This document shows, piece after piece, positions 1-64,000 of a stretch of DNA of 64,000 nucleotides (the stretch's first letter is position 1; each line of letters begins with the position of its first letter). The position numbers were made by a program, and so were the translations under genes. The stretch lies in the sequence record OQ446694.1, one strand, 5' to 3'. Below the pieces are notes generated by a model, which was given only the letters and a program-made list of their open reading frames with translations, was not told the origin of the DNA and did not search any database. This DNA is from Escherichia phage Killian.

Positions 1-29
1 CAAGATTTCGGCTATTATTAAGAGGACTT

Positions 30-2978
30 ATGGCTACTTTAAAACAAATACAATTTAAAAGAAGCAAAACTGCAGGTCAACGCCCTGCTGCTTCAGTATT
101 AGCCGAAGGTGAATTGGCTATTAATTTAAAAGATAAAACAATTTTCACAAAAGATGACTCAGGCAGTGTTATAGAATTAGGTTTAAAATATGGAGGAACA
201 ATTGATGGTTCTTTAACTGTTAATGGAAGTATAATTGGAAATTTAACAGGTAACGCTGCAACTGCAACGAAATTGCAAACACCTAGGAAAATTAATGGTA
301 TATCTTTTGATGGGTCAAAGGACATTACCTTAACTCCATCTGACATAAATGTCAATAGCACAACATTTATAAAAAATAACGGCGAATTACCTGTTGACGC
401 TAATTTAGATGAGTATGGGCCTGTTGAAGAATATCTTGGAGTTTGGTCGAAATCTACTTCAACAAATGCGCAACCTGCAAATAAATTCCCAGAAGAAAAT
501 GCCGTAGGTGTATTAGAAGTATTTGTGGCCGGTCAATTTGCTGGTACTCAGAGATATACTGTAAGATCTGGTAACGTATATGTTCGATCTTTGTCTGCTA
601 AATGGAATGGTGTTAATGGTCCGTGGGGTGTGTGGCGTAATGTTCAAGCGTCAACTCGTCCACTTTCACAAACGATTGACCTTGATAGCTTGGGAGAATT
701 AGAACATTGTGGCTTATGGCGAAACAGTTCAAGCGCAATCGCATCATTTGATCGCCATTATCCAGAAGAAGGATCAGCCGCACAAGGATTTTTAGAAATA
801 TTTGAAGGTGGTTTATACACGAGAACGCAGCGTTATACTACCCGCATGGGTATGGTTTATACTCGTTGTCTCGCTGCTGCATGGGATGCTAGTGCACCTA
901 AGTGGGAGGAATGGAAGCAGGTTGGTCATGGCACACCAGCGACTTTCTATGATGGAGATCTGAATGATTTTAAAACTCCTGGGTTATATAATATTTTAGG
1001 CACTGATGCCGTTATTAACTGCCCTACAGGTGAAGGTTTACCAGCCGTTATTGTTGGTTTGCTGGAAGTTAAACAGCGTGCTTCTGGCGGTGCTATTTTC
1101 CAAAAATTTACTACTGCCGGAACAGGTGCAACTACCCGCGATCGTATTTTTGAGCGCGCATATACTGGTGGCGCGTGGGGTGCATGGAACGAAGTATATA
1201 CATCTTATTCTCTGCCAATTACTTTGGGTATGGGTGGCATTAAAGCTCAATTAGCGGAGTTAGATTGGCAAACCTTTGATTTTGTCCCTGGTAGTATGTT
1301 TAGCGTTCCTTTGAACAAAATAAAGAACATGCCAGCAAATATGGATTGGGGGACGATTGACGGAAACTTGGTTATGTTTTCTGTCGGTCCTAGCGAACAT
1401 ACTAGCACAGGGCGTACTGTTCAGGTTTGGCGTGGTACTGTATCCCAGACAAACTACCGTTATTTTGTCGTTCGTGTATTCGGTAATTCAGGAAATAGAA
1501 CTTGCACAGTTCGTCGTGTTGTTCTTGAAGACGGATCACATACTTGGACTGCTCAACAAAACTTTAGGGGATTGCTGAATATCACTGCTGCTGTTAATCT
1601 TGGCGCTAATCAGAAAATTTCACTTGCTCCAGGAGCATATATTCAAGCTCCTGCTAGCGGTTCTGGTTCTAATACTTACGCAAATCAGAATACTACCGTT
1701 GCGCCATTATATCAGGCCATTAACGATTCAAATAAAAACCAGTTTGCGCCAATTGTTAAACAGAAAAACACTGTAACAAATATTACTATGGCTTCTGGTA
1801 TGGATATTGCTAGTTCAGAATATCGTATCGTTGCTCAGGGTGATTTATCCGCTACTGGAACTACAGCCACTGAATTAGCTACATGGCGTTTCTTGCCGTC
1901 TGGCCGATTCATGTCACAAAGTCGAGTTTACGCTGGAGCAGCATTCCTTAATACCGATGGTAATATTTCTGGTTCTATCTGGAAGAAATATAATAATGCA
2001 ACCAATTTAGACGCTGCCTTGAATACTCGCCTAGGTAAAGGCGGTGATACGATGACAGGTCGGTTAACAATCAATGCACCTAATGATTCTATTGTATTAT
2101 CAACAACTGCTAGTAATTCTTTGCATATTCGCGGTGACATAGACGGGACTGGTAACTGGTATATTGGCAAGGGTGGTGCTGATAATTCGCTAGCATTTTA
2201 TAGCTATGCTTCTCAGGCGGCAGTACATATCACAAACAATGGTGAGATTGCGTTAAACCCGCAAAATACCGCAATGGTTAACGTTAACCGTGACCGTGTA
2301 CACATTAACGGTTCTGGATGGATTGCTAGACAACCGGGTGATTGGGGCAACCAATGGCGAGTAGAAGCTCCATTATTCGTTGATCATGGTTATGTTAGTC
2401 AAGATAGTTATTATCCTATTCTTAAAGCAAGAAGCGTTATAACCAATCAAGGATATAGCACCGCTGTTGACTTTGGTATGCGTCGTATTCCATCACAGTG
2501 GGGGCAAGCAATCATTCGTGTCGGATCCACGGAGGCTTCTCCTGATGCTGGACACCCACAAGCTGTGTTTGAATTCCATCATGATGGATTCTTTTATACA
2601 CCAGGAAATGGTAGCTTTAGCGATGTGTATATTCGTTCTGACTCCCGTCTCAAGATTAATAAAGAAGAATTAGAATATGGAGCAGTCGAAAAAGTTTGCC
2701 GACTAAAAGTTTATATTTACGATAAAGTTAAGTCTATTAAAGACCGTAGTGTTATTAAACGTGAAGTTGGTATTATTGCTCAGGACCTTGAAAAGGAATT
2801 ACCGGAAGCTGTATCTAAAGTTGAAGTTGATGGATCTGATGTTCTGACAATTTCTAACTCTGCTGTGAATGCTCTTTTAATTAAGGCCATTCAGGAAATG
2901 AGCGAAGAAATTAAAGAATTGAAAACACCTTTCTTCACTAAAATTGCTCGTAAAATTAGCAATTATTTTAAATTCTAA
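30..2978 (+). CDS. 37: Long tail fiber distal subunit gp37 (982 aa) with C-terminal intramolecular-chaperone-like domain
   Basis: N-terminus [13 protein letters not shown]...[16 protein letters not shown] matches the conserved gp37 N-terminus of T4 as recalled; C-terminal ~110 aa ([20 protein letters not shown]...) resembles auto-cleaving chaperone domains of phage fibers; SD AAGAGGA before ATG at 30; lies directly upstream of gp38 and t. Confidence 0.9.
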
Positions 2979-2982
2979 CAAC

Positions 2983-2999
2983 AAGGGGCTTTGCCCCCT
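2983..2999 (+). other. GC-rich stem-loop (AAGGGGC-TTT-GCCCCCTT) between genes 37 and 38
   Basis: Perfect 6-bp G/C stem seen directly in sequence, immediately after gp37 stop; no clear U-tract, so more likely an RNA stability or processing hairpin than a strong terminator. Confidence 0.4.
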
Positions 3000-3011
3000 T
3001 TGGAGAAAATT

Positions 3012-3794
3012 ATGGCAGTAGTTGGTGTTCCTGGTTGGATTGGTAGTTCATCCGTAAATGAAACAGGACAACGATGGATGAGTCAAGCGGCTGGTCAATT
3101 AAGATTGGGTATTCCTTGTTGGATGAGTCAATTTGCAGGTCGCTCAAGAGAAATTATTCACACGCTTGGAGCAGACCATAACTTCAATGGTCAATGGTTC
3201 CGAGATAGATGTTTTGAGGCAGGTAGTGCACCTATAGTGTTTAATATCACTGGAGATTTAGTATCATATTCTAAAGATGTTCCTTTATTCTTTATGTACG
3301 GAGATACACCGAATGAATATGTTCAGTTGAACATACATGGTGTAACGATGTATGGTCGTGGCGGGAATGGCGGTAGCAATAGTCCTGGCTCAGCTGGGGG
3401 TCATTGTATTCAAAATGATATTGGTGGGAGACTAAGAATTAATAATGGCGGAGCTATTGCTGGCGGCGGTGGCGGCGGTGGCGGCGGGTATTATTCTCCT
3501 TTTTCACAAATGAGATTGACCTTTGGCGGTGGCGGCGGTCGTCCGTTTGGCGCACCGGGCGGATCTATTGATATGCAATCAGGAGCAACTGCTGGTACTA
3601 TTTCTGCGCCAGGCGCAGGGTCTGTGAACGGTATCTACAACGGCGGGTCTGGTGGTGAAGTTGGCTCCGCAGGAGGTAGATGTAATATTCGTGGTCAAGG
3701 ATATGAATACGATGGCGGAGCTGCTGGTTATGCCGTCATAGGGTCTACACCGACATGGCAAAACGTTGGAACAATTTACGGACCAAGAGTATAA
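3012..3794 (+). CDS. 38: Tail fiber adhesin gp38, T2-type with glycine-rich motifs
   Basis: [13 protein letters not shown]... N-terminus and repeated polyglycine motifs ([30 protein letters not shown]) are typical of T2-like gp38 adhesins; ATG at 3012 has SD GGAG, whereas the ORF-track start at 2991 is TTG inside the hairpin. Confidence 0.85.
3462..3488. repeat. GGC/GGT trinucleotide repeat encoding the polyglycine tract of gp38
   Basis: ggcggcggt ggcggcggt ggcggcggg read directly; a second shorter GGY run at 3524-3541. Confidence 0.8.
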
Positions 3795-3825
3795 TTTTGA
3801 ATAAATATCCTTAAAAGGAGGGTCT

Positions 3826-4482
3826 ATGGCAGCACCTAGAATATCATTTTCGCCCTCTGATATTCTGTTGGGTGTTCTAGATCGCTTGTTCAAAGATAAT
3901 GCTACCGGGAAAGTTCTTGCTTCCCGGGTAGCTGTCGTAATTCTTTTGTTTATAATGGCGATTGTTTGGTATAGGGGAGATAGTTTCTTTGAGTACTATA
4001 AGCAATCAAAGTATGAAACATACAGTGAAATTATTGAAAAGGAAAGAAATGCACGCTTTGAATCTGTCGCCCTGGAACAACTCCAGATAGTTCATATATC
4101 ATCTGAGGCAGACTTTAGTGCGGTGTATTCTTTCCGCCCTAAAAACTTAAACTATTTTGTTGATATTATAGCATATGAAGGAAAATTACCTTCAACAATA
4201 AGCGAAAAATCACTTGGAGGATATCCTGTTGATAAAACTATGGATGAATATACAGTTCATTTAAATGGACGTCATTATTATTCCGACTCAAAATTTGCTT
4301 TTTTACCAACTAAAAAGCCTACTCCCGAAATAAATTACATGTACAGTTGTCCATATTTCAATTTGGATAATATCTATGCTGGAACAATAACCATGTACTG
4401 GTATAGAAATGATCATATAAGTAATGACCGCCTTGAATCAATATGTTCTCAGGCGGCCAGAATATTAGGAAGGGCTAAATAA
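3826..4482 (+). CDS. t: Holin T (218 aa)
   Basis: MAAPRISFSPSDIL...ARILGRAK is near-identical to T4 holin as recalled; single N-terminal TM segment; SD AAGGAGGG before ATG. Confidence 0.95.
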   Translation: MAAPRISFSPSDILLGVLDRLFKDNATGKVLASRVAVVILLFIMAIVWYRGDSFFEYYKQSKYETYSEIIEKERNARFESVALEQLQIVHISSEADFSAVYSFRPKNLNYFVDIIAYEGKLPSTISEKSLGGYPVDKTMDEYTVHLNGRHYYSDSKFAFLPTKKPTPEINYMYSCPYFNLDNIYAGTITMYWYRNDHISNDRLESICSQAARILGRAK

Positions 4483-4755
4483 TTATTTGTTTGTATACAT
4501 CTCTAGATATCGATATACACCCTCAAAACCCTCGTTGAATTCGTCGATGAGGGTTTTCTTATCTTCTTGAGTTAATTCAGAAACAATTTTACGGAATGAA
4601 TTCTGATTTAACTTTCTACCTTCATGCGTTACTCCAATCTCATTCAGAAATGCAATAAAATTAGCGCGATTCTCAACAATATCTTCTCTGGAAAATTTAA
4701 TCAAAATAGACGCAACAGTAATAATTTCACGAACTGTATCAATGTTTTTATTCAT
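4483..4755 (-). CDS. asiA: Anti-sigma70 factor AsiA (90 aa)
   Basis: MNKNIDTVREIITVASILIKFSREDIVENRANFIAFLNEIG... matches T4 AsiA from memory; convergent with t. Confidence 0.95.
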   Translation of the reverse strand: MNKNIDTVREIITVASILIKFSREDIVENRANFIAFLNEIGVTHEGRKLNQNSFRKIVSELTQEDKKTLIDEFNEGFEGVYRYLEMYTNK

Positions 4756-4767
4756 TAACTATACCAC

Positions 4768-4920
4768 TCAATTAGTTGACTTTGTTATAATATCATCAGA
4801 CGCTTGATTTGTAAACTGGTCTGTGGTATTTTCTTCAAAAATTTTTTCTACGAATTCCTTGAACGACTTACGTTCCTGAGCTACATTATGCTCGATTACT
4901 TTTTCAAGATTATGACTCAT
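4768..4920 (-). CDS. Small hypothetical protein (50 aa)
   Basis: ORF found by hand translation (MSHNLEKVIEHNVAQERKSF...); ATG overlaps arn stop in an ATGA motif (translational coupling). Confidence 0.35.
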   Translation of the reverse strand: MSHNLEKVIEHNVAQERKSFKEFVEKIFEENTTDQFTNQASDDIITKSTN

Positions 4921-5195
4921 TCGAAATAATCTTCAATTTCATAATCAAGGACATAAATCATTATAGTTTTTAATACATCATCAATACTTTTTCCTGGAGC
5001 TGGAATTACGTAAAAATATCCCGCCTTTGAGTTATCTTTATAAGTTCCAATCAAGAAATCATTATTCCCAAGATGTAGTTCTTCAACTAATTCATTAACA
5101 ATTGAGTGGTATAAATTTGGTAGAAACTTGTATAGCTTTTCTAGAATATCAATTTTGATTGTGTATTGAACCACAGATTGAGAATCAATAATCAT
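4917..5195 (-). CDS. arn: Anti-restriction nuclease Arn-like acidic protein (92 aa)
   Basis: 92 aa, strongly acidic, located between asiA and motA as in T4; identity rests on size and synteny. Confidence 0.65.
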   Translation of the reverse strand: MIIDSQSVVQYTIKIDILEKLYKFLPNLYHSIVNELVEELHLGNNDFLIGTYKDNSKAGYFYVIPAPGKSIDDVLKTIMIYVLDYEIEDYFE

Positions 5196-5272
5196 AGACC
5201 TTCCCCTTATGTTTCTGTTTGCGATTAGATTCTTTAAACGCTTTCTTCTTATCCTTATGGACAGAAGCTTTA

Positions 5273-5497
5273 TTAAAATTGTGTTTTGCGACTAAATTGT
5301 TCATAGTGCTGAATTACCTCTCTTAAACATTTGCATGTGAATGAAAACTTTTTAGCTACACCACATTCAAATATATGTTCTCTTAAATCACGCGTGTCAG
5401 TATATCCCATCTCAACAATAAAATGCCGTATTAGATTTTTATCTTTATCGTTGAGGGAATTAAAATAATCGGATTTTGAATTAATTTCCCTGGCCAA
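5273..5497 (-). CDS. Hypothetical protein (74 aa; TTG start with SD AAGGTGA)
   Basis: ORF track; the TTG start is preceded by a good SD; arn.x-type accessory ORF by position. Confidence 0.4.
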   Translation of the reverse strand: MAREINSKSDYFNSLNDKDKNLIRHFIVEMGYTDTRDLREHIFECGVAKKFSFTCKCLREVIQHYEQFSRKTQF

Positions 5498-5777
5498 ATT
5501 GAATCACCTTCAGTTGGCGTTTTAGCTCTTTTATCATCTCTTCGTTCATCGCAATATAAAGATCGCGTAAAGCAAGTTTTAGCATTCCATTTACTGGATA
5601 ACTAAATGGGCATACATAATCTTTTCCTACGAGCTTTTTAGTGAATTCCATATCACAGAACTGAAATGCCGGTTCATTTGTATAAATTCCCCAATTAGTT
5701 GACATCATTTTATTGGCATATTCCAACGCCTGGATTTGATTCTTAATTCCATCAATTTGAAACTTTTTAATATTCAT
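5481..5777 (-). CDS. Hypothetical protein (98 aa)
   Basis: ORF track, ATG start; accessory ORF between arn and motA. Confidence 0.5.
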   Translation of the reverse strand: MNIKKFQIDGIKNQIQALEYANKMMSTNWGIYTNEPAFQFCDMEFTKKLVGKDYVCPFSYPVNGMLKLALRDLYIAMNEEMIKELKRQLKVIQFGQGN

Positions 5778-6244
5778 TAGTAAAGGTCCTCAGAGTAAAG
5801 TTCTTTTTCACTACCACCACGTTCAATACGCACTTGTCCAGCGTAAGTTGCAATAATCATTGCTTCTTCACGTGTCCAGTAATTGCTATACTGGTCAATA
5901 AATCCTTGGTCTTCACCACAAACATGGTCTGATACAAGTTTATCACTTACCTGGTCAAGAACTTCAGCCATATCTTTAGAATAATGACGAGCACCAGGAA
6001 TAACCAGAGTCCCACCATCTTTTAACTTAAAGCGGTTGGCTGCACACACAATTCGACGTTGATATTTTTCATTATTGTTCCAATGAGCTACTTGCCAACA
6101 GATTTCAGGAACCTCTTCTAAAACATCCTCTTCCGTATATTCGGTGTAGTCGCCATAGGCCTGTAATTTAGCTGCTAGACTTTCTGGAGTTTCACGTAAT
6201 AAAGCCAGGTCTAATAATTCAAGACGCTCTTTGAAGGTTTTCAT
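5777..6244 (-). CDS. Hypothetical protein (155 aa)
   Basis: ORF track, ATG start; its stop overlaps the start of the next gene. Confidence 0.55.
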
Positions 6245-6396
6245 TTGGTTTCCTCAACACTTTTAATTTTTATAGCTTGTTTAGAACTTTCAAAGCATTG
6301 ACAATATACTCTTACCGCATCAAATTGGTTGACCGCTTTAAGATGGACCACACCTTCGCCGTTATAAAATTCTACGACAATTTTAAATGTTTTCAT
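6241..6396 (-). CDS. Small hypothetical protein (51 aa)
   Basis: Hand translation ([22 protein letters not shown]...); ATGA overlaps with both neighbours. Confidence 0.4.
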
Positions 6397-6722
6397 TTGA
6401 ACCATCCTTTAATACGTTGCCACAAAGTTTTCTGTTGAGCTTTGTTAACACCAATTGAGCGAATAACTGGTTGAGATTCCTGGAATTCTTTATAATCAGC
6501 AAGGTAAATTTCGTAAGCTGAATCCGTAAAGGAACTTATAGCTGCCATGAAATTATTGCGAATACCTACTGGAGCATCTTTACTTTCACGAATAATCATG
6601 TATTTACCAGTCTTAATCTTTACAATAGTTCCAAGATAAGCCCCATGGTACCAGATGTCCCATCCCTCTTGAGTAGGTTCTGCACAACGACGAAGTTCAT
6701 TGATAATTTCTAACTTGTTCAT
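6393..6722 (-). CDS. Hypothetical protein (109 aa), motA.1 position
   Basis: ORF track, ATG start; immediately downstream of motA. Confidence 0.5.
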   Translation of the reverse strand: MNKLEIINELRRCAEPTQEGWDIWYHGAYLGTIVKIKTGKYMIIRESKDAPVGIRNNFMAAISSFTDSAYEIYLADYKEFQESQPVIRSIGVNKAQQKTLWQRIKGWFK

Positions 6723-6732
6723 TATTTATTCC

Positions 6733-7368
6733 TCACAGTTCAGATGCTACAGTGATTACAGCTTCAATGTTTTCTGCCGAGCGTTTAATGTCAAGATACA
6801 CATTACCGTTTTTAGCGATTTTACATGACATTCCGATATCAGTAAATTTCTGAATATGATGTTCCATCATTTTGTATCCAAAAATTCGCATATTTCCATT
6901 GTTATTAATTTCAAAATTACGAATTCCGTGAGTGCGTTTTTCTAAAATAGCAAGATAGTTACTGCGGTAAGTTTCAACCTTTTTAAGAACAAATCCATTT
7001 TCATCTAAAAGTTTTAGCATAAGGTCTTTATCTTCTTCCATATCAGAAGTAATTTCGCGAGCTTTACGAGTTGCTCGTTTTTTCAGCAGTTCCGGAGCGT
7101 TTTCCTGTGCGTATAAAGTTGCTGCATTTGAAATAATATCCTGAGCTTCACCAGTAATGATTAATCCATCACCAGATTTCTCCACCAGGCCTTTTTTAAT
7201 CAATACCCCAATATTACTATTAACTACTGCGTTACCTAAATCTGGATGCACCTCACGAACTTCTGCAGCTGTAATGAAATCTTTCTTAGCAATGGTAATT
7301 AAAATCGCAGCAGTTTTTTCATTCAGAATATCGTTAGAAGCTTTGATGATGTAAGTTACTTTAGACAT
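6733..7368 (-). CDS. motA: Middle transcription activator MotA (211 aa)
   Basis: MSKVTYIIKASNDILNEK...AVITVASEL matches T4 MotA as recalled; SD GGAG. Confidence 0.95.
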   Translation of the reverse strand: MSKVTYIIKASNDILNEKTAAILITIAKKDFITAAEVREVHPDLGNAVVNSNIGVLIKKGLVEKSGDGLIITGEAQDIISNAATLYAQENAPELLKKRATRKAREITSDMEEDKDLMLKLLDENGFVLKKVETYRSNYLAILEKRTHGIRNFEINNNGNMRIFGYKMMEHHIQKFTDIGMSCKIAKNGNVYLDIKRSAENIEAVITVASEL

Positions 7369-7406
7369 TTTAATCTCCGTTTCAGTTCATTTATTTGATA
7401 GGTCTA

Positions 7407-7435
7407 TAGTATCATGTTTAAAGCAGAAGTAAACA
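7407..7435 (-). promoter_or_regulatory. Early sigma70-type promoter upstream of motA
   Basis: Minus strand reads GTTTAC-17 nt-TACTAT, followed by a conserved leader and SD; module repeated elsewhere in the window. Confidence 0.55.
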
Positions 7436-7473
7436 CTTTTTTGCACTCTTTTTCAAGAGCTCTAATAAAGTAC

Positions 7474-7701
7474 TTACTTAATGTTCAGATTACGAACTTC
7501 GATTTCGTCTTCATGGGCAAAATCAAACTGTTTGAATTCTGTGTCACCTTTAAATTTAAAAATCATTGTGAAGAAAGTCAGAACACCAGGTTTTTCTTCA
7601 CGAACTCCACAGATATCATATTCAATACCATCTACAACCAGTTTGTTAGCAGTCAGAGCATTTTTAGCTTTAACGATTTCGTTTTCGATTTTAAATTTCA
7701 T
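7474..7701 (-). CDS. Hypothetical protein (75 aa)
   Basis: ORF track, ATG start with SD GGAG; lies between 52 and motA. Confidence 0.5.
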   Translation of the reverse strand: MKFKIENEIVKAKNALTANKLVVDGIEYDICGVREEKPGVLTFFTMIFKFKGDTEFKQFDFAHEDEIEVRNLNIK

Positions 7702-7750
7702 TTTTTGTATCTCCGGGTTGTTTGTTTCAGTTCATTTATTTGATAGTTGT

Positions 7751-7780
7751 ATAGTACCACAGTATGCTTTGGTTGTAAAC
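7751..7780 (-). promoter_or_regulatory. Early sigma70-type promoter
   Basis: Minus strand GTTTAC...TGgTACTAT; shares a 21-bp leader repeat with the motA promoter module. Confidence 0.55.
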
Positions 7781-7810
7781 CGTTTTGTGAAAAAATTTTT
7801 GAAATAAAAA

Positions 7811-7832
7811 AGGGAGAGCCGAGGCTCTCCCT
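7811..7832 (-). terminator. Rho-independent terminator hairpin
   Basis: GGGAGAGCC/GGCTCTCCC stem followed on the minus strand by UUUUUAUUU. Confidence 0.6.
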
Positions 7833-7836
7833 AAAA

Positions 7837-7986
7837 TTACTGCATGACTGTGATAACTGTCATGATAACACGTTGAATTCCGAACGCAAGAAGACCTCCT
7901 GCTACGGCAGGAACAACACCTAAACCCGCCAGTAAAATGCCACCAGATACTAATGCAGCGCTTGTGATACCAATGAATGGACTCAT
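7837..7986 (-). CDS. Small hydrophobic peptide (49 aa)
   Basis: Hand translation MSPFIGITSAALVSGGILLAGLGVVPAVAGG...; ATGA overlap with gene 52 stop. Confidence 0.4.
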   Translation of the reverse strand: MSPFIGITSAALVSGGILLAGLGVVPAVAGGLLAFGIQRVIMTVITVMQ

Positions 7987-9311
7987 TTGATTTCCTCTAA
8001 ATCTTTGGTGTATTCGGTAACTACATCAGTAGTTTTCCAATATTCGTTTTCTTCTTTCTTAGCTTTAGCTTCTTCAGCAAGTTTCTTTGCTTCGTCGGAA
8101 GTCATATGAAAAATATTCATTCCGACTAGTTTATCAACATAAGAAGAATACATATCAATTTTAGAAAGTTCTTCGGTCAGTTCTTTACGAGTTTTACCCT
8201 GTACAACAATTTCACCTGAAATTACTTTCTTAATGAAATGTGCCTTGGCAAAGGCTAAACGAAATGCTGATTCAGTTTCTTTGATTTTATTATCAATTCG
8301 TTTTTGGACATAAGTTTTACGAACTTCAACGAAGTCTTTGATTAAATCAACTACGTTATCGTAAACTTGCAGCTTTCCTTTCTCATTAATGACGGTAATA
8401 TTCTGTGAACGACGCTCAATCAACCCGAAGTCTTTCATGATTTTTGCATGGCGTTCTTCTTCATTATCGCTCAAAGAATATTCTTTACGGAATTTAACTT
8501 TAAAGCCAAAACCATGCTCGCCACAAGCATCATCCCATGTAATGAAGCCTTTATCTTCAAGCGGGTCTAAGATTTTACTCACATAAGTTTCACGATCATA
8601 CTTATACGGAATCTCAGTGATATTCATTTGAGTTCGTGAAGTAAACTTGTACGTTCCACGAATTTCATATTGACCGTCAATTTCAACGACTTCACCACGA
8701 AATTCTGGGAATTCTACCTTCGGTTTAGTTACTTTCTTTCCTTGAAGAGCTTGTAATACAGCTTTCTTGACAGAAGAAACGCTATGAGGAAGAATGTAAG
8801 TTGCATAACCAGTTGCAATACCGGAAACACCATTAAGAAGAACGGTAGGAATAATAGGCAAATAGAAAGCAGGCGGAATGTGTTCTTTATCTTGATGTAC
8901 CGGAGCATATTCAGTATCTTTATATACGCTATAGAAATTTTTACTTACACGAGCAAAAATATAACGACTTGCTGCTGCTTTTTGAACGGTACGAGAACCA
9001 AAGTTTCCTTGACCATCTAACAAAGGAAAGTTATTATTCCAGGTGTTAGCCATCAAAGCCCCCGCATCTTGTGCAGAGTTTTCACCATGATGATATCCAA
9101 GGTCAGCTACACCACCTGCAATAGAAGCAAGTTTGTGAAACTTATCTTTATTTCCTCGCGCCAAATCAAGAGCTCGAGCAATAACAAATCGTTGAACTGG
9201 CTTAAATCCATCAATCATATTTGGAATAGCACGATTTTCAACCGTGTACATAGCATAAGCCAGTGCTTCATTATCAATGATACTTTTTAAATCGCGATTA
9301 TTCAGTTGCAT
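7983..9311 (-). CDS. 52: DNA topoisomerase II medium subunit gp52 (442 aa)
   Basis: MQLNNRDLKSIIDNEALAYAMYTVENRAIP...; GyrA-like breakage-reunion region; size and synteny as in T4. Confidence 0.93.
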   Translation of the reverse strand: MQLNNRDLKSIIDNEALAYAMYTVENRAIPNMIDGFKPVQRFVIARALDLARGNKDKFHKLASIAGGVADLGYHHGENSAQDAGALMANTWNNNFPLLDGQGNFGSRTVQKAAASRYIFARVSKNFYSVYKDTEYAPVHQDKEHIPPAFYLPIIPTVLLNGVSGIATGYATYILPHSVSSVKKAVLQALQGKKVTKPKVEFPEFRGEVVEIDGQYEIRGTYKFTSRTQMNITEIPYKYDRETYVSKILDPLEDKGFITWDDACGEHGFGFKVKFRKEYSLSDNEEERHAKIMKDFGLIERRSQNITVINEKGKLQVYDNVVDLIKDFVEVRKTYVQKRIDNKIKETESAFRLAFAKAHFIKKVISGEIVVQGKTRKELTEELSKIDMYSSYVDKLVGMNIFHMTSDEAKKLAEEAKAKKEENEYWKTTDVVTEYTKDLEEIK

Positions 9312-9315
9312 AAAT

Positions 9316-9456
9316 TTACCATACTAGTGAATGTAGTGCCATAATAACATCAGAAATGAAAAGCACGACTTGAATTAATCCGAACATTACTCCATAATAT
9401 AGCGCTACCAATAAAGTAGCAAGGGCTACCGAGTAGCCCAAGATTTTCTTAATCAT
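9316..9456 (-). CDS. Small membrane peptide (46 aa), 52.1-like
   Basis: Hand translation MIKKILGYSVALATLLVALYYGVMFGLIQ...; one hydrophobic helix. Confidence 0.4.
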   Translation of the reverse strand: MIKKILGYSVALATLLVALYYGVMFGLIQVVLFISDVIMALHSLVW

Positions 9457-9607
9457 TAGTAGATAACAACACAAATGTTAAATATGCACACATACCCTGG
9501 GCTAAAGCTTGTGAAAACACACTGCTAGCATCAATACAGATAGTTAAAACACATGCTACTATCCAACAAATAAATGAAATAACTCCTAATAATTTTGCGA
9601 TATTCAT
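9449..9607 (-). CDS. ac: Ac-like small membrane protein (52 aa)
   Basis: Hand translation MNIAKLLGVISFICWIVACVLTICIDASS...; size and position between stp and 52 match T4 ac. Confidence 0.5.
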   Translation of the reverse strand: MNIAKLLGVISFICWIVACVLTICIDASSVFSQALAQGMCAYLTFVLLSTND

Positions 9608-9614
9608 ATTTTCC

Positions 9615-9695
9615 TCACTGGCGTCCGAAGACGCCTTTAGTTTTAAGATTGTTACGATAGAACTGCATTACATGTTCGTTATGGAAATTACTCAT
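9615..9695 (-). CDS. stp: Stp peptide (26 aa)
   Basis: Hand translation gives [26 protein letters not shown], matching T4 Stp as recalled; start overlaps ndd stop (TAATG). Confidence 0.85.
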
Positions 9696-10150
9696 TAGTA
9701 TGCCTGCAAAACAAATTTAAAGTTATCAGCCAACATACGATTCATTTCTTCAAGCGTTTGATACTCAGAATGATGATTACGAGTAAACGCTAAAGCTAAC
9801 TGACCTTTTCCAAATCCCGTCGTCAGAGGTTTCATCTTAGAAGCAGGTAGATAAAATACCGTGTATGGAACATTGTTATTTGCAATAGTACGCGCAAGCT
9901 GAGATCGACGCTGGCGAATATGACTTAGAACTGCACTGAACCCTTGCTTAGAACGCTGATTACCTACATAAAATCGTGCAGATACACACGGACTATCAAA
10001 TGGACCACCAAATTTGCTCACTAAAAAGTAAAATCCAGGGTTAGACAAAATGTCTTTATGTGGAGTTCCAAAAACCCATTCACCGCCCTTGATTGCACCA
10101 ATAACAGTTGCGCCTGCATTATTCAAATCAGTAACAGTCATATATTTCAT
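9695..10150 (-). CDS. ndd: Nucleoid disruption protein Ndd (151 aa)
   Basis: 151 aa, [18 protein letters not shown]...; size and synteny with stp and ac. Confidence 0.85.
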
Positions 10151-10207
10151 GTTATTTTCCTCTAATTATTTTCTACTCCAAGGCCGCATGAATACACGGC
10201 CGATAAA

Positions 10208-10423
10208 TTAATCGTCGCAGTCGACGATTAATTCCCAGAACTCTTCTACAGTATAAGTTTCAGTATCATTTTCAATACAGAAACGTTCATTACTGTTATT
10301 TGCTAAAGTAGCGTTAACTGTCATTTTCTCGCTAGTGCTTTTAAGAGGTGAAATACGAATTAACTGATCACCATTATCTAAACAGAAAATTTCACCGACC
10401 TTTACATCTTTAAAAATTTTCAT
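10208..10423 (-). CDS. Hypothetical protein (71 aa)
   Basis: ORF track, ATG start; ndd.x-type ORF. Confidence 0.5.
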   Translation of the reverse strand: MKIFKDVKVGEIFCLDNGDQLIRISPLKSTSEKMTVNATLANNSNERFCIENDTETYTVEEFWELIVDCDD

Positions 10424-10431
10424 AATTCACC

Positions 10432-10542
10432 TCAAGGAGTATAAAATCCAAACGCAGTTGTTGACCATCCCATCCAGTATGGGAAATTTGCACCAATGTA
10501 AAACATAAGAATATAAAACCAACCACTCAGCAAATTCATCAT
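10432..10542 (-). CDS. Hydrophobic micro-protein (36 aa)
   Basis: Hand translation MMNLLSGWFYILMFYIGANFPYWMGW...; overlaps neighbouring stop codon. Confidence 0.35.
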   Translation of the reverse strand: MMNLLSGWFYILMFYIGANFPYWMGWSTTAFGFYTP

Positions 10543-10736
10543 TTTACACCATTCCAAATTGTTTCAACCACAGATTTTAAGCCATTTTGATGAATGTCCA
10601 TTCCGACAACCGCCATCAAATAGATTCCAACCACAACTGAACCCAAGGCGAAAATCAGCATGAAAATGAATAAAGCTGGAAAAATATTATCGAAAAACCA
10701 TTCCATAAATGTAAAAGCACTACGTTTACGCTTCAT
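10539..10736 (-). CDS. Small membrane protein (65 aa from ATG with SD GAGGA)
   Basis: ORF track 10539..10757 trimmed to the internal ATG with SD; hydrophobic core FPALFIFMLIFALGSVVVGIYLMAVVG. Confidence 0.45.
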   Translation of the reverse strand: MKRKRSAFTFMEWFFDNIFPALFIFMLIFALGSVVVGIYLMAVVGMDIHQNGLKSVVETIWNGVK

Positions 10737-10743
10737 ATTTTCC

Positions 10744-10857
10744 TCACATAAATCCAAAGTAAGCGTTTAATACATCAATCATTAAAACGATTGGGAATAT
10801 ACTCAAAACTACTAGTATTATAACTACATTCCATATAGCTTTAACAATCTTTTTCAT
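10744..10857 (-). CDS. Hydrophobic micro-protein (37 aa)
   Basis: ORF track 10744..10992 trimmed: the upstream part contains a promoter; ATG at 10857 has SD GGAGG; MKKIVKAIWNVVIILVVLSIFPIVLMIDVL... Confidence 0.4.
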   Translation of the reverse strand: MKKIVKAIWNVVIILVVLSIFPIVLMIDVLNAYFGFM

Positions 10858-10885
10858 TTTCTGTTCCTCCGTAGTTGATAGGGTA

Positions 10886-10917
10886 ATAATACCACAGAAG
10901 AACAGTCTTGTAAACAA
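10886..10917 (-). promoter_or_regulatory. Early sigma70-type promoter
   Basis: Minus strand GTTTAC-18 nt-TGgTATTAT. Confidence 0.5.
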
Positions 10918-11182
10918 CTTTTTTAAAAATATTCGTAATAAATGTGAATACCAATCACTACTGCCGAAACTTGCGCAACCCACCACGCACACGCAATAAG
11001 TACAGAATTCAAAATTTTCATAATAACCTCATTACAAAAGTAAATGTTAAACAAATTAATGGAATACTAATTAACCAAACAAAACACCACCATAATGAAC
11101 TCATAGTTCAATCTCAGCGATTTTCATTTCATTACTATTAATAGCCGCTTTAAGACTATCTGAAAGAATTACATTCCAGTGG

Positions 11183-11365
11183 TCATTCATATGGACCATT
11201 AACTAAGCGTGTAATTTCTTCGGGAGTTGAAAAATAAGGCGTATCAGACTCCCAGTGCGATAGTCCCAAGCGAGTATAAATCATACCTTCATCATCGCTA
11301 GAATATTCAACTGACACAAACTCATCAGTTATTTTATGTTTAGCGTAATAAAATTTAAATTTCAT
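11183..11365 (-). CDS. Hypothetical protein (60 aa)
   Basis: ORF track trimmed from TTG to the first ATG. Confidence 0.4.
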   Translation of the reverse strand: MKFKFYYAKHKITDEFVSVEYSSDDEGMIYTRLGLSHWESDTPYFSTPEEITRLVNGPYE

Positions 11366-11370
11366 TTTAC

Positions 11371-11577
11371 TCAATAATCCGCTAAAAGATCGACAATTGC
11401 ATCACGAAGACACTTATTCGCAATACGTTTAAGAGCAATTTCAGTTTCTGGAGCATTTTGAATAATCATTGAATTCAATTCAGCCTCAGCAAACTGAAGT
11501 TCTTTAACTAATTCAGCTTTATATTTTCCTTGCCCTTTCTTAGCTTTTGCTCGTTTTAATTCAGCTGTAGTAAACAT
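11371..11577 (-). CDS. Hypothetical protein (68 aa)
   Basis: ORF track trimmed from TTG to ATG with SD GGAG; MFTTAELKRAKAKKGQGKYKAEL... Confidence 0.5.
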   Translation of the reverse strand: MFTTAELKRAKAKKGQGKYKAELVKELQFAEAELNSMIIQNAPETEIALKRIANKCLRDAIVDLLADY

Positions 11578-11611
11578 TTTATTCTCCAAATCCGTATCAG
11601 TTGATAGTTGT

Positions 11612-11641
11612 ATAGTACCACAGTCCTTGTGGTATGTAAAC
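11612..11641 (-). promoter_or_regulatory. Early sigma70-type promoter with conserved leader
   Basis: Minus strand GTTTAC-18 nt-TGgTACTAT; followed by a 47-bp leader identical to 38765-38811. Confidence 0.55.
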
Positions 11642-11658
11642 TGTTTTGTGAAAATTTT

Positions 11659-12216
11659 TTAAATGGAAAGATACCATCCGCTGTAGTTGCTTTTTCTTAC
11701 AACCTTACGAAGGTCTTCTCTATCACCGATGAACTTCGGAGTGTACTGGATGACACCTGGATGAATTTCTTTAGTGTTGAATATAATTATACAGTCAGCG
11801 ACTTGATGATTTAGAATGGGCCCTAGATTTATTCCAGAACCGTATGGATACTCTCCGCTGCATCCGGTTGTTACCGAAATCCAACGTGAGTCAGTTTGAT
11901 GTGTTTTGACTTCTACACGAAGCCCGCAGTATTTTGGATGCGCCAGTACATCCCACGCATATGTATACGGGTCATTAACATCCTCTTGGCCTTTGTTAAC
12001 ATACCCGCTTAGCCAATCTGCTACAAAAAACTCTGCGTACACCGCGATACGGCATCTTTCGATAACTTCTGCTTTATCCTGATTAGGATTTTGTTTTAAA
12101 GAGTATCTTGCTGTATCAGCAATTTTGACCTTCATTTCACTAGTCAAATCATTGTTCGATAGGGTAAATGTCGGAATCTGAAATAGTCTCTGTAAACCCG
12201 GATTCGTTTTCTGCAT
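11659..12216 (-). CDS. denB: Endonuclease IV DenB (185 aa)
   Basis: 185 aa; position between ndd cluster and rIIB as in T4. Confidence 0.8.
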   Translation of the reverse strand: MQKTNPGLQRLFQIPTFTLSNNDLTSEMKVKIADTARYSLKQNPNQDKAEVIERCRIAVYAEFFVADWLSGYVNKGQEDVNDPYTYAWDVLAHPKYCGLRVEVKTHQTDSRWISVTTGCSGEYPYGSGINLGPILNHQVADCIIIFNTKEIHPGVIQYTPKFIGDREDLRKVVRKSNYSGWYLSI

Positions 12217-12478
12217 TTAGACTTTCCTTTTTACCGCTGAGATAAGCGTTATATACTTTAAGAGTACCATAATAAATTCTGTCATTTTCATCTAAAGACT
12301 CACGGTCGAGTTCATCGAGTTCCTTTTTATCCATGACTATAACATCATTACAGTAAAGAAACCCAAGTTTTTCGTGACCAAACTCAAATTTATTGCAGTA
12401 CACAATATTAGCGTGATGATTTCCGTGTAGATTAATCTCTTTTATGTCGGAATCACCGATATTCATACAATAAATCAT
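12149..12478 (-). CDS. Hypothetical protein (109 aa), denB.1 position
   Basis: ORF track, ATG start; 3-prime end overlaps denB start by 68 nt. Confidence 0.5.
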   Translation of the reverse strand: MIYCMNIGDSDIKEINLHGNHHANIVYCNKFEFGHEKLGFLYCNDVIVMDKKELDELDRESLDENDRIYYGTLKVYNAYLSGKKESLNAENESGFTETISDSDIYPIEQ

Positions 12479-12495
12479 AATTTCCCTTAAAACAA

Positions 12496-12511
12496 AAGGG
12501 CCGAAGCCCTT
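12496..12511 (-). terminator. UUCG-tetraloop hairpin with U-rich tail
   Basis: aagggccgaagccctt; minus-strand RNA forms GGGC-UUCG-GCCC followed by UUGUUUU. Confidence 0.55.
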
Positions 12512-12514
12512 ATT

Positions 12515-12709
12515 TTATTTGAATTGTGCAATTCTTTTCTCTAAACAATCTGCGTAAGATTTCATTGAGATAAATTGTGAAAGCAACAGTTCTTGCTCAA
12601 CTTCATTAATCGTTAGAAACTTTGTGCTTTCTAAAAATTTGCTCAGTGCATTAATTTTGAGCATTAATTGATCGTATTCTTCTTTTACTCGTGCTTGATA
12701 ACCTAACAT
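12515..12709 (-). CDS. Hypothetical protein (64 aa)
   Basis: ORF track, ATG start with SD AAGGAAA. Confidence 0.5.
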   Translation of the reverse strand: MLGYQARVKEEYDQLMLKINALSKFLESTKFLTINEVEQELLLSQFISMKSYADCLEKRIAQFK

Positions 12710-12723
12710 AATTTTCCTTAGTT

Positions 12724-12739
12724 AAGGGCCGAAGCCCTT
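12724..12739 (-). other. UUCG-tetraloop RNA hairpin overlapping rIIB stop
   Basis: aagggccgaagccctt immediately upstream of the SD of the next gene; no U-tract. Confidence 0.5.
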
Positions 12740-13676
12740 ATTTGAATTGTTCAGTAACGTCTTCAACTACTTCGTATTGGCAGGTACGCATTTTAGCATC
12801 GTTGTAATCAATCGGAATTGATACTACATCGCGAGGATGTACTTTAACTTTTACAACTCGGCTGGTTGAACTGCCAAAGTGACGAATATAAGATTTAGAA
12901 CACACATGCAGACCACGAGAACAAGTTTGTGTATCATCGTCATTAACACGAGTACGTGGCATTTTAACTACTTTGCCAGGACTGTTATCAAAAGTATTTG
13001 AATGACAGTCAAAGTAATTACTGCGAACTACTTTCCAAGCATAGAAGTAACCGTCTTCTGTAATTTCAATATCGTTTGCTACCAAGAAATCAAAGAGTCG
13101 AGATACCGCTTTTTGGCTCGGGTTTTCCAACAGATTTTCCAAGAACGGAAAATAAAATTCAAAGTTTTCACCTTTTTCCATCGAATCGAGAATACGATCA
13201 ACTAAACCAGACCGCAATTCAATATTTTGATAGAACAAGCTTCCACCTTCAATTCGAACATCACCGGAAATATATTTTTCAACAGCGCGACGAACGTTAA
13301 TTTTTTGCGCTGCTTCTTCCAATTTATCTGCAACAAGCAGATTAAGAATTTCCTGGAAGTTTGAATGAGTATTAGGAGTTGCGTTATAAGTTACACCGTC
13401 AACAGTAATTGAAATGAATTTTTTAGATGCATTCCAAATAATGTCAGATTTAGCAACTGGAGCAATAGCTGCATCACTCTTAACTGTAACTGTAATGTCA
13501 CCGCTAATGGTAACTTTGGAGCGCTCAGCTTCTTCAGCATTTTTCAAAACACGACGGATTGTGTCCACCGATACACCTTGCCAATCAGCCAATTCCTGTT
13601 GGGTATAATTACCGCTTGAATGCAATTTAACAATTTCAGCTTGTTCGTTTTTGGTCAGGCATTTAATATTGTACAT
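12738..13676 (-). CDS. rIIB: rIIB protein (312 aa)
   Basis: 312 aa, MYNIKCLTKNEQAEIVKLHSSGNYTQQELADW...; adjacent to rIIA. Confidence 0.93.
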   Translation of the reverse strand: MYNIKCLTKNEQAEIVKLHSSGNYTQQELADWQGVSVDTIRRVLKNAEEAERSKVTISGDITVTVKSDAAIAPVAKSDIIWNASKKFISITVDGVTYNATPNTHSNFQEILNLLVADKLEEAAQKINVRRAVEKYISGDVRIEGGSLFYQNIELRSGLVDRILDSMEKGENFEFYFPFLENLLENPSQKAVSRLFDFLVANDIEITEDGYFYAWKVVRSNYFDCHSNTFDNSPGKVVKMPRTRVNDDDTQTCSRGLHVCSKSYIRHFGSSTSRVVKVKVHPRDVVSIPIDYNDAKMRTCQYEVVEDVTEQFK

Positions 13677-13687
13677 AATTTTCCTTA

Positions 13688-15865
13688 TTAGGCCGCAAGG
13701 GCCTTCATAGTTTTAGCGATTTGGGAAACTTCATCATCACTTAAAGAATTGCGATAACCGATGAAGTCGGAAACAATACGGAATTTCTTGGTAAACTCAG
13801 CAACCATTTTATCACTGTTTTTTGAAGCATTATTTGATAATACATCAAAAAGATTAGTTACCGTCCAGATGTCATGACCGATGGTATCTTTTCCACCGTT
13901 GAAATATACACCCTGTAATGAACTAACCATATTAGCGAGTCGTGTATATTCTTCGGAAACTTCATCTACACTGAAGTACTTCATCATAAAATCTAACTCA
14001 GGATACTTGATAATTTTATCAATATATCGTTTAGCTGAACTTGAATAACCTACATACTTATCATAATCTACATCATCAAAAGCATCTACATATAAATCAC
14101 GCAAAGTTTCAAAAATACATTGACACTGACCAAGTTCTTTTACCTTTTTCTGTAAAAGTGGACGAATAACATAAAATTCATTAATGCCAATAAGATTAGC
14201 CATACGAATCAAAATATTCGTAGATGGATGACAAAGCGATGTAGTACCATCCATAGAGAAAATATCAGAACGATGCATGTATGCTACATAACCAGTAATT
14301 TCATCTGCTTCTGACGTAAGTGTAAACAATTCCTCTTTTTCCCAGCGCCCGTCTTTAATTTCAAACTTAAATGCAGTAGCAGTTTTAGGACGAGGAGCTG
14401 TACTTTTTACTACCTTTGGAATATAACTTTTAACTAAAGCTTCAATTTCTGACAAATAATGAATGTTAACTTCATCACTTTCAAACATTGCCATAATATC
14501 AGGAAGCAAATCAATCTGCGATTCTACTTCCGGATTAATAAACAGAAGGCGTTCATTGTGATGAATATTCAAAGTGTTATTAAATTCACTATCATCTAAT
14601 GCACGTGCTAATCCACGGACAATATTAACACGATTTTTAATATTATCAATAACAATATTAATTTTTGTCGTATTAATACCAAACAGACGATAACTTGATG
14701 CAACAGCTGAAGTTTCATGACTTTGCTTAATGCGTTTTAGTCGAGGGTCAAGATTTACTTCATACACAACCCCTGCATTGCATAACTTACTGTCAGGTTC
14801 AAACATGCTCTGCATCTTTTTATATGACAGATTTTTAGTCGTGAATTTGACTGAATTGCTAATCATATAATCTCGAGCAGAATACCCCATCTTCATCAAT
14901 TCACGGTATGTATGACGAGGAGATGTAGATTCTTTAAATCGTTTTACATCTTCATTAAACGCTTTCTCACTGAGCTCTTTAACACGCTCAATAATATTTT
15001 TACGAGTACGATCATCTAGTGAAAGAGCTTCGCGTGATGGAGCAATATCAAGTGAACCCATTGGAAACTTAATGTAATTCACTTCATTGCGAATGCTTAA
15101 CCAGTTACGGTCTCTAATAACACCATCGATAGGATAAACAATACCGCCATAGATAGCGTACAATCCACCACGATCTGGCCAGTATCTTTCTGGATTTACA
15201 CCGTAATAGTCATCAAAATCCGGAAAATAATCAATTTCGCGGTCAAGACCATTAATGATAGCCAAATCTTTGAATGGTCGCATGATATAAGAAACTTCAT
15301 AAGCAAAGTTTCTAAAGTCTTTTTCTTCAACTGGAACTACGATTTCAATACCAGTTTTATCATCTGGATCCATTTCTTTTACGAATGTAGGTTTAATCTG
15401 CGGACCATCACCATCCATGTAAGCTACATAACCGCGAATTTCACCTTTATGATATGAAGTAATACTAAATGTATCAGTATAACTAAACGGAGATTTAGAA
15501 CCTAAACCAAATCCACCAATAAAATCGTTAGATTCAGCCTTAGATGAACTAAAGTATGAATTATACAACCCAGGAGAATTATCATCACCCTGAATATCAA
15601 AATCGCTCATACCTGGACCAAAATCTCGACAAACAAATCGCGGATCTAATCGTCCTGGAACTTGAATGATAAATTTTTCAGGATTTCCATTAAGAGCATG
15701 GGCATCAATCATGTTGGTAATCAATTCACGGACTACTGCGCGAATCTTGTTTGTATACAAATCAGATGACAGAATTTTAAATACTTTAGGAGATGCTGTG
15801 ATGCTAAATGCTTTTGATTTAGAACCATTGCCAAGAATTGTTTCTTTTTCAGTGGTGATAATCAT
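13688..15865 (-). CDS. rIIA: rIIA protein (725 aa)
   Basis: 725 aa, [20 protein letters not shown]...; GHKL-ATPase-like N-terminus; synteny. Confidence 0.93.
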
Positions 15866-15875
15866 AATTTCCTCA

Positions 15876-16079
15876 TTAATTCATATTGCGTTTAATAACT
15901 TCAGCAACTTCTAGTAGTTCATCTTTAGTTGCGGTGTCGGATTGAATTTTATCTCTAATATCCTTAAAGCGGTTTTTAAACTCTTCGGCTTCTCCCATAT
16001 CGAAAAAGCGTTGAATGATTCTATATTCTCGATGAACTGCTTTATCAAAAAGTTCTAAATTTACTCTGTATGATTTCAT
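15876..16079 (-). CDS. Hypothetical protein (67 aa), rIIA.1 position
   Basis: ORF track, ATG start. Confidence 0.55.
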
Positions 16080-16104
16080 TTCAATGTCCTCATTTGCCCA
16101 ATTA

Positions 16105-16134
16105 ATTATACCACATCCTTGTGGTAAAGTAAAC
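16105..16134 (-). promoter_or_regulatory. Early sigma70-type promoter (near-consensus)
   Basis: Minus strand GTTTAC-18 nt-TGgTATAAT; the -35 overlaps the gene 39 stop codon. Confidence 0.6.
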
Positions 16135-17951
16135 TACTGGCTCATCCATTCTTTACGAAGATCAGCATTATCTCCCATAAGCATTTCAAAAAGATCTTTC
16201 CAGTTCTCAGGAAGTTTAACAACGTCATAAACTGGGTTCTGAATCATTTCACGGTATTCAGATTTTTCCAAAGAGCCAAGTCCCTTAATATAACGGATGC
16301 TATGTTTAGGTAGAGCATCTTTGGCACTCTCATATTCAGCGACTGTATAAAACCATTCTTGTTTTTTACCGACCTGAGCGATGATTACAGGAGTTTTAAC
16401 AAAACGAATTCTTCCTTGTTCAAACAGTTCTGGCCAATTACTAAAAAATCCGAGCAGAGAAGGATAAATACTTCCTAGACCATCATGGTCGGCATCGGTC
16501 ATAATTGCAATATTATGATAATTCAAGTTTTCGGCTTTTTCACCAAGAACTAATCCAGTGATTGCGCAAATATCAAACAGTTCTTTGTTTTTAAGCATAT
16601 CAGCATAAGACATACCCCAACTGTTGAGAACTTTACCGCGCAATGGATAACCGCCATGAAGTTCTTTATCACGAACATCAATAAGATATCCGATAGCAGA
16701 ATCGCCCTCAGTCAAGAAAAGAGTAGTATCAGCATCTTTACCACAAAGATTCGCTTTGATATGTTTATGAACCTTAGCTTTAGAGGCCTTTTTAGCTGCT
16801 TTAGTTTCTGCTGCCTTTTCTGCCGCCAATTTACGAGCCAAGGCAGCTTCAATAATTGGCATTAAAATTGCTTCATTATTTAAAATAGCACGTGAAATCT
16901 TTTTAGCATCAAGCTGAATATGACTACGGATTTCACCAAATGGAGAAGTCAGACGCTCTTTAGTTTGAGAGTCAAATCGCATGTTTTTCATATCACGAAC
17001 AAACATAACGATAGTCAAACATTCTTTAACACGTGCTTTAGTTACGTCAATTTTAAATTTACGTTTGATTTGTGGAATAAGGTCTTCACAAATATCATCC
17101 ATAACACAGTCAATGTGATGGCCACCATTCTTAGTATGAATGTTATTGACGTATGTTAATTGACGAAAACCATCGGGTGAACGACCAACCGCAATAGAAC
17201 AGTTTTCTTGTTCTTGAACGATAGCATGCTCATCATATTGGCGTGCGTATTTCTTAAAATTACCCTGAACCTTTTTACCATTAAAGGTAAATTGAATATC
17301 AGGATAAACTACTGCAAGTGTCTGGAGACGATCTAGTGTAATGTCAAGATAAACTTGAGATAGCTCATTAGTTTCAAATGACATAAAATCAGGAATGAAA
17401 GTAACACGTGTTCCTTTCCATTTTCCAGGAATATCTTCCCATGATTTATTTTCCATGCCATTTGAACAACGAACTACAATATTATTTTGACCGTCGCCAG
17501 TTTCACCGACAAACATCACAGAAAAAATGTTAGTTAAACTAGAACCAACACCGTTCATACCGCCAGTGACGCGTTCTTTGTCATCACCAAAGTTACCACC
17601 TGCTTTTGGAATAGTCCAGGCAGCAACAGGACCAGGAATTTCTTCACCAGTAGGTGTTTTAACCATCGCTTGTGGAATACCACGACCATTATCTTCAACT
17701 GTTACTTGGTTGTTTTTGATAGTAACATTAATTTTATTCGCGAATTTAAACTTAGTACGAATACCTTCATCTACTGAGTTATCGATAATTTCATCAATAA
17801 GCTTAACAAGACCAGGTACATACTGAACACTTTCCCATTTACCAAACAGAAAGCGCTCATGCATTTCATTAGCGGAAGAGCCAATGTACATGCCGCTACG
17901 CTTTTTGATATGTTCAATATCGCTCAGAATTTTAATTTCATTCTTAATCAT
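16134..17951 (-). CDS. 39: DNA topoisomerase II large subunit gp39, uninterrupted (605 aa)
   Basis: MIKNEIKILSDIEHIKKRSGMYIGS...; GyrB-like ATPase and TOPRIM regions in one ORF; ATG at 17951 with SD GAGGA (track start is GTG one codon upstream). Confidence 0.92.
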   Translation of the reverse strand: MIKNEIKILSDIEHIKKRSGMYIGSSANEMHERFLFGKWESVQYVPGLVKLIDEIIDNSVDEGIRTKFKFANKINVTIKNNQVTVEDNGRGIPQAMVKTPTGEEIPGPVAAWTIPKAGGNFGDDKERVTGGMNGVGSSLTNIFSVMFVGETGDGQNNIVVRCSNGMENKSWEDIPGKWKGTRVTFIPDFMSFETNELSQVYLDITLDRLQTLAVVYPDIQFTFNGKKVQGNFKKYARQYDEHAIVQEQENCSIAVGRSPDGFRQLTYVNNIHTKNGGHHIDCVMDDICEDLIPQIKRKFKIDVTKARVKECLTIVMFVRDMKNMRFDSQTKERLTSPFGEIRSHIQLDAKKISRAILNNEAILMPIIEAALARKLAAEKAAETKAAKKASKAKVHKHIKANLCGKDADTTLFLTEGDSAIGYLIDVRDKELHGGYPLRGKVLNSWGMSYADMLKNKELFDICAITGLVLGEKAENLNYHNIAIMTDADHDGLGSIYPSLLGFFSNWPELFEQGRIRFVKTPVIIAQVGKKQEWFYTVAEYESAKDALPKHSIRYIKGLGSLEKSEYREMIQNPVYDVVKLPENWKDLFEMLMGDNADLRKEWMSQ

Positions 17952-17978
17952 CACTTATCCTCGTTTGGTTTCGGGAAT

Positions 17979-18004
17979 ATTATACTCCGGTAATCATAAA
18001 GCTA
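17979..18004 (-). promoter_or_regulatory. Possible middle-type promoter (GCTT box plus TATAAT) upstream of gene 39
   Basis: Minus strand tAGCTTTA-12 nt-TATAAT, resembling a MotA-box promoter; inference only. Confidence 0.3.
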
Positions 18005-18021
18005 AAGGCCCGAAGGCCTTT
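18004..18021 (-). terminator. UUCG-tetraloop hairpin
   Basis: aaaggcccgaaggccttt; GGCC-UUCG-GGCC on the minus strand. Confidence 0.5.
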
Positions 18022-18281
18022 TATTTAAAACGGATAGTCGAATCCTTGAAGAATAGACCAGAACACACGGTTCCTTCTACTTTCTGCCCAGTAGGTCCAA
18101 TAGCACGAAATCCAGTATGTTGAAAATCATTTTCAGAGCAACCAAACCAGTTGTATCCAGTGATTTCAATATTAGTAAAACCACTTGAAGACAAAACTTT
18201 GGTTGCATTATCAGCATCAGTACATCCTGCTAAAGACACTGCTAATACTAATGCTGCGATAGAACGATTAATATATTTCAT
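18021..18281 (-). CDS. Lipoprotein (86 aa)
   Basis: Signal peptide with lipobox LAGC (MKYINRSIAALVLAVSLAGCTD...); ORF track trimmed from GTG to ATG. Confidence 0.55.
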   Translation of the reverse strand: MKYINRSIAALVLAVSLAGCTDADNATKVLSSSGFTNIEITGYNWFGCSENDFQHTGFRAIGPTGQKVEGTVCSGLFFKDSTIRFK

Positions 18282-18286
18282 AGTTT

Positions 18287-18658
18287 TCACTTAAATTTAA
18301 TGGCTTGAAGGAGACTAATAATTCTCAAGCGACTTCTTTCATCTTTAACTGTAAAAGAAAGAGGGTCACCAGATTTCATAGTGATGGTGCATCCAAAATC
18401 AAAATCTTCAGGAACTTCTTCGAAGAAGTCAAATTCTTCATCATAAATTAGAACATTACTCTGAAAACTGTGAAGAATTTTTCCATCATTTCCAGATGCT
18501 GTACTAATCATTGTAACATTATTACCTTTCATATCTTCAACGATAAATTCGCTTGTAGATATTACGGCATTAATAGAACCATTCCTATAAATAGCAGAAA
18601 ATAGATATTTCTTTTCTTCACCTTCGCGAATGCGATATTTCTTACCAATTTTAAACAT
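18287..18658 (-). CDS. Hypothetical protein (123 aa)
   Basis: ORF track, ATG start. Confidence 0.55.
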   Translation of the reverse strand: MFKIGKKYRIREGEEKKYLFSAIYRNGSINAVISTSEFIVEDMKGNNVTMISTASGNDGKILHSFQSNVLIYDEEFDFFEEVPEDFDFGCTITMKSGDPLSFTVKDERSRLRIISLLQAIKFK

Positions 18659-18660
18659 AA

Positions 18661-18837
18661 TTACCCTTTAAGTAAGTCGTAAAAACCACCATTCACATGC
18701 TTAGGAGCGGAAACTAACCGAATAGCAACCCGATGACAATCAGGACATACATCAGTATCCCTTTCAGAAATTTTCTTGATTTTTTCGTATTCTTTTTCGC
18801 AGTCTTTGGATTGACATTTATAATCATAAAGCGGCAT
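18661..18837 (-). CDS. Zinc-ribbon protein, FmdB-like (58 aa)
   Basis: Hand translation MPLYDYKCQSKDCEKEYE...CPDCH; two CxxC pairs. Confidence 0.45.
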   Translation of the reverse strand: MPLYDYKCQSKDCEKEYEKIKKISERDTDVCPDCHRVAIRLVSAPKHVNGGFYDLLKG

Positions 18838-18839
18838 AA

Positions 18840-19253
18840 TTATTCCTTAAAGTGAGCTTTCAACATCTGATACAATGACCATGCCTGTATATTATTTTCA
18901 ATAGTAATGTTCATAACCGGGAATTCAGATGGATCAGTTATTGTTGCAGATTCTTCCTGCTCTTCAGCTGCCTGGTATGGATTTTCAACTTCATTAAAGA
19001 ATTCAGCTTCATTCGATGAAAGCCAAATAAAATCTTCATCCAAAATATCTTTACCAGAAGATAGTACTAAATTTCCAGCAAATGACATAATTTTAATAGG
19101 ACGCCCAAGAGCATCCACATCTAAAATTTTAAAAGGATGCATACCTAAACGGCGTGCATAGATTCCGTTATCAGTATGGTCTTTAATAAAATTTTCTTGA
19201 GCTTGTTTATTTTTAAATTGATACCATTTATTAACTTCAAATTTAATAGCCAT
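18840..19253 (-). CDS. Hypothetical protein (137 aa), goF position
   Basis: ORF track, ATG start; synteny only. Confidence 0.5.
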
Positions 19254-19468
19254 TAATAAATTTCCTTCCAGTAAGTTGTACCATCTTCAGTGATTTCGCG
19301 AAATACACCGTAAATTGGTTGTTTATCCCCAACCTTTTCATACACATAAACCGAAGTCAAGTGAGTAAACTTAGCAGTGTGTTCCTTTTGAACTACTACC
19401 AAATCTGGATCGAATAACACATCTTCAAATTCGTCATTAGTGCAGTTCTGAACAATTTTACGTTTCAT
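19253..19468 (-). CDS. cef: Cef-like protein (71 aa)
   Basis: 71 aa and position between 39 and motB as for T4 cef; size and synteny only. Confidence 0.45.
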
Positions 19469-19640
19469 TACAATTTCCTCGTTAATTGAACATTGGAGCG
19501 ATGCGTTTCAGAAGAGTAGCAGCACCTTTGGCAAATTTTCCATTTTATTCTCCAAGTTATTTTCTGTATCAGTAGTTGATATTGATATAGTACCATAATC
19601 AACTACTGATGTATATAGTTTTATGAAAAAATTTTAAACT

Positions 19641-20138
19641 TTATGCATAGCGAGCTTTGCTATAGTGTTTAATCCAACTTTCAGGAATGACTTTGTATGT
19701 TCCTAAAAATACCGCGTTGTACAACTTAACGCCATCTTCTACCCATTGATCGGTAATGTATGCACACATAGCACGAGTACGACGTTTTTGAACAACCCCT
19801 TCTTCATCTTCGGTAAATTCAAATTCATAAGGAGCGACGAACTTAATAGCTTGACCGAGTTTCCACTTAAAGTCTACACCTACATGCGAAGTATCAATCG
19901 TTTCAATTCCTTTGGCAGGAACAGCTTTCAAAAACGCAGATTCAAGAAATTTCGCGCGAACATAGCCAAACTGGGGTTTAGACTTTCCATCTTTAGGAAT
20001 GATACGCACTTTTACTTCAGAATCTTCATCTTTAACGCCGTGTTTAAGCTGAATGCTTACAACTTCAACCAATTTTCCTGCTGCTTTAGAACGGGATTTA
20101 TCAGATACACGAGCAATTTCGCCAATATTAATAATCAT
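19641..20138 (-). CDS. motB: MotB-like DNA-binding protein (165 aa)
   Basis: Size and position upstream of dexA; basic protein. Confidence 0.6.
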   Translation of the reverse strand: MIINIGEIARVSDKSRSKAAGKLVEVVSIQLKHGVKDEDSEVKVRIIPKDGKSKPQFGYVRAKFLESAFLKAVPAKGIETIDTSHVGVDFKWKLGQAIKFVAPYEFEFTEDEEGVVQKRRTRAMCAYITDQWVEDGVKLYNAVFLGTYKVIPESWIKHYSKARYA

Positions 20139-20183
20139 AGTTATCTCTCACTTGTTAAAAAGATTTTATACTCCACAGAACCA

Positions 20184-20211
20184 TTATACTCTGGTCCCAA
20201 GAGTTTGTAAA
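20184..20211 (-). promoter_or_regulatory. Early sigma70-type promoter upstream of motB
   Basis: Minus strand TTTACA-17 nt-TATAAT. Confidence 0.55.
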
Positions 20212-20214
20212 CTA

Positions 20215-20754
20215 TTAATTCAAAATAGCTACCACTGCACTACGAGGTACTACACTAAAATCACCTGCATGAACAACGTTCAGAAGTTCAACACCATCTT
20301 CAATCCACTGGTCTGTTACCCAACCACAGACCGAAATAAATGGGGTCTTGATAGCTACAGCACGAGTTAGAAGGTCAGTAGGATCGCATTCTTGGAAGAG
20401 GATAAGCTCTGCTTCAAAGACTATAGTTTTAATTACTTCATCATTATCTAAGCGTTGTGCTCGAATCACATAAGCTTTATTCTTATCATGCCAATTACTT
20501 TTTGAAAAACTTTTAACCACAAACTCGCCTTCACCAAAAACACTAGTCAATGCTTTATAACCCAAATCTAGTTCAGTAGTTTTAATTTCAGTTTCAACCA
20601 GTTTGTAGATTTTGCCGATTTCAATAGCGGTAGTCATAGTAGGTTCCTTAATTTCCAGTGGTTTAACAGGGCATACATAAGTGCTTACAACATCAAAATC
20701 AATCAGTTTAGCTACCGGATTTGGTGTGTATTCAGGATTATAATTAAATTTCAT
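20215..20754 (-). CDS. MotB paralog (179 aa)
   Basis: C-terminus TDQWIEDGVELLNVVHAGDFSVVP aligns with motB C-terminus TDQWVEDGVKLYNAVFLGTYKVIP. Confidence 0.6.
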   Translation of the reverse strand: MKFNYNPEYTPNPVAKLIDFDVVSTYVCPVKPLEIKEPTMTTAIEIGKIYKLVETEIKTTELDLGYKALTSVFGEGEFVVKSFSKSNWHDKNKAYVIRAQRLDNDEVIKTIVFEAELILFQECDPTDLLTRAVAIKTPFISVCGWVTDQWIEDGVELLNVVHAGDFSVVPRSAVVAILN

Positions 20755-20756
20755 AA

Positions 20757-21257
20757 TTATCTCATTTCAATAAAATCTATAAGTTCAGCATGGGATTTAC
20801 GGAACATTACTTGATGTCCGCCAATGATAACTTGGTCATCTGGCACTTCGTATACAGCAAGATAAAATCCTTTAGAAGATAATTCTTCACGCTCTTCTCG
20901 TGTGAACCATCTCATCATATCATATTCACTAGCGAAAGCAAAATGATAAAGAGCTATAAACCATCCTGGAATATGATATTCTACTCCAACATAATCTTTC
21001 TTGAACTTAGTATTAATTACTATATTAGCGTTTTTAACTAATAGTTTATCTTCATGTGGTACAGGAATTCTTTTATTATCATCGCTATGATGCATAAAAT
21101 TAGGTCTACTATAACCTACACGTAATAGCCACTCTTCGCTCCATGAATCTATTATACTCCTGTACGGCGTTATTTGAACACAAAGATTTCGACGTATTGT
21201 TATAGCATCTTCACAATCAAGAATACTAAACGATGATTCAACACGATAAATTTTCAT
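20757..21257 (-). CDS. Hypothetical protein (166 aa)
   Basis: ORF track trimmed from TTG to ATG with SD GAGGA; promoter lies just upstream. Confidence 0.5.
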   Translation of the reverse strand: MKIYRVESSFSILDCEDAITIRRNLCVQITPYRSIIDSWSEEWLLRVGYSRPNFMHHSDDNKRIPVPHEDKLLVKNANIVINTKFKKDYVGVEYHIPGWFIALYHFAFASEYDMMRWFTREEREELSSKGFYLAVYEVPDDQVIIGGHQVMFRKSHAELIDFIEMR

Positions 21258-21284
21258 TTTATTATCCTCAGTAGCTATGGTGTT

Positions 21285-21314
21285 ATAATACCACAACTAA
21301 CCGAGGAAGTAAAC
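21285..21314 (-). promoter_or_regulatory. Early sigma70-type promoter
   Basis: Minus strand GTTTAC-18 nt-TGgTATTAT. Confidence 0.5.
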
Positions 21315-21320
21315 AACTTT

Positions 21321-22004
21321 TTATCGTTTTGTTGGAAGAGATAGAGGATCGCACTCTTCCTCTGACGGAGCATCTTCAAGACCCATAGCATATCGCAAAG
21401 CATACTTCATCATCAGGATGTCTTTCGCACAATCATGAATAGAATCATGCGCAACGAATCCGTCTAAAGTTCCCTTTGGAAGAGGACATGTGGTCATATC
21501 ACGAACAAGCAGAAGTGCTTCAATTCTGGTACGAATATCACGCTGATTCCAGAATTTACATGGTTCTAACTTAAATGTATCAAGCTCATTCTCAGAAACG
21601 CCGTTAAAACGTTGAATATCGCGAATGAGATCAACTAAAATTGGAAAATCAAACGACATTCCACGGCACCAGCCTTGAGATTTCCAAGGATCGATGTTAT
21701 GTGCATTGATGTAATCATTAAATTTTGCAATACCATCGATAGTGCTTACATCTTCATCTGACGGCGCAATATTTTTTCGAGCTTCAGGAGATTGATTTTT
21801 CCACCATTCGATAGTGCTTTTAGTAAAAAGACGATGTCCTTTTTGGCTTTTTAAATCAAACTTGATTTTAATGCCGCGTGAAACTAATTCATCAAATGTT
21901 TCAACTACTTCTGGATTAGGGTCAAAGGCAATAACAGCTAAGTCAATAACAGCTGCTTTTTCACCGCTTCCCATTGTTTCAAAATCTATAATAAAATCAA
22001 ACAT
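21321..22004 (-). CDS. dexA: Exonuclease A DexA (227 aa)
   Basis: 227 aa; DEDD-type exonuclease motifs (FDFETMG, HDSIHD); synteny with dda. Confidence 0.85.
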   Translation of the reverse strand: MFDFIIDFETMGSGEKAAVIDLAVIAFDPNPEVVETFDELVSRGIKIKFDLKSQKGHRLFTKSTIEWWKNQSPEARKNIAPSDEDVSTIDGIAKFNDYINAHNIDPWKSQGWCRGMSFDFPILVDLIRDIQRFNGVSENELDTFKLEPCKFWNQRDIRTRIEALLLVRDMTTCPLPKGTLDGFVAHDSIHDCAKDILMMKYALRYAMGLEDAPSEEECDPLSLPTKR

Positions 22005-22246
22005 TAAATTTTCCTCGCTAAATCGCGAATTTGACCTACAGTATAATCTTGGATATAAACTTTATTAATGGGCTCATCAATAAATTTTGCCATAGATTCA
22101 ATATCTTTTTGTATTTCTTCAAGACTGTATACTATCTTTAAAGCTTTTTCACGAATAGTAACATTATCAGGTCCTGGATTTTCTTGAATGACAGCTTTAA
22201 CATTTGCCATAAGAGATTTAAACTGATGCAAACTTAATTCAATCAT
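22004..22246 (-). CDS. Hypothetical protein (80 aa)
   Basis: ORF track trimmed from GTG to internal ATG; start uncertain. Confidence 0.35.
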   Translation of the reverse strand: MIELSLHQFKSLMANVKAVIQENPGPDNVTIREKALKIVYSLEEIQKDIESMAKFIDEPINKVYIQDYTVGQIRDLARKI

Positions 22247-22499
22247 TAATAACCGCCTTATAAAGATGGCTAATTTCACCTAAAACATAATCACTGATTG
22301 TAACAGTTTTCACTTCACCGCAAAAGAATTCTAACGCAATCAAATCTCGTTCAATTTCTTCCAATTGAAACATTAACTTGCCTGATTCAATTTTTACATT
22401 TGTACGATTTTTACTATAAGCTATTTCATAAATTTCGCTCACTTTATCTTGAAGCAGATAAAACTGGTCTTTAGTTATTTCCACGAATAGCTTCCTCAA
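22239..22499 (-). CDS. Hypothetical protein (86 aa from TTG; start uncertain)
   Basis: ORF track; neither the TTG nor the internal ATG has a convincing SD. Confidence 0.3.
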   Translation of the reverse strand: MRKLFVEITKDQFYLLQDKVSEIYEIAYSKNRTNVKIESGKLMFQLEEIERDLIALEFFCGEVKTVTISDYVLGEISHLYKAVIND

Positions 22500-22731
22500 A
22501 TTTAATTAGTAATTTACAGACACTTTCATCTAATGTAATTACCGTGTCTGTATTACTGTGATATGATTGTTTTTCAATTCGTTTAATTGCTAGTATAGTA
22601 TCACTTATAAGATTAAGCTTATAAAGGAGCTCAGCTCCTGTTACCATAACACTGAGGTTATCTTGCTTATCAGTATGCTTCTTTATACCATCTATTAGAC
22701 GATTTAAATATTTTGAATTGATGTTAATCAT
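22471..22731 (-). CDS. Hypothetical protein (86 aa)
   Basis: ORF track, ATG start. Confidence 0.5.
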   Translation of the reverse strand: MININSKYLNRLIDGIKKHTDKQDNLSVMVTGAELLYKLNLISDTILAIKRIEKQSYHSNTDTVITLDESVCKLLIKFEEAIRGNN

Positions 22732-22737
22732 ATATCC

Positions 22738-24057
22738 TCACACATAAAACACATCATAACGACCACGAGTGACACCAACATAAAGAAGCTGCTGAGCCAA
22801 TTCAGCGTCTGCATAATGAATACAAGGCGTATAGATGAAAGCACGATCTACAGACATGCCCTGAGCTTTGTGGAATGTTGATGCAGGAAGTGCTTTCACT
22901 TTACTAAACTGTGATTTAGCATCCCAAAAATCACTCCACGGAGCTTTTCCACCTTTATTCCAATTTTTATAAGTTTCTGCCGTTTTACCTAAAAATAAGT
23001 TAAACTTATACAGCTCTTCATCAGATGAAATTATTTTAATCTTTTCACGATAATATTCATCATCGCCGTAAGTTTCTACTGTTAAATCCCAATGACGAAT
23101 TAGATATTCTCCAGGAACACCACGAGCTTTAACAAATGTTGATGTATACTCTGCTTCTATAATACGAACTAATTGTCCGTTATTAAAAATAATTTCTGAC
23201 ACAGGCTTTCCATCAATTTTATATGTTTTAATTAATGGTTCCTGCATTACAATAATTTCACCAACGATAAAATCTTTATCAGTTTCAAAAATCTTTTTGC
23301 GAATAATGCTATTTAACTTATCAACGGATTTATTCGTAAATGCCATTACGCGATTTTCAAACAAATCGTCTAGTGATTTTACGATTGAAAAATAATTTAC
23401 CATAAAATCGCGTAAAGCGGTATCACCAGTAAATCCACGTACTCCATGGCCGTCAACAACTTTATCATAAATCCACTTACCGTTGCGAACATCAGTAGCT
23501 ACATCAATAATAGGAGCATTACTACGTTTAACTTCAGTGAGTTCACACTGATAAAAATCTTTATGTGTAAAGAATGGACTGATATAAGCAGTGTTTTCTC
23601 CTGGGTCAACAGGTCTAATTTGCTTATTATCCCCTATTCCAATTATAGTACACCATGGCGGGATAGTTGAAAGTAGAATTTTGAATAGCTTTCTATCATA
23701 CATTGACACTTCGTCGCAGATTAATACTCTGCATTTAGCTAAATCCGGTACTTCTTTTTGTTCAAAAAGAACGTTTTCTTCATATGTTACTGGGTTAATT
23801 TTAAGAATACTGTGAATAGTACTCGCTTCTTTCCCTGATAGTTTTGAAAGAATCTTTTTAGCTGCATGTGTAGGAGCTGCTAAAATAATGCCAGTTTCGC
23901 CCGTAGATATTAAGGCTTCAATGATGAACTTAGTAAGAGTAGTCTTACCAGTACCAGCAGGTCCATTAATAGTTACATGATGTTTCTTTTCTTTAATAGC
24001 CCTCATAACGATGTTAAAGGCATTTTTCTGGCCTTCGGTCAAATCATCAAATGTCAT
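22738..24057 (-). CDS. dda: Dda DNA helicase (439 aa)
   Basis: MTFDDLTEGQKNAFNIVMRAIKEKKHHVTINGPAGTGKTT...; SF1B helicase Walker A/B; matches T4 Dda. Confidence 0.95.
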   Translation of the reverse strand: MTFDDLTEGQKNAFNIVMRAIKEKKHHVTINGPAGTGKTTLTKFIIEALISTGETGIILAAPTHAAKKILSKLSGKEASTIHSILKINPVTYEENVLFEQKEVPDLAKCRVLICDEVSMYDRKLFKILLSTIPPWCTIIGIGDNKQIRPVDPGENTAYISPFFTHKDFYQCELTEVKRSNAPIIDVATDVRNGKWIYDKVVDGHGVRGFTGDTALRDFMVNYFSIVKSLDDLFENRVMAFTNKSVDKLNSIIRKKIFETDKDFIVGEIIVMQEPLIKTYKIDGKPVSEIIFNNGQLVRIIEAEYTSTFVKARGVPGEYLIRHWDLTVETYGDDEYYREKIKIISSDEELYKFNLFLGKTAETYKNWNKGGKAPWSDFWDAKSQFSKVKALPASTFHKAQGMSVDRAFIYTPCIHYADAELAQQLLYVGVTRGRYDVFYV

Positions 24058-24365
24058 CGTAAATTCCCTGCAATTGGTATACTAACAATACGCCCAGTAT
24101 CTAAAATTCGCCGATATAATCTTTGTGTGTCTACATCAGGCTTAACACGTTTAACTTCTATTTTATTAAACCAAAACTTGCGTGGAGTCTCAACTAATCT
24201 CGGAATTCCCATACCTAAAGCTAGTCGATACTGCTCTTTAAGAGTAGTAAATACTTTATCAGCAATCTCCCTTTCAAAAAATACAGCAGGGCGATGTTCA
24301 TCAAGCGGAACTGGCGCCGTAAATCCATCTTTATCTCTATAAACTATCGCATATACATAAAACAT
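24054..24365 (-). CDS. Hypothetical protein (103 aa), dda.1 position
   Basis: ORF track, ATG start. Confidence 0.5.
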   Translation of the reverse strand: MFYVYAIVYRDKDGFTAPVPLDEHRPAVFFEREIADKVFTTLKEQYRLALGMGIPRLVETPRKFWFNKIEVKRVKPDVDTQRLYRRILDTGRIVSIPIAGNLR

Positions 24366-24366
24366 A

Positions 24367-25113
24367 TTATCCTCGGATAAGTTTAAAAATTGAACAATTT
24401 AGCGGGTATCCTCTTTTCAGTTTAAGTTTATCAATAAAAGACAAGTTTTGATACCGCTCTACACCTTGAATAATTTTATCACACATATCATATTGCATTT
24501 CTGCTTCTGACAACTTTTTCACAGTTTTCCAATCCGAGCCTTTAAGAAGAACGTTCAATTTAACAACTTCAGTTCCTTCTGCTATACGAGAACCATCAAT
24601 ACGAGCTTTGAGTGCTACAATCGTTAGCTTAACGTCAGAGGTCTGTTTTGATTTAGAAAGCTGAGAAATGTGCTCAATTCGGTTTTCACGTTTTTTCTGT
24701 ATAGCTTTAATTTGATTATAAGTCTTTTTGATTTTAGCCCATTTCTTTTCATCTAAATTTAGTTTATGAACTTTTTTCGCAGATGAACGACCAATTCGCA
24801 AAGCAAATAAATCACGCTTTTCAATCAACTCTTCTAAAGTATAATCAGAACGAAATGTATTGTACTTTTTCTTTACTGCAATAACATTCCCTTTAATGTA
24901 TCCAACGTTATTATCAAAACGTTCTAATGATAATTTCTCTCCTTCAATACGATTATCAAAAGGTTCTCCCGAGTAAGCGCAAACTTTCTGATCTAAAATG
25001 TTCTTAATGTAATTGAAGTCTAAGTTAAAATCTTTAGAACGTCTTTTAGCAGATGCCTGAGTGTGCTCTAGACGACGTGTAATTTTACGAATTTGATTTT
25101 TAGACAGTTTCAT
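24367..25113 (-). CDS. srd: Srd-like protein (248 aa)
   Basis: Size and position between dda and modA as for T4 srd; basic, lysine-rich. Confidence 0.45.
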   Translation of the reverse strand: MKLSKNQIRKITRRLEHTQASAKRRSKDFNLDFNYIKNILDQKVCAYSGEPFDNRIEGEKLSLERFDNNVGYIKGNVIAVKKKYNTFRSDYTLEELIEKRDLFALRIGRSSAKKVHKLNLDEKKWAKIKKTYNQIKAIQKKRENRIEHISQLSKSKQTSDVKLTIVALKARIDGSRIAEGTEVVKLNVLLKGSDWKTVKKLSEAEMQYDMCDKIIQGVERYQNLSFIDKLKLKRGYPLNCSIFKLIRG

Positions 25114-25143
25114 ATTTTTCTCACGGACGGGTTAACTACTTAT

Positions 25144-25173
25144 ACTATAACATTTTTACTTCAGTTTGTAAAC
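25144..25173 (-). promoter_or_regulatory. Early sigma70-type promoter
   Basis: Minus strand GTTTAC-17/18 nt-TATAGT. Confidence 0.5.
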
Positions 25174-25229
25174 AACTTTATGAAAAATGCTTTAAAACTT
25201 TCGTGGTATAATGAATCTAAGTCCTTCCA

Positions 25230-25832
25230 TTATAGATTAAATCCTTCAAAATCAAGAGTATAGATAGTGTATGTTGAATACTTTTTATACTCGTATCTAT
25301 CCGCAATTCTAAATACACTTCCAGCTGGTATCATTACTTCTTGTTCATCTGAAACTAATTCCATATTACGATAACGATGGCTATCCGGAAATTTAAAACT
25401 CGGGCTATATTCTTTACAACGTAAAGCTTTTATAGCATACTCCTGGAAATTAAACACCATAGGAGCTTTGAATTCAAAAATAACTTGTGTATTGTATTCT
25501 AATCCAGAAGCAAAATGTAGAGCTATATTTTTATCATATGAAGCTGATACTACTTTATCAAATGTAATAATATCAATTCCTTGATTTAACACCTGTTTAG
25601 TCTCAACTGGAACACCTCTCCAAAGAGGTTTATCGTTTGGTTCCAAACGAGATTTGATTATTTCATTTAACCAAGAATGATCGTCTGGCTTATTAGTAAT
25701 ACAATGAATTAAAAGTTCAATTTCAGATAAATTAAATCCTTCGGAAAGTAATTCTTCACGAATAGAAGCACGCACGGATGCATCCATTGATTTGATTTTA
25801 AAATCTTTTAATTGCATTGCTGAATATTTCAT
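25230..25832 (-). CDS. modA: ADP-ribosyltransferase ModA (200 aa)
   Basis: 200 aa, adjacent paralog of the 207-aa modB; size and synteny as in T4. Confidence 0.8.
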   Translation of the reverse strand: MKYSAMQLKDFKIKSMDASVRASIREELLSEGFNLSEIELLIHCITNKPDDHSWLNEIIKSRLEPNDKPLWRGVPVETKQVLNQGIDIITFDKVVSASYDKNIALHFASGLEYNTQVIFEFKAPMVFNFQEYAIKALRCKEYSPSFKFPDSHRYRNMELVSDEQEVMIPAGSVFRIADRYEYKKYSTYTIYTLDFEGFNL

Positions 25833-26452
25833 TCAACTACCTCAATATCATACACTTTAAATGTTCCAAATGAATCATGTAATTTTTCTTTTGAAATAGA
25901 AGTTATTTTATACTTTCCAATTGGAATCATCCATTCTTGTTCACGCACAATCATCATTAAGTTATCAGTACGTTCTGAATCTAATCCATCAGTATCTTCA
26001 TATGTATACTTAAACTCAGTATTAGGAGAAGAAAGTATAATATCACTGATATGGTCAGAATAATTAAAAGCTTTATCAGTTTTTAAGCGAAATATTATTT
26101 CAGTGGAATATTCAACATAAGAAAAACCACATGCTGTGTGCAAACTAGTAGTAAATGAATCTACTCTGTTCGTTGAAAACACTTCTCCGATTTGTAAATC
26201 TTTAATGAGTTCTTTTGTCGATTTTGATATACCACGATATAGCTGATAAGGCGATTTAGTTAAATGCTTTTTAACGATTTTATTCAACTGCTGATGAAGA
26301 GCTTCATTCTTTTTGGCTTCCATACATTGCCAAAGAATTGACTGTTCAAAGTCAGTAAATTTTTCACAGACCTTTTTATACATATCATATTGAAAATCGA
26401 CACTTTCAGCTTTTATAGATAACTGTTCAACATCTGCAAGATTAATAATCAT
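25829..26452 (-). CDS. modB: ADP-ribosyltransferase ModB (207 aa)
   Basis: 207 aa; overlaps modA start by 4 nt; synteny. Confidence 0.8.
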   Translation of the reverse strand: MIINLADVEQLSIKAESVDFQYDMYKKVCEKFTDFEQSILWQCMEAKKNEALHQQLNKIVKKHLTKSPYQLYRGISKSTKELIKDLQIGEVFSTNRVDSFTTSLHTACGFSYVEYSTEIIFRLKTDKAFNYSDHISDIILSSPNTEFKYTYEDTDGLDSERTDNLMMIVREQEWMIPIGKYKITSISKEKLHDSFGTFKVYDIEVVE

Positions 26453-26478
26453 GATAGCCTCCGTATACTTCAGAAGCT

Positions 26479-26508
26479 ATCATATCATTGTTAGGAAGGA
26501 AAGTAAAC
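26479..26508 (-). promoter_or_regulatory. Early sigma70-type promoter upstream of modB
   Basis: Minus strand GTTTAC-18 nt-TATGAT. Confidence 0.5.
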
Positions 26509-26519
26509 AACTTTTTGAA

Positions 26520-26702
26520 TTATTTTGCCCAGGGAGCCCAAGGCGGAGGGTCAAGATGGTATGAAGCTAGTTCTTCTAGAAGAGCATCTGGGGCTTCAAT
26601 TCCATAATTCTGTAATACTATACGGTACTCTTTCTTATAATCACTAGAATCATTCTGGATATTCGTAGAATGATTATCTTCTAACATCTCAAATAAATCC
26701 AT
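26520..26702 (-). CDS. Hypothetical acidic protein (60 aa)
   Basis: ORF track, ATG start. Confidence 0.45.
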   Translation of the reverse strand: MDLFEMLEDNHSTNIQNDSSDYKKEYRIVLQNYGIEAPDALLEELASYHLDPPPWAPWAK

Positions 26703-26710
26703 ATTAATTC

Positions 26711-27193
26711 CTAGCGATAAAAACCAAAATAACGATTAGCTTCAATAATCTTTCTTTCTTCTTCAGATATTCTCCAGCGTAGTCCAACATCAAAATGAGC
26801 CCAGACCATCTTAACAAATGCATTTATATCTTTAATATCTTCAATAATGAATGTTTTACTTTTAGAAGGTTGACCTGCTAAATTAAGTGCTAATTTAACG
26901 TTATCATCTTCAAACAGGTCAAAAAGACCATATTCATGAGCTCTTTTATATCCTTTAATAGTTAAAGCTTCAGAAGAAGAAAACGGTGAATCAGTATTCT
27001 GCAAAATATCTTCAGTATGCTTTATAATTAGAATAACATTTTCTGGATATTTTCTTTCTTTTATATCTTTAATTAAAATATCCGGATTTTCTGCTAAAGG
27101 AATAATTAATGAGCACTTTTTATCAAGTGTATTTACTGATTTACCTTCTTTAGACATAAATTCTATTGAATAATGTTTTGCTACTTCAATCAT
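26711..27193 (-). CDS. Hypothetical protein (160 aa), mrh region
   Basis: ORF track, ATG start; lies in the modB-soc interval where T4 carries mrh. Confidence 0.5.
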
Positions 27194-27338
27194 GTGATTT
27201 CCTCTTGCCTACTAATGGGCCGTCAGGAATTTTGTTTTCCTGAATGTATTTCTCATTTTCTTCCATCATTTTACTGCCAATTTTAAGAAGCAAATCCATT
27301 GCTTCATTTGCTTTAGCTTTAGCCTCTTCTAACGTCAT
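27186..27338 (-). CDS. Small hypothetical protein (50 aa)
   Basis: Hand translation [21 protein letters not shown]... Confidence 0.35.
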
Positions 27339-27346
27339 ATCTCTGT

Positions 27347-27550
27347 TCACGATTTATCCCCATAGATGTCTCTCATCAATTTAAGCGCTGAGCGTTCTAA
27401 TTTCTTTTCTTTCTCAGCAGCAATCATTGATTTCATCCATTCTTCTGATTCGTTCTGCATTTCTTTATTTGCTTGTTCAACCCAACCATCGTCAATATAC
27501 ATTGAGTTTGGTCTACTGAACCATTCAAGCATTTTCTTCAGAACTTTCAT
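27347..27550 (-). CDS. Hypothetical protein (67 aa)
   Basis: ORF track, ATG start. Confidence 0.45.
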
Positions 27551-28010
27551 TTGTTTTACCTAAAACAACAGTAGGAGCATCATCAAATTCATGAATTTTT
27601 AGCAAATTTGGATGTAAACTATTCCACACAGAAGAAATAAAGTATGATAAAGCATCTTCACTTGCAATTATAAATTTATTTCCTTTATCTATTTTCCAAC
27701 TATATACTGAATCATACGAATAAAAAGATAAAGGTTTATCATTATATTGTTCTGCGCTAACATTAATGTATTCTGATTTAGTAAATGCTTCAATTGCTCT
27801 AAACGGAATATTTGGCACAGTTTCAATAATACCAATCTTTTTAAGTTTTATTTCAGCATCTTCTGGAACTGGCATTGAAACGAAATTTTCTACGAGATAC
27901 ATTGGGTCACAATAACCCTTATCAATCATTACTGCTACGGTAATTGGAACGTCTTTAGCAAACGACAAACTATTACTGCTAATATACATTTCAAACAAAA
28001 TCGCTTCCAT
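27525..28010 (-). CDS. Hypothetical protein (161 aa), mrh region
   Basis: ORF track trimmed from TTG to ATG with SD GAGGA. Confidence 0.5.
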
Positions 28011-28018
28011 AATTTTCC

Positions 28019-28357
28019 TCAATCACAAGATGTAGATGAACAACTAGAATCACAAGAACTTCCACACGAATCGCCTGCCCATACATGAACAGGAACATTA
28101 GTGTCATATGAATCAGAACTAGACTGTGTATTCTGCGTATTAGATGATGTAGGTGTTGACCAGCGCCAAGGATTTTTATAATATTCTTGGGCTTCTTCAT
28201 AAGTCATAGTAACTGCTTCTACTGTTCCATCTCCCATATAAACATATTCAACTACAGTTAAAGGAAGGTAGTCATTTGAAATAGGAACTACACCTTCTCC
28301 GGGAGTTGTAGAGAAAAAATCCGTAAAGAAACTTTTAAACCAATTAAAGATAAACAT
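28019..28357 (-). CDS. Hypothetical protein with Cys/Ser-rich C-terminal tail (112 aa)
   Basis: C-terminus [18 protein letters not shown] read from ORF track; ATG start. Confidence 0.5.
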
Positions 28358-28563
28358 TACAAAAAGCCTCTCTTGAATTCAACTTGCTTCTCACCATAAT
28401 CATATCGAATCTCTGCATTAAATTCGACAGAACCATCTGCGTACATCATAAATGAATGTACAACAACTTCTGTAGACCATGGCTGTAGTTCATATTTCTT
28501 CATTACATGTCGTGAAATGATAATATCTAAATCTTCATTTGGTTTAATCCAACGATTTAACAT
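28357..28563 (-). CDS. Hypothetical protein (68 aa)
   Basis: ORF track, ATG start. Confidence 0.5.
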   Translation of the reverse strand: MLNRWIKPNEDLDIIISRHVMKKYELQPWSTEVVVHSFMMYADGSVEFNAEIRYDYGEKQVEFKRGFL

Positions 28564-28589
28564 AGTGCTCTCCTCTATAAGATAATTTT

Positions 28590-28619
28590 ATTATACCATA
28601 CTCATTTTGGAAAGTAAAC
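28590..28619 (-). promoter_or_regulatory. Early sigma70-type promoter (consensus -10)
   Basis: Minus strand GTTTAC-18 nt-TGgTATAAT, directly downstream of the soc terminator. Confidence 0.55.
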
Positions 28620-28633
28620 CAGTAAAATGAAAA

Positions 28634-28655
28634 AAGGACTCCCGAAGGAGTCCTT
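28634..28655 (-). terminator. Rho-independent terminator after soc
   Basis: GGACUCC-UUCG-GGAGUCC hairpin followed by UUUUCAUUUU on the minus strand. Confidence 0.65.
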
Positions 28656-28661
28656 GAATTA

Positions 28662-28907
28662 TTAACCACCAGTTACTTTCCACAAATCTTCGTTTGCAGC
28701 AATCCATGCATCACGTTGATTTTCTTCGTATACAGTAGTATATGCTGCTTTTTCTGAAGGGAATATCTGGTAATGAGCACCAGAAATTTTGTGAACGTCA
28801 GAATAAAGAGGGAAAGCTACAGAAATTTCTTTTCCTTCAATTTTCTTATTTCCATCTAATTTCTGCTCAAATGTTTTAATATTAACATAACCGCGAGTAC
28901 TAGCCAT
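28662..28907 (-). CDS. soc: Small outer capsid protein Soc (81 aa)
   Basis: MASTRGYVNIKTFEQKLDGNKKIEGKEISVAFPLYSDVHKISG... matches T4 Soc as recalled. Confidence 0.93.
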   Translation of the reverse strand: MASTRGYVNIKTFEQKLDGNKKIEGKEISVAFPLYSDVHKISGAHYQIFPSEKAAYTTVYEENQRDAWIAANEDLWKVTGG

Positions 28908-28980
28908 GTAATTCTCCTTTTATTTAAATTACATGACTATTTATAATAAATTCTCACAGCTTTTAAGCCGTCGTTTATAT

Positions 28981-29499
28981 TTAATAACCTCGGTCTTGAC
29001 GAGCGAAGTTTTCAGCATTCTTCAGATAATAAAGTTTAAAGATTTCTTCAGCAGTAAGGCCGAGACCTTGGAACATGTTCAGAACGAAATGAAGAATATC
29101 AATCATTTCGAATTTAATTTCCAACTGGTCTTGTGGAGACAAATCAGTAATCAGAGTTTCACGACGTTCACCATGCTGCGACTTCCAAGGCTTCCATACA
29201 GCAGATGCATCTTTTTCACCATTGCTCATACCACCAAGAGAAGTCAGAAGTTCACGGAATTCATCATCAATGTAATCTTTCTGATTACGCAGCCAATCGA
29301 CAACTTCGCCTGCAGTAGCCAAATCATCAGGATGACGGTTATATTCAGGTTTATCTTTAGCTAAACGAACTTGCAGAGATTTCTGCATATCAAGCATAAC
29401 CTGTAGCGGGTCTTTTTCATCACCGAGAATATCCCAGTATTCATTTTGAGCTTTATCAGCGCCTTCGATCAGTTGACTACATTCGTTGAAATGTGGCAT
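28981..29499 (-). CDS. 56: dCTP pyrophosphatase gp56 (172 aa)
   Basis: MazG-like EExxE motifs (DDEFRELL, HFVLNMF); size and synteny. Confidence 0.85.
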   Translation of the reverse strand: MPHFNECSQLIEGADKAQNEYWDILGDEKDPLQVMLDMQKSLQVRLAKDKPEYNRHPDDLATAGEVVDWLRNQKDYIDDEFRELLTSLGGMSNGEKDASAVWKPWKSQHGERRETLITDLSPQDQLEIKFEMIDILHFVLNMFQGLGLTAEEIFKLYYLKNAENFARQDRGY

Positions 29500-29500
29500 G

Positions 29501-30151
29501 TTATTTTTCCTTTCTTATGAAGTTTTCTATCATATGTCTATAGCAGATATTAGGATAACCTGCCTTGACAGCTATTTTATTAAATTTTGTGCGCTTAGGC
29601 CTATTATTATAAACCCATAATTCATAAAGCGCATCATAACTATTCCATATTTCTCCTCGCCTAGGATTTGGTAAACCATATCGAGGTGAATTTTTACCGC
29701 TAAATCTTCCTTTTCGGGCTTTACTCATATTAGCCTTGGCTTCATCGGATATAATTTTACCTTTATGAGCTAGACGCATTTTGGCTTTAGTTTCTTCTGG
29801 GGTCTTTTTGCCTTTAATCCATGACGGCTTGCCATATCTAGGATTATTTTCACCCGAGAAAAGAGCAGAGTTTTGAATTTTAAGGGTTTCTATTAATCTA
29901 CTTGTTAATTTAACACCTTTATTATATCGCATTAAATTTACAGCATAATGCAATCCTCTCACATCTGGATATATTTTAGTTAATAATCTATGAGCTATAA
30001 AATGCTCACGCGCAGTTAACTCAACAAAATTGTTTTTGTCATCTGCTCCTCCCATACATCTAGGAATTATATGATGGCGTTCTTTATATCCACCAAGATG
30101 CCGGCATTTAGCTTTTGTAATTAAAGCCGAGTAAATTTTTTGGTAATTCAC
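29501..30151 (-). mobile_element. Free-standing HNH homing endonuclease gene (216 aa, GTG start)
   Basis: HNH core ERHHIIPRCMGGADDKNNFVELTAREHFIAH plus repeated NPRYGK-type motifs; GTG start with SD AAGGA; stop abuts gene 56 start. Confidence 0.75.
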
Positions 30152-30221
30152 ACATATCCTTTCAATTCATGGATTAGTAGATTAATTATACAATAAATAT
30201 ATAAAGCAATAAGGAGGACAT

Positions 30222-30422
30222 ATGGTACAAAAATTAATGGCACTTGTCGATGCCATAAAAGGTAATAAGAAACGTATAGCTTTTACTATTTCTGCTATGG
30301 TAGGAATTTTACTCTGGAATTTTGTTTTATCGCCAATTGCTATTGCTCATGGCGTTAATATTCCAGTAATTACTCTTGATACATTCGTAGATTTAGCATT
30401 TGCTTTGGTTGGGTTAATTTAA
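30222..30422 (+). CDS. Small two-helix membrane protein on the opposite strand (66 aa)
   Basis: ATG preceded by strong SD AGGAGG; hydrophobic segments ISAMVGILLWNFVLSPIAIA and VDLAFALVGLI; stop overlaps gene 61 stop on the other strand. Confidence 0.5.
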   Translation: MVQKLMALVDAIKGNKKRIAFTISAMVGILLWNFVLSPIAIAHGVNIPVITLDTFVDLAFALVGLI

Positions 30423-31447
30423 ATCTTAGCATATTTAGATAGTCGCATTTTAGCCATCAACCCTTGGGCAATATTATTTTTCATATATTCCATAATTTGT
30501 TCAGGGGTTGCACCTTCCTTTCTAATCATATCATTGACATCTTTTGATTTCCAGGGAGATTTGTCCCAAAACATAACCCTTTCTCCTGCATCAACTAATT
30601 TAGTCATTCGTTTAATAGTGTCAGGGTGACGAGGTTCATTATCTAAAACCCACACGCGTCTATCTTTAAATGGAACAATTTCTAGGTCTAATTGACCACC
30701 TGTAATAGCTATACCATTTTCAATAAAAAGTGAATCTATAGGTCCTTCTAGAACATATACATCGCCATCTTTAACCCGTTCGACTCCATAGATTTTTGTT
30801 GCCTCAGGATAAGCTTTGATGGTGATATATTTTTGAGGAGCATCTTTCTTTAATGCACGTCCTTGAAAAGACTCAGCTTTTCCATTAGCATTATAAATTG
30901 GAATAACAAGACGAGGCTCAGGTATTTCCTTTTTATATGTTCCTGGTGCTATACTATTAACTAATTTAGGCCATTCAGTTGTAAACCAAAGATATTTCCA
31001 TTTATCCTTTGGAATACAACGAGCTTTTACATATTTTATAATTGGATGGTCTTCCGCCAGTTTATCTAATCTAATACATGACGGAAGAGATTTAATTATT
31101 TTCTTCTCAGGTTGTTTAGGAAGTTCTTTAGGTTTTTCTACTGGACGACTTTTACCTTTTTCTTTTCTTATTTCAAAGATATACTCACGATATAAATCAG
31201 GTTCAAACTCCTTTAAATATATTCCGATTGGTGCATGATAGTTACAGTTATAACAATGAATATTTCCTTCATTATTATCGCCATAATACCATCCACGGGC
31301 TTTATTTTGGTCGGTTTTTGAATCTCCACAAACAGGACATCTAAACCGTAATTTAAAAGTTGAACTATTATTTACTTGTGCGAATTTAGGTAAATGAGCC
31401 AATGCACGGTATGCAAACTCATTATCAATCCAAGGTATTGATGACAT
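30419..31447 (-). CDS. 61: DNA primase gp61 (342 aa)
   Basis: Zinc ribbon CPVCGDS...CYNC and TOPRIM region; 342 aa as in T4; synteny with gene 41. Confidence 0.93.
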   Translation of the reverse strand: MSSIPWIDNEFAYRALAHLPKFAQVNNSSTFKLRFRCPVCGDSKTDQNKARGWYYGDNNEGNIHCYNCNYHAPIGIYLKEFEPDLYREYIFEIRKEKGKSRPVEKPKELPKQPEKKIIKSLPSCIRLDKLAEDHPIIKYVKARCIPKDKWKYLWFTTEWPKLVNSIAPGTYKKEIPEPRLVIPIYNANGKAESFQGRALKKDAPQKYITIKAYPEATKIYGVERVKDGDVYVLEGPIDSLFIENGIAITGGQLDLEIVPFKDRRVWVLDNEPRHPDTIKRMTKLVDAGERVMFWDKSPWKSKDVNDMIRKEGATPEQIMEYMKNNIAQGLMAKMRLSKYAKI

Positions 31448-31449
31448 TT

Positions 31450-31614
31450 TTACTCTTCTTTTTCTTTAGATTCCTCTTTTTTCTTTTTAGGAATCTGTTC
31501 AGGACCTTTATTTACTACAGCACCTGACGTTGTTCCAGTGGAGATATTTTCAGGATTACCACCTGAATCTCCAGCTACCATATCTTCTTTAATAAATTCT
31601 TTATATGTTTTCAT
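31450..31614 (-). CDS. Small hypothetical protein (54 aa), 61.1 position
   Basis: Hand translation MKTYKEFIKEDMVAGDSGGNPENI... Confidence 0.4.
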   Translation of the reverse strand: MKTYKEFIKEDMVAGDSGGNPENISTGTTSGAVVNKGPEQIPKKKKEESKEKEE

Positions 31615-31615
31615 A

Positions 31616-32242
31616 TTAACCTCTATTCATAAAAGCATTAAAAATTTGGTCATCAATAGAAACATCTACTTTAGACTGTTTTTCTGATGGTAATTCATAT
31701 CCACATATTACAATTTTGTGATCAATATCAAAATACACAGAAGCAATATGATTAATGATGTTTTCAGTAAAGTCTAAATCAACATCAATATCTTTTTGAC
31801 CACAGCCCAAAGGATAAATAATGCGAGTAATTCGATCATCTTTAACAAAGATTCCACCGACATACTCTGTGCTGTGTTTAAAATCTACACGCCGACGAAA
31901 TGAAAAATATTCAGGCTCTTTATGAGCTCTGCTTATAGGACATAACGAGTAACTAGAATAAGAGATGTCAAATCCTACGCCTTCAATATGAGCCAAATTA
32001 TCATGATTAAACCAATTATAATCGTACGCCAAATCCATTAGATTATAATATGTAAAAGGCACCGGATTAACATCATTAGTCACAAGCATATAATTAGTAA
32101 CTGCTATAATTTCATTGTTTTTAACGAATACAAACCGTGATTGATGTGAATGACCCGGACCCGCGTTTTCACGATTAATGATATAACACTGGGCACCTTT
32201 ATATTTGTATGTATCTTTACACTTGTGCATTTGATAGAGCAT
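31616..32242 (-). CDS. Hypothetical protein (208 aa), 61.2 position; possible anti-DarT factor AdfA homolog
   Basis: Position between 61.1 and sp; assignment to AdfA is by synteny and recalled literature only. Confidence 0.5.
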   Translation of the reverse strand: MLYQMHKCKDTYKYKGAQCYIINRENAGPGHSHQSRFVFVKNNEIIAVTNYMLVTNDVNPVPFTYYNLMDLAYDYNWFNHDNLAHIEGVGFDISYSSYSLCPISRAHKEPEYFSFRRRVDFKHSTEYVGGIFVKDDRITRIIYPLGCGQKDIDVDLDFTENIINHIASVYFDIDHKIVICGYELPSEKQSKVDVSIDDQIFNAFMNRG

Positions 32243-32535
32243 TATTCACCTACCACTTCAGCGATGATATTTTTATTATTAAAGTTTTTATCGCAATACA
32301 GAACATAATTATACTGCATTACACCACCAGACTTAAGTTGTTTTTGCACCTCAGCTTTCATTTCAGGACGATCACGCTCAACGATATTCATAATATCTGC
32401 TTCAATTTGAGTTTCAACCTCAGTCTGGTCTGCAGTCATAGACCACTCACACAAATCTTTATCATAACCTGCCATAGCAGGCTGAGCAGCACAAGAAGAT
32501 AAAGCAAAAATTGCAGCAAAGATAAATTTTTTCAT
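32242..32535 (-). CDS. sp: Spackle periplasmic protein Sp (97 aa)
   Basis: MKKFIFAAIFALSSCAAQPAMAGYDKDLCEW... with signal peptide; matches T4 Sp as recalled. Confidence 0.9.
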   Translation of the reverse strand: MKKFIFAAIFALSSCAAQPAMAGYDKDLCEWSMTADQTEVETQIEADIMNIVERDRPEMKAEVQKQLKSGGVMQYNYVLYCDKNFNNKNIIAEVVGE

Positions 32536-32593
32536 GATAATCTCCTCAGTAGTTTATGTTTATAGTATCTCAATTTCCAATAAAAGTAAACAA

Positions 32594-32851
32594 TTATTTT
32601 AAAACTTCTGCATAATCACATGCTACAAACTGTTTCTCTAACTTGACGATTTTACGAAAGTATCTTTTGCATTGACGAATCTGTCGCTTCGTAGGGCGCA
32701 CAGCAAACTTAATAAATTCCACTCGACCAAATGGAGGACTTTCTTCTGCTGGAATATCTAATACTAATTCCCACGTATCTGCAATAAGTGCTTTGAATTG
32801 AGTATTTTTCCTAACATTATACGGAGTAGGTTTAAATAAAACGATATGCAT
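32594..32851 (-). CDS. Hypothetical basic protein (85 aa), 61.4 position; possible ToxN inhibitor TifA homolog
   Basis: ORF track trimmed to the ATG at 32851 with SD GAGGA just after the dmd stop; TifA assignment is by synteny only. Confidence 0.45.
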   Translation of the reverse strand: MHIVLFKPTPYNVRKNTQFKALIADTWELVLDIPAEESPPFGRVEFIKFAVRPTKRQIRQCKRYFRKIVKLEKQFVACDYAEVLK

Positions 32852-32852
32852 A

Positions 32853-33035
32853 TTATCCTCGGCAATCCACTTCGCATACTTTCTTGTCATCAATGAAAGC
32901 TTTAACTAGTGCTTTATTAACTTCAGCATATTGATTAGTAGCCCAGTGAACGTCATCTTTCATCATTGTGATTTCTTTAGTAAACATGCTTTCATTCTTA
33001 AACCACCCCATAAAAACTACCTTTACCAATTCCAT
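32853..33035 (-). CDS. dmd: Dmd antitoxin (60 aa)
   Basis: MELVKVVFMGWFKNESMFTKEITMMKDDV... matches T4 Dmd as recalled. Confidence 0.92.
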   Translation of the reverse strand: MELVKVVFMGWFKNESMFTKEITMMKDDVHWATNQYAEVNKALVKAFIDDKKVCEVDCRG

Positions 33036-33064
33036 AACAATCTCCTCATTTAACCAACAAGACT

Positions 33065-33093
33065 ACTATACCATAGTCTTGTCAGCTTGTAAA
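33065..33093 (-). promoter_or_regulatory. Early sigma70-type promoter upstream of dmd
   Basis: Minus strand TTTACA-17 nt-TATAGT, directly after the gene 41 stop. Confidence 0.5.
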
Positions 33094-34521
33094 CTAAAAT
33101 TTTAATTCATTTGCCAAAGCATCTAACTGAGCTCGAGCGGATTCGTTTCTTTGATAGCGATTCTGTTCAGCCTGAATCTGCTGTGAACCTGCTACTTCGT
33201 TCACTTCAGTTGGAGTAGAATCTTGTTCAATTTCTACCCATTTCTGATTTCCTTTTTGAACACCCATCAAAAACTTATTCCATTTATTCTTATCACCGTA
33301 TCGTGATTTGATTTGCTTAATGAGTTGTTGTTCAGCAGCTGCTAGCTCCTCGGTTTCAATGACCGCAAGCATAAAATCGGCTGTTGCTGGAAGGCCGGCA
33401 GATTCTGCAATATCGCTCATGTTAACATCAGAAGAGTCCCAAGCTTGTTTACCAACCTGTGCTGCGGTCCAAAGAACAGTTTCGGTTTCAACAGCCAGAG
33501 CACGCAATTCCTCTGCGATAGCTTTAACAGTTGTGTAACTATTTTCTGAATAAACTCTGATGCGGCAAGATTTACAAATACCCAGATAGTCAACAATAAT
33601 GATTGTTGGAACAAAATTCTTCTTGAGCTTCAATTCATTCAAGAGAGACCTGAATGTATTAGCGTCTGCTCCACCAGTAGGATACTGTTTAACGATTAAA
33701 CGTCCAAGAGTAGATTTCTCACGCCATTTTTCCATTTTTCCTTTATACTCAGCGTAAGAAATATGCCCATCATCAATGTCATCAAGAGAAACATCAAGCA
33801 TATTAGCATCAATACGCTTAGCACAGACTTCTTCTGCCATTTCCATGGAAATGTAAAGAACATTATGTCCGAGCTGCAAATAATCTGCTGCCAATGAACA
33901 CAGACCTAATGACTTACCGACGTTAACACCAGCCATTAAAACGTTCAGTGTTCCAGTTTCAGCTCCGCCTTTAGTAATTTTATTTAGAATTTTGAGTTTA
34001 AATGGAACCTTACGAGCTTTATTCATATAAGATAGCCAACGTGCTTCGTAGTCATCCATCCAATCATGACCAACGTAACTATCAAATGAAATTGATAATG
34101 CTTGGCGCATGATGTCAGGAATAGCACCAACATCCGGCATTTTCTTATTTCGTTTTTCCGGAGGAAGCTCAGCATTAGTTTGAATTTCAATTATTTTAGA
34201 TGTGGCGTTAAACATCGCCCTTTGCTGAACATATTTTTCTGTTTCTTTTACTAACCAACTATGGTCTTCTGGCGAATCGGCCAGTTTTGAAATAAGTGTT
34301 TTTACACCAGAATATTCTGTTTCAGTAAATGAACTATTTTCTAATGCAACATTTAACGCATTAATAGATGGAACGCTATGGTATTCATTAACATGAGATT
34401 TAATTAATTTGAATGTATTTTTAGCTGGACCACTTTCAAAATATTCTGAATCCATATATGGCCAAACTTTTGAAAAATAAGCTTGATCAAATATGAGATG
34501 GGAAAGAATAATTTCTACCAC
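33094..34521 (-). CDS. 41: Replicative helicase gp41 (475 aa, GTG start)
   Basis: MVEIILSHLIFDQAYFSKVW...; DnaB-family Walker A GVNVGKS; GTG start with SD AAGGAG. Confidence 0.93.
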   Translation of the reverse strand: MVEIILSHLIFDQAYFSKVWPYMDSEYFESGPAKNTFKLIKSHVNEYHSVPSINALNVALENSSFTETEYSGVKTLISKLADSPEDHSWLVKETEKYVQQRAMFNATSKIIEIQTNAELPPEKRNKKMPDVGAIPDIMRQALSISFDSYVGHDWMDDYEARWLSYMNKARKVPFKLKILNKITKGGAETGTLNVLMAGVNVGKSLGLCSLAADYLQLGHNVLYISMEMAEEVCAKRIDANMLDVSLDDIDDGHISYAEYKGKMEKWREKSTLGRLIVKQYPTGGADANTFRSLLNELKLKKNFVPTIIIVDYLGICKSCRIRVYSENSYTTVKAIAEELRALAVETETVLWTAAQVGKQAWDSSDVNMSDIAESAGLPATADFMLAVIETEELAAAEQQLIKQIKSRYGDKNKWNKFLMGVQKGNQKWVEIEQDSTPTEVNEVAGSQQIQAEQNRYQRNESARAQLDALANELKF

Positions 34522-34530
34522 ACTTACTCC

Positions 34531-34875
34531 TTAAAAGAATTTAAATTTTTTCTTTGACCTTTTATTAAATGCATCTTGTAGTTGCATTGTAATACATTTT
34601 TCTACATGAGGAGCTAACTCAGCTTTTCTTTCTTGGTCAAGAACAGCAAAGTCCATTACGACTTTTCCATCAACCCAATCTAATTTTGTCACATACACAA
34701 TGTGTGTAGAACCATCTTCTAGTTTAATGACAATCTCCTGGATAACATTTTCCATGGCAGATTTAATTATCTTAAGAGATTCATTAAAAAGACGTTCTTT
34801 TCTTTCTTCTTCCCCCTCCGAAGAGGGGGATTCATCGATAATTTCTAGATCTAAATCTAAATCATCTTTATTCAT
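34531..34875 (-). CDS. 40: gp40 head-assembly protein (114 aa from ATG; 120 aa from GTG)
   Basis: Position between uvsX and 41; acidic N-terminus; start ambiguous. Confidence 0.6.
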   Translation of the reverse strand: MNKDDLDLDLEIIDESPSSEGEEERKERLFNESLKIIKSAMENVIQEIVIKLEDGSTHIVYVTKLDWVDGKVVMDFAVLDQERKAELAPHVEKCITMQLQDAFNKRSKKKFKFF

Positions 34876-36049
34876 TAAATTCTTCCATATCACTTAACTG
34901 ATCTAGGTCAGTTTCTAAATCAGCTGCTGATTTACTTTTACTTTCTGGAGATTTAAATTTTTCAACCTTTGAGTTAATCAATTCATCAACTTCAGCTTCA
35001 ACAATTTCATTACTATCAATAGCACCTAACTGATAAGCACGTTTAATAGCATCTCGGAATGGTTGATGCTTAAATAAAGGACCCCAGAATGTAGTGCAAT
35101 TGGTATCTTTTGCACGCCAAGATTTTTCTTCGCGAATCATCTCGCCAGTTTCTTCGTCAAGAAATTCACGAGCATACCAGCCATTTTTAGGTTTTACCAC
35201 AAATCCTAATTCAAGAGCCATATCTAACAATCCAGAATAAGGATCGATGCCACCGTCAAATTTAACATCAATAAAGAATTTACTTTTTTCTTTAACGGTA
35301 CGAGATTTTTCTACATTTAGAACAAATTGATACCCCTGAAGATCAGAACCATCTTTAATCTGGCGCTTACCGATAATGAATACAGTATCAGCCGAATACA
35401 TTACGCCTGTACCACCTGTCATCACGGTTTTACTAAACATTTCAATTGTTTCAATTGTATGGTTAACCGCAACACACGGAATGTTTTTAATACTAAAATA
35501 AGGAGTAACAATACGGAATAATGACTTCAGTGATTTAGCACGAGTCATATCTGCCACAGATTTTTCATTCAAGGCATCTTCCGTTTCTTTCTTAGAAGCC
35601 ATATTACCAATTGAGTCGATGAATACAATAACTTTTTCACCACGCTCAATAGCTTCAAGCTGATTCACCATATCAATTTTCAGCTGTTCAACTGACTGAA
35701 TTGGTGTATGAATTACTCGTTCCGGGTCAACTCCCATGGATCGCAAATAAGCTGGAGTAATACCAAATTCGCTATCATAGAATAGACATACCGCGTCAGG
35801 ATATTTGTTCAAATACGCCGCAACCATAGTCAAAGACATATTTGATTTAAAGTGTTTAGAAGGACCTGCAAAAATGGTTAAACCAGACTGCATACCACCA
35901 TCAATCGCACCAGAAATAGCGATATTAAGCATTGGGATTTTTGTACGGATTACATCCTTTTCATTAAAGAATTTAGATGTAGTCAGTTCAGCAGTCATTT
36001 TAGAAGTGGAAGCTTTAATCAAACGGGATTTTAAATCTGCAATAGACAT
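34868..36049 (-). CDS. uvsX: Recombinase UvsX (393 aa)
   Basis: RecA-like; Walker A GPSKHFKS; C-terminal acidic tail; matches T4 UvsX closely. Confidence 0.95.
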   Translation of the reverse strand: MSIADLKSRLIKASTSKMTAELTTSKFFNEKDVIRTKIPMLNIAISGAIDGGMQSGLTIFAGPSKHFKSNMSLTMVAAYLNKYPDAVCLFYDSEFGITPAYLRSMGVDPERVIHTPIQSVEQLKIDMVNQLEAIERGEKVIVFIDSIGNMASKKETEDALNEKSVADMTRAKSLKSLFRIVTPYFSIKNIPCVAVNHTIETIEMFSKTVMTGGTGVMYSADTVFIIGKRQIKDGSDLQGYQFVLNVEKSRTVKEKSKFFIDVKFDGGIDPYSGLLDMALELGFVVKPKNGWYAREFLDEETGEMIREEKSWRAKDTNCTTFWGPLFKHQPFRDAIKRAYQLGAIDSNEIVEAEVDELINSKVEKFKSPESKSKSAADLETDLDQLSDMEEFNE

Positions 36050-36126
36050 TCATTTTTTCCATAGGCATCATTATATTTTCCTCACTGGTTAAAGATAAAG
36101 TAATTATAACACAATAAATTTAGGCA

Positions 36127-36969
36127 TTAATCAACTGCTATTGGATGAATAGCATTAAACTTATGAAACGCTTCTGATTTTTCTTTGCGCGAAACACACA
36201 TGCGAAGAACCTTTAATGGCTCGTCTTCTTCACCTAATGATTTTCGTTTTTCAATATTAGAAGTTTTCCAACGAGCTTGCTCTGGAAACTCTCTATTGAT
36301 TTGCTCAAGAGCTCTATTATGTTTTGAATTACTACGAATTGAACTACATCCGCCTGGAGCTTGTGCTTTTCCAGATACAACCAGATATTTGAACAAGGCC
36401 AAATGCGGATAACCTTGATTAATTAAATTGAGAAATGCATACATATCTTCGCATAAATCAATTTTTCCATACCCAATTTGTTCTGTCGTAAGTTTTCCAA
36501 GGTCATACCATGTATTCGTGAATCCATATGAATTTTCACGATAATTACCCCAAGATGAAGTAATTTTAAAAATTGGTAAACGAGCATGACCATGATAATA
36601 CCCGCAATCCATGGCATCTTCAACGTATTGAATCAATTCATAGAACTGTTCACGAGTTAATTGATTAATTTTATCTACGCAGCGACGATCATCTTTCTTT
36701 CGCATTGAACTCATACGAATAGTAGTATCATCATCAATCATCCAGATTCGTTGGCCTGCATACATATCAGTAATTGCTTTACGAGTACCAGCAATTCCAT
36801 TAACATCATCAGGAATAGTTATAATTTTGGCTCTAGACCCGTAAGCGTCATAATAAGCTTTTTCTTCGTGTTCACGTACTACAATATGCGGTTCATAATC
36901 AGATGGAAACATATCAAGGGCAGAAACTGCCCCTACGCGTTGATAGCTTGGAATTACGAATTGAATCAT
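36127..36969 (-). CDS. GT-A fold glycosyltransferase in the beta-gt locus (280 aa), likely T2/T6-type beta-glucosyl-HMC-alpha-glucosyltransferase
   Basis: VIPSYQR and WMIDDD (DxD) motifs; sits between uvsX and 42 where T4 has the 351-aa beta-gt; ATG at 36969 with SD GGTGAG. Confidence 0.6.
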   Translation of the reverse strand: MIQFVIPSYQRVGAVSALDMFPSDYEPHIVVREHEEKAYYDAYGSRAKIITIPDDVNGIAGTRKAITDMYAGQRIWMIDDDTTIRMSSMRKKDDRRCVDKINQLTREQFYELIQYVEDAMDCGYYHGHARLPIFKITSSWGNYRENSYGFTNTWYDLGKLTTEQIGYGKIDLCEDMYAFLNLINQGYPHLALFKYLVVSGKAQAPGGCSSIRSNSKHNRALEQINREFPEQARWKTSNIEKRKSLGEEDEPLKVLRMCVSRKEKSEAFHKFNAIHPIAVD

Positions 36970-37706
36970 TTCCACTCACCGTTATAATCTTTTTTCGCAA
37001 TATGAGTTTCGCCAGTTTTCCACCAATGGTCAACCAAATAAAAATGACGGGAATACACATGAAGGCTTCCGACATTCCATATAATGGAACCTGCTTTATA
37101 CTGACGAGTTGAATCACCTGCATTCAAATCAGATACTAATTTATCTAGTACGTATTTTTGCCATGCATAATCATTACGGAATCCGAAAACCACGTCATTT
37201 GAACGCATGCTTACTACTGCATTGACTTTCTTATCACGAATCAGGTACTGTACTGTATTAGTACACATGAAATCTGACATACCATCTTTATTGTAGTCAA
37301 ACTGCATGGATGGACGAGTATAAATCATGATACCACGCCGAGAATCAGGATTTTGACCAAGCTCAGCTAAACACATATCATACTGGGCATAGTTATCTTC
37401 TGACCAGATGGCCCAACCATAATTCGAGTTAATTTCGCCTTTAGAAGATGCTACCTGTTGCCAAATCTTTGGTGTTTCACCTGGAATATCTTTAACAAAC
37501 AGACTTTGAGACTTATACCATTCAAGTTCACGTTGAATGTATTCATCATTAAGAGCGCCAAAAATAAACGGTTCATCTGCTACAAATGATGCACCAATAA
37601 TTTCAATAGTTTTAACACCAGTTTTATCAACTACGAAATCTTTTTCCTTTAATGCAAGCCCCAAATGAAGACGGATTTCTTCAACTGTCATAGAGTCACT
37701 AATCAT
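36966..37706 (-). CDS. 42: dCMP hydroxymethylase gp42 (246 aa)
   Basis: MISDSMTVEEIRLHLGLALKEKDFVVDK...; thymidylate-synthase-like; matches T4 gp42. Confidence 0.95.
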   Translation of the reverse strand: MISDSMTVEEIRLHLGLALKEKDFVVDKTGVKTIEIIGASFVADEPFIFGALNDEYIQRELEWYKSQSLFVKDIPGETPKIWQQVASSKGEINSNYGWAIWSEDNYAQYDMCLAELGQNPDSRRGIMIYTRPSMQFDYNKDGMSDFMCTNTVQYLIRDKKVNAVVSMRSNDVVFGFRNDYAWQKYVLDKLVSDLNAGDSTRQYKAGSIIWNVGSLHVYSRHFYLVDHWWKTGETHIAKKDYNGEWK

Positions 37707-37713
37707 TTAAACC

Positions 37714-37863
37714 TCAATTGATACATTCATATTTAACTTGTAACAGTAATAAACCCCAACCTATAATAAGTGTCGGAATCATAAGAGGAACTGTTACGCT
37801 ATAGTATATACTTATTATAATCATCAAGATTAAAAGCAATACTGCTAAAATTTTGCTTTTCAT
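37714..37863 (-). CDS. Small membrane peptide (49 aa), imm.1 position
   Basis: Hand translation MKSKILAVLLLILMIIISIYYSVTVPLMIP...; ATGA overlap with imm stop. Confidence 0.4.
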   Translation of the reverse strand: MKSKILAVLLLILMIIISIYYSVTVPLMIPTLIIGWGLLLLQVKYECIN

Positions 37864-38111
37864 TCCTTCTCTCTGATGATAATTACTTGGTTTTGCTGTG
37901 CAGATTTTTTAGTTTCACCCGCAATTGACCAAATAAATGTAATAAACCAACCAATGATTGACCAGTTAAACAGTAAAGATGTGAAAAAGATTCCTACTGT
38001 CGATTTTGACCCACGCATCAAGGCGATGAACCACGGAAGCATGTATATAATAATAGCCAACACGCCTGAAACTAAAACCATAAAAATTGAACCTGCTACT
38101 AAAGTTTCCAT
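37860..38111 (-). CDS. imm: Superinfection immunity protein Imm (83 aa)
   Basis: 83-aa two-helix membrane protein between 42 and 43, as in T4. Confidence 0.8.
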   Translation of the reverse strand: METLVAGSIFMVLVSGVLAIIIYMLPWFIALMRGSKSTVGIFFTSLLFNWSIIGWFITFIWSIAGETKKSAQQNQVIIIREKE

Positions 38112-38118
38112 GTTTTCC

Positions 38119-38499
38119 TCACTTAGTCAAATTTTTTACGCATGAATTATAAGAATTCACTACATACTCCATTGGAGCATTTTTACCAGTACGCCATTGG
38201 TAATTATTAGCCCAATTAGCCCAAAGTTCGGCGCAGTAGTTTTCAATTTTTTCTTCGCGTGTAATTACATCCGAATTACGATATGCTTGGGCAGATTCAT
38301 CTGGACGAATAGCTTCATCAAAATTCGCCTGCATTTGTTCTACTGTCTGTTTTGGAGCTTCTTTATAACACTTGACGTTAGGATTATAAAATTTGCTTGA
38401 ACAGTTTACAATTTTTCCTACATCAGACTGATTTACTACCGGTCCTTGAGCTACACAGCCAGTAAGACCTAATGCAATAACCAAAATAGCAATTTTCAT
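38119..38499 (-). CDS. Lipoprotein (126 aa)
   Basis: Signal peptide with lipobox LTGCVAQ; ORF track, ATG start. Confidence 0.55.
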   Translation of the reverse strand: MKIAILVIALGLTGCVAQGPVVNQSDVGKIVNCSSKFYNPNVKCYKEAPKQTVEQMQANFDEAIRPDESAQAYRNSDVITREEKIENYCAELWANWANNYQWRTGKNAPMEYVVNSYNSCVKNLTK

Positions 38500-38509
38500 A
38501 ATAATTTCC

Positions 38510-38767
38510 TCAAATACAAGTAGTAATTACTCCAGTAGTGCTTACACAGGTATTACCTAATTGAACACCAAGCGTTCCATTAGTATTCATATGAAGATTA
38601 TCATCAATTTTTGTTGATACTTTACCATTCATGTGAATAACAGTATTAGATTCAATCACATTCTGAGTGTCATTTTCAATATCAATAAATGGAACAGCTG
38701 CTAATGCAACTAGAACAACTGCTAATGCAACTAAACACGCTGCTAAACAACCATAAACAATTTTCAT
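38510..38767 (-). CDS. Small membrane protein (85 aa)
   Basis: ORF track 38510..38956 trimmed: its upstream part contains promoter and leader; ATG at 38767 with SD GGAG; MKIVYGCLAACLVALAVVLVALAAVP... Confidence 0.5.
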   Translation of the reverse strand: MKIVYGCLAACLVALAVVLVALAAVPFIDIENDTQNVIESNTVIHMNGKVSTKIDDNLHMNTNGTLGVQLGNTCVSTTGVITTCI

Positions 38768-38811
38768 TTTATTCTCCAAATCCGTATCAGTTGATAGTTG
38801 TATAGTACCAC

Positions 38812-38831
38812 GGAAGAACAGGGATGTAAAT
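38812..38831 (-). promoter_or_regulatory. Early sigma70-type promoter with conserved leader
   Basis: Minus strand ATTTAC...TGgTACTAT followed by the 47-bp leader repeat. Confidence 0.5.
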
Positions 38832-38928
38832 AGTTTTGTGAAAAAATTTTTAATGAATTTACAGGACCTAGAATCATCTATTTTTCTTAAGTATAGATTT
38901 ATATTACTTGTATGAAAAAGGGACCCGG

Positions 38929-38947
38929 AGGTCCCTAGATTTATTCT
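38929..38947 (-). terminator. Terminator hairpin after gene 43
   Basis: GGGACC-UCCG-GGUCCC followed by UUUUUCAUAC on the minus strand. Confidence 0.6.
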
Positions 38948-38948
38948 A

Positions 38949-41645
38949 TCAGCCAAACAGGAAGTCTAACGAAGCTTTTTCTTCATAGTCCATACCCGCC
39001 GATTCACACATGCCCGCAAGCGGTTTAACAAACGATTTTTGGAACAAAGTTGAGTAGTCAATCCAAGACAGTACATCAGAACGAATTTCTTTTGGAAGTT
39101 CTGTGCCTGATGGCCAAGCAATGCACTTGTCACCAAATGGATTTCCTTCACGTAATGGAAGAACCATTACCTTATTTCCATCCAAAATTGGAGCTACACC
39201 TAAACCGCTAACAGCTCGACGATAAGTTAGCACACCACGAATATGGAACGGACATTTAAATCCTGGCCAACCTTTATCATCATATTTCGCTATATCGTTC
39301 GCAGTTTTTACTTCAGCAATAACTTTATAGTCAAGTTGACGATATTCTTTCTCAAAGTTCTTGTAGTATTCTTGGACAGACTCTTCGCCTTCCTGAAGAA
39401 TACGACGAATACTTTCTTCGAGAGCTTCTTGTACTGCTTTTGGTGTTGAACTCTGCTGAGTTTCCATACCCATGATTTTTAGATGTGGTTCAGCAAATCG
39501 CTTATCTTCCATATCATAAACGTTCAGAGCATAACGTTTTTTCGCTTTCCAAAATCCACCAACACCCTTTGAACCAAGCGGAGGACAAGAAATAGCTTCA
39601 CGGTCCATATGCATCAGATGCTCGCGGTTATTCATATAATCACATAACTCACGATATGCAACATCAATCATAGGTTCCATCTTTTTCTTACCAAACTGAT
39701 TCATGAATTCAACTAAATCATTTTGTTCTTTAAAGCGATCAAGACCTACTTTTTCAATTACTTTATCTACACAAACATATACCGAATCAGTATCACCTGC
39801 TGCGATGAAATCTTCACCATTAGTTCCACACACTTTATTTAGATATTCATTAATTTTGCGAGCAATCCACTGAATACCGACTTGACCGAAAATTGTGATA
39901 GCAGTAGCATTTCGCAAATCATAGTAGCGGAAATGAATATTACCAAGAGCACCATAAAGACTGTTAATAAGAATTTTACGGTTCAGCTGATTTGTGTTAG
40001 CAAGTGTAGCAGCTTTTTCACATTCTTCAATCAGACTGTTAAGAACAGATTCGGTGTAATTCGATAATTCGTTTAAGAAATCATCATTGAACTTAACATA
40101 TCGTTCAACTTCCGGTTTAGTTGAACAAGACCCTGCACCTTTCATAATAATCTTTTTAATAGCTTCGGCATTCATTTCTTCAGCGAACATTTTCTTTTTC
40201 CAATCTTTACGCTGGAAAAATACTTTAGCGATTTCCTTTGGAATGATACCTTCTTGATGCTTATCATACATCCATCCATTCGGAGAACAAGAATATTCAT
40301 CACTTGGCTTAGGAGCTGTTCCTGCGATATATTCATGAATTGGATGAACTTTAAATTGCCCGCGAATAGTCTCAGGACTAATGTTAACCTGACGAATAAT
40401 GCTAGGATACAGAGACGTCAAGTCAAAACTCATAATGTATCGACGAGCAATCGGTTTAGGTTCAAACACAAATGCACCTGGAAAACTCTGTTTAACGTGC
40501 GAACCTTGTTGAGGAATAACCTTATGTTCACCTTTCAGTGAGTTAAAAATAATAGCATCCCAAGTTTTAATAGGACTCATTACACCAGAAAAAGGCATTT
40601 TAGCGTAATAAGACATACTTAAAACTAGATCGATAAACCCACGAATTTTATCAATTGCTTGAACTGATTCTACGTCAATGATGTTATAACTAATGTATCG
40701 TTGATGATTAGTCTCACGAAGTTTATTAATAGGACCATCGTACGGCAATTTACCTTTTTTGGTTTCATGTTGAGCAACTGATTCCAAAGAGAACGATGGC
40801 AAATTAGTAAATGCGAATTTCTTGTACAAATCTAAATAATCAAGAATAGATACGCCATCAATAGAATAAATTTCTTTACTACCGTACATATTTTGAATTA
40901 GTTTAGATTTTACTCGACCGATTGGAGAGAAACGTTTCATACTACGTTCACCGAGAACCATTTTAACACGATTCATGATATACGGAACGTCAAATCCCTC
41001 AATATTCCAACCAGTAAAAATAGCAGGTCGTTTCTGTTCCCAGAGATTAATATATTCCATGAGCATATCACGCTCATTATCAAATGGCATATAAATTACT
41101 CGGTCAAGAATTTCTTGAGGAACTTCATCACCACCTTCACAGTCAAGCTTAGCAGCTAACTTTGCGTCCCATTTTGATACTGAACCGTACATTGAATTCA
41201 ACAAATCAAAGACGTAAAAACGATCGTCAATTGAATCATAATGAGTGATAGCATCAATTTCATATTCTGCTTTCATTGGGTCAGGAAATTTATCACCAGT
41301 AACCTCAATGTCACAGTTAGCTACACGAACAAATTTTCGGTCATAAACAATTTCTGAACCATATGTATCACTGATATAAGCGAGTTTAAAATCGTTCATA
41401 CCGAGAGCTTCGAGACCAATGTCTTCCATTCGTTTCATCCAGTCTCGTGCATCTTTCATTGATGGAAATTTTTGAGGAGCACAATTTTTACCATAAATGT
41501 CTTTGTATTTTGACTCTTCCTTACAATGCCTAAACATAGTCGGAAGATATTCTACTTCACGGGTACGTTCCTTTCCATTTTCATCAATATAACGTTCAAC
41601 AATATTATTTCCGACTGTTTCGATAGAGATATAAAATTCTTTCAT
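38949..41645 (-). CDS. 43: DNA polymerase gp43 (898 aa)
   Basis: Family B polymerase with exonuclease and DTDS motifs; 898 aa; near-identical to T4 gp43 as recalled. Confidence 0.97.
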   Translation of the reverse strand: MKEFYISIETVGNNIVERYIDENGKERTREVEYLPTMFRHCKEESKYKDIYGKNCAPQKFPSMKDARDWMKRMEDIGLEALGMNDFKLAYISDTYGSEIVYDRKFVRVANCDIEVTGDKFPDPMKAEYEIDAITHYDSIDDRFYVFDLLNSMYGSVSKWDAKLAAKLDCEGGDEVPQEILDRVIYMPFDNERDMLMEYINLWEQKRPAIFTGWNIEGFDVPYIMNRVKMVLGERSMKRFSPIGRVKSKLIQNMYGSKEIYSIDGVSILDYLDLYKKFAFTNLPSFSLESVAQHETKKGKLPYDGPINKLRETNHQRYISYNIIDVESVQAIDKIRGFIDLVLSMSYYAKMPFSGVMSPIKTWDAIIFNSLKGEHKVIPQQGSHVKQSFPGAFVFEPKPIARRYIMSFDLTSLYPSIIRQVNISPETIRGQFKVHPIHEYIAGTAPKPSDEYSCSPNGWMYDKHQEGIIPKEIAKVFFQRKDWKKKMFAEEMNAEAIKKIIMKGAGSCSTKPEVERYVKFNDDFLNELSNYTESVLNSLIEECEKAATLANTNQLNRKILINSLYGALGNIHFRYYDLRNATAITIFGQVGIQWIARKINEYLNKVCGTNGEDFIAAGDTDSVYVCVDKVIEKVGLDRFKEQNDLVEFMNQFGKKKMEPMIDVAYRELCDYMNNREHLMHMDREAISCPPLGSKGVGGFWKAKKRYALNVYDMEDKRFAEPHLKIMGMETQQSSTPKAVQEALEESIRRILQEGEESVQEYYKNFEKEYRQLDYKVIAEVKTANDIAKYDDKGWPGFKCPFHIRGVLTYRRAVSGLGVAPILDGNKVMVLPLREGNPFGDKCIAWPSGTELPKEIRSDVLSWIDYSTLFQKSFVKPLAGMCESAGMDYEEKASLDFLFG

Positions 41646-41703
41646 AGATATTCCTTAGTTTATAGCCCGAGTTATTAGGCTCTTGATATATTATACTCCA
41701 AAT

Positions 41704-41721
41704 AAGGGGCCGAAGCCCCTT
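41704..41721 (-). terminator. UUCG-tetraloop hairpin after regA
   Basis: aaggggccgaagcccctt. Confidence 0.55.
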
Positions 41722-41723
41722 GC

Positions 41724-42092
41724 TTAATTACCAATCGTATATTTTGGAACGAGTTTCCATTCATGTTTTTGTTTAAAAGAAATAACTCGGAAGTTATTGG
41801 TTAAATCTTTCATAAAAGTTCTTTGACCAGGAACGATTTCAATCAGTCCCCAATCTTCTAACAGCCACGCAATCGAATCACGACGAACTTCATCTTCTTC
41901 TGTCATTTCAACCTGACGGCCATCCATACGAAGCATTTCTTTAAAATGAACGATATAGTATAGTCCTTTTTTCTGAAGAATATGACAGGACTGATACAGA
42001 ACTTTATCTTTATTATTAGCAATTCCCATACGAGTCAAGGTTTCTTTTACTTTCAGAAAATCTTCAGGTTTTTTAAGAGTAATTTCAATCAT
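41724..42092 (-). CDS. regA: Translational repressor RegA (122 aa)
   Basis: 122 aa, MIEITLKKPEDFLKVKETLTRMGIANNKDKVLYQSCHIL...; matches T4 RegA. Confidence 0.93.
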   Translation of the reverse strand: MIEITLKKPEDFLKVKETLTRMGIANNKDKVLYQSCHILQKKGLYYIVHFKEMLRMDGRQVEMTEEDEVRRDSIAWLLEDWGLIEIVPGQRTFMKDLTNNFRVISFKQKHEWKLVPKYTIGN

Positions 42093-42093
42093 T

Positions 42094-42657
42094 TTACCAT
42101 TCCAATGCTAGTTTTTTGAGTTGTTTCTGTTCTTTTACATTCTTAGTCACTTCTTTCAAAAAATCATCCGTGACTAAACCTTTTAGTTCTTTTAATACTA
42201 AAGGAAGTTTTCCATTTTTAGCAAGAATTGATTTATAGTTAATTGCATCATTTGTATTAACTTGATACCGCTTAGCAAGTAACTTAATAATCAATACTTC
42301 AGTAGAATCTTCAACCAGTTTTGCCCATTTACCATATCTTTTACCCCGAGGAACAGCAGCCATCAGATAATTAAAATGGGCTTCATCGCTTAAACCTGAT
42401 CCAATTAAATTCATAGCATATACAGCTGGCATGCACTCAGGAAATTGTGATAATGCATTCTCAACCATGTATTTTGAATAATCTTTTTGAGCAATAGAGC
42501 ATTTAGTTTTATTATTAATAGCTCCAATTATTTCAAAAAATTCATTTTCAGCTTTTTCCTTAAAAGAATCAGCAGCAGATTGGACAGCTGTCCAATCTTT
42601 TGAATACCAAGCAACTTGATGCTCGTTTAATTGAATATCATCTTCAAATAAGCTCAT
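42094..42657 (-). CDS. 62: Clamp loader small subunit gp62 (187 aa)
   Basis: 187 aa; position between regA and 44. Confidence 0.9.
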
Positions 42658-42658
42658 A

Positions 42659-43618
42659 TCACTTCCACTGCATTTCGCATGCTAATTGAATGAAAAGATA
42701 TGCTAAATGTAATTCAGTATTAGCCGCAATTCCGTGATACTGGTTATTTTCACCAACAATTTCATACATACGAATAATACTTTGTGGAGTTACGCGTGTA
42801 TAGATTTCTTCGGCAAGTTTACCTACGAACCACGAATAATCAGCTGCATATTTTGGTGCTAAAGCTCTGAGCTGTTTAACATCTTTATTTTTGAGAGATT
42901 CAAGAACATCATCAATAGCACCACGATCGTTAGTAACCAGTGATAAAATACCAGCATCCAAAACACCTTTAGATGAATAACTATCGAGCTCACCAATAGT
43001 TTTACGAAAATCAGGAAAATTCTTTTTAACCAAAGCTGCTACAACTTTCATATCAGCTATAGCAATTCCTTCATGCTTACAGATTTCAGTCAATCGACGA
43101 ATCATCTGCTTCATCATTTCAATTTTATCTTCATCGGTCGGCTGACCGAACGTAATAACTCGGCAGCGTGACTGAAGCGGTTTAATAATACCATCAATAT
43201 TGTTAGCAGTAATAATAATACTACAGTTTGAACTATAAGCTTCCATAAAGGAACGAAGATGTCGCTGAGACTCTGCTAACCCTGAACGGTCAAATTCATC
43301 AATAACGATTACTTTTTGACGACCATCAAATGAAGCTGCACTAGCAAAATTAGTCAAAGGACCACGAACGAAATCAATTTTACAGTCTGATCCATTCACA
43401 AACATCATATCAGCATTTACATCATGACACAATGCTTTTGCTACAGTTGTTTTACCTGTTCCTGGAGAAGGAGAATGAAGAATAATATGTGGAATTTTAC
43501 CTTTACTTGTAATAGATTTAAAGGTTTCTTTATCAAAGGCGGGAAGAATACATTCATCGATAGTAGATGGACGATATTTCTGTTCAAGAATGTGTTCTTT
43601 TTCATTTACAGTAATCAT
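42659..43618 (-). CDS. 44: Clamp loader large subunit gp44 (319 aa)
   Basis: AAA+ Walker A GTGKTT; [17 protein letters not shown] start at the ATG with SD GAGGAAA (track start is TTG 5 codons upstream). Confidence 0.93.
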
Positions 43619-43649
43619 AATTTCCTCATTCAAGTTTTAGTGTAAATTT

Positions 43650-43666
43650 AAGGGCCGAAGCCCTTT
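43650..43666 (-). terminator. UUCG-tetraloop hairpin between 45 and 44
   Basis: aagggccgaagcccttt. Confidence 0.5.
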
Positions 43667-43667
43667 A

Positions 43668-44354
43668 TTAAAAATCGTGGGTAGAATCAGCTTCAAGAGC
43701 TACTACATAATTCGCGTGTTCACCTTCAAATTTAGCAGCACCTTGTTTACCTTTTGCCCAGAGCAGAAGTTTATAATTTCCTGGTTGCATTTTCATATTT
43801 GCCATATTGATAATGAAATTAAATGTATTTTCACCATCATAATCACCAAGAGTCAAAGAATATTTAACACGGGTCAAAGCAGAATCTTCTACTTTATTAA
43901 AACCGTTAATTACGATTTTACCTTCTTTTACTGTGATAGCAATTGTATCAATCTGCAGACCGCGAGATACACGCAACAGCTGTTGAAGGTCTTCAGCTTT
44001 AATTTCGGTAACAACAGATGCTACCGGGAATGGAATTGGTTTATTAGGAGCAACTACTGTACTCGGATCGGCTGCTGGCCAAAAAATTGTTGAACGAGCA
44101 TCAGCAATTTTAATATTTCCATCTTCTGACTGGGAAATTTCTGCATCGTCATTAACTAGAGACAGAATACCGAGAAAACCGTTCAAATCGTAAATTGCTA
44201 CATCAAAATCAATAGTGTCAGAAATATTTGCTTCCGCATAAGTTGTACCATTAACTGCGCGAGTCATAATAAATTGACCAGATTTAAGCATAATACCAGA
44301 ATTAATAGTAGCGAAATTTTTAAGCAGAGCAGTAGTATCTTTAGACAGTTTCAT
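43668..44354 (-). CDS. 45: Sliding clamp gp45 (228 aa)
   Basis: 228 aa, MKLSKDTTALLKNFATINSGIMLKSGQFIMTRAV...; matches T4 gp45. Confidence 0.95.
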   Translation of the reverse strand: MKLSKDTTALLKNFATINSGIMLKSGQFIMTRAVNGTTYAEANISDTIDFDVAIYDLNGFLGILSLVNDDAEISQSEDGNIKIADARSTIFWPAADPSTVVAPNKPIPFPVASVVTEIKAEDLQQLLRVSRGLQIDTIAITVKEGKIVINGFNKVEDSALTRVKYSLTLGDYDGENTFNFIINMANMKMQPGNYKLLLWAKGKQGAAKFEGEHANYVVALEADSTHDF

Positions 44355-44409
44355 GTAATTTCCTTCAATTCAAATGAGATTTAATTTTATAACTAATTTA
44401 ATAAAGCAA

Positions 44410-44799
44410 TTAACGATTAAAATCGGCAGCAATTGTTTCCGCAACAATTTGAGCAGCAACAATTAGACGTTCATCTGCATTACCGCAATAATCATCTTCA
44501 AGGCGTTCACCACATGAAGTCATAATAAATTTAGCACCAGCATTTAAAGATTCTGTCGTATGTTTGCGCATTAGTTCAATCCATTTATTACTTACTTCAC
44601 GATCGATAGCTTCATAATACGCATGACGAGCAGGTGCAGATTTAATTTTGCTCTGAATAACTTCCATCGCGTTATCAGAAAGAGACAAAACCCATGCTCG
44701 ACGAATTTTATTTTGGTTTTGTGGATTTGATTCAGAACGCACGTGTTTTGGCTGAATATCTTTTACATCAACAGTATAATTCACAGTAATTTTAGTCAT
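44410..44799 (-). CDS. rpbA: RNA polymerase binding protein RpbA (129 aa)
   Basis: 129 aa; position between 45 and 46. Confidence 0.8.
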
Positions 44800-44808
44800 A
44801 ATACACCT

Positions 44809-44997
44809 TTAGTCATAATAATCAGTAACAGTCCAAGCTTCATTTCTGTTGGACATTATTTTCGTATATTCTGCTTTAAATGCATTCTTAAGCATAGATT
44901 CAGTAACTATATGCTCTTCATTAGAAAAATTATTTCTCAGAATATATCGTTTTATTTCAGGAATAGTTAATAGATGCTGTCCAGTTGAATATTCCAT
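44809..44997 (-). CDS. Hypothetical protein (62 aa), 45.2 position
   Basis: ORF track, ATG start. Confidence 0.5.
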   Translation of the reverse strand: MEYSTGQHLLTIPEIKRYILRNNFSNEEHIVTESMLKNAFKAEYTKIMSNRNEAWTVTDYYD

Positions 44998-45052
44998 GTT
45001 TTTCCTCCATAGAGATTATACTCTAATAAATTAAAGCATAATCTCTTATAAA

Positions 45053-46735
45053 TTAAACCATTACAGTAAATCGACCAACTTTCTTCATTTGAAGATGCTG
45101 ACCATATGCTTGCGGGTCGTGGTCTCTATGTGAAATAACAAAAACATTAGTATTTTTTAAACTATCTAAAATAGTTGAAATAGCTTTTACACCTTCAACA
45201 TCAGTTGCTGAATCAAAAACTTCATCGAGAATTAGTGTGTTTATTTTAACACCTGAAACTTTTTCAGCAATATCACGCCAAGTAAATAGAAGAGCAATAT
45301 CAATTCGTGCTTTTTCGCCTTGACTGAATGAAGCATAACTAAAATCTTCACGACCACGGGATTTAATTGTCTCATTAAATTCTTCATCTAATGTAAACAC
45401 ATAATCCGCTTCCATTATTTTAAGATAATGGTTAATCTGCTTATTAAATAATGGAATGTACTTTTTAATAATAGCACCTTTAATACCAGAATCTTTGAGC
45501 ATATCAGTCAAAATTCCTCTGTGGTATTTTTCCATTACTAAATTAGTTTTTGTCTTAACAATTTTATCAAGTTCTTCTTGAAGCAGTGCTATTTCATCAG
45601 CATGGTCAATAAACTCGGATGATGCTTTTTCTATAGCCGCTTTAACCTTTTTAGCTTTATCTACCGTCGTGATTAGAGATTGCTTTTTATTGCGAATATC
45701 ATTCGCCAACGTCTGCTGGGTTTTAATATTATCTCGGTATTCATCAACGAGAACTTTTAAATTATCACGATGTGTTGAAAGCTGTTCAAACGAATGCGTG
45801 CATTCAGAAACTTTATCTTTAATTTTAGAAACAACTTTATCACCGGAACTTAATTGTGACAAACAGGTTGGACATAATCCACCTTCGTGATACATATTAA
45901 TGACTTTATTATACGAGTCAATTTTTGATTTAATTAAAAATGCTTCTTGACCGATTTTATTAAATGCATCAGTCGGGTCTTCATCCAAAACAATATTAAC
46001 TAATCTTTCATTAGCTTCTTCTATTTCCGATTTTAACGTTCTAGCTTCTTTCGCCAAATCATCATACATATTCTGCAGACGAGTAAGGTTATCACCAGTT
46101 AATTTTTTCTGACGTTCAACGTTATCATTATATATTTTAATTTGCTGGATAATACTATCTTTTTTAACATCAAGCACTTGGTTTTGTGAATTTAATTCAC
46201 GTATTAGTGCTTTATTAAGCTTATCCATTTCAGCTAATGTTCCTACCTCAAGCAGGTCTTCCACAAGCTTTCTTCGCGCAGGGGTCGACAAACCCATGAA
46301 AGGGGTATACCCTGCTGTACCAAGGACAACAATCTGCTTGAAACTGGCATATGACATTCCGATAAGCTGTTCAAATTCTGCTTGGAAATCTTTACTGCTG
46401 GCAGATTCATTAAGACGTGTACCGTTAACGGTGATTTCGAAAACGTTTGGTTTTTGTCCTCTTTTGATATAGTACTTTTTCTCATCATATTCCATCCACA
46501 ATTCAACTAAAAGTTCTTTCTTATTTGTGCTGTTTATTAATTGACCTTTCTTTACATCACGAAATGGCTTGCCAAAAAGCCCAAATGTGATGGCTTCTAA
46601 CATAGTAGACTTACCACCGCCATTTCGTCCAGTAATAAGAGTTTTTTGAACCTTATCTAGTTGAATGTCAATAGGATTTCCACCTACTGACATTATATTT
46701 TGATACCTAACTCGGTTTAGTTTAAAATTCTTCAC
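45053..46735 (-). CDS. 46: Recombination nuclease subunit gp46, Rad50/SbcC-like (560 aa, GTG start)
   Basis: Walker A GRNGGGKST, coiled-coil middle with CPTC zinc hook, signature SQGE and Walker B LILDEVFD; SD AAGGAA before GTG. Confidence 0.93.
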   Translation of the reverse strand: MKNFKLNRVRYQNIMSVGGNPIDIQLDKVQKTLITGRNGGGKSTMLEAITFGLFGKPFRDVKKGQLINSTNKKELLVELWMEYDEKKYYIKRGQKPNVFEITVNGTRLNESASSKDFQAEFEQLIGMSYASFKQIVVLGTAGYTPFMGLSTPARRKLVEDLLEVGTLAEMDKLNKALIRELNSQNQVLDVKKDSIIQQIKIYNDNVERQKKLTGDNLTRLQNMYDDLAKEARTLKSEIEEANERLVNIVLDEDPTDAFNKIGQEAFLIKSKIDSYNKVINMYHEGGLCPTCLSQLSSGDKVVSKIKDKVSECTHSFEQLSTHRDNLKVLVDEYRDNIKTQQTLANDIRNKKQSLITTVDKAKKVKAAIEKASSEFIDHADEIALLQEELDKIVKTKTNLVMEKYHRGILTDMLKDSGIKGAIIKKYIPLFNKQINHYLKIMEADYVFTLDEEFNETIKSRGREDFSYASFSQGEKARIDIALLFTWRDIAEKVSGVKINTLILDEVFDSATDVEGVKAISTILDSLKNTNVFVISHRDHDPQAYGQHLQMKKVGRFTVMV

Positions 46736-46995
46736 AAAAGATTCCTTTTAATGTATCTTTTAGACCATTCTATCATATCATCATAATCTAAAAAGTATTC
46801 ATCAAATTCAGCCATGCAAACAACACCTTGTGCTGCTTTTGATGTGATATAAATTATTCCAACATATCTAGAATCTTCTTCGGTGTATTCAATATTTGCT
46901 ATGAATTCATCGTTAATGTCAAATGTCGAAAACTTCACAATATGCATCCTTAATACAAGATACAGCCATATCTTGTAATGATTTAGGTGTGTCAT
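46732..46995 (-). CDS. Hypothetical protein (87 aa), 46.1 position
   Basis: ORF track; start uncertain (alternative ATG at 46947). Confidence 0.4.
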   Translation of the reverse strand: MTHLNHYKIWLYLVLRMHIVKFSTFDINDEFIANIEYTEEDSRYVGIIYITSKAAQGVVCMAEFDEYFLDYDDMIEWSKRYIKRNLL

Positions 46996-47182
46996 TATCT
47001 AAAATGTTGAAGTTAAAAGATACAGCCCAGTCAGTGCAGACCGTAACCTTTTTAATACAATTATCTTCAACCTCTAGCGGTTCAAACCAATATTCAATAA
47101 TTTCTTTATGCCCAATATCATCTTTTACTTCGCATTCAAAATGCTGACTCATCATAACATTTTTAAATTCATCAAAAGTCAT
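46919..47182 (-). CDS. Hypothetical protein (87 aa), 46.2 position
   Basis: ORF track, ATG start; overlaps the next ORF in a different frame. Confidence 0.45.
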   Translation of the reverse strand: MTFDEFKNVMMSQHFECEVKDDIGHKEIIEYWFEPLEVEDNCIKKVTVCTDWAVSFNFNILDNDTPKSLQDMAVSCIKDAYCEVFDI

Positions 47183-48198
47183 TGTGTTGCCTCTACATAT
47201 AACTGATTTGCATATTGAATAAGTGCTTCGCGGTCAGAATCAGTGATGTCTGGAATTGCATTAATGTATTCTTCCATCAATGTCTGAAGAGATTGAACTT
47301 CAACTTCTTCACTATCATCTGACTCAACAGAGTTATCAATCTTTGACACAACTCGTAATGAATGCACAACTTTTTCTAGTTCAGATTCGAACTTCGTCAG
47401 ATTTTTGTCTACCTCAGTTACTATAACACGTACTGATAGATTTGTAAAATCTTTATAGTCAATTTTTCCCTTAAATGGATATTGAATTCGACGATGCCAG
47501 GTAGTGTTGTTTGGAATAAATTCCATTCGTTCTGTTTCTGTATCAAACATCCAGAACCCACGAGGGTCATTCTCGTCACCTGCAGTTAGTGTCCATGGTG
47601 TCCCAATATATCTGACGTTAGCAGCCTCAGAGATAGTATGGAAGTGACCAGACCACACTTCTTTATAAGTCTTAAGGAAATCAGGTTCAAGACCGTGAGA
47701 TTTCATTCCTTTATAAAAATAAAATCCATTCAGTTCCCAGTGACCAACACAAAAAGAAGCAGATGAAGTTTTGATGTGTTCAAGAATTTCACCAGTATTT
47801 TCTTCACACATCCAAGGAATTAAATCAATCAAACATCCGTCAAAATCTACTGTAGTAGGCTTATCATATACTTTAACATTAGGATATTTAGCCAAAAGCT
47901 CAGTAGAAGCATTTGGATGCATTACATTTTTGTAGTGGAGATCGTGATTTCCTACAATAGTATGTAATGTGATTCCAGCGTCATCAAGCATTTGAACTAT
48001 TTCACGGGCAAACTCCATAGTTTTATGCGTGATCGCTTTTCGTACATCAAAAATATCACCGTATTGAATCCATACAGTAATTCCATTTTTCTTAGAATAT
48101 TCTATCGCTTGCTTAATTCCGTCAAGTTGAATACCGCGAATCCATTCATCATCAGCTTTAACGCCTAAATGCCAATCACCCAAGTTTAGTATTTTCAT
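47179..48198 (-). CDS. 47: Recombination nuclease subunit gp47, Mre11/SbcD-like (339 aa)
   Basis: Phosphoesterase motifs DWHLG, GDIFD, GNHD; 339 aa as in T4. Confidence 0.93.
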   Translation of the reverse strand: MKILNLGDWHLGVKADDEWIRGIQLDGIKQAIEYSKKNGITVWIQYGDIFDVRKAITHKTMEFAREIVQMLDDAGITLHTIVGNHDLHYKNVMHPNASTELLAKYPNVKVYDKPTTVDFDGCLIDLIPWMCEENTGEILEHIKTSSASFCVGHWELNGFYFYKGMKSHGLEPDFLKTYKEVWSGHFHTISEAANVRYIGTPWTLTAGDENDPRGFWMFDTETERMEFIPNNTTWHRRIQYPFKGKIDYKDFTNLSVRVIVTEVDKNLTKFESELEKVVHSLRVVSKIDNSVESDDSEEVEVQSLQTLMEEYINAIPDITDSDREALIQYANQLYVEATQ

Positions 48199-48799
48199 GG
48201 TGTCTTTTCCATCCTAATTTAGCTGCTTTTGAAACTAGTTCTTTAATTTTTCCTTTTGTCCATTCAGGACCAGGAGGTTCATGACATAACATTTGCTTAA
48301 CTCCGTTATTATACCATTTTTTACCTTTATTATGTGATGAAGCTTTAAATTTATTTGACCTTCCTTTTACATAACCTTCTGGAATATACGGCAAAAAGGC
48401 AGATTTTCCTGTTAATGGGTCATGTGAATGTATATTTCCTTTACAATTATGAGAACCATATAATGGATGATTTTGTCCTTTAATATCTCTTCCAAATGAA
48501 CCTTTTGGAGCAGCATATGACATATTAAAGAATAATGGATTTTTAACCGCATCATGCAAACGTTGATAATATAGCTCGCATTTAATAGCTTCTTCGCGCG
48601 TATCAAATTCATCTAAAATGCATGAATCAAATAAATGTGGGTTATCTGAAAGTTCTTCATTATAAATTTTCTTATACTTTTTAGATAAAACTGATCCATG
48701 ATATCCGGCTAAATGCCTATCTAAAGATGTAGATCCAATATAAAAAGGAGGAAGTTTATCTCCACTATATATTGTTAAATAAGTTATATATTTTTTCAT
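48176..48799 (-). mobile_element. Free-standing GIY-YIG-like (Seg-type) homing endonuclease gene (207 aa)
   Basis: N-terminal YITYL...FYIGST...EEAIKCE resembles the GIY-YIG catalytic module; NUMOD-like repeats NHPLYGSH and GKKWYNNG; 3-prime end overlaps gene 47 start by 23 nt. Confidence 0.6.
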
Positions 48800-48960
48800 A
48801 TATCAAGAACCGTCATTGAAATGCAAAATAAAATTATTGAAATAAATCCATCTGGAGTGCTAAAGAACCCAATCCAACACGCTCTAGTAAATAGATAAAA
48901 CGCTAGAAAAAGTATCACATATCCAAGAAATATCATTATATCAAACTCCGTATAAAGCTA

Positions 48961-48976
48961 AAGGGCCGAAGCCCTT
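48961..48976 (-). terminator. UUCG-tetraloop hairpin after a-gt
   Basis: aagggccgaagcccttt followed by U-rich tract on the minus strand. Confidence 0.55.
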
Positions 48977-50178
48977 TATTTTGTAATAATGTCAAACTGT
49001 TCTTTAAAACAGAAGCTTGAATCTTGATGCTGATACAAAAATTCATAAGCTTTTTCGCGTTCACGGTCATAAAGAGTTCGGTCAGATGACAGTTCTTTAA
49101 TACGCTCAAATGTTGATTCCATGTCATTTTCATCAAACCAAACGATACCGCTATCATGAGAAATTAACGGAGTATTATCAACACGGAATTTTAAATTTTC
49201 GCCAGTAGATTTCCAAAATACTGGAATTGTTCCACATGCACCAAGCTCGAGATGAGTATATTCTAAAGAACGTTGTAGATATTTTTTATCCAACTTACTC
49301 AGCTGATAACCAAATCCGGATTTACTCATACGTTCAAGCATTTCGCTATTTACATAACGGTCAAGAATTTGCGTCGGCAAATTAGGAGCAATTTTAATTT
49401 GGTCTACTTGATGAAGACGATAATACTCGTATGGAATTCCTTTTTCTTTAATAGGAATGAACGCTGGAGAACGTTCCAGACCTTCCATAATAGTACTTAG
49501 TCCTGCAGGTTTAAGATGTTTTTCATGAAAATCAAACATCTGATAAAAGCCTTTCCATGTAGTAGTACGACCAATCCAACGGTTGATATTCATGTTAATT
49601 TCAGAAACATCTTTCCAGTAGGTTGATCGAACCTTCGCAATATCCATAGGAGGCTGAAAGTTATATACGGTCGGTGCTTCTTCAATATCATCAAACAGAG
49701 AAACTGTTTCTGGATACCATTCTTTCATTAAAACTTTATTAAAATCGCCATTATCAGAATGACTAAAAATAACATCAGCTCGACGAACAGTTTCTTCTAA
49801 TCCCAAATTTCGGCGTAAAGAAAGAGAAGAATGGTCATGCTGATAAACTACAACACGAACCGAAGGTTTAATATTATCAATAATTTTTTTATAGTTATTA
49901 ATTGTGTCTTCTTCTACTGAAGTAGCAGGAACTGAATTGATAATTAGAATATCACAATCATTTACCAGCTTAAGTGTTTTATCGTATTCTTTTGCCAATA
50001 AAACCGGAATTGAAAATGACTTATAATCATGTGCGCAATTACGAGTAAATGATTTATCTTTAGCATAAACCAAAGTTACTTCATGACCATTTTTAATAAA
50101 CCAATCACGTTGCTCAAGAGAAAATTTAGTTACACCACAACCTTCAAGACCTCGAGCCATAAAAATACATACTTTCAT
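48976..50178 (-). CDS. a-gt: Alpha-glucosyltransferase (400 aa)
   Basis: 400 aa, ...CIFMARGLEGCGVTKFSLEQRDWFIKNGHEVTLVYAKDKSF... matches T4 alpha-gt as recalled. Confidence 0.92.
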   Translation of the reverse strand: MKVCIFMARGLEGCGVTKFSLEQRDWFIKNGHEVTLVYAKDKSFTRNCAHDYKSFSIPVLLAKEYDKTLKLVNDCDILIINSVPATSVEEDTINNYKKIIDNIKPSVRVVVYQHDHSSLSLRRNLGLEETVRRADVIFSHSDNGDFNKVLMKEWYPETVSLFDDIEEAPTVYNFQPPMDIAKVRSTYWKDVSEINMNINRWIGRTTTWKGFYQMFDFHEKHLKPAGLSTIMEGLERSPAFIPIKEKGIPYEYYRLHQVDQIKIAPNLPTQILDRYVNSEMLERMSKSGFGYQLSKLDKKYLQRSLEYTHLELGACGTIPVFWKSTGENLKFRVDNTPLISHDSGIVWFDENDMESTFERIKELSSDRTLYDREREKAYEFLYQHQDSSFCFKEQFDIITK

Positions 50179-50229
50179 TTAATATCCTCATTGTTTTGGT
50201 TTATTTTACCAAAAATTTATAAAGCAATA

Positions 50230-50247
50230 TAGGAGCCGAAGCTCCTA
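50230..50247 (-). other. UUCG-tetraloop RNA hairpin upstream of a-gt
   Basis: taggagccgaagctccta. Confidence 0.45.
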
Positions 50248-50421
50248 TCCGCATAATACGCCATACAGAGGCTCATTAGAGCTTCTAAATTTTATACACT
50301 TATATGTTATAGTTCCTTCTGCTTTAGCTTTATCATGAGACTCTTTAAAACGTCTCATCATTTCTACTTTAGAGGAACGAATTTTATTATAATCTATTTC
50401 AGAAGTCTGGGTGTTCATCTT

Positions 50422-50625
50422 TCACAGTTGCCACCATTTTTTGACTTGATAAGAATCAACCCACACTTTCATATTAGGGTCTGCTCTTACAATAGGAGGA
50501 TTAACTTCTTTGATTGAACTATCATGGTATTCTTTTTCAGAAATTTTCACGCAAAGATGACCATTCAAAGATTCAGTAAATCCTGCATTAATTTTAAGAC
50601 GCTTGAATTTTACGTGTGTAAGCAT
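50422..50625 (-). CDS. Hypothetical protein (67 aa)
   Basis: ORF track trimmed from TTG to ATG with SD GAGGA. Confidence 0.45.
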   Translation of the reverse strand: MLTHVKFKRLKINAGFTESLNGHLCVKISEKEYHDSSIKEVNPPIVRADPNMKVWVDSYQVKKWWQL

Positions 50626-50911
50626 CAATCATATCCTCAATCTGCGATCTAGTAGTCTTCCAAAGAATACTAATGAGTTCATCGTTATATGGCTGTTTTA
50701 GAATATCCCGACTTTTCTTGATAGCATATTCGTATTGAGCGAAATTATTGTTTTCAGCTGCAATCTGAGCGTGTTTATAAAGACGGTTCAGTTCGCGTTT
50801 ATTTTTAGACAATAACTTATTTGCTTTTCTTTCTGCTTCAAGACGGTTCTTTTCTTCAATAGAAGAAATAAGCTTTTCCACTTCATCATTAATTTCGGGT
50901 TTATCAGTCAT
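50594..50911 (-). CDS. Hypothetical protein (105 aa)
   Basis: ORF track, ATG start; predicted helical. Confidence 0.5.
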   Translation of the reverse strand: MTDKPEINDEVEKLISSIEEKNRLEAERKANKLLSKNKRELNRLYKHAQIAAENNNFAQYEYAIKKSRDILKQPYNDELISILWKTTRSQIEDMIDAYTRKIQAS

Positions 50912-50912
50912 A

Positions 50913-51131
50913 TTATTTCTCTAATATAAAATAAAAATCATCATCTGTTAAATGATACCGATAGTTTAATTCTACACCATTAGATTTAAAAGCGGTATCA
51001 TACGGATTTTCTGGATCAATATCAATGTCAAGAGCTAAAACTTCCCTGAGATACATTTTAAGTAAATAGGGAATAGCTTCAACTTCAGGTATTTCTTCCA
51101 AGAATCCGGAGAGGTTAATCGTTAGCCTCAT
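50913..51131 (-). CDS. Hypothetical protein (72 aa)
   Basis: ORF track, ATG start. Confidence 0.5.
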
Positions 51132-51672
51132 ATAAAAAATCCAAACTAGGAGAATCGTCTACAACACTTTTCTTTTCAGCCCCTGGTGTTCTATAGGTTG
51201 ATTCTTCGTAATGCGTCATTTTATCGTAGATGTCTTGAATAAAAGTTTCATCTACTAACGCAACCATATCGTCGTCACGACTGTCATAGACATTGTGAAC
51301 GAAGTAACTATATTTCTTTGCAACTTCCTTACGTTCTTTTTTAATACGTTGGACGAATGCATTAAAACAAGCTTGAGTTATATATGCATGTGGGTTTTTA
51401 TATTTCGTTTCATCAAAATTATGAAGTCCCTTAATAGAAGCTTCTATACCATCTGCAATCATTTCTTGTTTCCAAGATTGGGTGTATCCTGAAAAGTTGA
51501 AACGTTTAGATAAGCCTTCTGCAATAAGCATAATGGCTAATCCGATAGTATCATTCTGACGAACTACTTTATTTGGGTCTTTATTATTTGCTAATTCTGT
51601 TTTCCAATCAATAATAGCTTGTAAAAGCTCTTTATTGTTTACGTAATTATATTTAGGCTTAGTTTCTGACAT
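51115..51672 (-). CDS. 55: Late sigma factor gp55 (185 aa)
   Basis: [32 protein letters not shown]... matches T4 gp55; ATG with SD AGGTG (track start is GTG two codons upstream). Confidence 0.93.
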
Positions 51673-51750
51673 TTTCACCTCTTAGCTCAATTCATAGATC
51701 TATTATATCATAATATTTGAAGATCTATCTTAAAGCATAGAGGATATCAG

Positions 51751-52020
51751 TTATCTAAGTAAACAGTATGCTTGGAACACTTTCTCCATCATCTTTTTAA
51801 ATTCATGAATATCTATGTAATGACTAGTTAAATCAGCATGATATAAAAAGTCTAAAAACTTTTCATGTGTGCTAACATATTCGCTTTCATTTAATTCAGA
51901 AACATGGCTTTCCCAATATCCAACACCAGTCTTATTTGGGAAAAATGAAATTTTCATGTATTGGTCAACATAGAAAATTCCATAATTTTCAATAGTAATA
52001 GAAATATTAATAAATTTCAT
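51751..52020 (-). CDS. Hypothetical protein (89 aa)
   Basis: ORF track, ATG start. Confidence 0.5.
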   Translation of the reverse strand: MKFINISITIENYGIFYVDQYMKISFFPNKTGVGYWESHVSELNESEYVSTHEKFLDFLYHADLTSHYIDIHEFKKMMEKVFQAYCLLR

Positions 52021-52232
52021 GCATTCATCAACTTAGCCGCTTCAAGAGCTGCATCTAGTGAATCAAATTGGTCAACGTATTCAATCAATTCGCCATAATT
52101 GGCGTATAACCACCATTGGCTAAATTCATACTCAAGGATGAATCCATTTCCTTCAATTTGAGTTAAACCAATGCCATTTGTATTTACTTCATATCCGGCA
52201 AGACGCAAATCGTTAATAAGAACTTCGTTCAT
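52017..52232 (-). CDS. Hypothetical protein (71 aa)
   Basis: ORF track, ATG start. Confidence 0.5.
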   Translation of the reverse strand: MNEVLINDLRLAGYEVNTNGIGLTQIEGNGFILEYEFSQWWLYANYGELIEYVDQFDSLDAALEAAKLMNA

Positions 52233-52234
52233 AA

Positions 52235-52561
52235 TTATGCCTTAGTAATTTTCAGGTCAGCAAATTTTTTCTTGCGTTGATTTTTCATACGACGAATAGT
52301 TTTATCGGAAATTTCATGTTTTTGATAAGCTTTAGATTCTACACCAAAAGCTTTAACATCAAATTCTGACAAAATATATTGAACCAACAATTCACGGACA
52401 GTATTGCGTCCAATTTTCTGATCATTCTGTTTCATCGTCTGATGAAGTTCTTTTTCCCATTTATCCAAAATTTGAGGAGTTACAATATCGCCTTTTTCTA
52501 GCAAAGAAACTACTTTATCATATGCATAAGAATTGATGGCGTTTTTAATTTGAATAGTCAT
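52235..52561 (-). CDS. Hypothetical protein (108 aa)
   Basis: ORF track, ATG start; basic C-terminus. Confidence 0.5.
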   Translation of the reverse strand: MTIQIKNAINSYAYDKVVSLLEKGDIVTPQILDKWEKELHQTMKQNDQKIGRNTVRELLVQYILSEFDVKAFGVESKAYQKHEISDKTIRRMKNQRKKKFADLKITKA

Positions 52562-52600
52562 ACATTATCCTCAATTACATTAAAATTTTATTATCCAAAA

Positions 52601-52616
52601 AAGGGCCGAAGCCCTT
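52601..52616 (-). terminator. UUCG-tetraloop terminator hairpin
   Basis: aagggccgaagccctt followed by UUUUUUGG on the minus strand. Confidence 0.6.
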
Positions 52617-52815
52617 AGCTAAACTGTTTGGCACCCTTCCAGCCTTCGTACATCATTGCGGCTGATATTAATATTGCTCCTGCGCATTTTGAATATTTGT
52701 GATTCCAAAACCAGTTTAGAAAAACTTCGTCATCAATACCTTGAGCTATCATATTTTCAAAGAACTGACGACGAGCTTCAGCAATTCGTTGCGATAATTT
52801 AGATTCAGGATTCAT
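52615..52815 (-). CDS. Hypothetical protein (66 aa)
   Basis: ORF track, ATG start. Confidence 0.5.
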   Translation of the reverse strand: MNPESKLSQRIAEARRQFFENMIAQGIDDEVFLNWFWNHKYSKCAGAILISAAMMYEGWKGAKQFS

Positions 52816-52947
52816 TTAAATTTTCCAGTTACCATTTTCATCAATAAATTTAATCCAGTCATTTACTGACCACTTGGTCGTATCGCCTTTTGGAGCAACA
52901 TTTAAAGTGTATAATCCTTGTTTAAAAAGCATGCGTTTGATATTCAT
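52816..52947 (-). CDS. Small hypothetical protein (43 aa)
   Basis: ORF track 52816..53031 trimmed to the ATG with SD GAGGA, which removes the overlap with the upstream ORF. Confidence 0.35.
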   Translation of the reverse strand: MNIKRMLFKQGLYTLNVAPKGDTTKWSVNDWIKFIDENGNWKI

Positions 52948-52954
52948 ATTTTCC

Positions 52955-53248
52955 TCAGCTGTAACGATAGCACTCGTTTGATTTACGCTTAGCAACTCGT
53001 TGAGAAGTATTGTAATCAAAATCATCGTCAATGTAAACTGATTTTTTCAACTTTCTTACTTCACCACGTAATTGGCGATTTAACTCATCTTTAACTTCTG
53101 AATCAATGCCTTTCATTCTACGCCATTTATCAGAGCGAAAAATGTTTTCGACCATATCTTTATGACTTACACCATCAGGAGCTTTACGCTTTCCAAAATA
53201 GTCATAATCACGCACTTTTAAATCTTTACGACGATACGTTTTACCCAT
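52955..53248 (-). CDS. Hypothetical basic protein (97 aa; start uncertain)
   Basis: ORF track 52955..53293 (GTG) trimmed to the first ATG. Confidence 0.4.
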   Translation of the reverse strand: MGKTYRRKDLKVRDYDYFGKRKAPDGVSHKDMVENIFRSDKWRRMKGIDSEVKDELNRQLRGEVRKLKKSVYIDDDFDYNTSQRVAKRKSNECYRYS

Positions 53249-53423
53249 GGAGTTTAATTTCCTTAGCAACTGAACTAAATACAGCACGATCACAAATCAT
53301 CTGTTTATGTAACTTGAGTATAAGATAATAAACTTCAAAGCCGTTTACATAAGTAACACGAACAACATTACCATTAATAAAATAATACTGTCCCTTTTTA
53401 ATTTCTTTATCAACCACAACCAT
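53241..53423 (-). CDS. Hypothetical protein (60 aa)
   Basis: ORF track, ATG start; promoter just upstream. Confidence 0.5.
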   Translation of the reverse strand: MVVVDKEIKKGQYYFINGNVVRVTYVNGFEVYYLILKLHKQMICDRAVFSSVAKEIKLHG

Positions 53424-53453
53424 ATCAATTCCTCAAAGGCAATTCATGTGTTA

Positions 53454-53483
53454 ATAATACCACAGTTTGAACTTCTTGTAAAC
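53454..53483 (-). promoter_or_regulatory. Early sigma70-type promoter
   Basis: Minus strand GTTTAC-18 nt-TGgTATTAT. Confidence 0.5.
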
Positions 53484-53562
53484 AACTTTGTGAAAATTAT
53501 TTTAGGGAACGATAAGAAGGGAACGATAGTTAGAATGGTAATATACAGAATGTGAGAAAGAA

Positions 53563-53577
53563 AGGCCCAGAGGGCCC
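53563..53577 (-). terminator. Terminator hairpin after nrdH
   Basis: GGCCC-AGA-GGGCC stem-loop followed by U-rich tract on the minus strand. Confidence 0.5.
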
Positions 53578-53580
53578 ATC

Positions 53581-53889
53581 TTAGTCTTCTATGATATCTC
53601 TATCATATCCAAGTGAAATGAGAGTTTCTTTGAAGTGTTTAATGTTCTTTTGTCTAGAATCATTGATGAAAATGACTGGATAACGAATGTTAAGAGATGT
53701 GAATCCAGCGCGTTTAGCAAGAGATACAATCAGTGGACGATCATACTCAATCTTACCATTATTTGTAAGAACTTTATAGAAAGTAAAAGGAGCATTGAGC
53801 TCCTTTAGAAGTTTTGTAACTGATTGACATCCAGGACAACGACCTACTTCATCTGGAATTCCATAGACTTCAATCTTGTTTTGTTTCAC
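53581..53889 (-). CDS. nrdH: Glutaredoxin-like protein NrdH (102 aa, GTG start)
   Basis: CPGC redox motif; adjacent to nrdG and nrdD; SD AAGGAA before GTG. Confidence 0.8.
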   Translation of the reverse strand: MKQNKIEVYGIPDEVGRCPGCQSVTKLLKELNAPFTFYKVLTNNGKIEYDRPLIVSLAKRAGFTSLNIRYPVIFINDSRQKNIKHFKETLISLGYDRDIIED

Positions 53890-53891
53890 AA

Positions 53892-54104
53892 CTATTCCTT
53901 ACTAAGAGCAGCATTCAGCTTATTAGTAATTTTATCCAGACGCTCATTGAACTCGCTAGAAGATAGTCCTTTTTCTGGAGAAATTAAGCTAATCACGAAA
54001 AATATAGCAATAAAAGGAATAAGAAAAATAGCACCAACTGCCATAAACAAAAAGAACGTTACAGTTGTAAGAAAATCAGCTAAACCTTTACGAAATTTAT
54101 ACAT
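53892..54104 (-). CDS. Small membrane protein (70 aa)
   Basis: Hydrophobic core FFLFMAVGAIFLIPFIAIFFVISLI; ATG start. Confidence 0.5.
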   Translation of the reverse strand: MYKFRKGLADFLTTVTFFLFMAVGAIFLIPFIAIFFVISLISPEKGLSSSEFNERLDKITNKLNAALSKE

Positions 54105-54219
54105 ATTTTACCCTTAATTGATTAACCAAGCATTGATAAGCACTAAACTATATTGTGAATAAAATTCTGGACCAAAATGAAAAATCATATCATTTATAGT
54201 GTCCATAATATAATTCAAT

Positions 54220-54690
54220 TTAATCATGTTTCCACACCCCATCGGTATTTGACCAAAGTCGCTGATTATCTGATCCTCGCCACAGCTTTTTGGTCGGAAG
54301 ATTTTTCTCATACTTCCCATCAATAATAACATCAACATATTTAAGCATTTCTAGTTGTTTAATATCCTCAAACTTATATCCTGTCCACAACCAAATGCTT
54401 TTATTTGGATAAAGATTTTTTACTGTTTGAACAATGCAATGAACAACATCTCGGTTATCAGGATAGAGAGGGTCTCCTCCAGTTATAGTTAATCCTTCTA
54501 TATAATCATTATTCAAACATTCAATTAATTGTTCCAGTGTTTCACCAGTGAATGGAACGCCATTTCTAGCATTCCACGTTGATTTATTATAACACCCTTC
54601 GCATTTATGCAAACAACCTGTAACGAAAAGAACGACCCTGCATCCAGGGCCATTCACAAAATCGCAGGGATAAAATCTATCGTAATTCAT
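54220..54690 (-). CDS. nrdG: Anaerobic ribonucleotide reductase activating protein NrdG (156 aa)
   Basis: Radical-SAM cysteine cluster CLHKCEGC; 156 aa; adjacent to nrdD. Confidence 0.9.
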   Translation of the reverse strand: MNYDRFYPCDFVNGPGCRVVLFVTGCLHKCEGCYNKSTWNARNGVPFTGETLEQLIECLNNDYIEGLTITGGDPLYPDNRDVVHCIVQTVKNLYPNKSIWLWTGYKFEDIKQLEMLKYVDVIIDGKYEKNLPTKKLWRGSDNQRLWSNTDGVWKHD

Positions 54691-56504
54691 TGGTGTTTAA
54701 CCCTATGCATGATTTCTTTATTTTTGCCGAGATTAAATCCGCGTTCATTCGGATTTCCCAAATAACCACAAGTTCTTCTTATTGTGTTCATCTTTTTAGG
54801 ATCAGTTTCTCCACAAATAGAACAAACAAACCCGTTTTCAGTAGGAGTCATTTCATGGGTACTTCCGCATGTAAAACATTTATCTACTGGCATATTAACA
54901 CCAAAATAATCTAAATGTTGTGCAGCATAATCCCATACAGCCTCAAGACCTTTTAGGTTATTTTTCATATCAGGAAGTTCAACATAAGAAATGTGACCAC
55001 CTGTCGCAATGAAATGATATGGGGCTTCGCGAGAAATCTTTTCAAATGGAGTAATATTTTCTTCTACCGAAACGTGGAAACTGTTAGTGTACCAGCCTTT
55101 ATCGGTAACATCTTTTACACTTCCATATTTTTCGGTATCAAGTTTACAGAAGCGATAGCACAGGTTTTCAGCAGGTGTAGAATACAAACTAAAAGCAAAA
55201 CCGGTTCTTTCAGTCCACTGCTTAAGATGAGCATTCATTTTAGTTAAAATTTCTTGTCCAATATCACGACCGACAAGAATATTCAATTCGTGAATACCAA
55301 TGTATCCTAGGGACACTGAACTTCTACCGTTTTTAAATAACTCAATTATATCGTCATCAGGTTTAAGACGAACCCCGAATGCACCTTCTTGATAAAGAAT
55401 AGGAGCAACAGTCGCTTTAACTCCTTTTAAGGAACTAATTCTACACATCAAAGCTTCAAAACACAAATCCATTCGTTCATTGAACAATTCAGCAAATTTC
55501 TGTTCATTGAACTGTGTTCCAATATAAGAATCTAGTGCAATGCGAGGAAGATTCAGTGTTACAACACCAAGATTATTACGTCCATCAAGAATTTCATTAC
55601 CAGTCGAATCTTTCCATACACCCAAGAAACTACGACAACCCATTGGAGAAACAGGAATAGATGAACCGGTGATAGCTTTATTGTTCTTAGCTGAAATAAT
55701 ATCAGGATACATTCTTTTGCTTGCACACTCTAGAGCAAGCTGCTTAATATCATAGTTTGGATCGTCTTTATAAAGATTAACACCTTCTTCAACGAACATA
55801 ACAAGCTTAGGGAAAATAGGAGTTATCCCATCACGACCAAGACCTTTAATACGATTTTTCAGAATTGCTTTCTGAATCATTCGTTCAGTCCAGTCAGTTC
55901 CCGTACCAAATGTAATTGTTACAAAAGGCGTTTGTCCGTTTGAACTAAAGAGAGTATTTACTTCATATTCATAAGCTTGGAATGCATCGTATACGTCTTT
56001 TTCTGTTTTAGACTGGGCGTAATTCAACGCATCAGCGATTTGCCATTTTTCTGCGTCCTCAATATGTTTTGCGTAGGTGCGTTTAACATAAGGAGAAAGG
56101 ACTTTATCTACATTCGCAAAAGTCGTTCCGCCATATTGATGGGAAGCAACCTGCGCAGTAATTTGTGCCATAATTGCAGTAGCAACGCCGATTGATTTAG
56201 GAGTTTCAATCTGCGCATTACCGAGCTTAAATCCATTCTCAAGCATTCCTTTTAAATCGACTAAACAGCAATTAGTAAAAGGCAATGATATACTGTAATC
56301 TAAATCATGAAAATGAATTAATCCAACATTATGTGCATTTACAATATGACTTGGAAGAATACGACAAGCGATATGTTTAGAAACAATACCGGCCATTAAA
56401 TCTCTTTTTGTTGGAAAGACACGAGAATCTTTGTTGGCGTTTTCGGTATTTAATTCTTTATCTTTATTTGAAATAAAATTTAAAACATCTTTCTCTAAAG
56501 ACAT
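54687..56504 (-). CDS. nrdD: Anaerobic ribonucleotide reductase NrdD, uninterrupted (605 aa)
   Basis: C-terminal zinc ribbon CFTCGS...CSICG and glycyl-radical RxCGY motif; continuous 605-aa ORF. Confidence 0.93.
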   Translation of the reverse strand: MSLEKDVLNFISNKDKELNTENANKDSRVFPTKRDLMAGIVSKHIACRILPSHIVNAHNVGLIHFHDLDYSISLPFTNCCLVDLKGMLENGFKLGNAQIETPKSIGVATAIMAQITAQVASHQYGGTTFANVDKVLSPYVKRTYAKHIEDAEKWQIADALNYAQSKTEKDVYDAFQAYEYEVNTLFSSNGQTPFVTITFGTGTDWTERMIQKAILKNRIKGLGRDGITPIFPKLVMFVEEGVNLYKDDPNYDIKQLALECASKRMYPDIISAKNNKAITGSSIPVSPMGCRSFLGVWKDSTGNEILDGRNNLGVVTLNLPRIALDSYIGTQFNEQKFAELFNERMDLCFEALMCRISSLKGVKATVAPILYQEGAFGVRLKPDDDIIELFKNGRSSVSLGYIGIHELNILVGRDIGQEILTKMNAHLKQWTERTGFAFSLYSTPAENLCYRFCKLDTEKYGSVKDVTDKGWYTNSFHVSVEENITPFEKISREAPYHFIATGGHISYVELPDMKNNLKGLEAVWDYAAQHLDYFGVNMPVDKCFTCGSTHEMTPTENGFVCSICGETDPKKMNTIRRTCGYLGNPNERGFNLGKNKEIMHRVKHQ

Positions 56505-57316
56505 AATTCTAATTTATCCTTTTGAAATTCTTCGTCTAAATATGGGTTCCAACCCATTTTAAACCTTTTGATGAAATTATCAATTCTAAATTTCGGTAAG
56601 TTTAAATCCGCAAAAATAGATGATTTACTTTTAAAATCTGGACCTAAATAATCATATAAAATTTCTGCGTATTTTAACCATAATATACAAGTACCAGATT
56701 TAATTGCTCTCGGAGTTTTCCAAGGTTTTACACCATACATCGGATTTCCACTTCCTTTATGCCTGATAGAAGATGAAATTCCAATTTTAATTTTAGCTTC
56801 CTTTGTATGCGAAAATCCACGATGCGGATTTTCTTTCCAGTATTTTTTAGAAGCTTCTGATATTTTCTTTCTGGCTAAATTAGTATGATGCTTTCCATAA
56901 AATCCATGATTTTTGCCTTTATTACGATTTCTTTTAATCATGGTTATTGATTGCTTTTCTCTAGTTTCTTTAGAAGGAGAAATACCATATGTCGTAAATT
57001 TGCCATCAGCATATGCTAAATTAAAATACTCTTTATTCCATACATCTTTTTCTATATTCTTTTGAAATTCAGCTTCAATGCTAGTTATTTGTTCATCTCC
57101 GACTAATTGAAAATATAATATTTCAACTTTCGGCGTTTCTTTCAACAGGGCTTTTTGAAATTCGGAAGATGACGAAGACGAATAATAAAATTTACCATTT
57201 TTATCAATAATATTCGTTCCGTCAAAAGTGCAATTGGTTTTACTTCCAATATAATAATATGGTGGGGTTTTAGCATTAATTCTACTAATAAATGATAGTT
57301 TATATACTACATTCAT
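56495..57316 (-). mobile_element. Free-standing GIY-YIG-like (Seg-type) homing endonuclease gene (273 aa)
   Basis: N-terminal VVYKLSF...YYYIGSKT and NUMOD-like repeats KNHGFYGKHHT, GSGNPMYGVKPW; overlaps nrdD start by 10 nt and gene 49 stop by 4 nt. Confidence 0.6.
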
Positions 57317-57786
57317 TTTAAACTCTTTCTAAGCTGCTTCTTAAATGAAGCTATTAATTGTGTTTTAGTGTCAGATTCATTATATTCAAATCCTCTTTGA
57401 AGCATCTCAGCCATCATTTCCTCTTTTCCTAAACGAGAAAATTCCTTTGATTTATCTCCAACGAAGTTAGGGTGAATATTATTTTGGGTGTAATCGGATT
57501 TTAAATAAGTAAGTAAATTTTCTAACCATTCAAGATAATCAACGCCTTGTCCCTTTAAGCCAGAACGATTAAATTTGTGTTTCATTTGACCTTCCGCTGC
57601 ATTGCAAAGATTACAGAGCAATCCACGTACCTTTCCTGCTTTTGGTCCATTTAATTCATGGTCATGGTCGAGGTGATTAGCTTGAACATCAGGATTTAGT
57701 TCTCGTTGGCAAATTAAGCATTTACCGTTTTGTGCATTATAAAATTTTTGTTTTTCTTCTTTGTATAATTTGCCAGTCAATAACAT
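57313..57786 (-). CDS. 49: Endonuclease VII gp49 (157 aa)
   Basis: 157 aa; N-terminal zinc cluster CLIC...CNLCN and H-N-H-like core HLDHDHELNG; synteny. Confidence 0.88.
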   Translation of the reverse strand: MLLTGKLYKEEKQKFYNAQNGKCLICQRELNPDVQANHLDHDHELNGPKAGKVRGLLCNLCNAAEGQMKHKFNRSGLKGQGVDYLEWLENLLTYLKSDYTQNNIHPNFVGDKSKEFSRLGKEEMMAEMLQRGFEYNESDTKTQLIASFKKQLRKSLK

Positions 57787-57828
57787 AATTAAACCCTTAC
57801 CTTAAATAGATAAGGGTATTTATTATTT

Positions 57829-58314
57829 TCAAGTATTGTAAAACATTTGATGCAATCGCTTATATTGCCGAATCTTTTGGTCAGAAAAAGAAATTTGAGT
57901 TTCAAGCCATTCAATATATTCTGCTGCAGCTTGCATTAAATTTCCTTCATAACCATCATTATTTTCTTGTGCAGCTAATTTAGCTAATGCATATGAAATA
58001 CGTTCACCTTGAAAAGCGGCTTTAGGTTTATGAAGAGCTTGATCAACTCGTTCTACAACTTCTTCAATTTCGCCATTTTCCGCTGATTCAGTATTCCACA
58101 AGCACCAATACGTAATTGGCTTATCATAGATGTTAATAATCTTTCCATCAGAAAGTTCAATTTCAATAATTCCAGTATCAGGTTCTATATCATCTTCGCA
58201 TTCTTTTGCAAGTTCACGAACTTTAAAGACAGTACCTGCACTAAGTTCCGGCCAGTAATTACACAGCCCTTTATCAGCACGATTAATTCTAAACCACTTA
58301 TCTACTGCAATCAT
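57829..58314 (-). CDS. pin: Pin-like protein (161 aa)
   Basis: 161 aa from the ATG with SD GGAG (track start is TTG); next to gene 49 as for T4 pin; size and synteny only. Confidence 0.5.
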   Translation of the reverse strand: MIAVDKWFRINRADKGLCNYWPELSAGTVFKVRELAKECEDDIEPDTGIIEIELSDGKIINIYDKPITYWCLWNTESAENGEIEEVVERVDQALHKPKAAFQGERISYALAKLAAQENNDGYEGNLMQAAAEYIEWLETQISFSDQKIRQYKRLHQMFYNT

Positions 58315-58437
58315 GTCCCATCTCCATATCAATTAAGTCGTTTATCGTCGGTTCATTATATACTGTTTCTTCATCAGTGTAAACCGGTTCTTCCGGCTCT
58401 GGCTCTACTGTTTCCCATCTAGCCGCCCACCAAGGTT

Positions 58438-58758
58438 TTATAGCGTAATCCATTCTCGTACTGTCTGAGTTACTACACGTTCACGGGGCTCGACTAGTTC
58501 AACAGTCGGAACTGCATAATACCAGTCAGAATGATAAGAACCTGAGCGAGATTCATTTACGGAAACATGTACATTGTGTTTTGGACTAAAATAAACACAC
58601 TGACGATATTGGCATTTACCATCTTGCACCCAGTCTTTTATTTCGACAGGTTTAAGATAATCCGAAAAATCGAAATCATAATTTTCTGAAAATGCATCAT
58701 GGTCTTCGATGATTTCACTCAGAACTGCATCAACATCTAATTTATTTTCAATATTCAT
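58438..58758 (-). CDS. Hypothetical acidic protein (106 aa)
   Basis: ORF track, ATG start. Confidence 0.5.
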   Translation of the reverse strand: MNIENKLDVDAVLSEIIEDHDAFSENYDFDFSDYLKPVEIKDWVQDGKCQYRQCVYFSPKHNVHVSVNESRSGSYHSDWYYAVPTVELVEPRERVVTQTVREWITL

Positions 58759-58768
58759 TTTTCACCAA

Positions 58769-59158
58769 TTAATTTCGCAATTTATTAAGTTCTTCATAAT
58801 CAATCCAGGATTCTAGTCCTGATGGCAAATCAGATTCAATTTCCCAAAGAAGTTCTTCAATTTTCTGAAGACGATCTAATTCTTCAGCAGGAATAGTAAC
58901 CATTGACGGAGTTCTTGATACGCTAATATCGTAAATCATATTTACCCCCAGTTTGACCATACAATCGCCATATTTCCATTTAGAAATAGACTTTTCACCA
59001 TTAGAATAATAAACTTCAAGTTTAGCACGATTATTTTTAATTTGAATAACCTTTGCTGTCATCAAAGTTCCATACCCATAATAAACTGCAACCTCATCAC
59101 CTACATATACCGCGCTTCCGCGGTAGTCATGGATATAATCAGTTCCTTCGAGCATCAT
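58769..59158 (-). CDS. Hypothetical protein (129 aa)
   Basis: ORF track, ATG start; 4-nt overlap with nrdC. Confidence 0.5.
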   Translation of the reverse strand: MMLEGTDYIHDYRGSAVYVGDEVAVYYGYGTLMTAKVIQIKNNRAKLEVYYSNGEKSISKWKYGDCMVKLGVNMIYDISVSRTPSMVTIPAEELDRLQKIEELLWEIESDLPSGLESWIDYEELNKLRN

Positions 59159-59418
59159 TTAAAGTATTCCCGCAATTGGTCAAATCCACCAATATGACTT
59201 CCATCAGGAGCAAATACTTGCGGCATTGTCAAACCAATTTGAGTATCACGACCTAGTTTCGTCAGAAGCTCAGCGATTTTCTCATCATCAAAAACACCTT
59301 TTTCCGGCATAATATTGATAAATTCAAACGGTTGTTTCTTAACAGTCAAAAGACGTTTTGCATTATCACAATACACGCATTTATGGATACTGCTATCATA
59401 ACCATATACTTTAAACAT
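59155..59418 (-). CDS. nrdC: Glutaredoxin/thioredoxin NrdC (87 aa)
   Basis: MFKVYGYDSSIHKCVYCDNAKRLL... with CVYC active site; 87 aa as in T4. Confidence 0.9.
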   Translation of the reverse strand: MFKVYGYDSSIHKCVYCDNAKRLLTVKKQPFEFINIMPEKGVFDDEKIAELLTKLGRDTQIGLTMPQVFAPDGSHIGGFDQLREYFK

Positions 59419-59419
59419 A

Positions 59420-59662
59420 TTATTCCTTAATTCCTAGTACTTGTTTAAAAGTCTCGTCGTAATCAAGACTTTGGCCCGTTTGTTCTTTATGTTTGTATAT
59501 AATATCACTTACTTCTGATAGCATATTTTTATATGAACGGGTTAAAGCAGATTTAAGCACGCTGTATCTATCAGGAAATTTACCATGTTCATTATAATAA
59601 GCTATTGCTAATTCACGGACTGCCTTTTCAGCAGTCTCCATATATTCTTTACGCTTGGTCAT
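59420..59662 (-). CDS. Hypothetical protein (80 aa)
   Basis: ORF track trimmed from TTG to ATG. Confidence 0.4.
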
Positions 59663-59966
59663 TTTCTTCTCGGTTAAATCGGTGTTTGCAATGACGACAT
59701 TTATATTCAAGCTCTGGTTTACGCCAGTTAATCAATTGGACCTGTTCAGTACCACATTTTGGGCAGTTCGGAACATTCTTAGAAGCCCTTTCGCGACGTT
59801 CAACCATAGCCATAATGGCATCCCAAGCTGGAGGTTTAAAATCTAAATCGTCACAACCATGAATCTTTCCACGCATTTCCAGATCGTCTTCTTCACCAGC
59901 CATAATAATTTTAATTAGACTGGAATTACTTGAAGCTGCAATATCTTCTAATAAGCGCTTTTTCAT
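59649..59966 (-). CDS. Zinc-ribbon protein (105 aa)
   Basis: CPKCGTEQ...CRHCKHRF four-cysteine ribbon; ATG start. Confidence 0.5.
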
Positions 59967-60892
59967 TTCAATACCTCAATAGCATTACGTAAACCATTTG
60001 CTTTTGCATTAAGAGCTTTTAACAATTTGGTGTGCTCTTCAATCTGTTTTTCAACTTCAATTAAACGTGTATTAAGATATTCGCGTTCTTCACTCAGGTT
60101 ATCAATCTTTTCTACTTTAGGTTCTTTTACAACTGGCTTATATGTATTAGGGTTCTTCAGTTTAATTAGAATGCGTGAACTGTACAGCATTGAACCATTA
60201 TCTTCGGTTTCGTCATACATTTCAACTACGTCCATCATCTCCACCATCGTGCAGAGTTTATAAGACAACGAACGAATAGTTTTGTTGTGCTTATTAATTT
60301 CTCTAGCTGTCATGGTGCCGAGATTACGTGAGTAATAATAAGGAACCTGGATATTAATTAATACTGATGAACCACCTGGCTTGTGTGTTACTTCATCAGC
60401 AATAACCCAGTCCTTAACATGAACTGTATTTGTACGGTCATCACCTGCAGTAAATAGTTTACGAGCATGCTTAAAAAGCATATTCACTTGGTCATTGAAT
60501 TGACAAGCAAATTTATCAGCAAATTTAGTTTCAGGAATGGTAGATAACCAATCAGCCAAATGGGTCTTTTTAACATCGTTAACAATAGTAAATTCAACCA
60601 AATCAGTTATAGATGTCTCAGATTTAATAAAGCTCGGCTTCATAAAGTTTTTAATGTTATCACGAGCTATCACAGAAGATAGTAATCGGGAACGTTTGAA
60701 CCACTCTAGCAAAGAACCAAGAGAATGTGAATACGCATTTTGTGTATCTTTACAAATATGGTTTTCCCATCCAATATAGTCTAAAAAATCACGAAGAATA
60801 TTATTGATTACTGCTCTGTGTCCTATCTGATAATTACGATGTTTAGTAATAAGACTGTCAAAATAATCAATATAATGTTTACGAGTTTTCAT
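59963..60892 (-). CDS. Paralog family member 1 with C-terminal coiled coil (309 aa)
   Basis: Shares KxSRLLSxxxxRDxIxNF and LFKxxRKLxxxGDD-type blocks with the next three ORFs; heptad-rich C-terminal 40 aa. Confidence 0.55.
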   Translation of the reverse strand: MKTRKHYIDYFDSLITKHRNYQIGHRAVINNILRDFLDYIGWENHICKDTQNAYSHSLGSLLEWFKRSRLLSSVIARDNIKNFMKPSFIKSETSITDLVEFTIVNDVKKTHLADWLSTIPETKFADKFACQFNDQVNMLFKHARKLFTAGDDRTNTVHVKDWVIADEVTHKPGGSSVLINIQVPYYYSRNLGTMTAREINKHNKTIRSLSYKLCTMVEMMDVVEMYDETEDNGSMLYSSRILIKLKNPNTYKPVVKEPKVEKIDNLSEEREYLNTRLIEVEKQIEEHTKLLKALNAKANGLRNAIEVLK

Positions 60893-60944
60893 GTTCTTCT
60901 CACTTAGTTAATGATTTATACTCCGAGCCATCCTTGGCTTTAAA

Positions 60945-61946
60945 TTACTTAATTAACTGTAAAGCTTGTTCAAGACGATCCAGGCGATTAACAGATTCTT
61001 CCCAAATCCTTTTAGCCTGCTCATATTCTTTCTGCGCTTTATTAGAAATTTCTAGAGCTTCTTTATAAGCTTTTTCTAATGCAATAACTTCTGGACGAAT
61101 TTCTACCGATTCAGGTGAATCATCAAGATTATCCATTAGTTCCTCAAGGGTAGTTTCTTCTTTAGGAGTATTCACAATTTCCTCACATTTTTGTTGATAA
61201 ATTTCTTTATCAGTCGGTGAGTACGCGCACTTTACTTCACGAAGACTAACTACAATTTTGTATCCTTCCCAACCGCGCATATTTTTAAAAGGATAAGTAT
61301 AAATATTTTCTACTGTTTCCATACAAAGTAATGCGGTTTCTAATTGACGAGTTATAGTGCTAGCAATTGAGAAAAATTTATTAATATTCTTTTGGTTAGC
61401 GTCTGGTGTAAAAAATTCATAATTCACAAAAATAGCTGCTTTATTTTTATCAAGCTCGTATTCTTTTATGATAATCATATCAGAAGCCCAAGGATGAATT
61501 TGACGATAATCGCCATAGCATAATTTAGAAGCTGATTTTAGAATTTGCTTTTTGAAAAGTCTGAAATTACTAATCCAACGACGAGTAAAAATATTCTCAG
61601 GGTCTTCTTTATTATTAAGATGATAAGAATTAACATCACCGAACCAATTATATCCTACTACATCTTTGGTTCGTTTAATTTCTTTCCCAAAATTACCAAG
61701 AATATCTCGATTAACCAAATATGAAAGAAGACGAGACTCTTTAAAGGTTTTCTTGATAACATCTTTATCTACACGGCTAGAAATTTTACGAATTTCATGA
61801 ATAAATTTAGTAGAAGAAACAATACCTGCATCAACACTATTGAGCCATTGATTGATAATAGAAATAACGCTATTTTGACCAAACATCGGTATAGCTTTAT
61901 CATCAATAACACTATTGAATGATTTGATATATTCGTTACGAGTCAT
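60945..61946 (-). CDS. Paralog family member 2 with C-terminal coiled coil (333 aa)
   Basis: ORF track trimmed to the ATG with SD GAGGAG downstream of the promoter; ESRLLSYLVNRDILGNF block. Confidence 0.55.
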   Translation of the reverse strand: MTRNEYIKSFNSVIDDKAIPMFGQNSVISIINQWLNSVDAGIVSSTKFIHEIRKISSRVDKDVIKKTFKESRLLSYLVNRDILGNFGKEIKRTKDVVGYNWFGDVNSYHLNNKEDPENIFTRRWISNFRLFKKQILKSASKLCYGDYRQIHPWASDMIIIKEYELDKNKAAIFVNYEFFTPDANQKNINKFFSIASTITRQLETALLCMETVENIYTYPFKNMRGWEGYKIVVSLREVKCAYSPTDKEIYQQKCEEIVNTPKEETTLEELMDNLDDSPESVEIRPEVIALEKAYKEALEISNKAQKEYEQAKRIWEESVNRLDRLEQALQLIK

Positions 61947-61974
61947 ATTAATCTCCTCAGTAGAAAGTAAGAAC

Positions 61975-62004
61975 ATTATACCACATCCTTGTGGCAAAGT
62001 AAAC
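61975..62004 (-). promoter_or_regulatory. Early sigma70-type promoter (consensus -10)
   Basis: Minus strand GTTTAC-18 nt-TGgTATAAT, nearly identical to the module at 16105-16134. Confidence 0.55.
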
Positions 62005-63032
62005 TAGTTCAGTGCATTTAGTGCATTGTTCAGTTTAGAACGTTGCTTTGTCAGATTTTGAACCCTTGACTGAGCTTGTTCTAACACCTTTTCAGCTTCT
62101 AGCACTTCATTGGTCGCTTTAACGAGTTCATCATCTACTGCCTTAAGAGACTTCTCAATCGCGTCAGCGTGCCATTTTTCTACAGGTTTAAAATTTGAAT
62201 TTTCAGTAGGAAGAAAACTCACTTTATTAAGTTTACATGCATCTATATTGCTTGAGCTATACATCCAAAATTTAGGATCGTTTGATGAGTAATTGGATAA
62301 ATTTAAATTTAAGTTATCTTGCACTTCCTGCTTTTTCTCTTGCGTGACTTCGTCCTTTCTCAAAAAATCGTATTTAAATGAAACGATCATATCAAGTTCA
62401 TACGTTGTTGTATGTTCCCAATTTCGCTCAAAACGAGGTAAAATCTTAGACTGAACAGCGGCAACAACATCCATATACTTAAATGCTTCTGTCAACTGTG
62501 ATTTAAGGCATTCGCAAATTGAAAGAGAATTTTTTGTATTAGGTTTAAAGCTAATTCGTGCAGTTCTATTATTTTCTTTTAATGGTCTTACTTCCATCTG
62601 AAGAGTATAACCATCAAATTTCAGGTTCTTTAAGTTAATGTCAGAACCTTTTAATCGACTAGCCGTCGACAAAATTTGCTTTAATTGTCTACGGAACAGA
62701 GCAATAAATCTCCATTCAATACGATAATGATTTGGATTGAAAAATCCAGATGATAAATCGACCTTACTTTGACCAACGCCTTGAACAAATAGAGGATTTT
62801 TATAATCAATAGTTTTACAGAAATCGGTGAGCTGCTCACGAGCCGTCATTTGTGTAATATACCCTGCTTTACTAAAATTACGCACCCATTCACTGCTATT
62901 CGTATACTTAAAGTGATGAATAACACGATTAACTTTATCAGGGTCTAAATTATTTTCACACAAAAATGTCATAACATCACGAGTATAACTGGCATTACGA
63001 ACCATATCTTCAATTTGAGAACGAGTTTTCAT
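62004..63032 (-). CDS. Paralog family member 3 with C-terminal coiled coil (342 aa)
   Basis: ORF track, ATG start; FIALFRRQLKQILSTASRLKGSD block aligns with member 2. Confidence 0.55.
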   Translation of the reverse strand: MKTRSQIEDMVRNASYTRDVMTFLCENNLDPDKVNRVIHHFKYTNSSEWVRNFSKAGYITQMTAREQLTDFCKTIDYKNPLFVQGVGQSKVDLSSGFFNPNHYRIEWRFIALFRRQLKQILSTASRLKGSDINLKNLKFDGYTLQMEVRPLKENNRTARISFKPNTKNSLSICECLKSQLTEAFKYMDVVAAVQSKILPRFERNWEHTTTYELDMIVSFKYDFLRKDEVTQEKKQEVQDNLNLNLSNYSSNDPKFWMYSSSNIDACKLNKVSFLPTENSNFKPVEKWHADAIEKSLKAVDDELVKATNEVLEAEKVLEQAQSRVQNLTKQRSKLNNALNALN

Positions 63033-63040
63033 GGTGTTCC

Positions 63041-63931
63041 TTAAGATTTAAGTAAATCAACAATTTTAATTAACTTTTCACGCTCAGATTTAGCTTTACT
63101 ACTCAATCCAGATAGTCTGAAAATTTCATCATCATATTGTTGAATAGAAATATTCAGCTCTTCAATCTGTTTATTAAAATAATCAATTTGTTCAGAATGT
63201 TTTTCGTTACTACGAACTGGTACAGGTTTCGTAGGCAATTTAGTTGAACTGGATTCATCCGGGCGATAAATTAAAATACAACTTGAACCAATAGGGCATT
63301 TTGCACCAGATGAATATTCTAATGTTCCAGCTTCTTTTAAAACTTCAAAAGCTAAACAGAGATGATGCCCCATATTAACATAATCTGTAGAGTGAGCTCT
63401 GATGTAATAATCGTCTCCACGAATACTAAATTTAAAGCATTTAAGGTCTTCTGTATTATTGGTCTTAAAAATCATTTGTTTATCTAGACCTTTAGCTAAT
63501 CGAGCGCCCAATGCTAATAATCGGCGTTGATTTTCCCACAAATCCGCAATCATTTGATCGAATGATAATTTTGGCATCAGTCGACCATAAAGGTCATATC
63601 CTTTATTATAATTACGAAGGATTTCACTCGCGTTAATACGAGACAATGCTCCAATTTTATTAAGGGCTTTCATAATGCGATTAGATAAACTCATTCCAGA
63701 CCCATTTGTTCGCTGCAAATGTTTTTCTAATCCAAATCCAATATCAACTTTAAACTTATCTAAAATTTCTGCATGAACATCTCTGTCAATAACATTCAAA
63801 TCCAAAGTTGGGTTAAATCTATGAAAAAATTTATCTGGCTCTCCACGGCGAAATACAGTCCATTCATTCATCATTTTTTTATTAGCTAAAGATTTAATTA
63901 CTGCATTGACATTATTAATTACTACTGACAT
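63041..63931 (-). CDS. Paralog family member 4 with C-terminal coiled coil (296 aa)
   Basis: ORF track trimmed from GTG to the ATG with SD GAGGAAA. Confidence 0.5.
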   Translation of the reverse strand: MSVVINNVNAVIKSLANKKMMNEWTVFRRGEPDKFFHRFNPTLDLNVIDRDVHAEILDKFKVDIGFGLEKHLQRTNGSGMSLSNRIMKALNKIGALSRINASEILRNYNKGYDLYGRLMPKLSFDQMIADLWENQRRLLALGARLAKGLDKQMIFKTNNTEDLKCFKFSIRGDDYYIRAHSTDYVNMGHHLCLAFEVLKEAGTLEYSSGAKCPIGSSCILIYRPDESSSTKLPTKPVPVRSNEKHSEQIDYFNKQIEELNISIQQYDDEIFRLSGLSSKAKSEREKLIKIVDLLKS

Positions 63932-64000
63932 ATTTTCCTCACTCAATTTCAATTTTACTAAATACACAGAATATGATTGAACAGACTACATAAGCGCCAC

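Follow-up and report, generated by a model that had tools for sequence, protein, structure and literature searches.

Among the described endonucleases of the T4 Seg family, SegE, whose activity is said to have been shown experimentally by Kadyrov et al. in 1997, is the one most like the product of a gene found in Escherichia phage Killian (sequence record OQ446694.1; the window is the whole stretch of 64,000 nucleotides that was analysed). The two proteins, of 205 and 207 aa, respectively, are 28% identical over 198 aa by BLASTP and have in common the Seg signature YIG..S....GY.GS and, in the C-terminal part, two repeats with the pattern W-x-N-N-G ... P-[ED]-G-[FWY]-x-K-G, and both genes stand free between other genes. 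SegE is nevertheless a distant relative. The Killian gene lies at another site, between gene 47.1 and gene 47, and presumably has another target; in addition, the nuclease domain of its protein is followed by a NUMOD3-like half-motif, and the 3' end of the gene overlaps the next gene downstream. For SegG and SegF, papers on intronless homing, marker exclusion and co-conversion are cited in PMC2993671. The one-sided linked block of ~300 bp at the Killian locus resembles such co-conversion between a cleavage site and a Seg gene, although here it is read from natural variation and not from crosses, and SegF has no detectable sequence similarity to the Killian endonuclease.

Two further systems are informative for comparison. 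In contrast to I-TevI, the GIY-YIG endonuclease of the T4 td intron, the Killian gene lies outside any intron and its product is without a Pfam-detected zinc finger or helix-turn-helix domain; similarity between the nuclease domains was not detected by hhalign against the single I-TevI sequence, which aligned, weakly, only residues 104-126 onto the NUMOD3-like linker (21% probability). Some paralogues combine the same nuclease domain with NUMOD3 repeats. One of them, the GIY-YIG homing endonuclease gene (HEG) of Klebsiella phage Mexia, has ~53% identity over the nuclease domain and a position directly upstream of an essential DNA-metabolism gene (topoisomerase gene 39), with which it shares a 14-nt 3' overlap; however, it occupies another locus and its C-terminal domain is a different one (Pfam NUMOD3). 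This paralogue fits a swap of the DNA-binding module that would have retargeted the same nuclease.

An insertion between gene 47.1 and gene 47

The features of the locus are collected in the table. The endonuclease ORF is a real gene and not a chance frame, because it has 169 database homologues (E down to 1e-137), matches PHROG 10820 (E 7.6e-94) and shows a dN/dS of 0.08 among eight intact copies; by this ratio, the intact copies are under purifying selection.

Coordinates of the features of the Killian locus, with T4 segE for reference
Feature	Position	Strand	Basis or remark
SegE-like GIY-YIG homing endonuclease gene (predicted), free-standing	48176..48799	(-)	ATG start, 207 aa; ORF listing
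GIY-YIG nuclease domain, residues 1-100	48500..48799	(-)	Y7 for GIY, Y20-I21-G22 = YIG, R28, E75, N92
Presumed DNA-binding region, residues 104-195	48215..48490	(-)	NUMOD3-like half-motif GQNHPLYG and two SegE-type repeats
C-terminal tail, residues 196-207, and stop codon	48176..48214	(-)	pLDDT <50 for residues 196-207
601-bp insertion relative to T4 and T6	48199..48799	(-)	Alignment
Left copy of 7-bp direct repeat ATGAAAA, start of endonuclease gene	48793..48799	(-)	
Right copy of 7-bp direct repeat ATGAAAA, start of gene 47	48192..48198	(-)	
Gene 47, Mre11/SbcD-like recombination nuclease subunit; downstream neighbour, presumed target gene	47179..48198	(-)	Pfam Metallophos, 339 aa
Four synonymous substitutions, gene 47 codons 3-6	48181..48190	(-)	+9 T>A (48190), +10 T>C (48189), +15 T>C (48184), +18 A>G (48181)
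Dimorphic haplotype block (T4-type vs T6-type), first ~300 bp of gene 47	47899..48198	(-)	Only T4-type seen with the endonuclease
Gene 47.1, 46 aa	48796..48936	(-)	phrog_6693, E 1.5e-31; predicted membrane protein in T4 annotation
alpha-gt terminator hairpin (48959-48978), then T4 middle-promoter-like GCTT-N14-TATAAT (48958-48935)	48935..48978	(-)	Pattern match
alpha-gt	48976..50178		Pfam AGT, E 6e-236
T4 segE	112070-112687 of T4 record		Annotated segE

An earlier note on this DNA had described a 207-aa ORF overlapping the first 23 nt of gene 47 and wedged between this gene and alpha-gt. The overlap (48176-48198) and the coordinates agree with the ORF listing and with the position of gene 47, but gene 47.1 stands between the ORF and alpha-gt. 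According to the note, T4 has only a tiny ORF here; T4 is indeed without the endonuclease ORF, yet the tiny ORF, 47.1, was not replaced and is kept in Killian. Comparison of the junction across T-even genomes, which the note had proposed, revealed a clean insertion relative to T4 and T6, placed between an intact 47.1 and an intact gene 47 (whose product is 98.5% identical to T4 gp47) and involving no intron or intein; records without the endonuclease align to 700 bp of the 1301-nt query, split into two segments. Because two copies of ATGAAAA are present, the boundary of the insertion is ambiguous by 7 bp.

At its upstream end, the endonuclease ATG overlaps the stop codon of 47.1 (ATGA), and in T4 the same ATGA overlap joins 47.1 and gene 47. 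At its downstream end, the last 23 nt of the endonuclease gene are codons 1-8 of gene 47 read in another frame, and the TGA stop lies within GGTGAT, the codons for Gly7-Asp8 of gp47. The possibility that the endonuclease frame requires the four silent changes of codons 3-6 was rejected: in that frame, the T4-type sequence of the T4/T6 alignment stops at the identical TGA, and the tail is disordered in the model.

The middle-promoter-like element lies upstream of 47.1, the endonuclease gene and gene 47, and the same element is annotated as a terminator plus middle promoter in phage SA20RB. Late promoters and RBS-sequestering hairpins regulate several T4 HEGs. No T4 late promoter TATAAATA was found near the endonuclease gene, with just 3 in the whole window; sigma-70-like matches were at the level of shuffled sequence, and RNA folds at the starts of the endonuclease gene and gene 47 were no stabler than shuffles (z 0.36 and 0.62, respectively), so that no RBS-sequestering hairpin was detected there. 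The endonuclease gene would be co-transcribed with 47.1 and 47, and its translation is probably coupled to that of 47.1, since the ATGA overlap, which in T4 serves gene 47, is now its own.

A divergent GIY-YIG nuclease related to SegE

The family to which the endonuclease belongs is a divergent subfamily of the GIY-YIG nuclease superfamily. ITY replaces GIY in the protein, with Y7 as the tyrosine, but the YIG motif is conserved and E75 and N92 are invariant among 44 homologues; position 28, the equivalent of Arg27 of I-TevI, is R or K in most of the homologues listed and is not strictly R. These residues were mapped onto I-TevI with the Pfam alignment of residues 4-84 and the literature. The Pfam GIY-YIG profile (PF01541) scores 20.1 bits (E 8e-4), under its gathering cutoff of 22.6, and matches 15 of the 44 family members at E <= 0.01. 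Profile comparison with the GIY-YIG and Seg families aligned the protein with T4 SegE over its whole length (hhalign 97.3%, E 2e-11, 173 columns) and also matched SegG (95.5%), and a profile of the N-terminal domain recovered SegE, SegG, SegB, SegD and SegA by hmmsearch, with no match to MobB or MobC. Searches of PDB sequences with the single protein and with the 44-sequence profile returned nothing relevant, and an NCBIfam search returned nothing. In the predicted model, a GIY-YIG alpha/beta fold, comprising a three-stranded sheet and flanking helices, is present; the best structural matches of this model are GIY-YIG enzymes, and those in BFVD are GIY-YIG, NUMOD and Seg-like endonucleases. 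The GIY-YIG-like N-terminal module that had been noticed from the letters is therefore borne out by the conserved motif residues, the alignment to SegE and the matches of the model. Database labels for the protein are inconsistent, being variously hypothetical, 'HNH endonuclease' and putative homing endonuclease.

Residues 104-195 presumably bind DNA; Pfam has no match in this region. The two SegE-type repeats, ..LPYIPEGYVKGR and KKWYNNG..PPGPEWTKGK, both fall within the hhalign alignment to T4 SegE, and the predicted model has beta-hairpins at residues 123-136 and 161-172. Pfam NUMOD3 (PF07460) found no match, either in the whole protein at E <= 1 or in the C-terminal 105 aa at E <= 10; it is present in 20 of the 44 relatives. 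Of the NUMOD-like repeats reported earlier, one NUMOD3-like half-motif thus stands, but the repeats themselves are SegE-type modules.

Distribution and a linked gene 47 haplotype

In the earlier note, the gene looked like a lineage-specific insertion. The insertion is absent from T4, but it is patchy within Tequatrovirus, and seven named genera have homologues in this position. Of 534 Tequatrovirus-type records, 68 (~1 in 8) carry it, and it is absent in T4, T6, RB3, RB14 and RB32, so this ORF is not shared by all T-even phages, and among phages ~95% identical its presence or absence is a clean polymorphism. Most Tequatrovirus phages are without the endonuclease; in these, gene 47 is expressed from its overlap with 47.1. 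In the seven named genera, full-length homologues lie directly upstream of gene 47 with differing upstream neighbours, and all full-length homologues examined (SEA1, SmallBear, LC53, QL01, IME540, EI, avDM2, AV114 and L031) have this position; the 3' overlap with gene 47 is kept in five of the seven genera and in the unclassified Klebsiella phage SmallBear. Both presence and absence occur within Dhakavirus-like and Gelderlandvirus loci. Across genera, the identities (%) of the endonuclease and gp47 are 81/73, 69/70, 71/70, 61/71, 59/67 and 49/50. One sequenced copy is frameshifted, and ESh16 is a second candidate for a frameshifted copy, judged solely from a two-piece tblastn match; KNP1 and KNP5 were rejected as internally deleted copies, because the gap consists of runs of N (assembly gap).

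The presence of the endonuclease is accompanied by a particular gene 47 haplotype. Over ~7 kb, 9 HEG+ and 11 HEG- phages show no fixed difference other than the four silent substitutions in codons 3-6; these occur in 9/9 HEG+ phages and 1/12 HEG- phages (Fisher p = 3e-5), and ~8 phages with an empty site retain them. The T4-type block was found in all nine sampled HEG+ phages (Fisher p = 0.007). T4-type and T6-type sequences diverge by 10-19% in the first and third 100-bp windows and by 4% in the middle one, against a background of 1-3%; the HEG+ database records listed are all at least 96.8% identical over 431 nt, and 256 HEG-less records are at 80-90%. In these natural populations, in which the sampled genomes are not independent, the linked markers are confined to the gene 47 side of the insertion. 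In Dhakavirus and Gelderlandvirus, too, HEG+ and HEG- relatives show excess divergence from each other in the first 300 bp of this gene (Mosigvirus AV114, with no close HEG-less relative among the sampled loci, was left out of this test). Parallel silent changes in codons 3-6 occur in Dhakavirus. In Gelderlandvirus, HEG-less L024 and HEG+ SEA1 are identical over the first 75 nt of gene 47; therefore, silent changes in these codons are not a general rule of immunity. The linkage could also reflect the shared ancestry of a young HEG+ clade and not repeated co-conversion.

Probable mobility, proposed target and consequences

From these comparisons, we consider it likely that the gene is a functional free-standing HEG that belongs to the T4 Seg family and resembles SegE most; its putative target is either the 47.1/47 junction or gene 47 at its 5' end. 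We infer cleavage, the exact target, the immunity mechanism and translational coupling as parts of one scenario. In a mixed infection, the endonuclease would cut HEG-less genomes at or near the junction or in the first ~300 bp of gene 47, and recombination-dependent repair would bring in the 601-bp element and, with it, the neighbouring 5' part of gene 47. Genomes that carry the HEG might escape cleavage because the insertion splits the target site, because the four silent changes protect it or because the linked gene 47 allele is resistant. A target in gene 47 or alpha-gt had been suggested previously; conserved synteny and the linked haplotype favour the gene 47 side, but alpha-gt is unlikely and was rejected, as 47.1, the terminator and the promoter-like element intervene and as most of the genera with the endonuclease at gene 47 have no alpha-gt beside it. 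More tentatively, and at somewhat less than an even chance, the endonuclease gene and the opening ~100 codons of gene 47 may form one travelling cassette throughout the T4-like phages, through which the element would replace the allele of the catalytic N-terminus (Mre11 motifs I-III) again and again. The replaced N-terminus would then belong to gp47, the very protein thought to process the double-strand breaks made by the endonuclease. The Gly-Asp pair of Mre11 motif I, in whose codons the endonuclease stop lies, is conserved in all gene 47 sequences compared, so that the host could not, on the cassette reading, mutate the overlap away.

The position of the cut is the point on which the most serious alternative differs. 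It is possible, though doubtful, that the geometry is SegG-like, with a cut well inside gene 47 (~+57 to +290), so that the T6-type allele is sensitive, T4-type alleles (including that of T4) are resistant and the four silent changes are hitch-hiking donor markers. Such an arrangement would account for a linked block that reaches ~+300 and coincides with the T4-type/T6-type dimorphism, and it agrees with the recurrence of the 300-bp block in two other genera and with the fact that a HEG+ genome with a T6-type block was never seen. However, the only fixed differences between HEG+ and HEG- phages are the substitutions at +9 to +18, and the parallel changes in Dhakavirus point to something functional near the junction; EPIMAM01, which has the four changes and a T6-type block but no endonuclease, indicates that the markers are separable.

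Other explanations concern the protein itself. A domesticated or no-longer-mobile Seg-like protein might be kept for the benefit of the phage, either by cutting competitor genomes in co-infection or by driving gene 47 translation via the 23-nt overlap, with the patchiness arising from ordinary recombination and deletion. Strong purifying selection, the widely kept 3' overlap and an endonuclease divergence that roughly tracks that of gp47 across genera, as expected for long residence over recent jumps, would all suit this proposal; we nevertheless regard it as unlikely, because presence/absence polymorphism, a linked haplotype, frameshifted copies and footprinted empty sites agree with an active HEG that passes through gain, decay and loss, and because most Tequatrovirus phages manage without the endonuclease. 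Least probable by far, and disfavoured, is an inactive relic or a non-GIY-YIG protein such as an HNH endonuclease. Many RefSeq records and PHROG 10820 carry the label 'HNH endonuclease', and the Pfam GIY-YIG score is under threshold; against this stand the structural matches to GIY-YIG enzymes, the homology to SegE, the conserved catalytic residues and the low dN/dS, and Pfam HNH has no match in the protein. As there is no such match and the fold is GIY-YIG, the HNH label is an annotation error, and the correct label is GIY-YIG, SegE-like endonuclease.

The endonuclease is an uncharacterised SegE relative. As a mobile gene it is of an ordinary kind, and the papers searched contained no description of a HEG at its site. 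As a mobile HEG, it makes the 47.1/47 junction the eighth Seg-type site in the T-even repertoire. Natural variants are on hand, namely naive T4-type, naive T6-type, occupied, frameshifted and empty with linked silent changes; T4 and T6 are natural recipients for the element, and AndreasVesalius (locus tags bas42_), part of the BASEL collection, is a HEG+ phage. If the endonuclease and the 5' part of gene 47 do travel as one cassette, this would explain the localized hypervariable block and the sharp T4-type/T6-type dimorphism of the essential gene 47. Nuclease genes mark boundaries of phage genetic exchange (PMC10448857), and a travelling cassette at this locus would then be a further case of nuclease genes at such boundaries between phages.

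Identity and arrangement of the endonuclease gene

The ORF that the earlier note described beside gene 47 of phage Killian is real and has the coordinates given there (table), and its protein is, judged by homology, a SegE-like GIY-YIG endonuclease. When T4 endonucleases were compared directly from 150 kb of T4 sequence, hhalign matched the family profile to 173 columns of SegE (97.3%, E 2e-11) and to SegG over the latter half of the nuclease domain (95.5%); BLASTP gave 28% identity to SegE over 198 aa. An HMM of the N-terminal domain matched SegE, SegG, SegB, SegD and SegA among the T4 proteins, and not MobB, MobC or SegF. The GIY-YIG-like N-terminal module noted earlier is supported by the SegE alignment, although the Pfam GIY-YIG match is sub-threshold (E 8e-4, 20.1 bits versus a cutoff of 22.6, residues 4-84). 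The 'NUMOD-like repeats' of the earlier note are only loosely right: the half NUMOD3-like motif GQNHPLYG precedes two C-terminal repeats, but Pfam found no NUMOD3 and no HNH in the protein, and the repeats (W-x-N-N-G ... P-[ED]-G-[FWY]-x-K-G in the SegE alignment; copies 'LPYIPEGYVKGR' and 'KKWYNNGVKQMLCHEPPGPEWTKGK') are of a type common to T4 SegE and the window endonuclease. PHROG 10820 matches at 7.6e-94 and is labelled 'HNH endonuclease', a label that is wrong: Pfam HNH is not matched and the homology is to SegE. In GenBank the protein is annotated variously as hypothetical, as a putative (SegE) homing endonuclease or as an 'HNH endonuclease'. NCBIfam and PDB sequence searches found nothing. 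A search of a large protein database gave 169 homologues, about 28 of which match along their entire length; many of the rest have only the N-terminal ~115 residues in common and carry Pfam NUMOD3 at the C-terminus. Y33, G35, S39, L56, F57, A71, E75, N92 and G142 are invariant in a 44-sequence alignment, and conservation reaches at least 90% at Y7, Y20-I21-G22 and R68.

The placement between gene 47 and alpha-gt proposed earlier holds on the gene 47 side but not on the other, where 47.1 intervenes; its stop overlaps the ORF start (ATGA), so that the ORF sits between 47.1 and gene 47. In T4 it is gene 47 whose ATG is overlapped by the 47.1 stop; in the window the endonuclease gene uses this ATGA overlap. 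Alignment with T4 and T6 shows exactly 601 extra bases at the ORF, with ATGAAAA at both edges (the endonuclease gene start and the gene 47 start), which bears out the suggestion of an insertion. The gene 47 start is displaced by 601 bp into the 3' end of the endonuclease gene, whose last 23 nt it overlaps, as had been reported. The last endonuclease residues, HENTKLG, correspond to gene 47 codons 1-8 in another frame, and the stop is the TGA within GGTGAT, the codons of gp47 Gly7-Asp8 at the start of the conserved GDWH segment, which we regard as Mre11 motif I. The C-terminal tail is modelled as disordered (pLDDT <50). In several genera the C-terminal W-[KE]-R is encoded by TGG-RAA, 10-14 nt 5' of the gene 47 ATG, a sequence that might also act, weakly, as the Shine-Dalgarno element of gene 47.

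Features of the window and full-length homologues in other genera
Feature	Position	Strand	Basis or relation
SegE-like endonuclease ORF, 207 aa, ATG start	48176..48799	-	ORF listing
Gene 47, 339 aa	47179..48198	-	Pfam Metallophos
alpha-gt	48976..50178		Pfam AGT, E 6e-236
Gene 47.1, 46 aa	48796..48936		phrog_6693
Middle-promoter-like element GCTT-N14-TATAAT	48958-48935		3' of alpha-gt terminator hairpin
TGG-RAA region	48199..48225		Also in L004, L005, L035, L036, just 5' of gene 47 ATG
Gelderlandvirus SEA1	Directly 5' of gene 47		23-nt overlap
SmallBear, unclassified Klebsiella phage	Directly 5' of gene 47		17-nt overlap
Winklervirus LC53	Directly 5' of gene 47		121-nt gap
Dhakavirus QL01 and IME540	Directly 5' of gene 47		14-nt overlap in QL01
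Marfavirus EI	Directly 5' of gene 47		17-nt overlap
Biquartavirus avDM2	Directly 5' of gene 47		23-nt overlap
Mosigvirus AV114	Directly 5' of gene 47		1 nt
IMG/VR contig L031	Directly 5' of gene 47

Distribution and association with gene 47

Megablast with window 47900-49200 matched 534 phage records (Tequatrovirus), only 68 of which cover the ORF; the remainder, including T4, T6, RB3, RB14 and RB32, match by the two flanks only (700 bp). The ORF is not shared by all T-even phages; it is patchy within Tequatrovirus and, with homologues at the same position in other genera (table), is not the lineage-specific insertion envisaged earlier. Full-length homologues in other genera, at 49-81% identity, lie directly 5' of gene 47, with a variable 5' neighbour (47.1, an a-gt.2-like ORF or others) and, in most of these phages, without alpha-gt beside them; the element occurs in 2 of 28 IMG/VR loci having a gp47 relative. 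In Dhakavirus and Gelderlandvirus it stands in place of a 47.1-like ORF, a replacement and not an insertion, and homology to relatives lacking it restarts exactly at the gene 47 ATG. In KNP5 (Shigella phage KNP5, L049, NC_055713.1) and KNP1 (KX452694.1) the endonuclease gene contains an N-run, and the internal deletion seen there by BLAST is an appearance that this run mimics.

A paralogue in Klebsiella phage Mexia (L053 1998..2690) has the nuclease domain in common (53% identity), carries NUMOD3 repeats and lies directly 5' of the topoisomerase II gene 39 with a 14-nt overlap, mirroring the gene 47 arrangement. With full-length homologues at gene 47 and a paralogue akin only in the nuclease domain at gene 39, the C-terminal region goes with the gene 47 location, as would be expected if it were the target-recognition module.

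Other endonuclease genes were also encountered. The window encodes a second putative homing endonuclease (29504..30166, minus strand, 221 aa; Pfam NUMOD3 E 3.5e-7, weak HNH E 0.02). Its matches suggest an HNH enzyme of the Mob type, and it has only the G-x-N-x-P-x-Y-G motif in common with the SegE-like protein. T4 has the HNH homing endonuclease gene mobB just 5' of alpha-gt (L001 3237..3700). In the window (50179..50245 region) alpha-gt is directly adjoined by a 57-aa ORF (50245..50418), presumably the T4 a-gt.2 equivalent by size and position, and mobB is thus absent, as it is from T6 and the element-bearing phages examined. ZCEC15 and RB32 have a further endonuclease gene between 45.2 and gene 46 (439..1155, plus strand, in both L040 and L047), on the opposite strand and abutting the gene 46 3' end, labelled 'similar to mobB' in RB32; NBG2 and ECO4, relatives of the window, are without it.

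Gene 47 alleles linked to the element

Nine Tequatrovirus loci with the homing endonuclease gene (HEG+) and 12 without it (HEG-less), not independent samples, were aligned over ~7 kb. When Ec_YwIITB1 is left out, the two groups have fixed differences at four positions alone, +9 T>A, +10 T>C, +15 T>C and +18 A>G from the gene 47 start, all synonymous (codons 3-6), and the four changes occur in 9 of 9 HEG+ versus 1 of 12 HEG-less loci (Fisher p = 3e-5, for non-independent genomes). The first ~300 bp of gene 47 (window 47899..48198) are dimorphic across Tequatrovirus, with or without the element: among loci L001, L002, L008-L011, L029 and L045-L048, divergence between the T4-type and T6-type alleles is 10%, 4% and 19% over three consecutive 100-bp windows and falls to 1-3% beyond them. 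The T4-type block is found in 9 of 9 HEG+ versus 5 of 12 HEG-less loci (p = 0.007, again for non-independent genomes). Over 431 nt, the HEG+ phages among the matches listed, a spread sample of the 68, are all at least 96.8% identical to the window, and 256 HEG-less records lie in an 80-90% identity band that holds about half of the database records. HEG+ and HEG-less loci alike have shuffled polymorphisms on the 5' side of the insertion.

This one-sided divergence recurs in other genera. Between Dhakavirus QL01 and four HEG-less Dhakavirus-like loci, divergence is 23-26%, 12-16% and 13% over the three 100-bp windows that begin gene 47 and mostly 3-9% beyond, with silent differences at +9, +10, +12, +15 and +18 and identity from +19 to +42. 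For SEA1 against two HEG-less Gelderlandvirus-like loci, divergence is 7-35% over the initial 300 bp and mostly 0-5% after that; as a counter-case in Gelderlandvirus, HEG-less L024 equals SEA1 over the first 75 nt of gene 47.

An 82-nt query joining the HEG-less junction to the linked gene 47 variant gave single-piece matches of 97.6-100% in about eight phages (BCPEco_001, BCPSen_003, Ec_YwIITB1, SHFML-26, PBM-1, UGKSEcP1, UGKSEcP2 and EPIMAM01), versus 95.1% at T4-type sites. Each such empty site is either the product of an exact loss across the ATGAAAA repeat or a resistant allele made by recombination. RB14, which lacks the element, shows a single one of the four linked silent changes, C at +10 (L050 630..650, ATGAAAATTCTAAATTTAGG), and its gene 47 start is an intermediate allele.

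Proposed mode of action and significance

The reading best supported by the data is that of a SegE-like homing endonuclease, free-standing and active, whose cleavage, target and immunity we infer. The gene would be transcribed with 47.1 and gene 47 from the middle-promoter-like element, and its translation is probably coupled to 47.1. The TATAAT of that element (48935..48940) overlaps the 47.1 ATG (48934..48936; TATAATG), so that a transcript from it would begin within 47.1. In mixed infection the enzyme would cleave HEG-less genomes at the 47.1/47 junction, close by, or in the 5'-most ~300 bp of gene 47; during repair the element would be copied in along with the part of gene 47 that adjoins it. 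The target could be of two kinds. One is a junction-proximal site that the insertion interrupts, that the four silent changes shield, or both. The other is a distant site within the dimorphic block, at which T6-type alleles would be sensitive, a geometry reported for SegG (reference in PMC2993671).

That the protein is a domesticated, non-mobile nuclease is less likely. An inactive relic is also less likely, being contradicted by the conserved catalytic residues and by a dN/dS of 0.08 among eight intact copies (mean dS 0.073, dN 0.006). Decay is seen in the ZCEC15 copy, whose A-run at nt 478 is one A longer, so that the protein is truncated; the two-piece tblastn match of ESh16 is the same and, from that pattern, probably reflects the same frameshift.

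In the T4 homing endonuclease table of Edgell et al. 2010 (PMC2988022), mobB is placed at alpha-gt/alpha-gt.2, and the 47.1/47 site is not among the entries up to segC. Petrov et al. 2010 (PMC2993671) count seg-like genes per genome and do not give this site, and our literature search found no paper on a homing endonuclease gene at 47.1/47. The endonuclease is new and uncharacterised, of a kind, the Seg-type homing endonucleases, that is well known. Its interest is modest and lies in an association with gene 47 conserved across seven named genera, together with natural alleles ready for testing.

Follow-up and report, generated by a model that had tools for sequence, protein, structure and literature searches.

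A putative Seg-type homing endonuclease gene and a linked nrdD 5' block in Escherichia phage Killian and related T4-like phages

Escherichia phage Killian, a T4-like phage of the genus Tequatrovirus, carries between gene 49 and nrdD an open reading frame of 273 amino acids, probably a free-standing gene for a homing endonuclease of the Seg (GIY-YIG) family known from T4, hereafter seg. Together with the first 222 nt of nrdD, it forms a mobile cassette of 1,035 nt. Intronless homing with co-conversion by this seg-patch cassette appears to be the most likely mechanism of its spread, and gene identity, cassette and mechanism taken together are held with reasonable, not high, confidence. Positions refer to the analysed window, a stretch of 64,000 nucleotides from record OQ446694.1. 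All features described lie on its minus strand.

The open reading frames pin (57829-58332) and gene 49 (57313-57786), the latter encoding endonuclease VII with the Pfam Endonuclease_7 and dimerisation domains, precede seg (56495-57316), followed by nrdD (54687-56504) and nrdG (54220-54690), which encodes the activase (Pfam Fer4_12/Radical_SAM). The intact seg gene overlaps gene 49 by 4 nt (ATGA, 57313-57316) and nrdD by 10 nt (56495-56504), the tight fit between both neighbors that the sequence-only reading had described. The stop codon of gene 49 overlaps the ATG of seg within ATGA, and the same ATG serves as nrdD start in seg-less phages. The last seg codons, which overlap the nrdD start, contain the ribosome-binding site of nrdD (AAGGA). 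The nrdD product, the large subunit of the anaerobic ribonucleotide reductase, comprises 605 amino acids free of intron and intein and covers the full Pfam NRDD model (1-562 of 562, E 3e-170). At its other end, the nrdD stop and nrdG overlap directly, and a mobC or segH-type gene is absent there. In the T4 record, nrdD is a two-piece join enclosing I-TevII, mobC lies between nrdG and nrdD, and the gap between gene 49 and nrdD is empty. Neither a T4 late-promoter consensus nor a seg-specific promoter was found near seg, where sigma-70-like matches occurred at chance level. An 81-nt RNA around the seg start folded with a dG of -15.8 kcal/mol (z -3.6), a stability reached by none of 200 shuffled sequences. 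The predicted hairpin (57287-57317) covers the start codon and could possibly damp translation.

The product of seg matches PHROG 7504 'homing endonuclease' (E 7e-34), and its closest characterized relative is T4 SegG (gene 32.1, located between genes 59 and 32), with 40% identity over the N-terminal 128 amino acids (E 6e-27; tblastn E 3e-17). The profile match, the constant position and 49 near-identical copies argue against a chance reading frame. A GIY-YIG catalytic domain is assigned to residues ~1-105 (57002-57316), containing VVY5, Y22-I-G24, E81 and N99. In an alignment of 24 homologues, E81 and N99 were the only fully invariant columns, and Y5, Y22 and G24 were conserved in at least 90%. 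E81 and N99 presumably correspond to the catalytic glutamate E75 and the structural asparagine N90 of I-TevI. The spacing between GIY and YIG comprises 16 residues instead of the usual 10-11 and includes a short inserted helix. In I-TevI, R27 is the conserved arginine after the YIG motif. An equivalent was not found among the 24 homologues, which have no invariant basic residue between G24 and E81; K26 and K43 are common, not universal. The AlphaFold2 model places strands at residues 2-8 and 21-26 (pLDDT >93), and the alpha/beta fold of GIY-YIG enzymes is present in the seg product. A Foldseek search yielded nothing significant. Pfam GIY-YIG (PF01541) remained unmatched at E<=0.1; as only three of the 24 aligned homologues match this model, the miss is attributed to the divergence of the Seg/SegG-like branch. 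The Seg-like assignment made from the sequence thus stands on SegG similarity, PHROG 7504, the conserved motifs and NUMOD3, with PF01541 silent.

NUMOD3-type DNA-binding repeats occupy residues ~113-197 (56726-56980). Pfam NUMOD3 (PF07460) was detected at residues 130-153 (E 6e-7, 29.7 bits against a cut-off of 20.4), and a profile of the seg family matched the DNA-binding domain of I-TevI (1I3J, E 3.9e-5). The C-terminal domain (residues 198-273, 56498-56725) is predicted to be helical at low confidence and is conserved in the homologues P0002 and P0004. It contains the motif GWNPxLDxEFQK in P0004, a homologue at the SegG position between gp59 and gp32 which shares this motif with seg. The domain is presumed to be a specificity or DNA-binding module. 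Endonuclease activity of the product is suggested by the intact reading frame and the conserved motifs. Synonymous changes among seg copies outnumbered nonsynonymous ones (8-10 versus 4-7), too few to show purifying selection. P0003, with an N-terminal domain 57% identical, was rejected as a seg orthologue, as it is located between gp5 and gp5.1, an unrelated locus.

The first 222 nt of nrdD in Killian (56283-56504, codons 1-74) form a diverged patch. Seg-positive genomes share 98-99.5% identity in this block, compared with 62-63% to the alleles of seg-less phages. The DNA on both sides is undiverged in comparison with seg-less and seg-positive genomes alike (gene 49, 96-97%; nrdD nt 223-535, 92-95%). 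The patch ends just before the Cys79 active-site motif of NrdD. With the patch, 38% of the nucleotides in the presumed target region and 35% of the N-terminus of NrdD are altered. On the left, the insertion starts right after AAAATGA, which forms the junction of gene 49 and nrdD in T4, the T2-type allele and other seg-less genomes, and it is exact at this point in every Tequatrovirus and Mosigvirus copy examined. The complete patch accompanied all 48 full seg copies, and an intact seg beside a T4-type 5' end of nrdD was observed in none of them. Such perfect linkage is also expected from physical proximity alone. The patch presumably represents a cleavage-resistant allele of the target.

A donor lineage of the patch was sought in phage records, in 44 IMG/VR loci around gene 49 and in JGI metagenomes, and was not found in any of them. 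Among the matches listed from phage records, no relative occurred at 90-95% amino acid identity and a single record at 80-90%, probably OLB35 (N-terminus 88% identical); as only the matches listed were covered, an allele at 66-79% identity may exist in these records. The best relatives among the fetched loci reached 62% (L053 and seg-less Tequatrovirus loci). Intermediate patch-like alleles were considered for PST, RPN226, EC128 and pSe_SNUABM_01 and dismissed, as alignment revealed ordinary T4-type 5' ends. The megablast alignments of these four phages from patch nt 60 onward arose because megablast extended through the divergent block.

Phage records contain 49 copies of the seg product at a minimum of 90% amino acid identity. 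The whole cassette is present in 48 records at 97-99% nucleotide identity, i.e. in about 10% of the ~480 Tequatrovirus-like records covering the region, and occurs in two genera, Tequatrovirus and Mosigvirus (AV112, phage 55, ST0 and L062). All copies with context examined (10 copies; 48 full cassettes) are located between nrdD and gene 49. Phages vB_EcoM_Lutter and BASEL TadeuszReichstein are among the seg-positive ones. T4, the T2-type allele, PST and most relatives lack seg, and the stop of gene 49 overlaps the nrdD start there. Both the free-standing position between conserved genes with a patchy distribution among relatives and the donor-specific flank, here the 222-nt nrdD block, are features of Seg-type genes, and on these comparative grounds seg appears to be one of them. 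Mean pairwise identity among seven seg-positive genomes was 98.6% in the cassette, 94.7% in nrdG together with the remainder of nrdD and 86% in the 5' portion of gene 49, so that divergence in the cassette is about a quarter of that in the adjoining DNA. Immediate flanks vary by 3-7% between carriers. A cassette less diverged than its neighbors and present in two genera requires recent transfer. A sharp identity boundary within gene 49 of Mosigvirus carriers was considered as the end of a seg co-conversion tract. This view was abandoned, as the boundary recurs at L016, a Mosigvirus locus without seg, and is therefore not specific to seg. Phrase searches of the literature found neither a name nor a characterization for an endonuclease at the 49/nrdD position, and the gene is not discussed in the paper on phages fPS-2 and fPS-90.

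Variant copies appear to represent stages of an endonuclease life cycle. Among the copies translated, Killian, G8, L007, L060 and L062 have a full-length reading frame and Manna alone is broken, by a nonsense mutation at codon 20. In OLB35, seg is lost, its first seven codons are fused in frame to a patch-type nrdD as a deletion scar, and a 49/nrdD-type junction is restored with the patch still present. FL18 carries a seg-nrdD fusion in which a deletion removes nrdD and truncates seg. A more distant T4-like phage is represented by contig L053, in which a remnant of 55 codons from the 5' end of the resident nrdD stands before a frameshifted seg homologue (59% identical). The homologue is in turn followed by a complete nrdD, and the N-terminus of this copy is, in the patch region, 62% identical to the Killian patch compared with 54% to the T4 type. 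The remnant places the left junction at nrdD codon ~55. This junction could have arisen from ATGAA microhomology instead of a break; the one short metagenomic contig suggests an independent pointer to the target.

The proposed homing cycle would start with a polycistronic 49-seg-nrdD-nrdG message; the gene arrangement is observed, and expression of Seg from it is assumed. Translation would begin at the ATGA that serves seg-less phages as the start of nrdD. During mixed infection with a seg-less relative, Seg may bind via its NUMOD3 repeats and C-terminal domain and cleave both strands of the seg-less nrdD in its 5' region, with nt ~150-230 as the most probable site. The placement of the cut within the patch region is inferred from the seg-patch linkage and the L053 contig. 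The break would be resected and repaired from the seg-positive genome, with gene 49 as left homology arm and nrdD from the conserved Cys79-motif region onward as right arm. Seg and the diverged patch would be copied in together, an event to which the comparative pattern points. With 38% of its nucleotides altered, the patch would leave the carrier genome uncut. The intron status of nrdD would be irrelevant to this cycle.

A competing explanation assumes that Seg recognizes the 49/nrdD junction itself, so that insertion alone destroys the target and the patch is passenger DNA of the donor lineage. The exact insertion at AAAATGA in every copy examined from the two genera and the re-use of the nrdD start codon by seg agree with it, and the linkage of patch and seg would be explicable by proximity. 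However, characterized free-standing T4 endonucleases cut away from their own gene (PMC2988022), and the left end of the L053 cassette lies near nrdD codon 55, away from the gene 49 junction. OLB35 without seg has regained the junction yet kept the patch, and the patch is whole in 48 of 48 copies despite flank differences of 3-7%. Recognition of the junction is thus regarded as unlikely. Very unlikely is the view of seg as an inactive relic or domesticated protein, e.g. a DNA-binding regulator, incapable of self-transfer and retained since its deletion would harm the translation signals of nrdD. Degenerate copies are indeed known (the Manna nonsense mutation, the FL18 truncation and the L053 frameshift), neither the canonical arginine nor a Pfam GIY-YIG match was identified, and the nrdD ribosome-binding site is situated within the 3' end of seg. 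Yet Killian and the four other full-length copies contrast with Manna as the only broken one among those translated, the catalytic-domain residues are invariant (E81, N99) or at least 90% conserved (Y5, Y22, G24) across 24 homologues, and the fourfold lower divergence of the cassette in two genera points to recent transfer.

The sequence-only reading had further proposed that the endonuclease targets the intron-containing or the endonuclease-lacking nrdD allele of related phages. Its premises were borne out by the list of open reading frames, Pfam, Rfam and the T4 record: seg is free-standing and the adjacent nrdD is a continuous frame, in contrast to T4. A permissive Rfam scan of 53500-58500 detected no group I intron at E<=1, and the same library found Intron_gpI at 105 bits in Manna nrdD as positive control. 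The T4 exon/intron junctions located the empty intron site at 55966/55967 (nrdD nt 538/539, codon 180). Targeting of the endonuclease-lacking allele fits the insertion at the junction and the linked diverged patch. Targeting of the intron-containing allele, or competition with I-TevII, would account for the intron-free neighbor in Killian and draws on the presence of both elements in nrdD, ~540 nt apart, but is extremely improbable. Manna, G8, fPS-2, F26 and Lv5cm combine seg, patch and intron in cis, which leaves this part of the proposal unsupported. Seg is present in five of 25 records with a T4-type I-TevII gene and in three of six natural carriers of the T4-type I-TevII intron, i.e. those other than T4 strains. 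The patch stops 316 nt short of the intron site, and similarity of the seg product to I-TevII is not detectable (E 1.1). Coexistence, distance and missing similarity place the intron-free nrdD outside the logic of the element; it is simply the usual state in these phages.

Intronless homing by the seg-patch cassette has its nearest precedent in SegG, for which marker exclusion has been described, together with co-conversion that starts at a remote cut in gene 32 (PMC2988022). Both genes are free-standing, co-oriented with their neighbors and situated directly upstream of the presumed target gene. In contrast to SegG, seg occupies the 49/nrdD locus and encodes a product 63 amino acids longer, owing to extra NUMOD3 repeats, whose C-terminal part cannot be aligned to T4 SegG itself. 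In T4, the cuts made by free-standing endonucleases lie hundreds of base pairs away from the endonuclease gene and lead to co-conversion of flanking DNA, and SegF, SegE, SegB, SegC and MobE are examples of the same predicted intronless-homing life style (PMC2988022). Unlike in the SegF paradigm, the co-travelling flank of seg is a sharply bounded 222-nt block of 62% identity that replaces 74 N-terminal codons. I-TevII shares with seg the host gene nrdD, the GIY-YIG superfamily and a short YIG...K.Y.SSS pattern, but is intron-encoded and resides at codon 180 instead of the nrdD start; the two coexist in some phages. MobC of T4 and SegH of other T-even phages are encoded by free-standing genes between nrdG and nrdD (PMC2988022), at the opposite end of nrdD from seg. 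MobC is an HNH enzyme, and Killian has neither. With seg and MobC/SegH on its two sides, nrdD is a multi-element hot spot. In several seg-positive phages, nrdD contains or adjoins a further endonuclease gene, whose most probable place is the nrdD/nrdG junction, and in FL18 an endonuclease gene is located directly upstream of nrdG.

A broader reading, considered quite improbable, regards the cassette not only as a selfish element but as a portable module for replacement of a gene 5' end, which gives NrdD a new N-terminus (codons 1-74) and, via long co-conversion tracts, drags the I-TevII intron and nrdD-nrdG between Tequatrovirus and Mosigvirus. Under this reading, half of the six natural intron carriers would be seg-positive because seg drags the intron along, and a Tequatrovirus-like nrdDG tract would be common to both genera because of seg-driven co-conversion. 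Trans-homing of an intron and gene flow across genera would then be driven by a free-standing endonuclease.

Free-standing endonucleases beside ribonucleotide reductase genes, with co-conversion tracts, are textbook T4 biology. The seg cassette changes no concept; the gene itself is new and uncharacterized. Homing by the cassette predicts that nrdD of seg-less phages is cut within nt ~150-230 and that the patch-type allele is resistant. Intact copies, a nonsense mutant, a precise deletion and a deletion of the target provide an unusually clean natural data set for the homing life cycle. If confirmed, seg would be the ninth or so Seg-type element in the T-even repertoire and would add a fourth class of mobile elements targeting nrdD, after the I-TevII intron, the MobC/SegH genes and an intein-like insert in one relative.

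The window is Tequatrovirus DNA, and no record of the phage collection exceeds about 97% identity to it. All genes of the pin-49-seg-nrdD-nrdG stretch lie on the minus strand: pin (57829-58332, 167 aa), gene 49 (57313-57786, 157 aa; Pfam Endonuclease_7 and dimerisation domain), an unnamed 273-aa ORF (56495-57316), referred to as seg, nrdD (54687-56504, 605 aa; Pfam NRDD 1-562 of 562, E 3e-170) and the Pfam-confirmed nrdG (54220-54690, 156 aa). The gene 49 stop and seg have ATGA in common, and the final 10 nt of seg overlap the nrdD start. A permissive Rfam scan of 53500-58500 detected no RNA families; as control, the same library recognized the group I intron in nrdD of phage Manna with 105 bits. 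In the T4 record, the 49 stop directly overlaps the nrdD ATG, nrdD is a two-piece join containing I-TevII, the endonuclease of its intron, and mobC is located between nrdD and nrdG. ORF calls, Pfam and Rfam searches and the T4 comparison thus bear out in every detail the sequence-only reading of the locus, an uninterrupted, intron-free nrdD and a Seg-like ORF squeezed between nrdD and gene 49 and overlapping both. A 10-bp hairpin immediately 5' of the gene 49 start (57793-57817, minus strand) was flagged as terminator-like; presumably it is the hairpin reported to control T4 gene 49 translation.

The only Pfam match of the 273-aa protein is the NUMOD3 motif (E 6e-7); Pfam yielded no GIY-YIG domain, and a single-sequence PDB search returned nothing relevant. 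The N-terminal 126 aa resemble T4 SegG (39.8%, E 3e-17, tblastn against phages; 40% over 128 aa, E 6e-27, in pairwise BLASTP), and a profile search, proposed in the sequence-only reading, matches PHROG 7504 'homing endonuclease' (E 7e-34). Similarity to I-TevII is not significant (E 1.1). Across 24 aligned homologues, only the E81 and N99 columns are invariant, and Y5, Y22 and G24 are kept in at least 90%. The family displays the GIY...YIG...E...N signature with a spacer of 16 residues; no counterpart of I-TevI Arg27 was identified in the protein. An AlphaFold model computed from the 24-homologue alignment has high confidence over residues 1-100 (pLDDT 84-97) and is poor in the C-terminal half. 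Foldseek with the whole model gave no significant match, the I-TevI catalytic domain ranking fourth. Over the NUMOD3 helix, the family profile also hits 1I3J, the DNA-binding domain of I-TevI (E 3.9e-5), and the C-terminal motif GWNPxLDxEFQK recurs in a homologue located where segG lies, between gp59 and gp32. From SegG and PHROG homology, motifs, model and I-TevI profile match it is concluded that seg encodes a putative modular, free-standing GIY-YIG endonuclease, a SegG-like member of the Seg family by sequence; the possibility that the ORF lacks any nuclease fold is not borne out. The element shows the homology, fold and motifs expected of this type, together with a free-standing position, a patchy distribution and a donor-specific flank, and the Pfam threshold is the only test among those run that it fails. 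In its mode of action it probably resembles the T4 Seg genes, following the intronless-homing paradigm. RefSeq annotates the protein plainly as 'homing endonuclease', and a literature search found no published name or characterization.

A 207-aa ORF at 48176-48799 (minus strand), between gp47 (47179-48198) and the alpha-glucosyltransferase gene (48976-50178), has a weak GIY-YIG match below cut-off (PF01541, E 8e-4) and is 25% identical to the seg protein (E 0.016). This ORF probably represents a further endonuclease gene of the free-standing kind. In T4, mobB and the a-gt.x genes occupy this position.

No T4 late-promoter consensus was found near seg, and sigma-70-like matches there are at chance level. 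Seg appears to be a cassette without a promoter of its own that relies on the 49 message for translation. An 81-nt segment surrounding its start is more stably folded than 200 of 200 shuffles (z -3.6); the AUG is enclosed in a predicted 12-bp hairpin, which may reduce translation in the manner reported for other endonuclease genes of T4 (PMC2988022). AAGGA, the ribosome-binding site of nrdD, is embedded in the final seg codons.

The putative mobile unit is larger than seg. The seg-containing window, Manna, G8 and L007 were aligned with seg-less T4, L003, L005 and L006. In gene 49, the window is 96.8-97.0% identical to seg-containing and 95.8-97.0% to seg-less genomes. Over nrdD nt 1-222 (56283-56504), the values are 98.2-99.5% versus 61.9-63.3%, and over nt 223-535 they are 91.7-94.2% and 93.9-95.2%. 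AAAATGA directly precedes seg, whose ATG is the nrdD start codon of seg-less phages. Similarity to seg-less alleles resumes at CCNTTTACTAATTGCTG, coding PFTNCC, which holds the active-site Cys79 of T4 NrdD. These two edges delimit a putative 1,035-nt mobile cassette, composed of seg and the patch, codons 1-74 of NrdD in a foreign version. The patch protein has 62% amino acid identity to the T4 type. Megablast with the cassette matched 50 phage records, 48 of which hold all of it at 97.3-99.3% identity; intact seg beside a T4-type nrdD 5' end occurs in none of the matched records. The patch protein itself is present at 95% identity or more in 48 records and at 80-90% in one, probably phage OLB35 (88% in direct comparison). 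The remaining records among the matches listed are below 80%, T2/T4-type records among them at 64-65%, and alleles of 66-79% are possible beyond these. None of the relatives fetched exceeds 62% identity to the patch. Megablast suggested an intermediate patch class (PST and others), but alignment identified its members as T4-type alleles of the ordinary kind.

Movement of the cassette is indicated by its carriers in two genera. Manna, G8, fPS-2 and fPS-90 are Tequatrovirus by record taxonomy or publication; AV112, phage 55 and ST0 are Mosigvirus by record taxonomy, and a further carrier, L062, has a Mosigvirus-like gp49. Other carriers are phages closely resembling the window. Among seven seg-containing genomes, mean pairwise identity is 98.6% in the cassette, 94.7% in the rest of nrdD plus nrdG and 86% in the 5' part of gene 49, so the cassette is evidently younger than the surrounding DNA. 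It occurs in roughly a tenth of related genomes (48 versus about 480 records covering the region). In Mosigvirus genomes, a Tequatrovirus-like tract corresponds to window ~54000-57400 (about 93-100% identity to L057-L059, L016 and L047), amid a background of 50-85%. It starts ~90 nt before the end of gene 49, spans nrdD and nrdG, and stops ~220 nt past nrdG. Its boundary is not attributable to seg, because the tract is also present in seg-less L016. Its occurrence with or without seg suggests that the nrdDG module has passed between the genera repeatedly.

Several copies are decaying. In Manna seg (L001, 4832-5650), annotated as two hypothetical ORFs, codon 20 within the YIG motif is changed from TAT to TAA, so this copy is a pseudogene. 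OLB35 (L047, MH992122; Mosigvirus, record flagged UNVERIFIED) lacks seg. Its nrdD start (2480-2701) reads ATGAATGTAGTATATAAACTAT/TATATTTTATTTCAAATAAAG, the first seven seg codons (MNVVYKL, including the GIY motif) being fused in frame to patch-type nrdD, and the product still has 605 aa. This is evidently a deletion scar, in which the patch was kept and seg lost. FL18 (L048, PP400780; Mosigvirus; 3001-4492) has no nrdD. There, a 222-aa ORF joins Seg residues 1-201 (196/201 identical) to a terminal WNLGKMKEMVKRVKHA, the C-terminal tail (last ~17 codons) of an NrdD. Downstream follow a second endonuclease gene (276 aa; GIY-YIG, NUMOD3, I-TevI-like DNA-binding domain) and nrdG. FL18 appears to have undergone deletion between two endonuclease genes once situated on either side of nrdD.

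The seg enzyme probably cuts the 5' part of seg-less nrdD, because the sole seg-linked diverged DNA lies there, kept in all copies and after seg loss. The characterized free-standing T4 endonucleases argue likewise, as they cut hundreds of bp from their own genes and need resection into flanking homology (PMC2988022). A further argument is one 4.7-kb metagenomic contig, L053 (Logan SRR27536177), from a more distant T4-like phage with a 64% identical gp49, the one further lineage of this seg detected at the nrdD locus. Its order (2188-3180) is gp49, a resident nrdD 5' remnant of 55 codons ending in PTQRDLLAGIISKHVGRTSLPADVI and a stop, a seg homologue with a frameshift (59% identity where it aligns) and a complete nrdD. 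The patch-region N-terminus of the latter is 62% identical to the window patch versus 54% to the T4 type, and has ELNTEN, PTKRD, GLIH and HDLDY in common with the patch. Remnant and patch-like nrdD together indicate that the cassette brought its own nrdD 5' end. The left junction at resident codon ~55 (nt ~160) would mark the vicinity of the break; it coincides with ATGAA microhomology, which could have set its position instead. With the cut in 5' nrdD, we place the predicted site roughly at nrdD nt 150-230.

The sequence-only reading also named the intron-containing nrdD allele as a possible target. Alignment with T4 nrdD, proposed in the sequence-only reading, maps the insertion point to window 55966/55967 (nrdD nt 538/539), 316 nt past the patch. 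Seg occurs together with a T4-type I-TevII intron in Manna, G8 and fPS-2, and with a nrdD intron carrying a variant ORF in F26 and Lv5cm. This variant appears similar to that of pSe_SNUABM_01 (56% identical to I-TevII), because the match of both phages ends before the I-TevII ORF. Coexistence and distance contradict the earlier proposal that seg targets intron-containing nrdD; the element is no substitute for the intron, nor is it directed at it. The T4-type I-TevII gene is found in 25 of 50,697 phage records, the majority T4 strains, and 5 of the 25 contain seg; these cases are too few, and too closely tied by phylogeny, for a positive association to be claimed. In the window, L001-L007, L047, L049, L058, L059 and L062, intron-containing alleles all read GAGT-intron-ATGAAGTGAACACGTTATTC and intronless alleles, including the window, GA(A/G)TATGAAGTAAATACTCT(C/T)TTT. 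They form two fixed classes, GTGAACACGTTATTC versus GTAAATACTCTCTTT (window 55945-55975), differing at 6-7 synonymous positions within the ~22 nt that directly follow the intron site on its 3' side. As a separate observation, NrdD of L035, a more distant T4-like phage (IMGVR_UViG_2706796082_000001, 6468-9245), has 925 aa and a ~305-aa intein-like insert (Cys first, GN last, then Cys) with LAGLIDADG-like motifs and a weak Intein_splicing match (E 2.5e-4). The insert lies between LPFTN and CC in the Cys79 motif, the exact right edge of the seg-linked patch.

The seg element is of modest value as a well-ordered set of natural stages in an endonuclease life cycle and for its concrete prediction of the target site.
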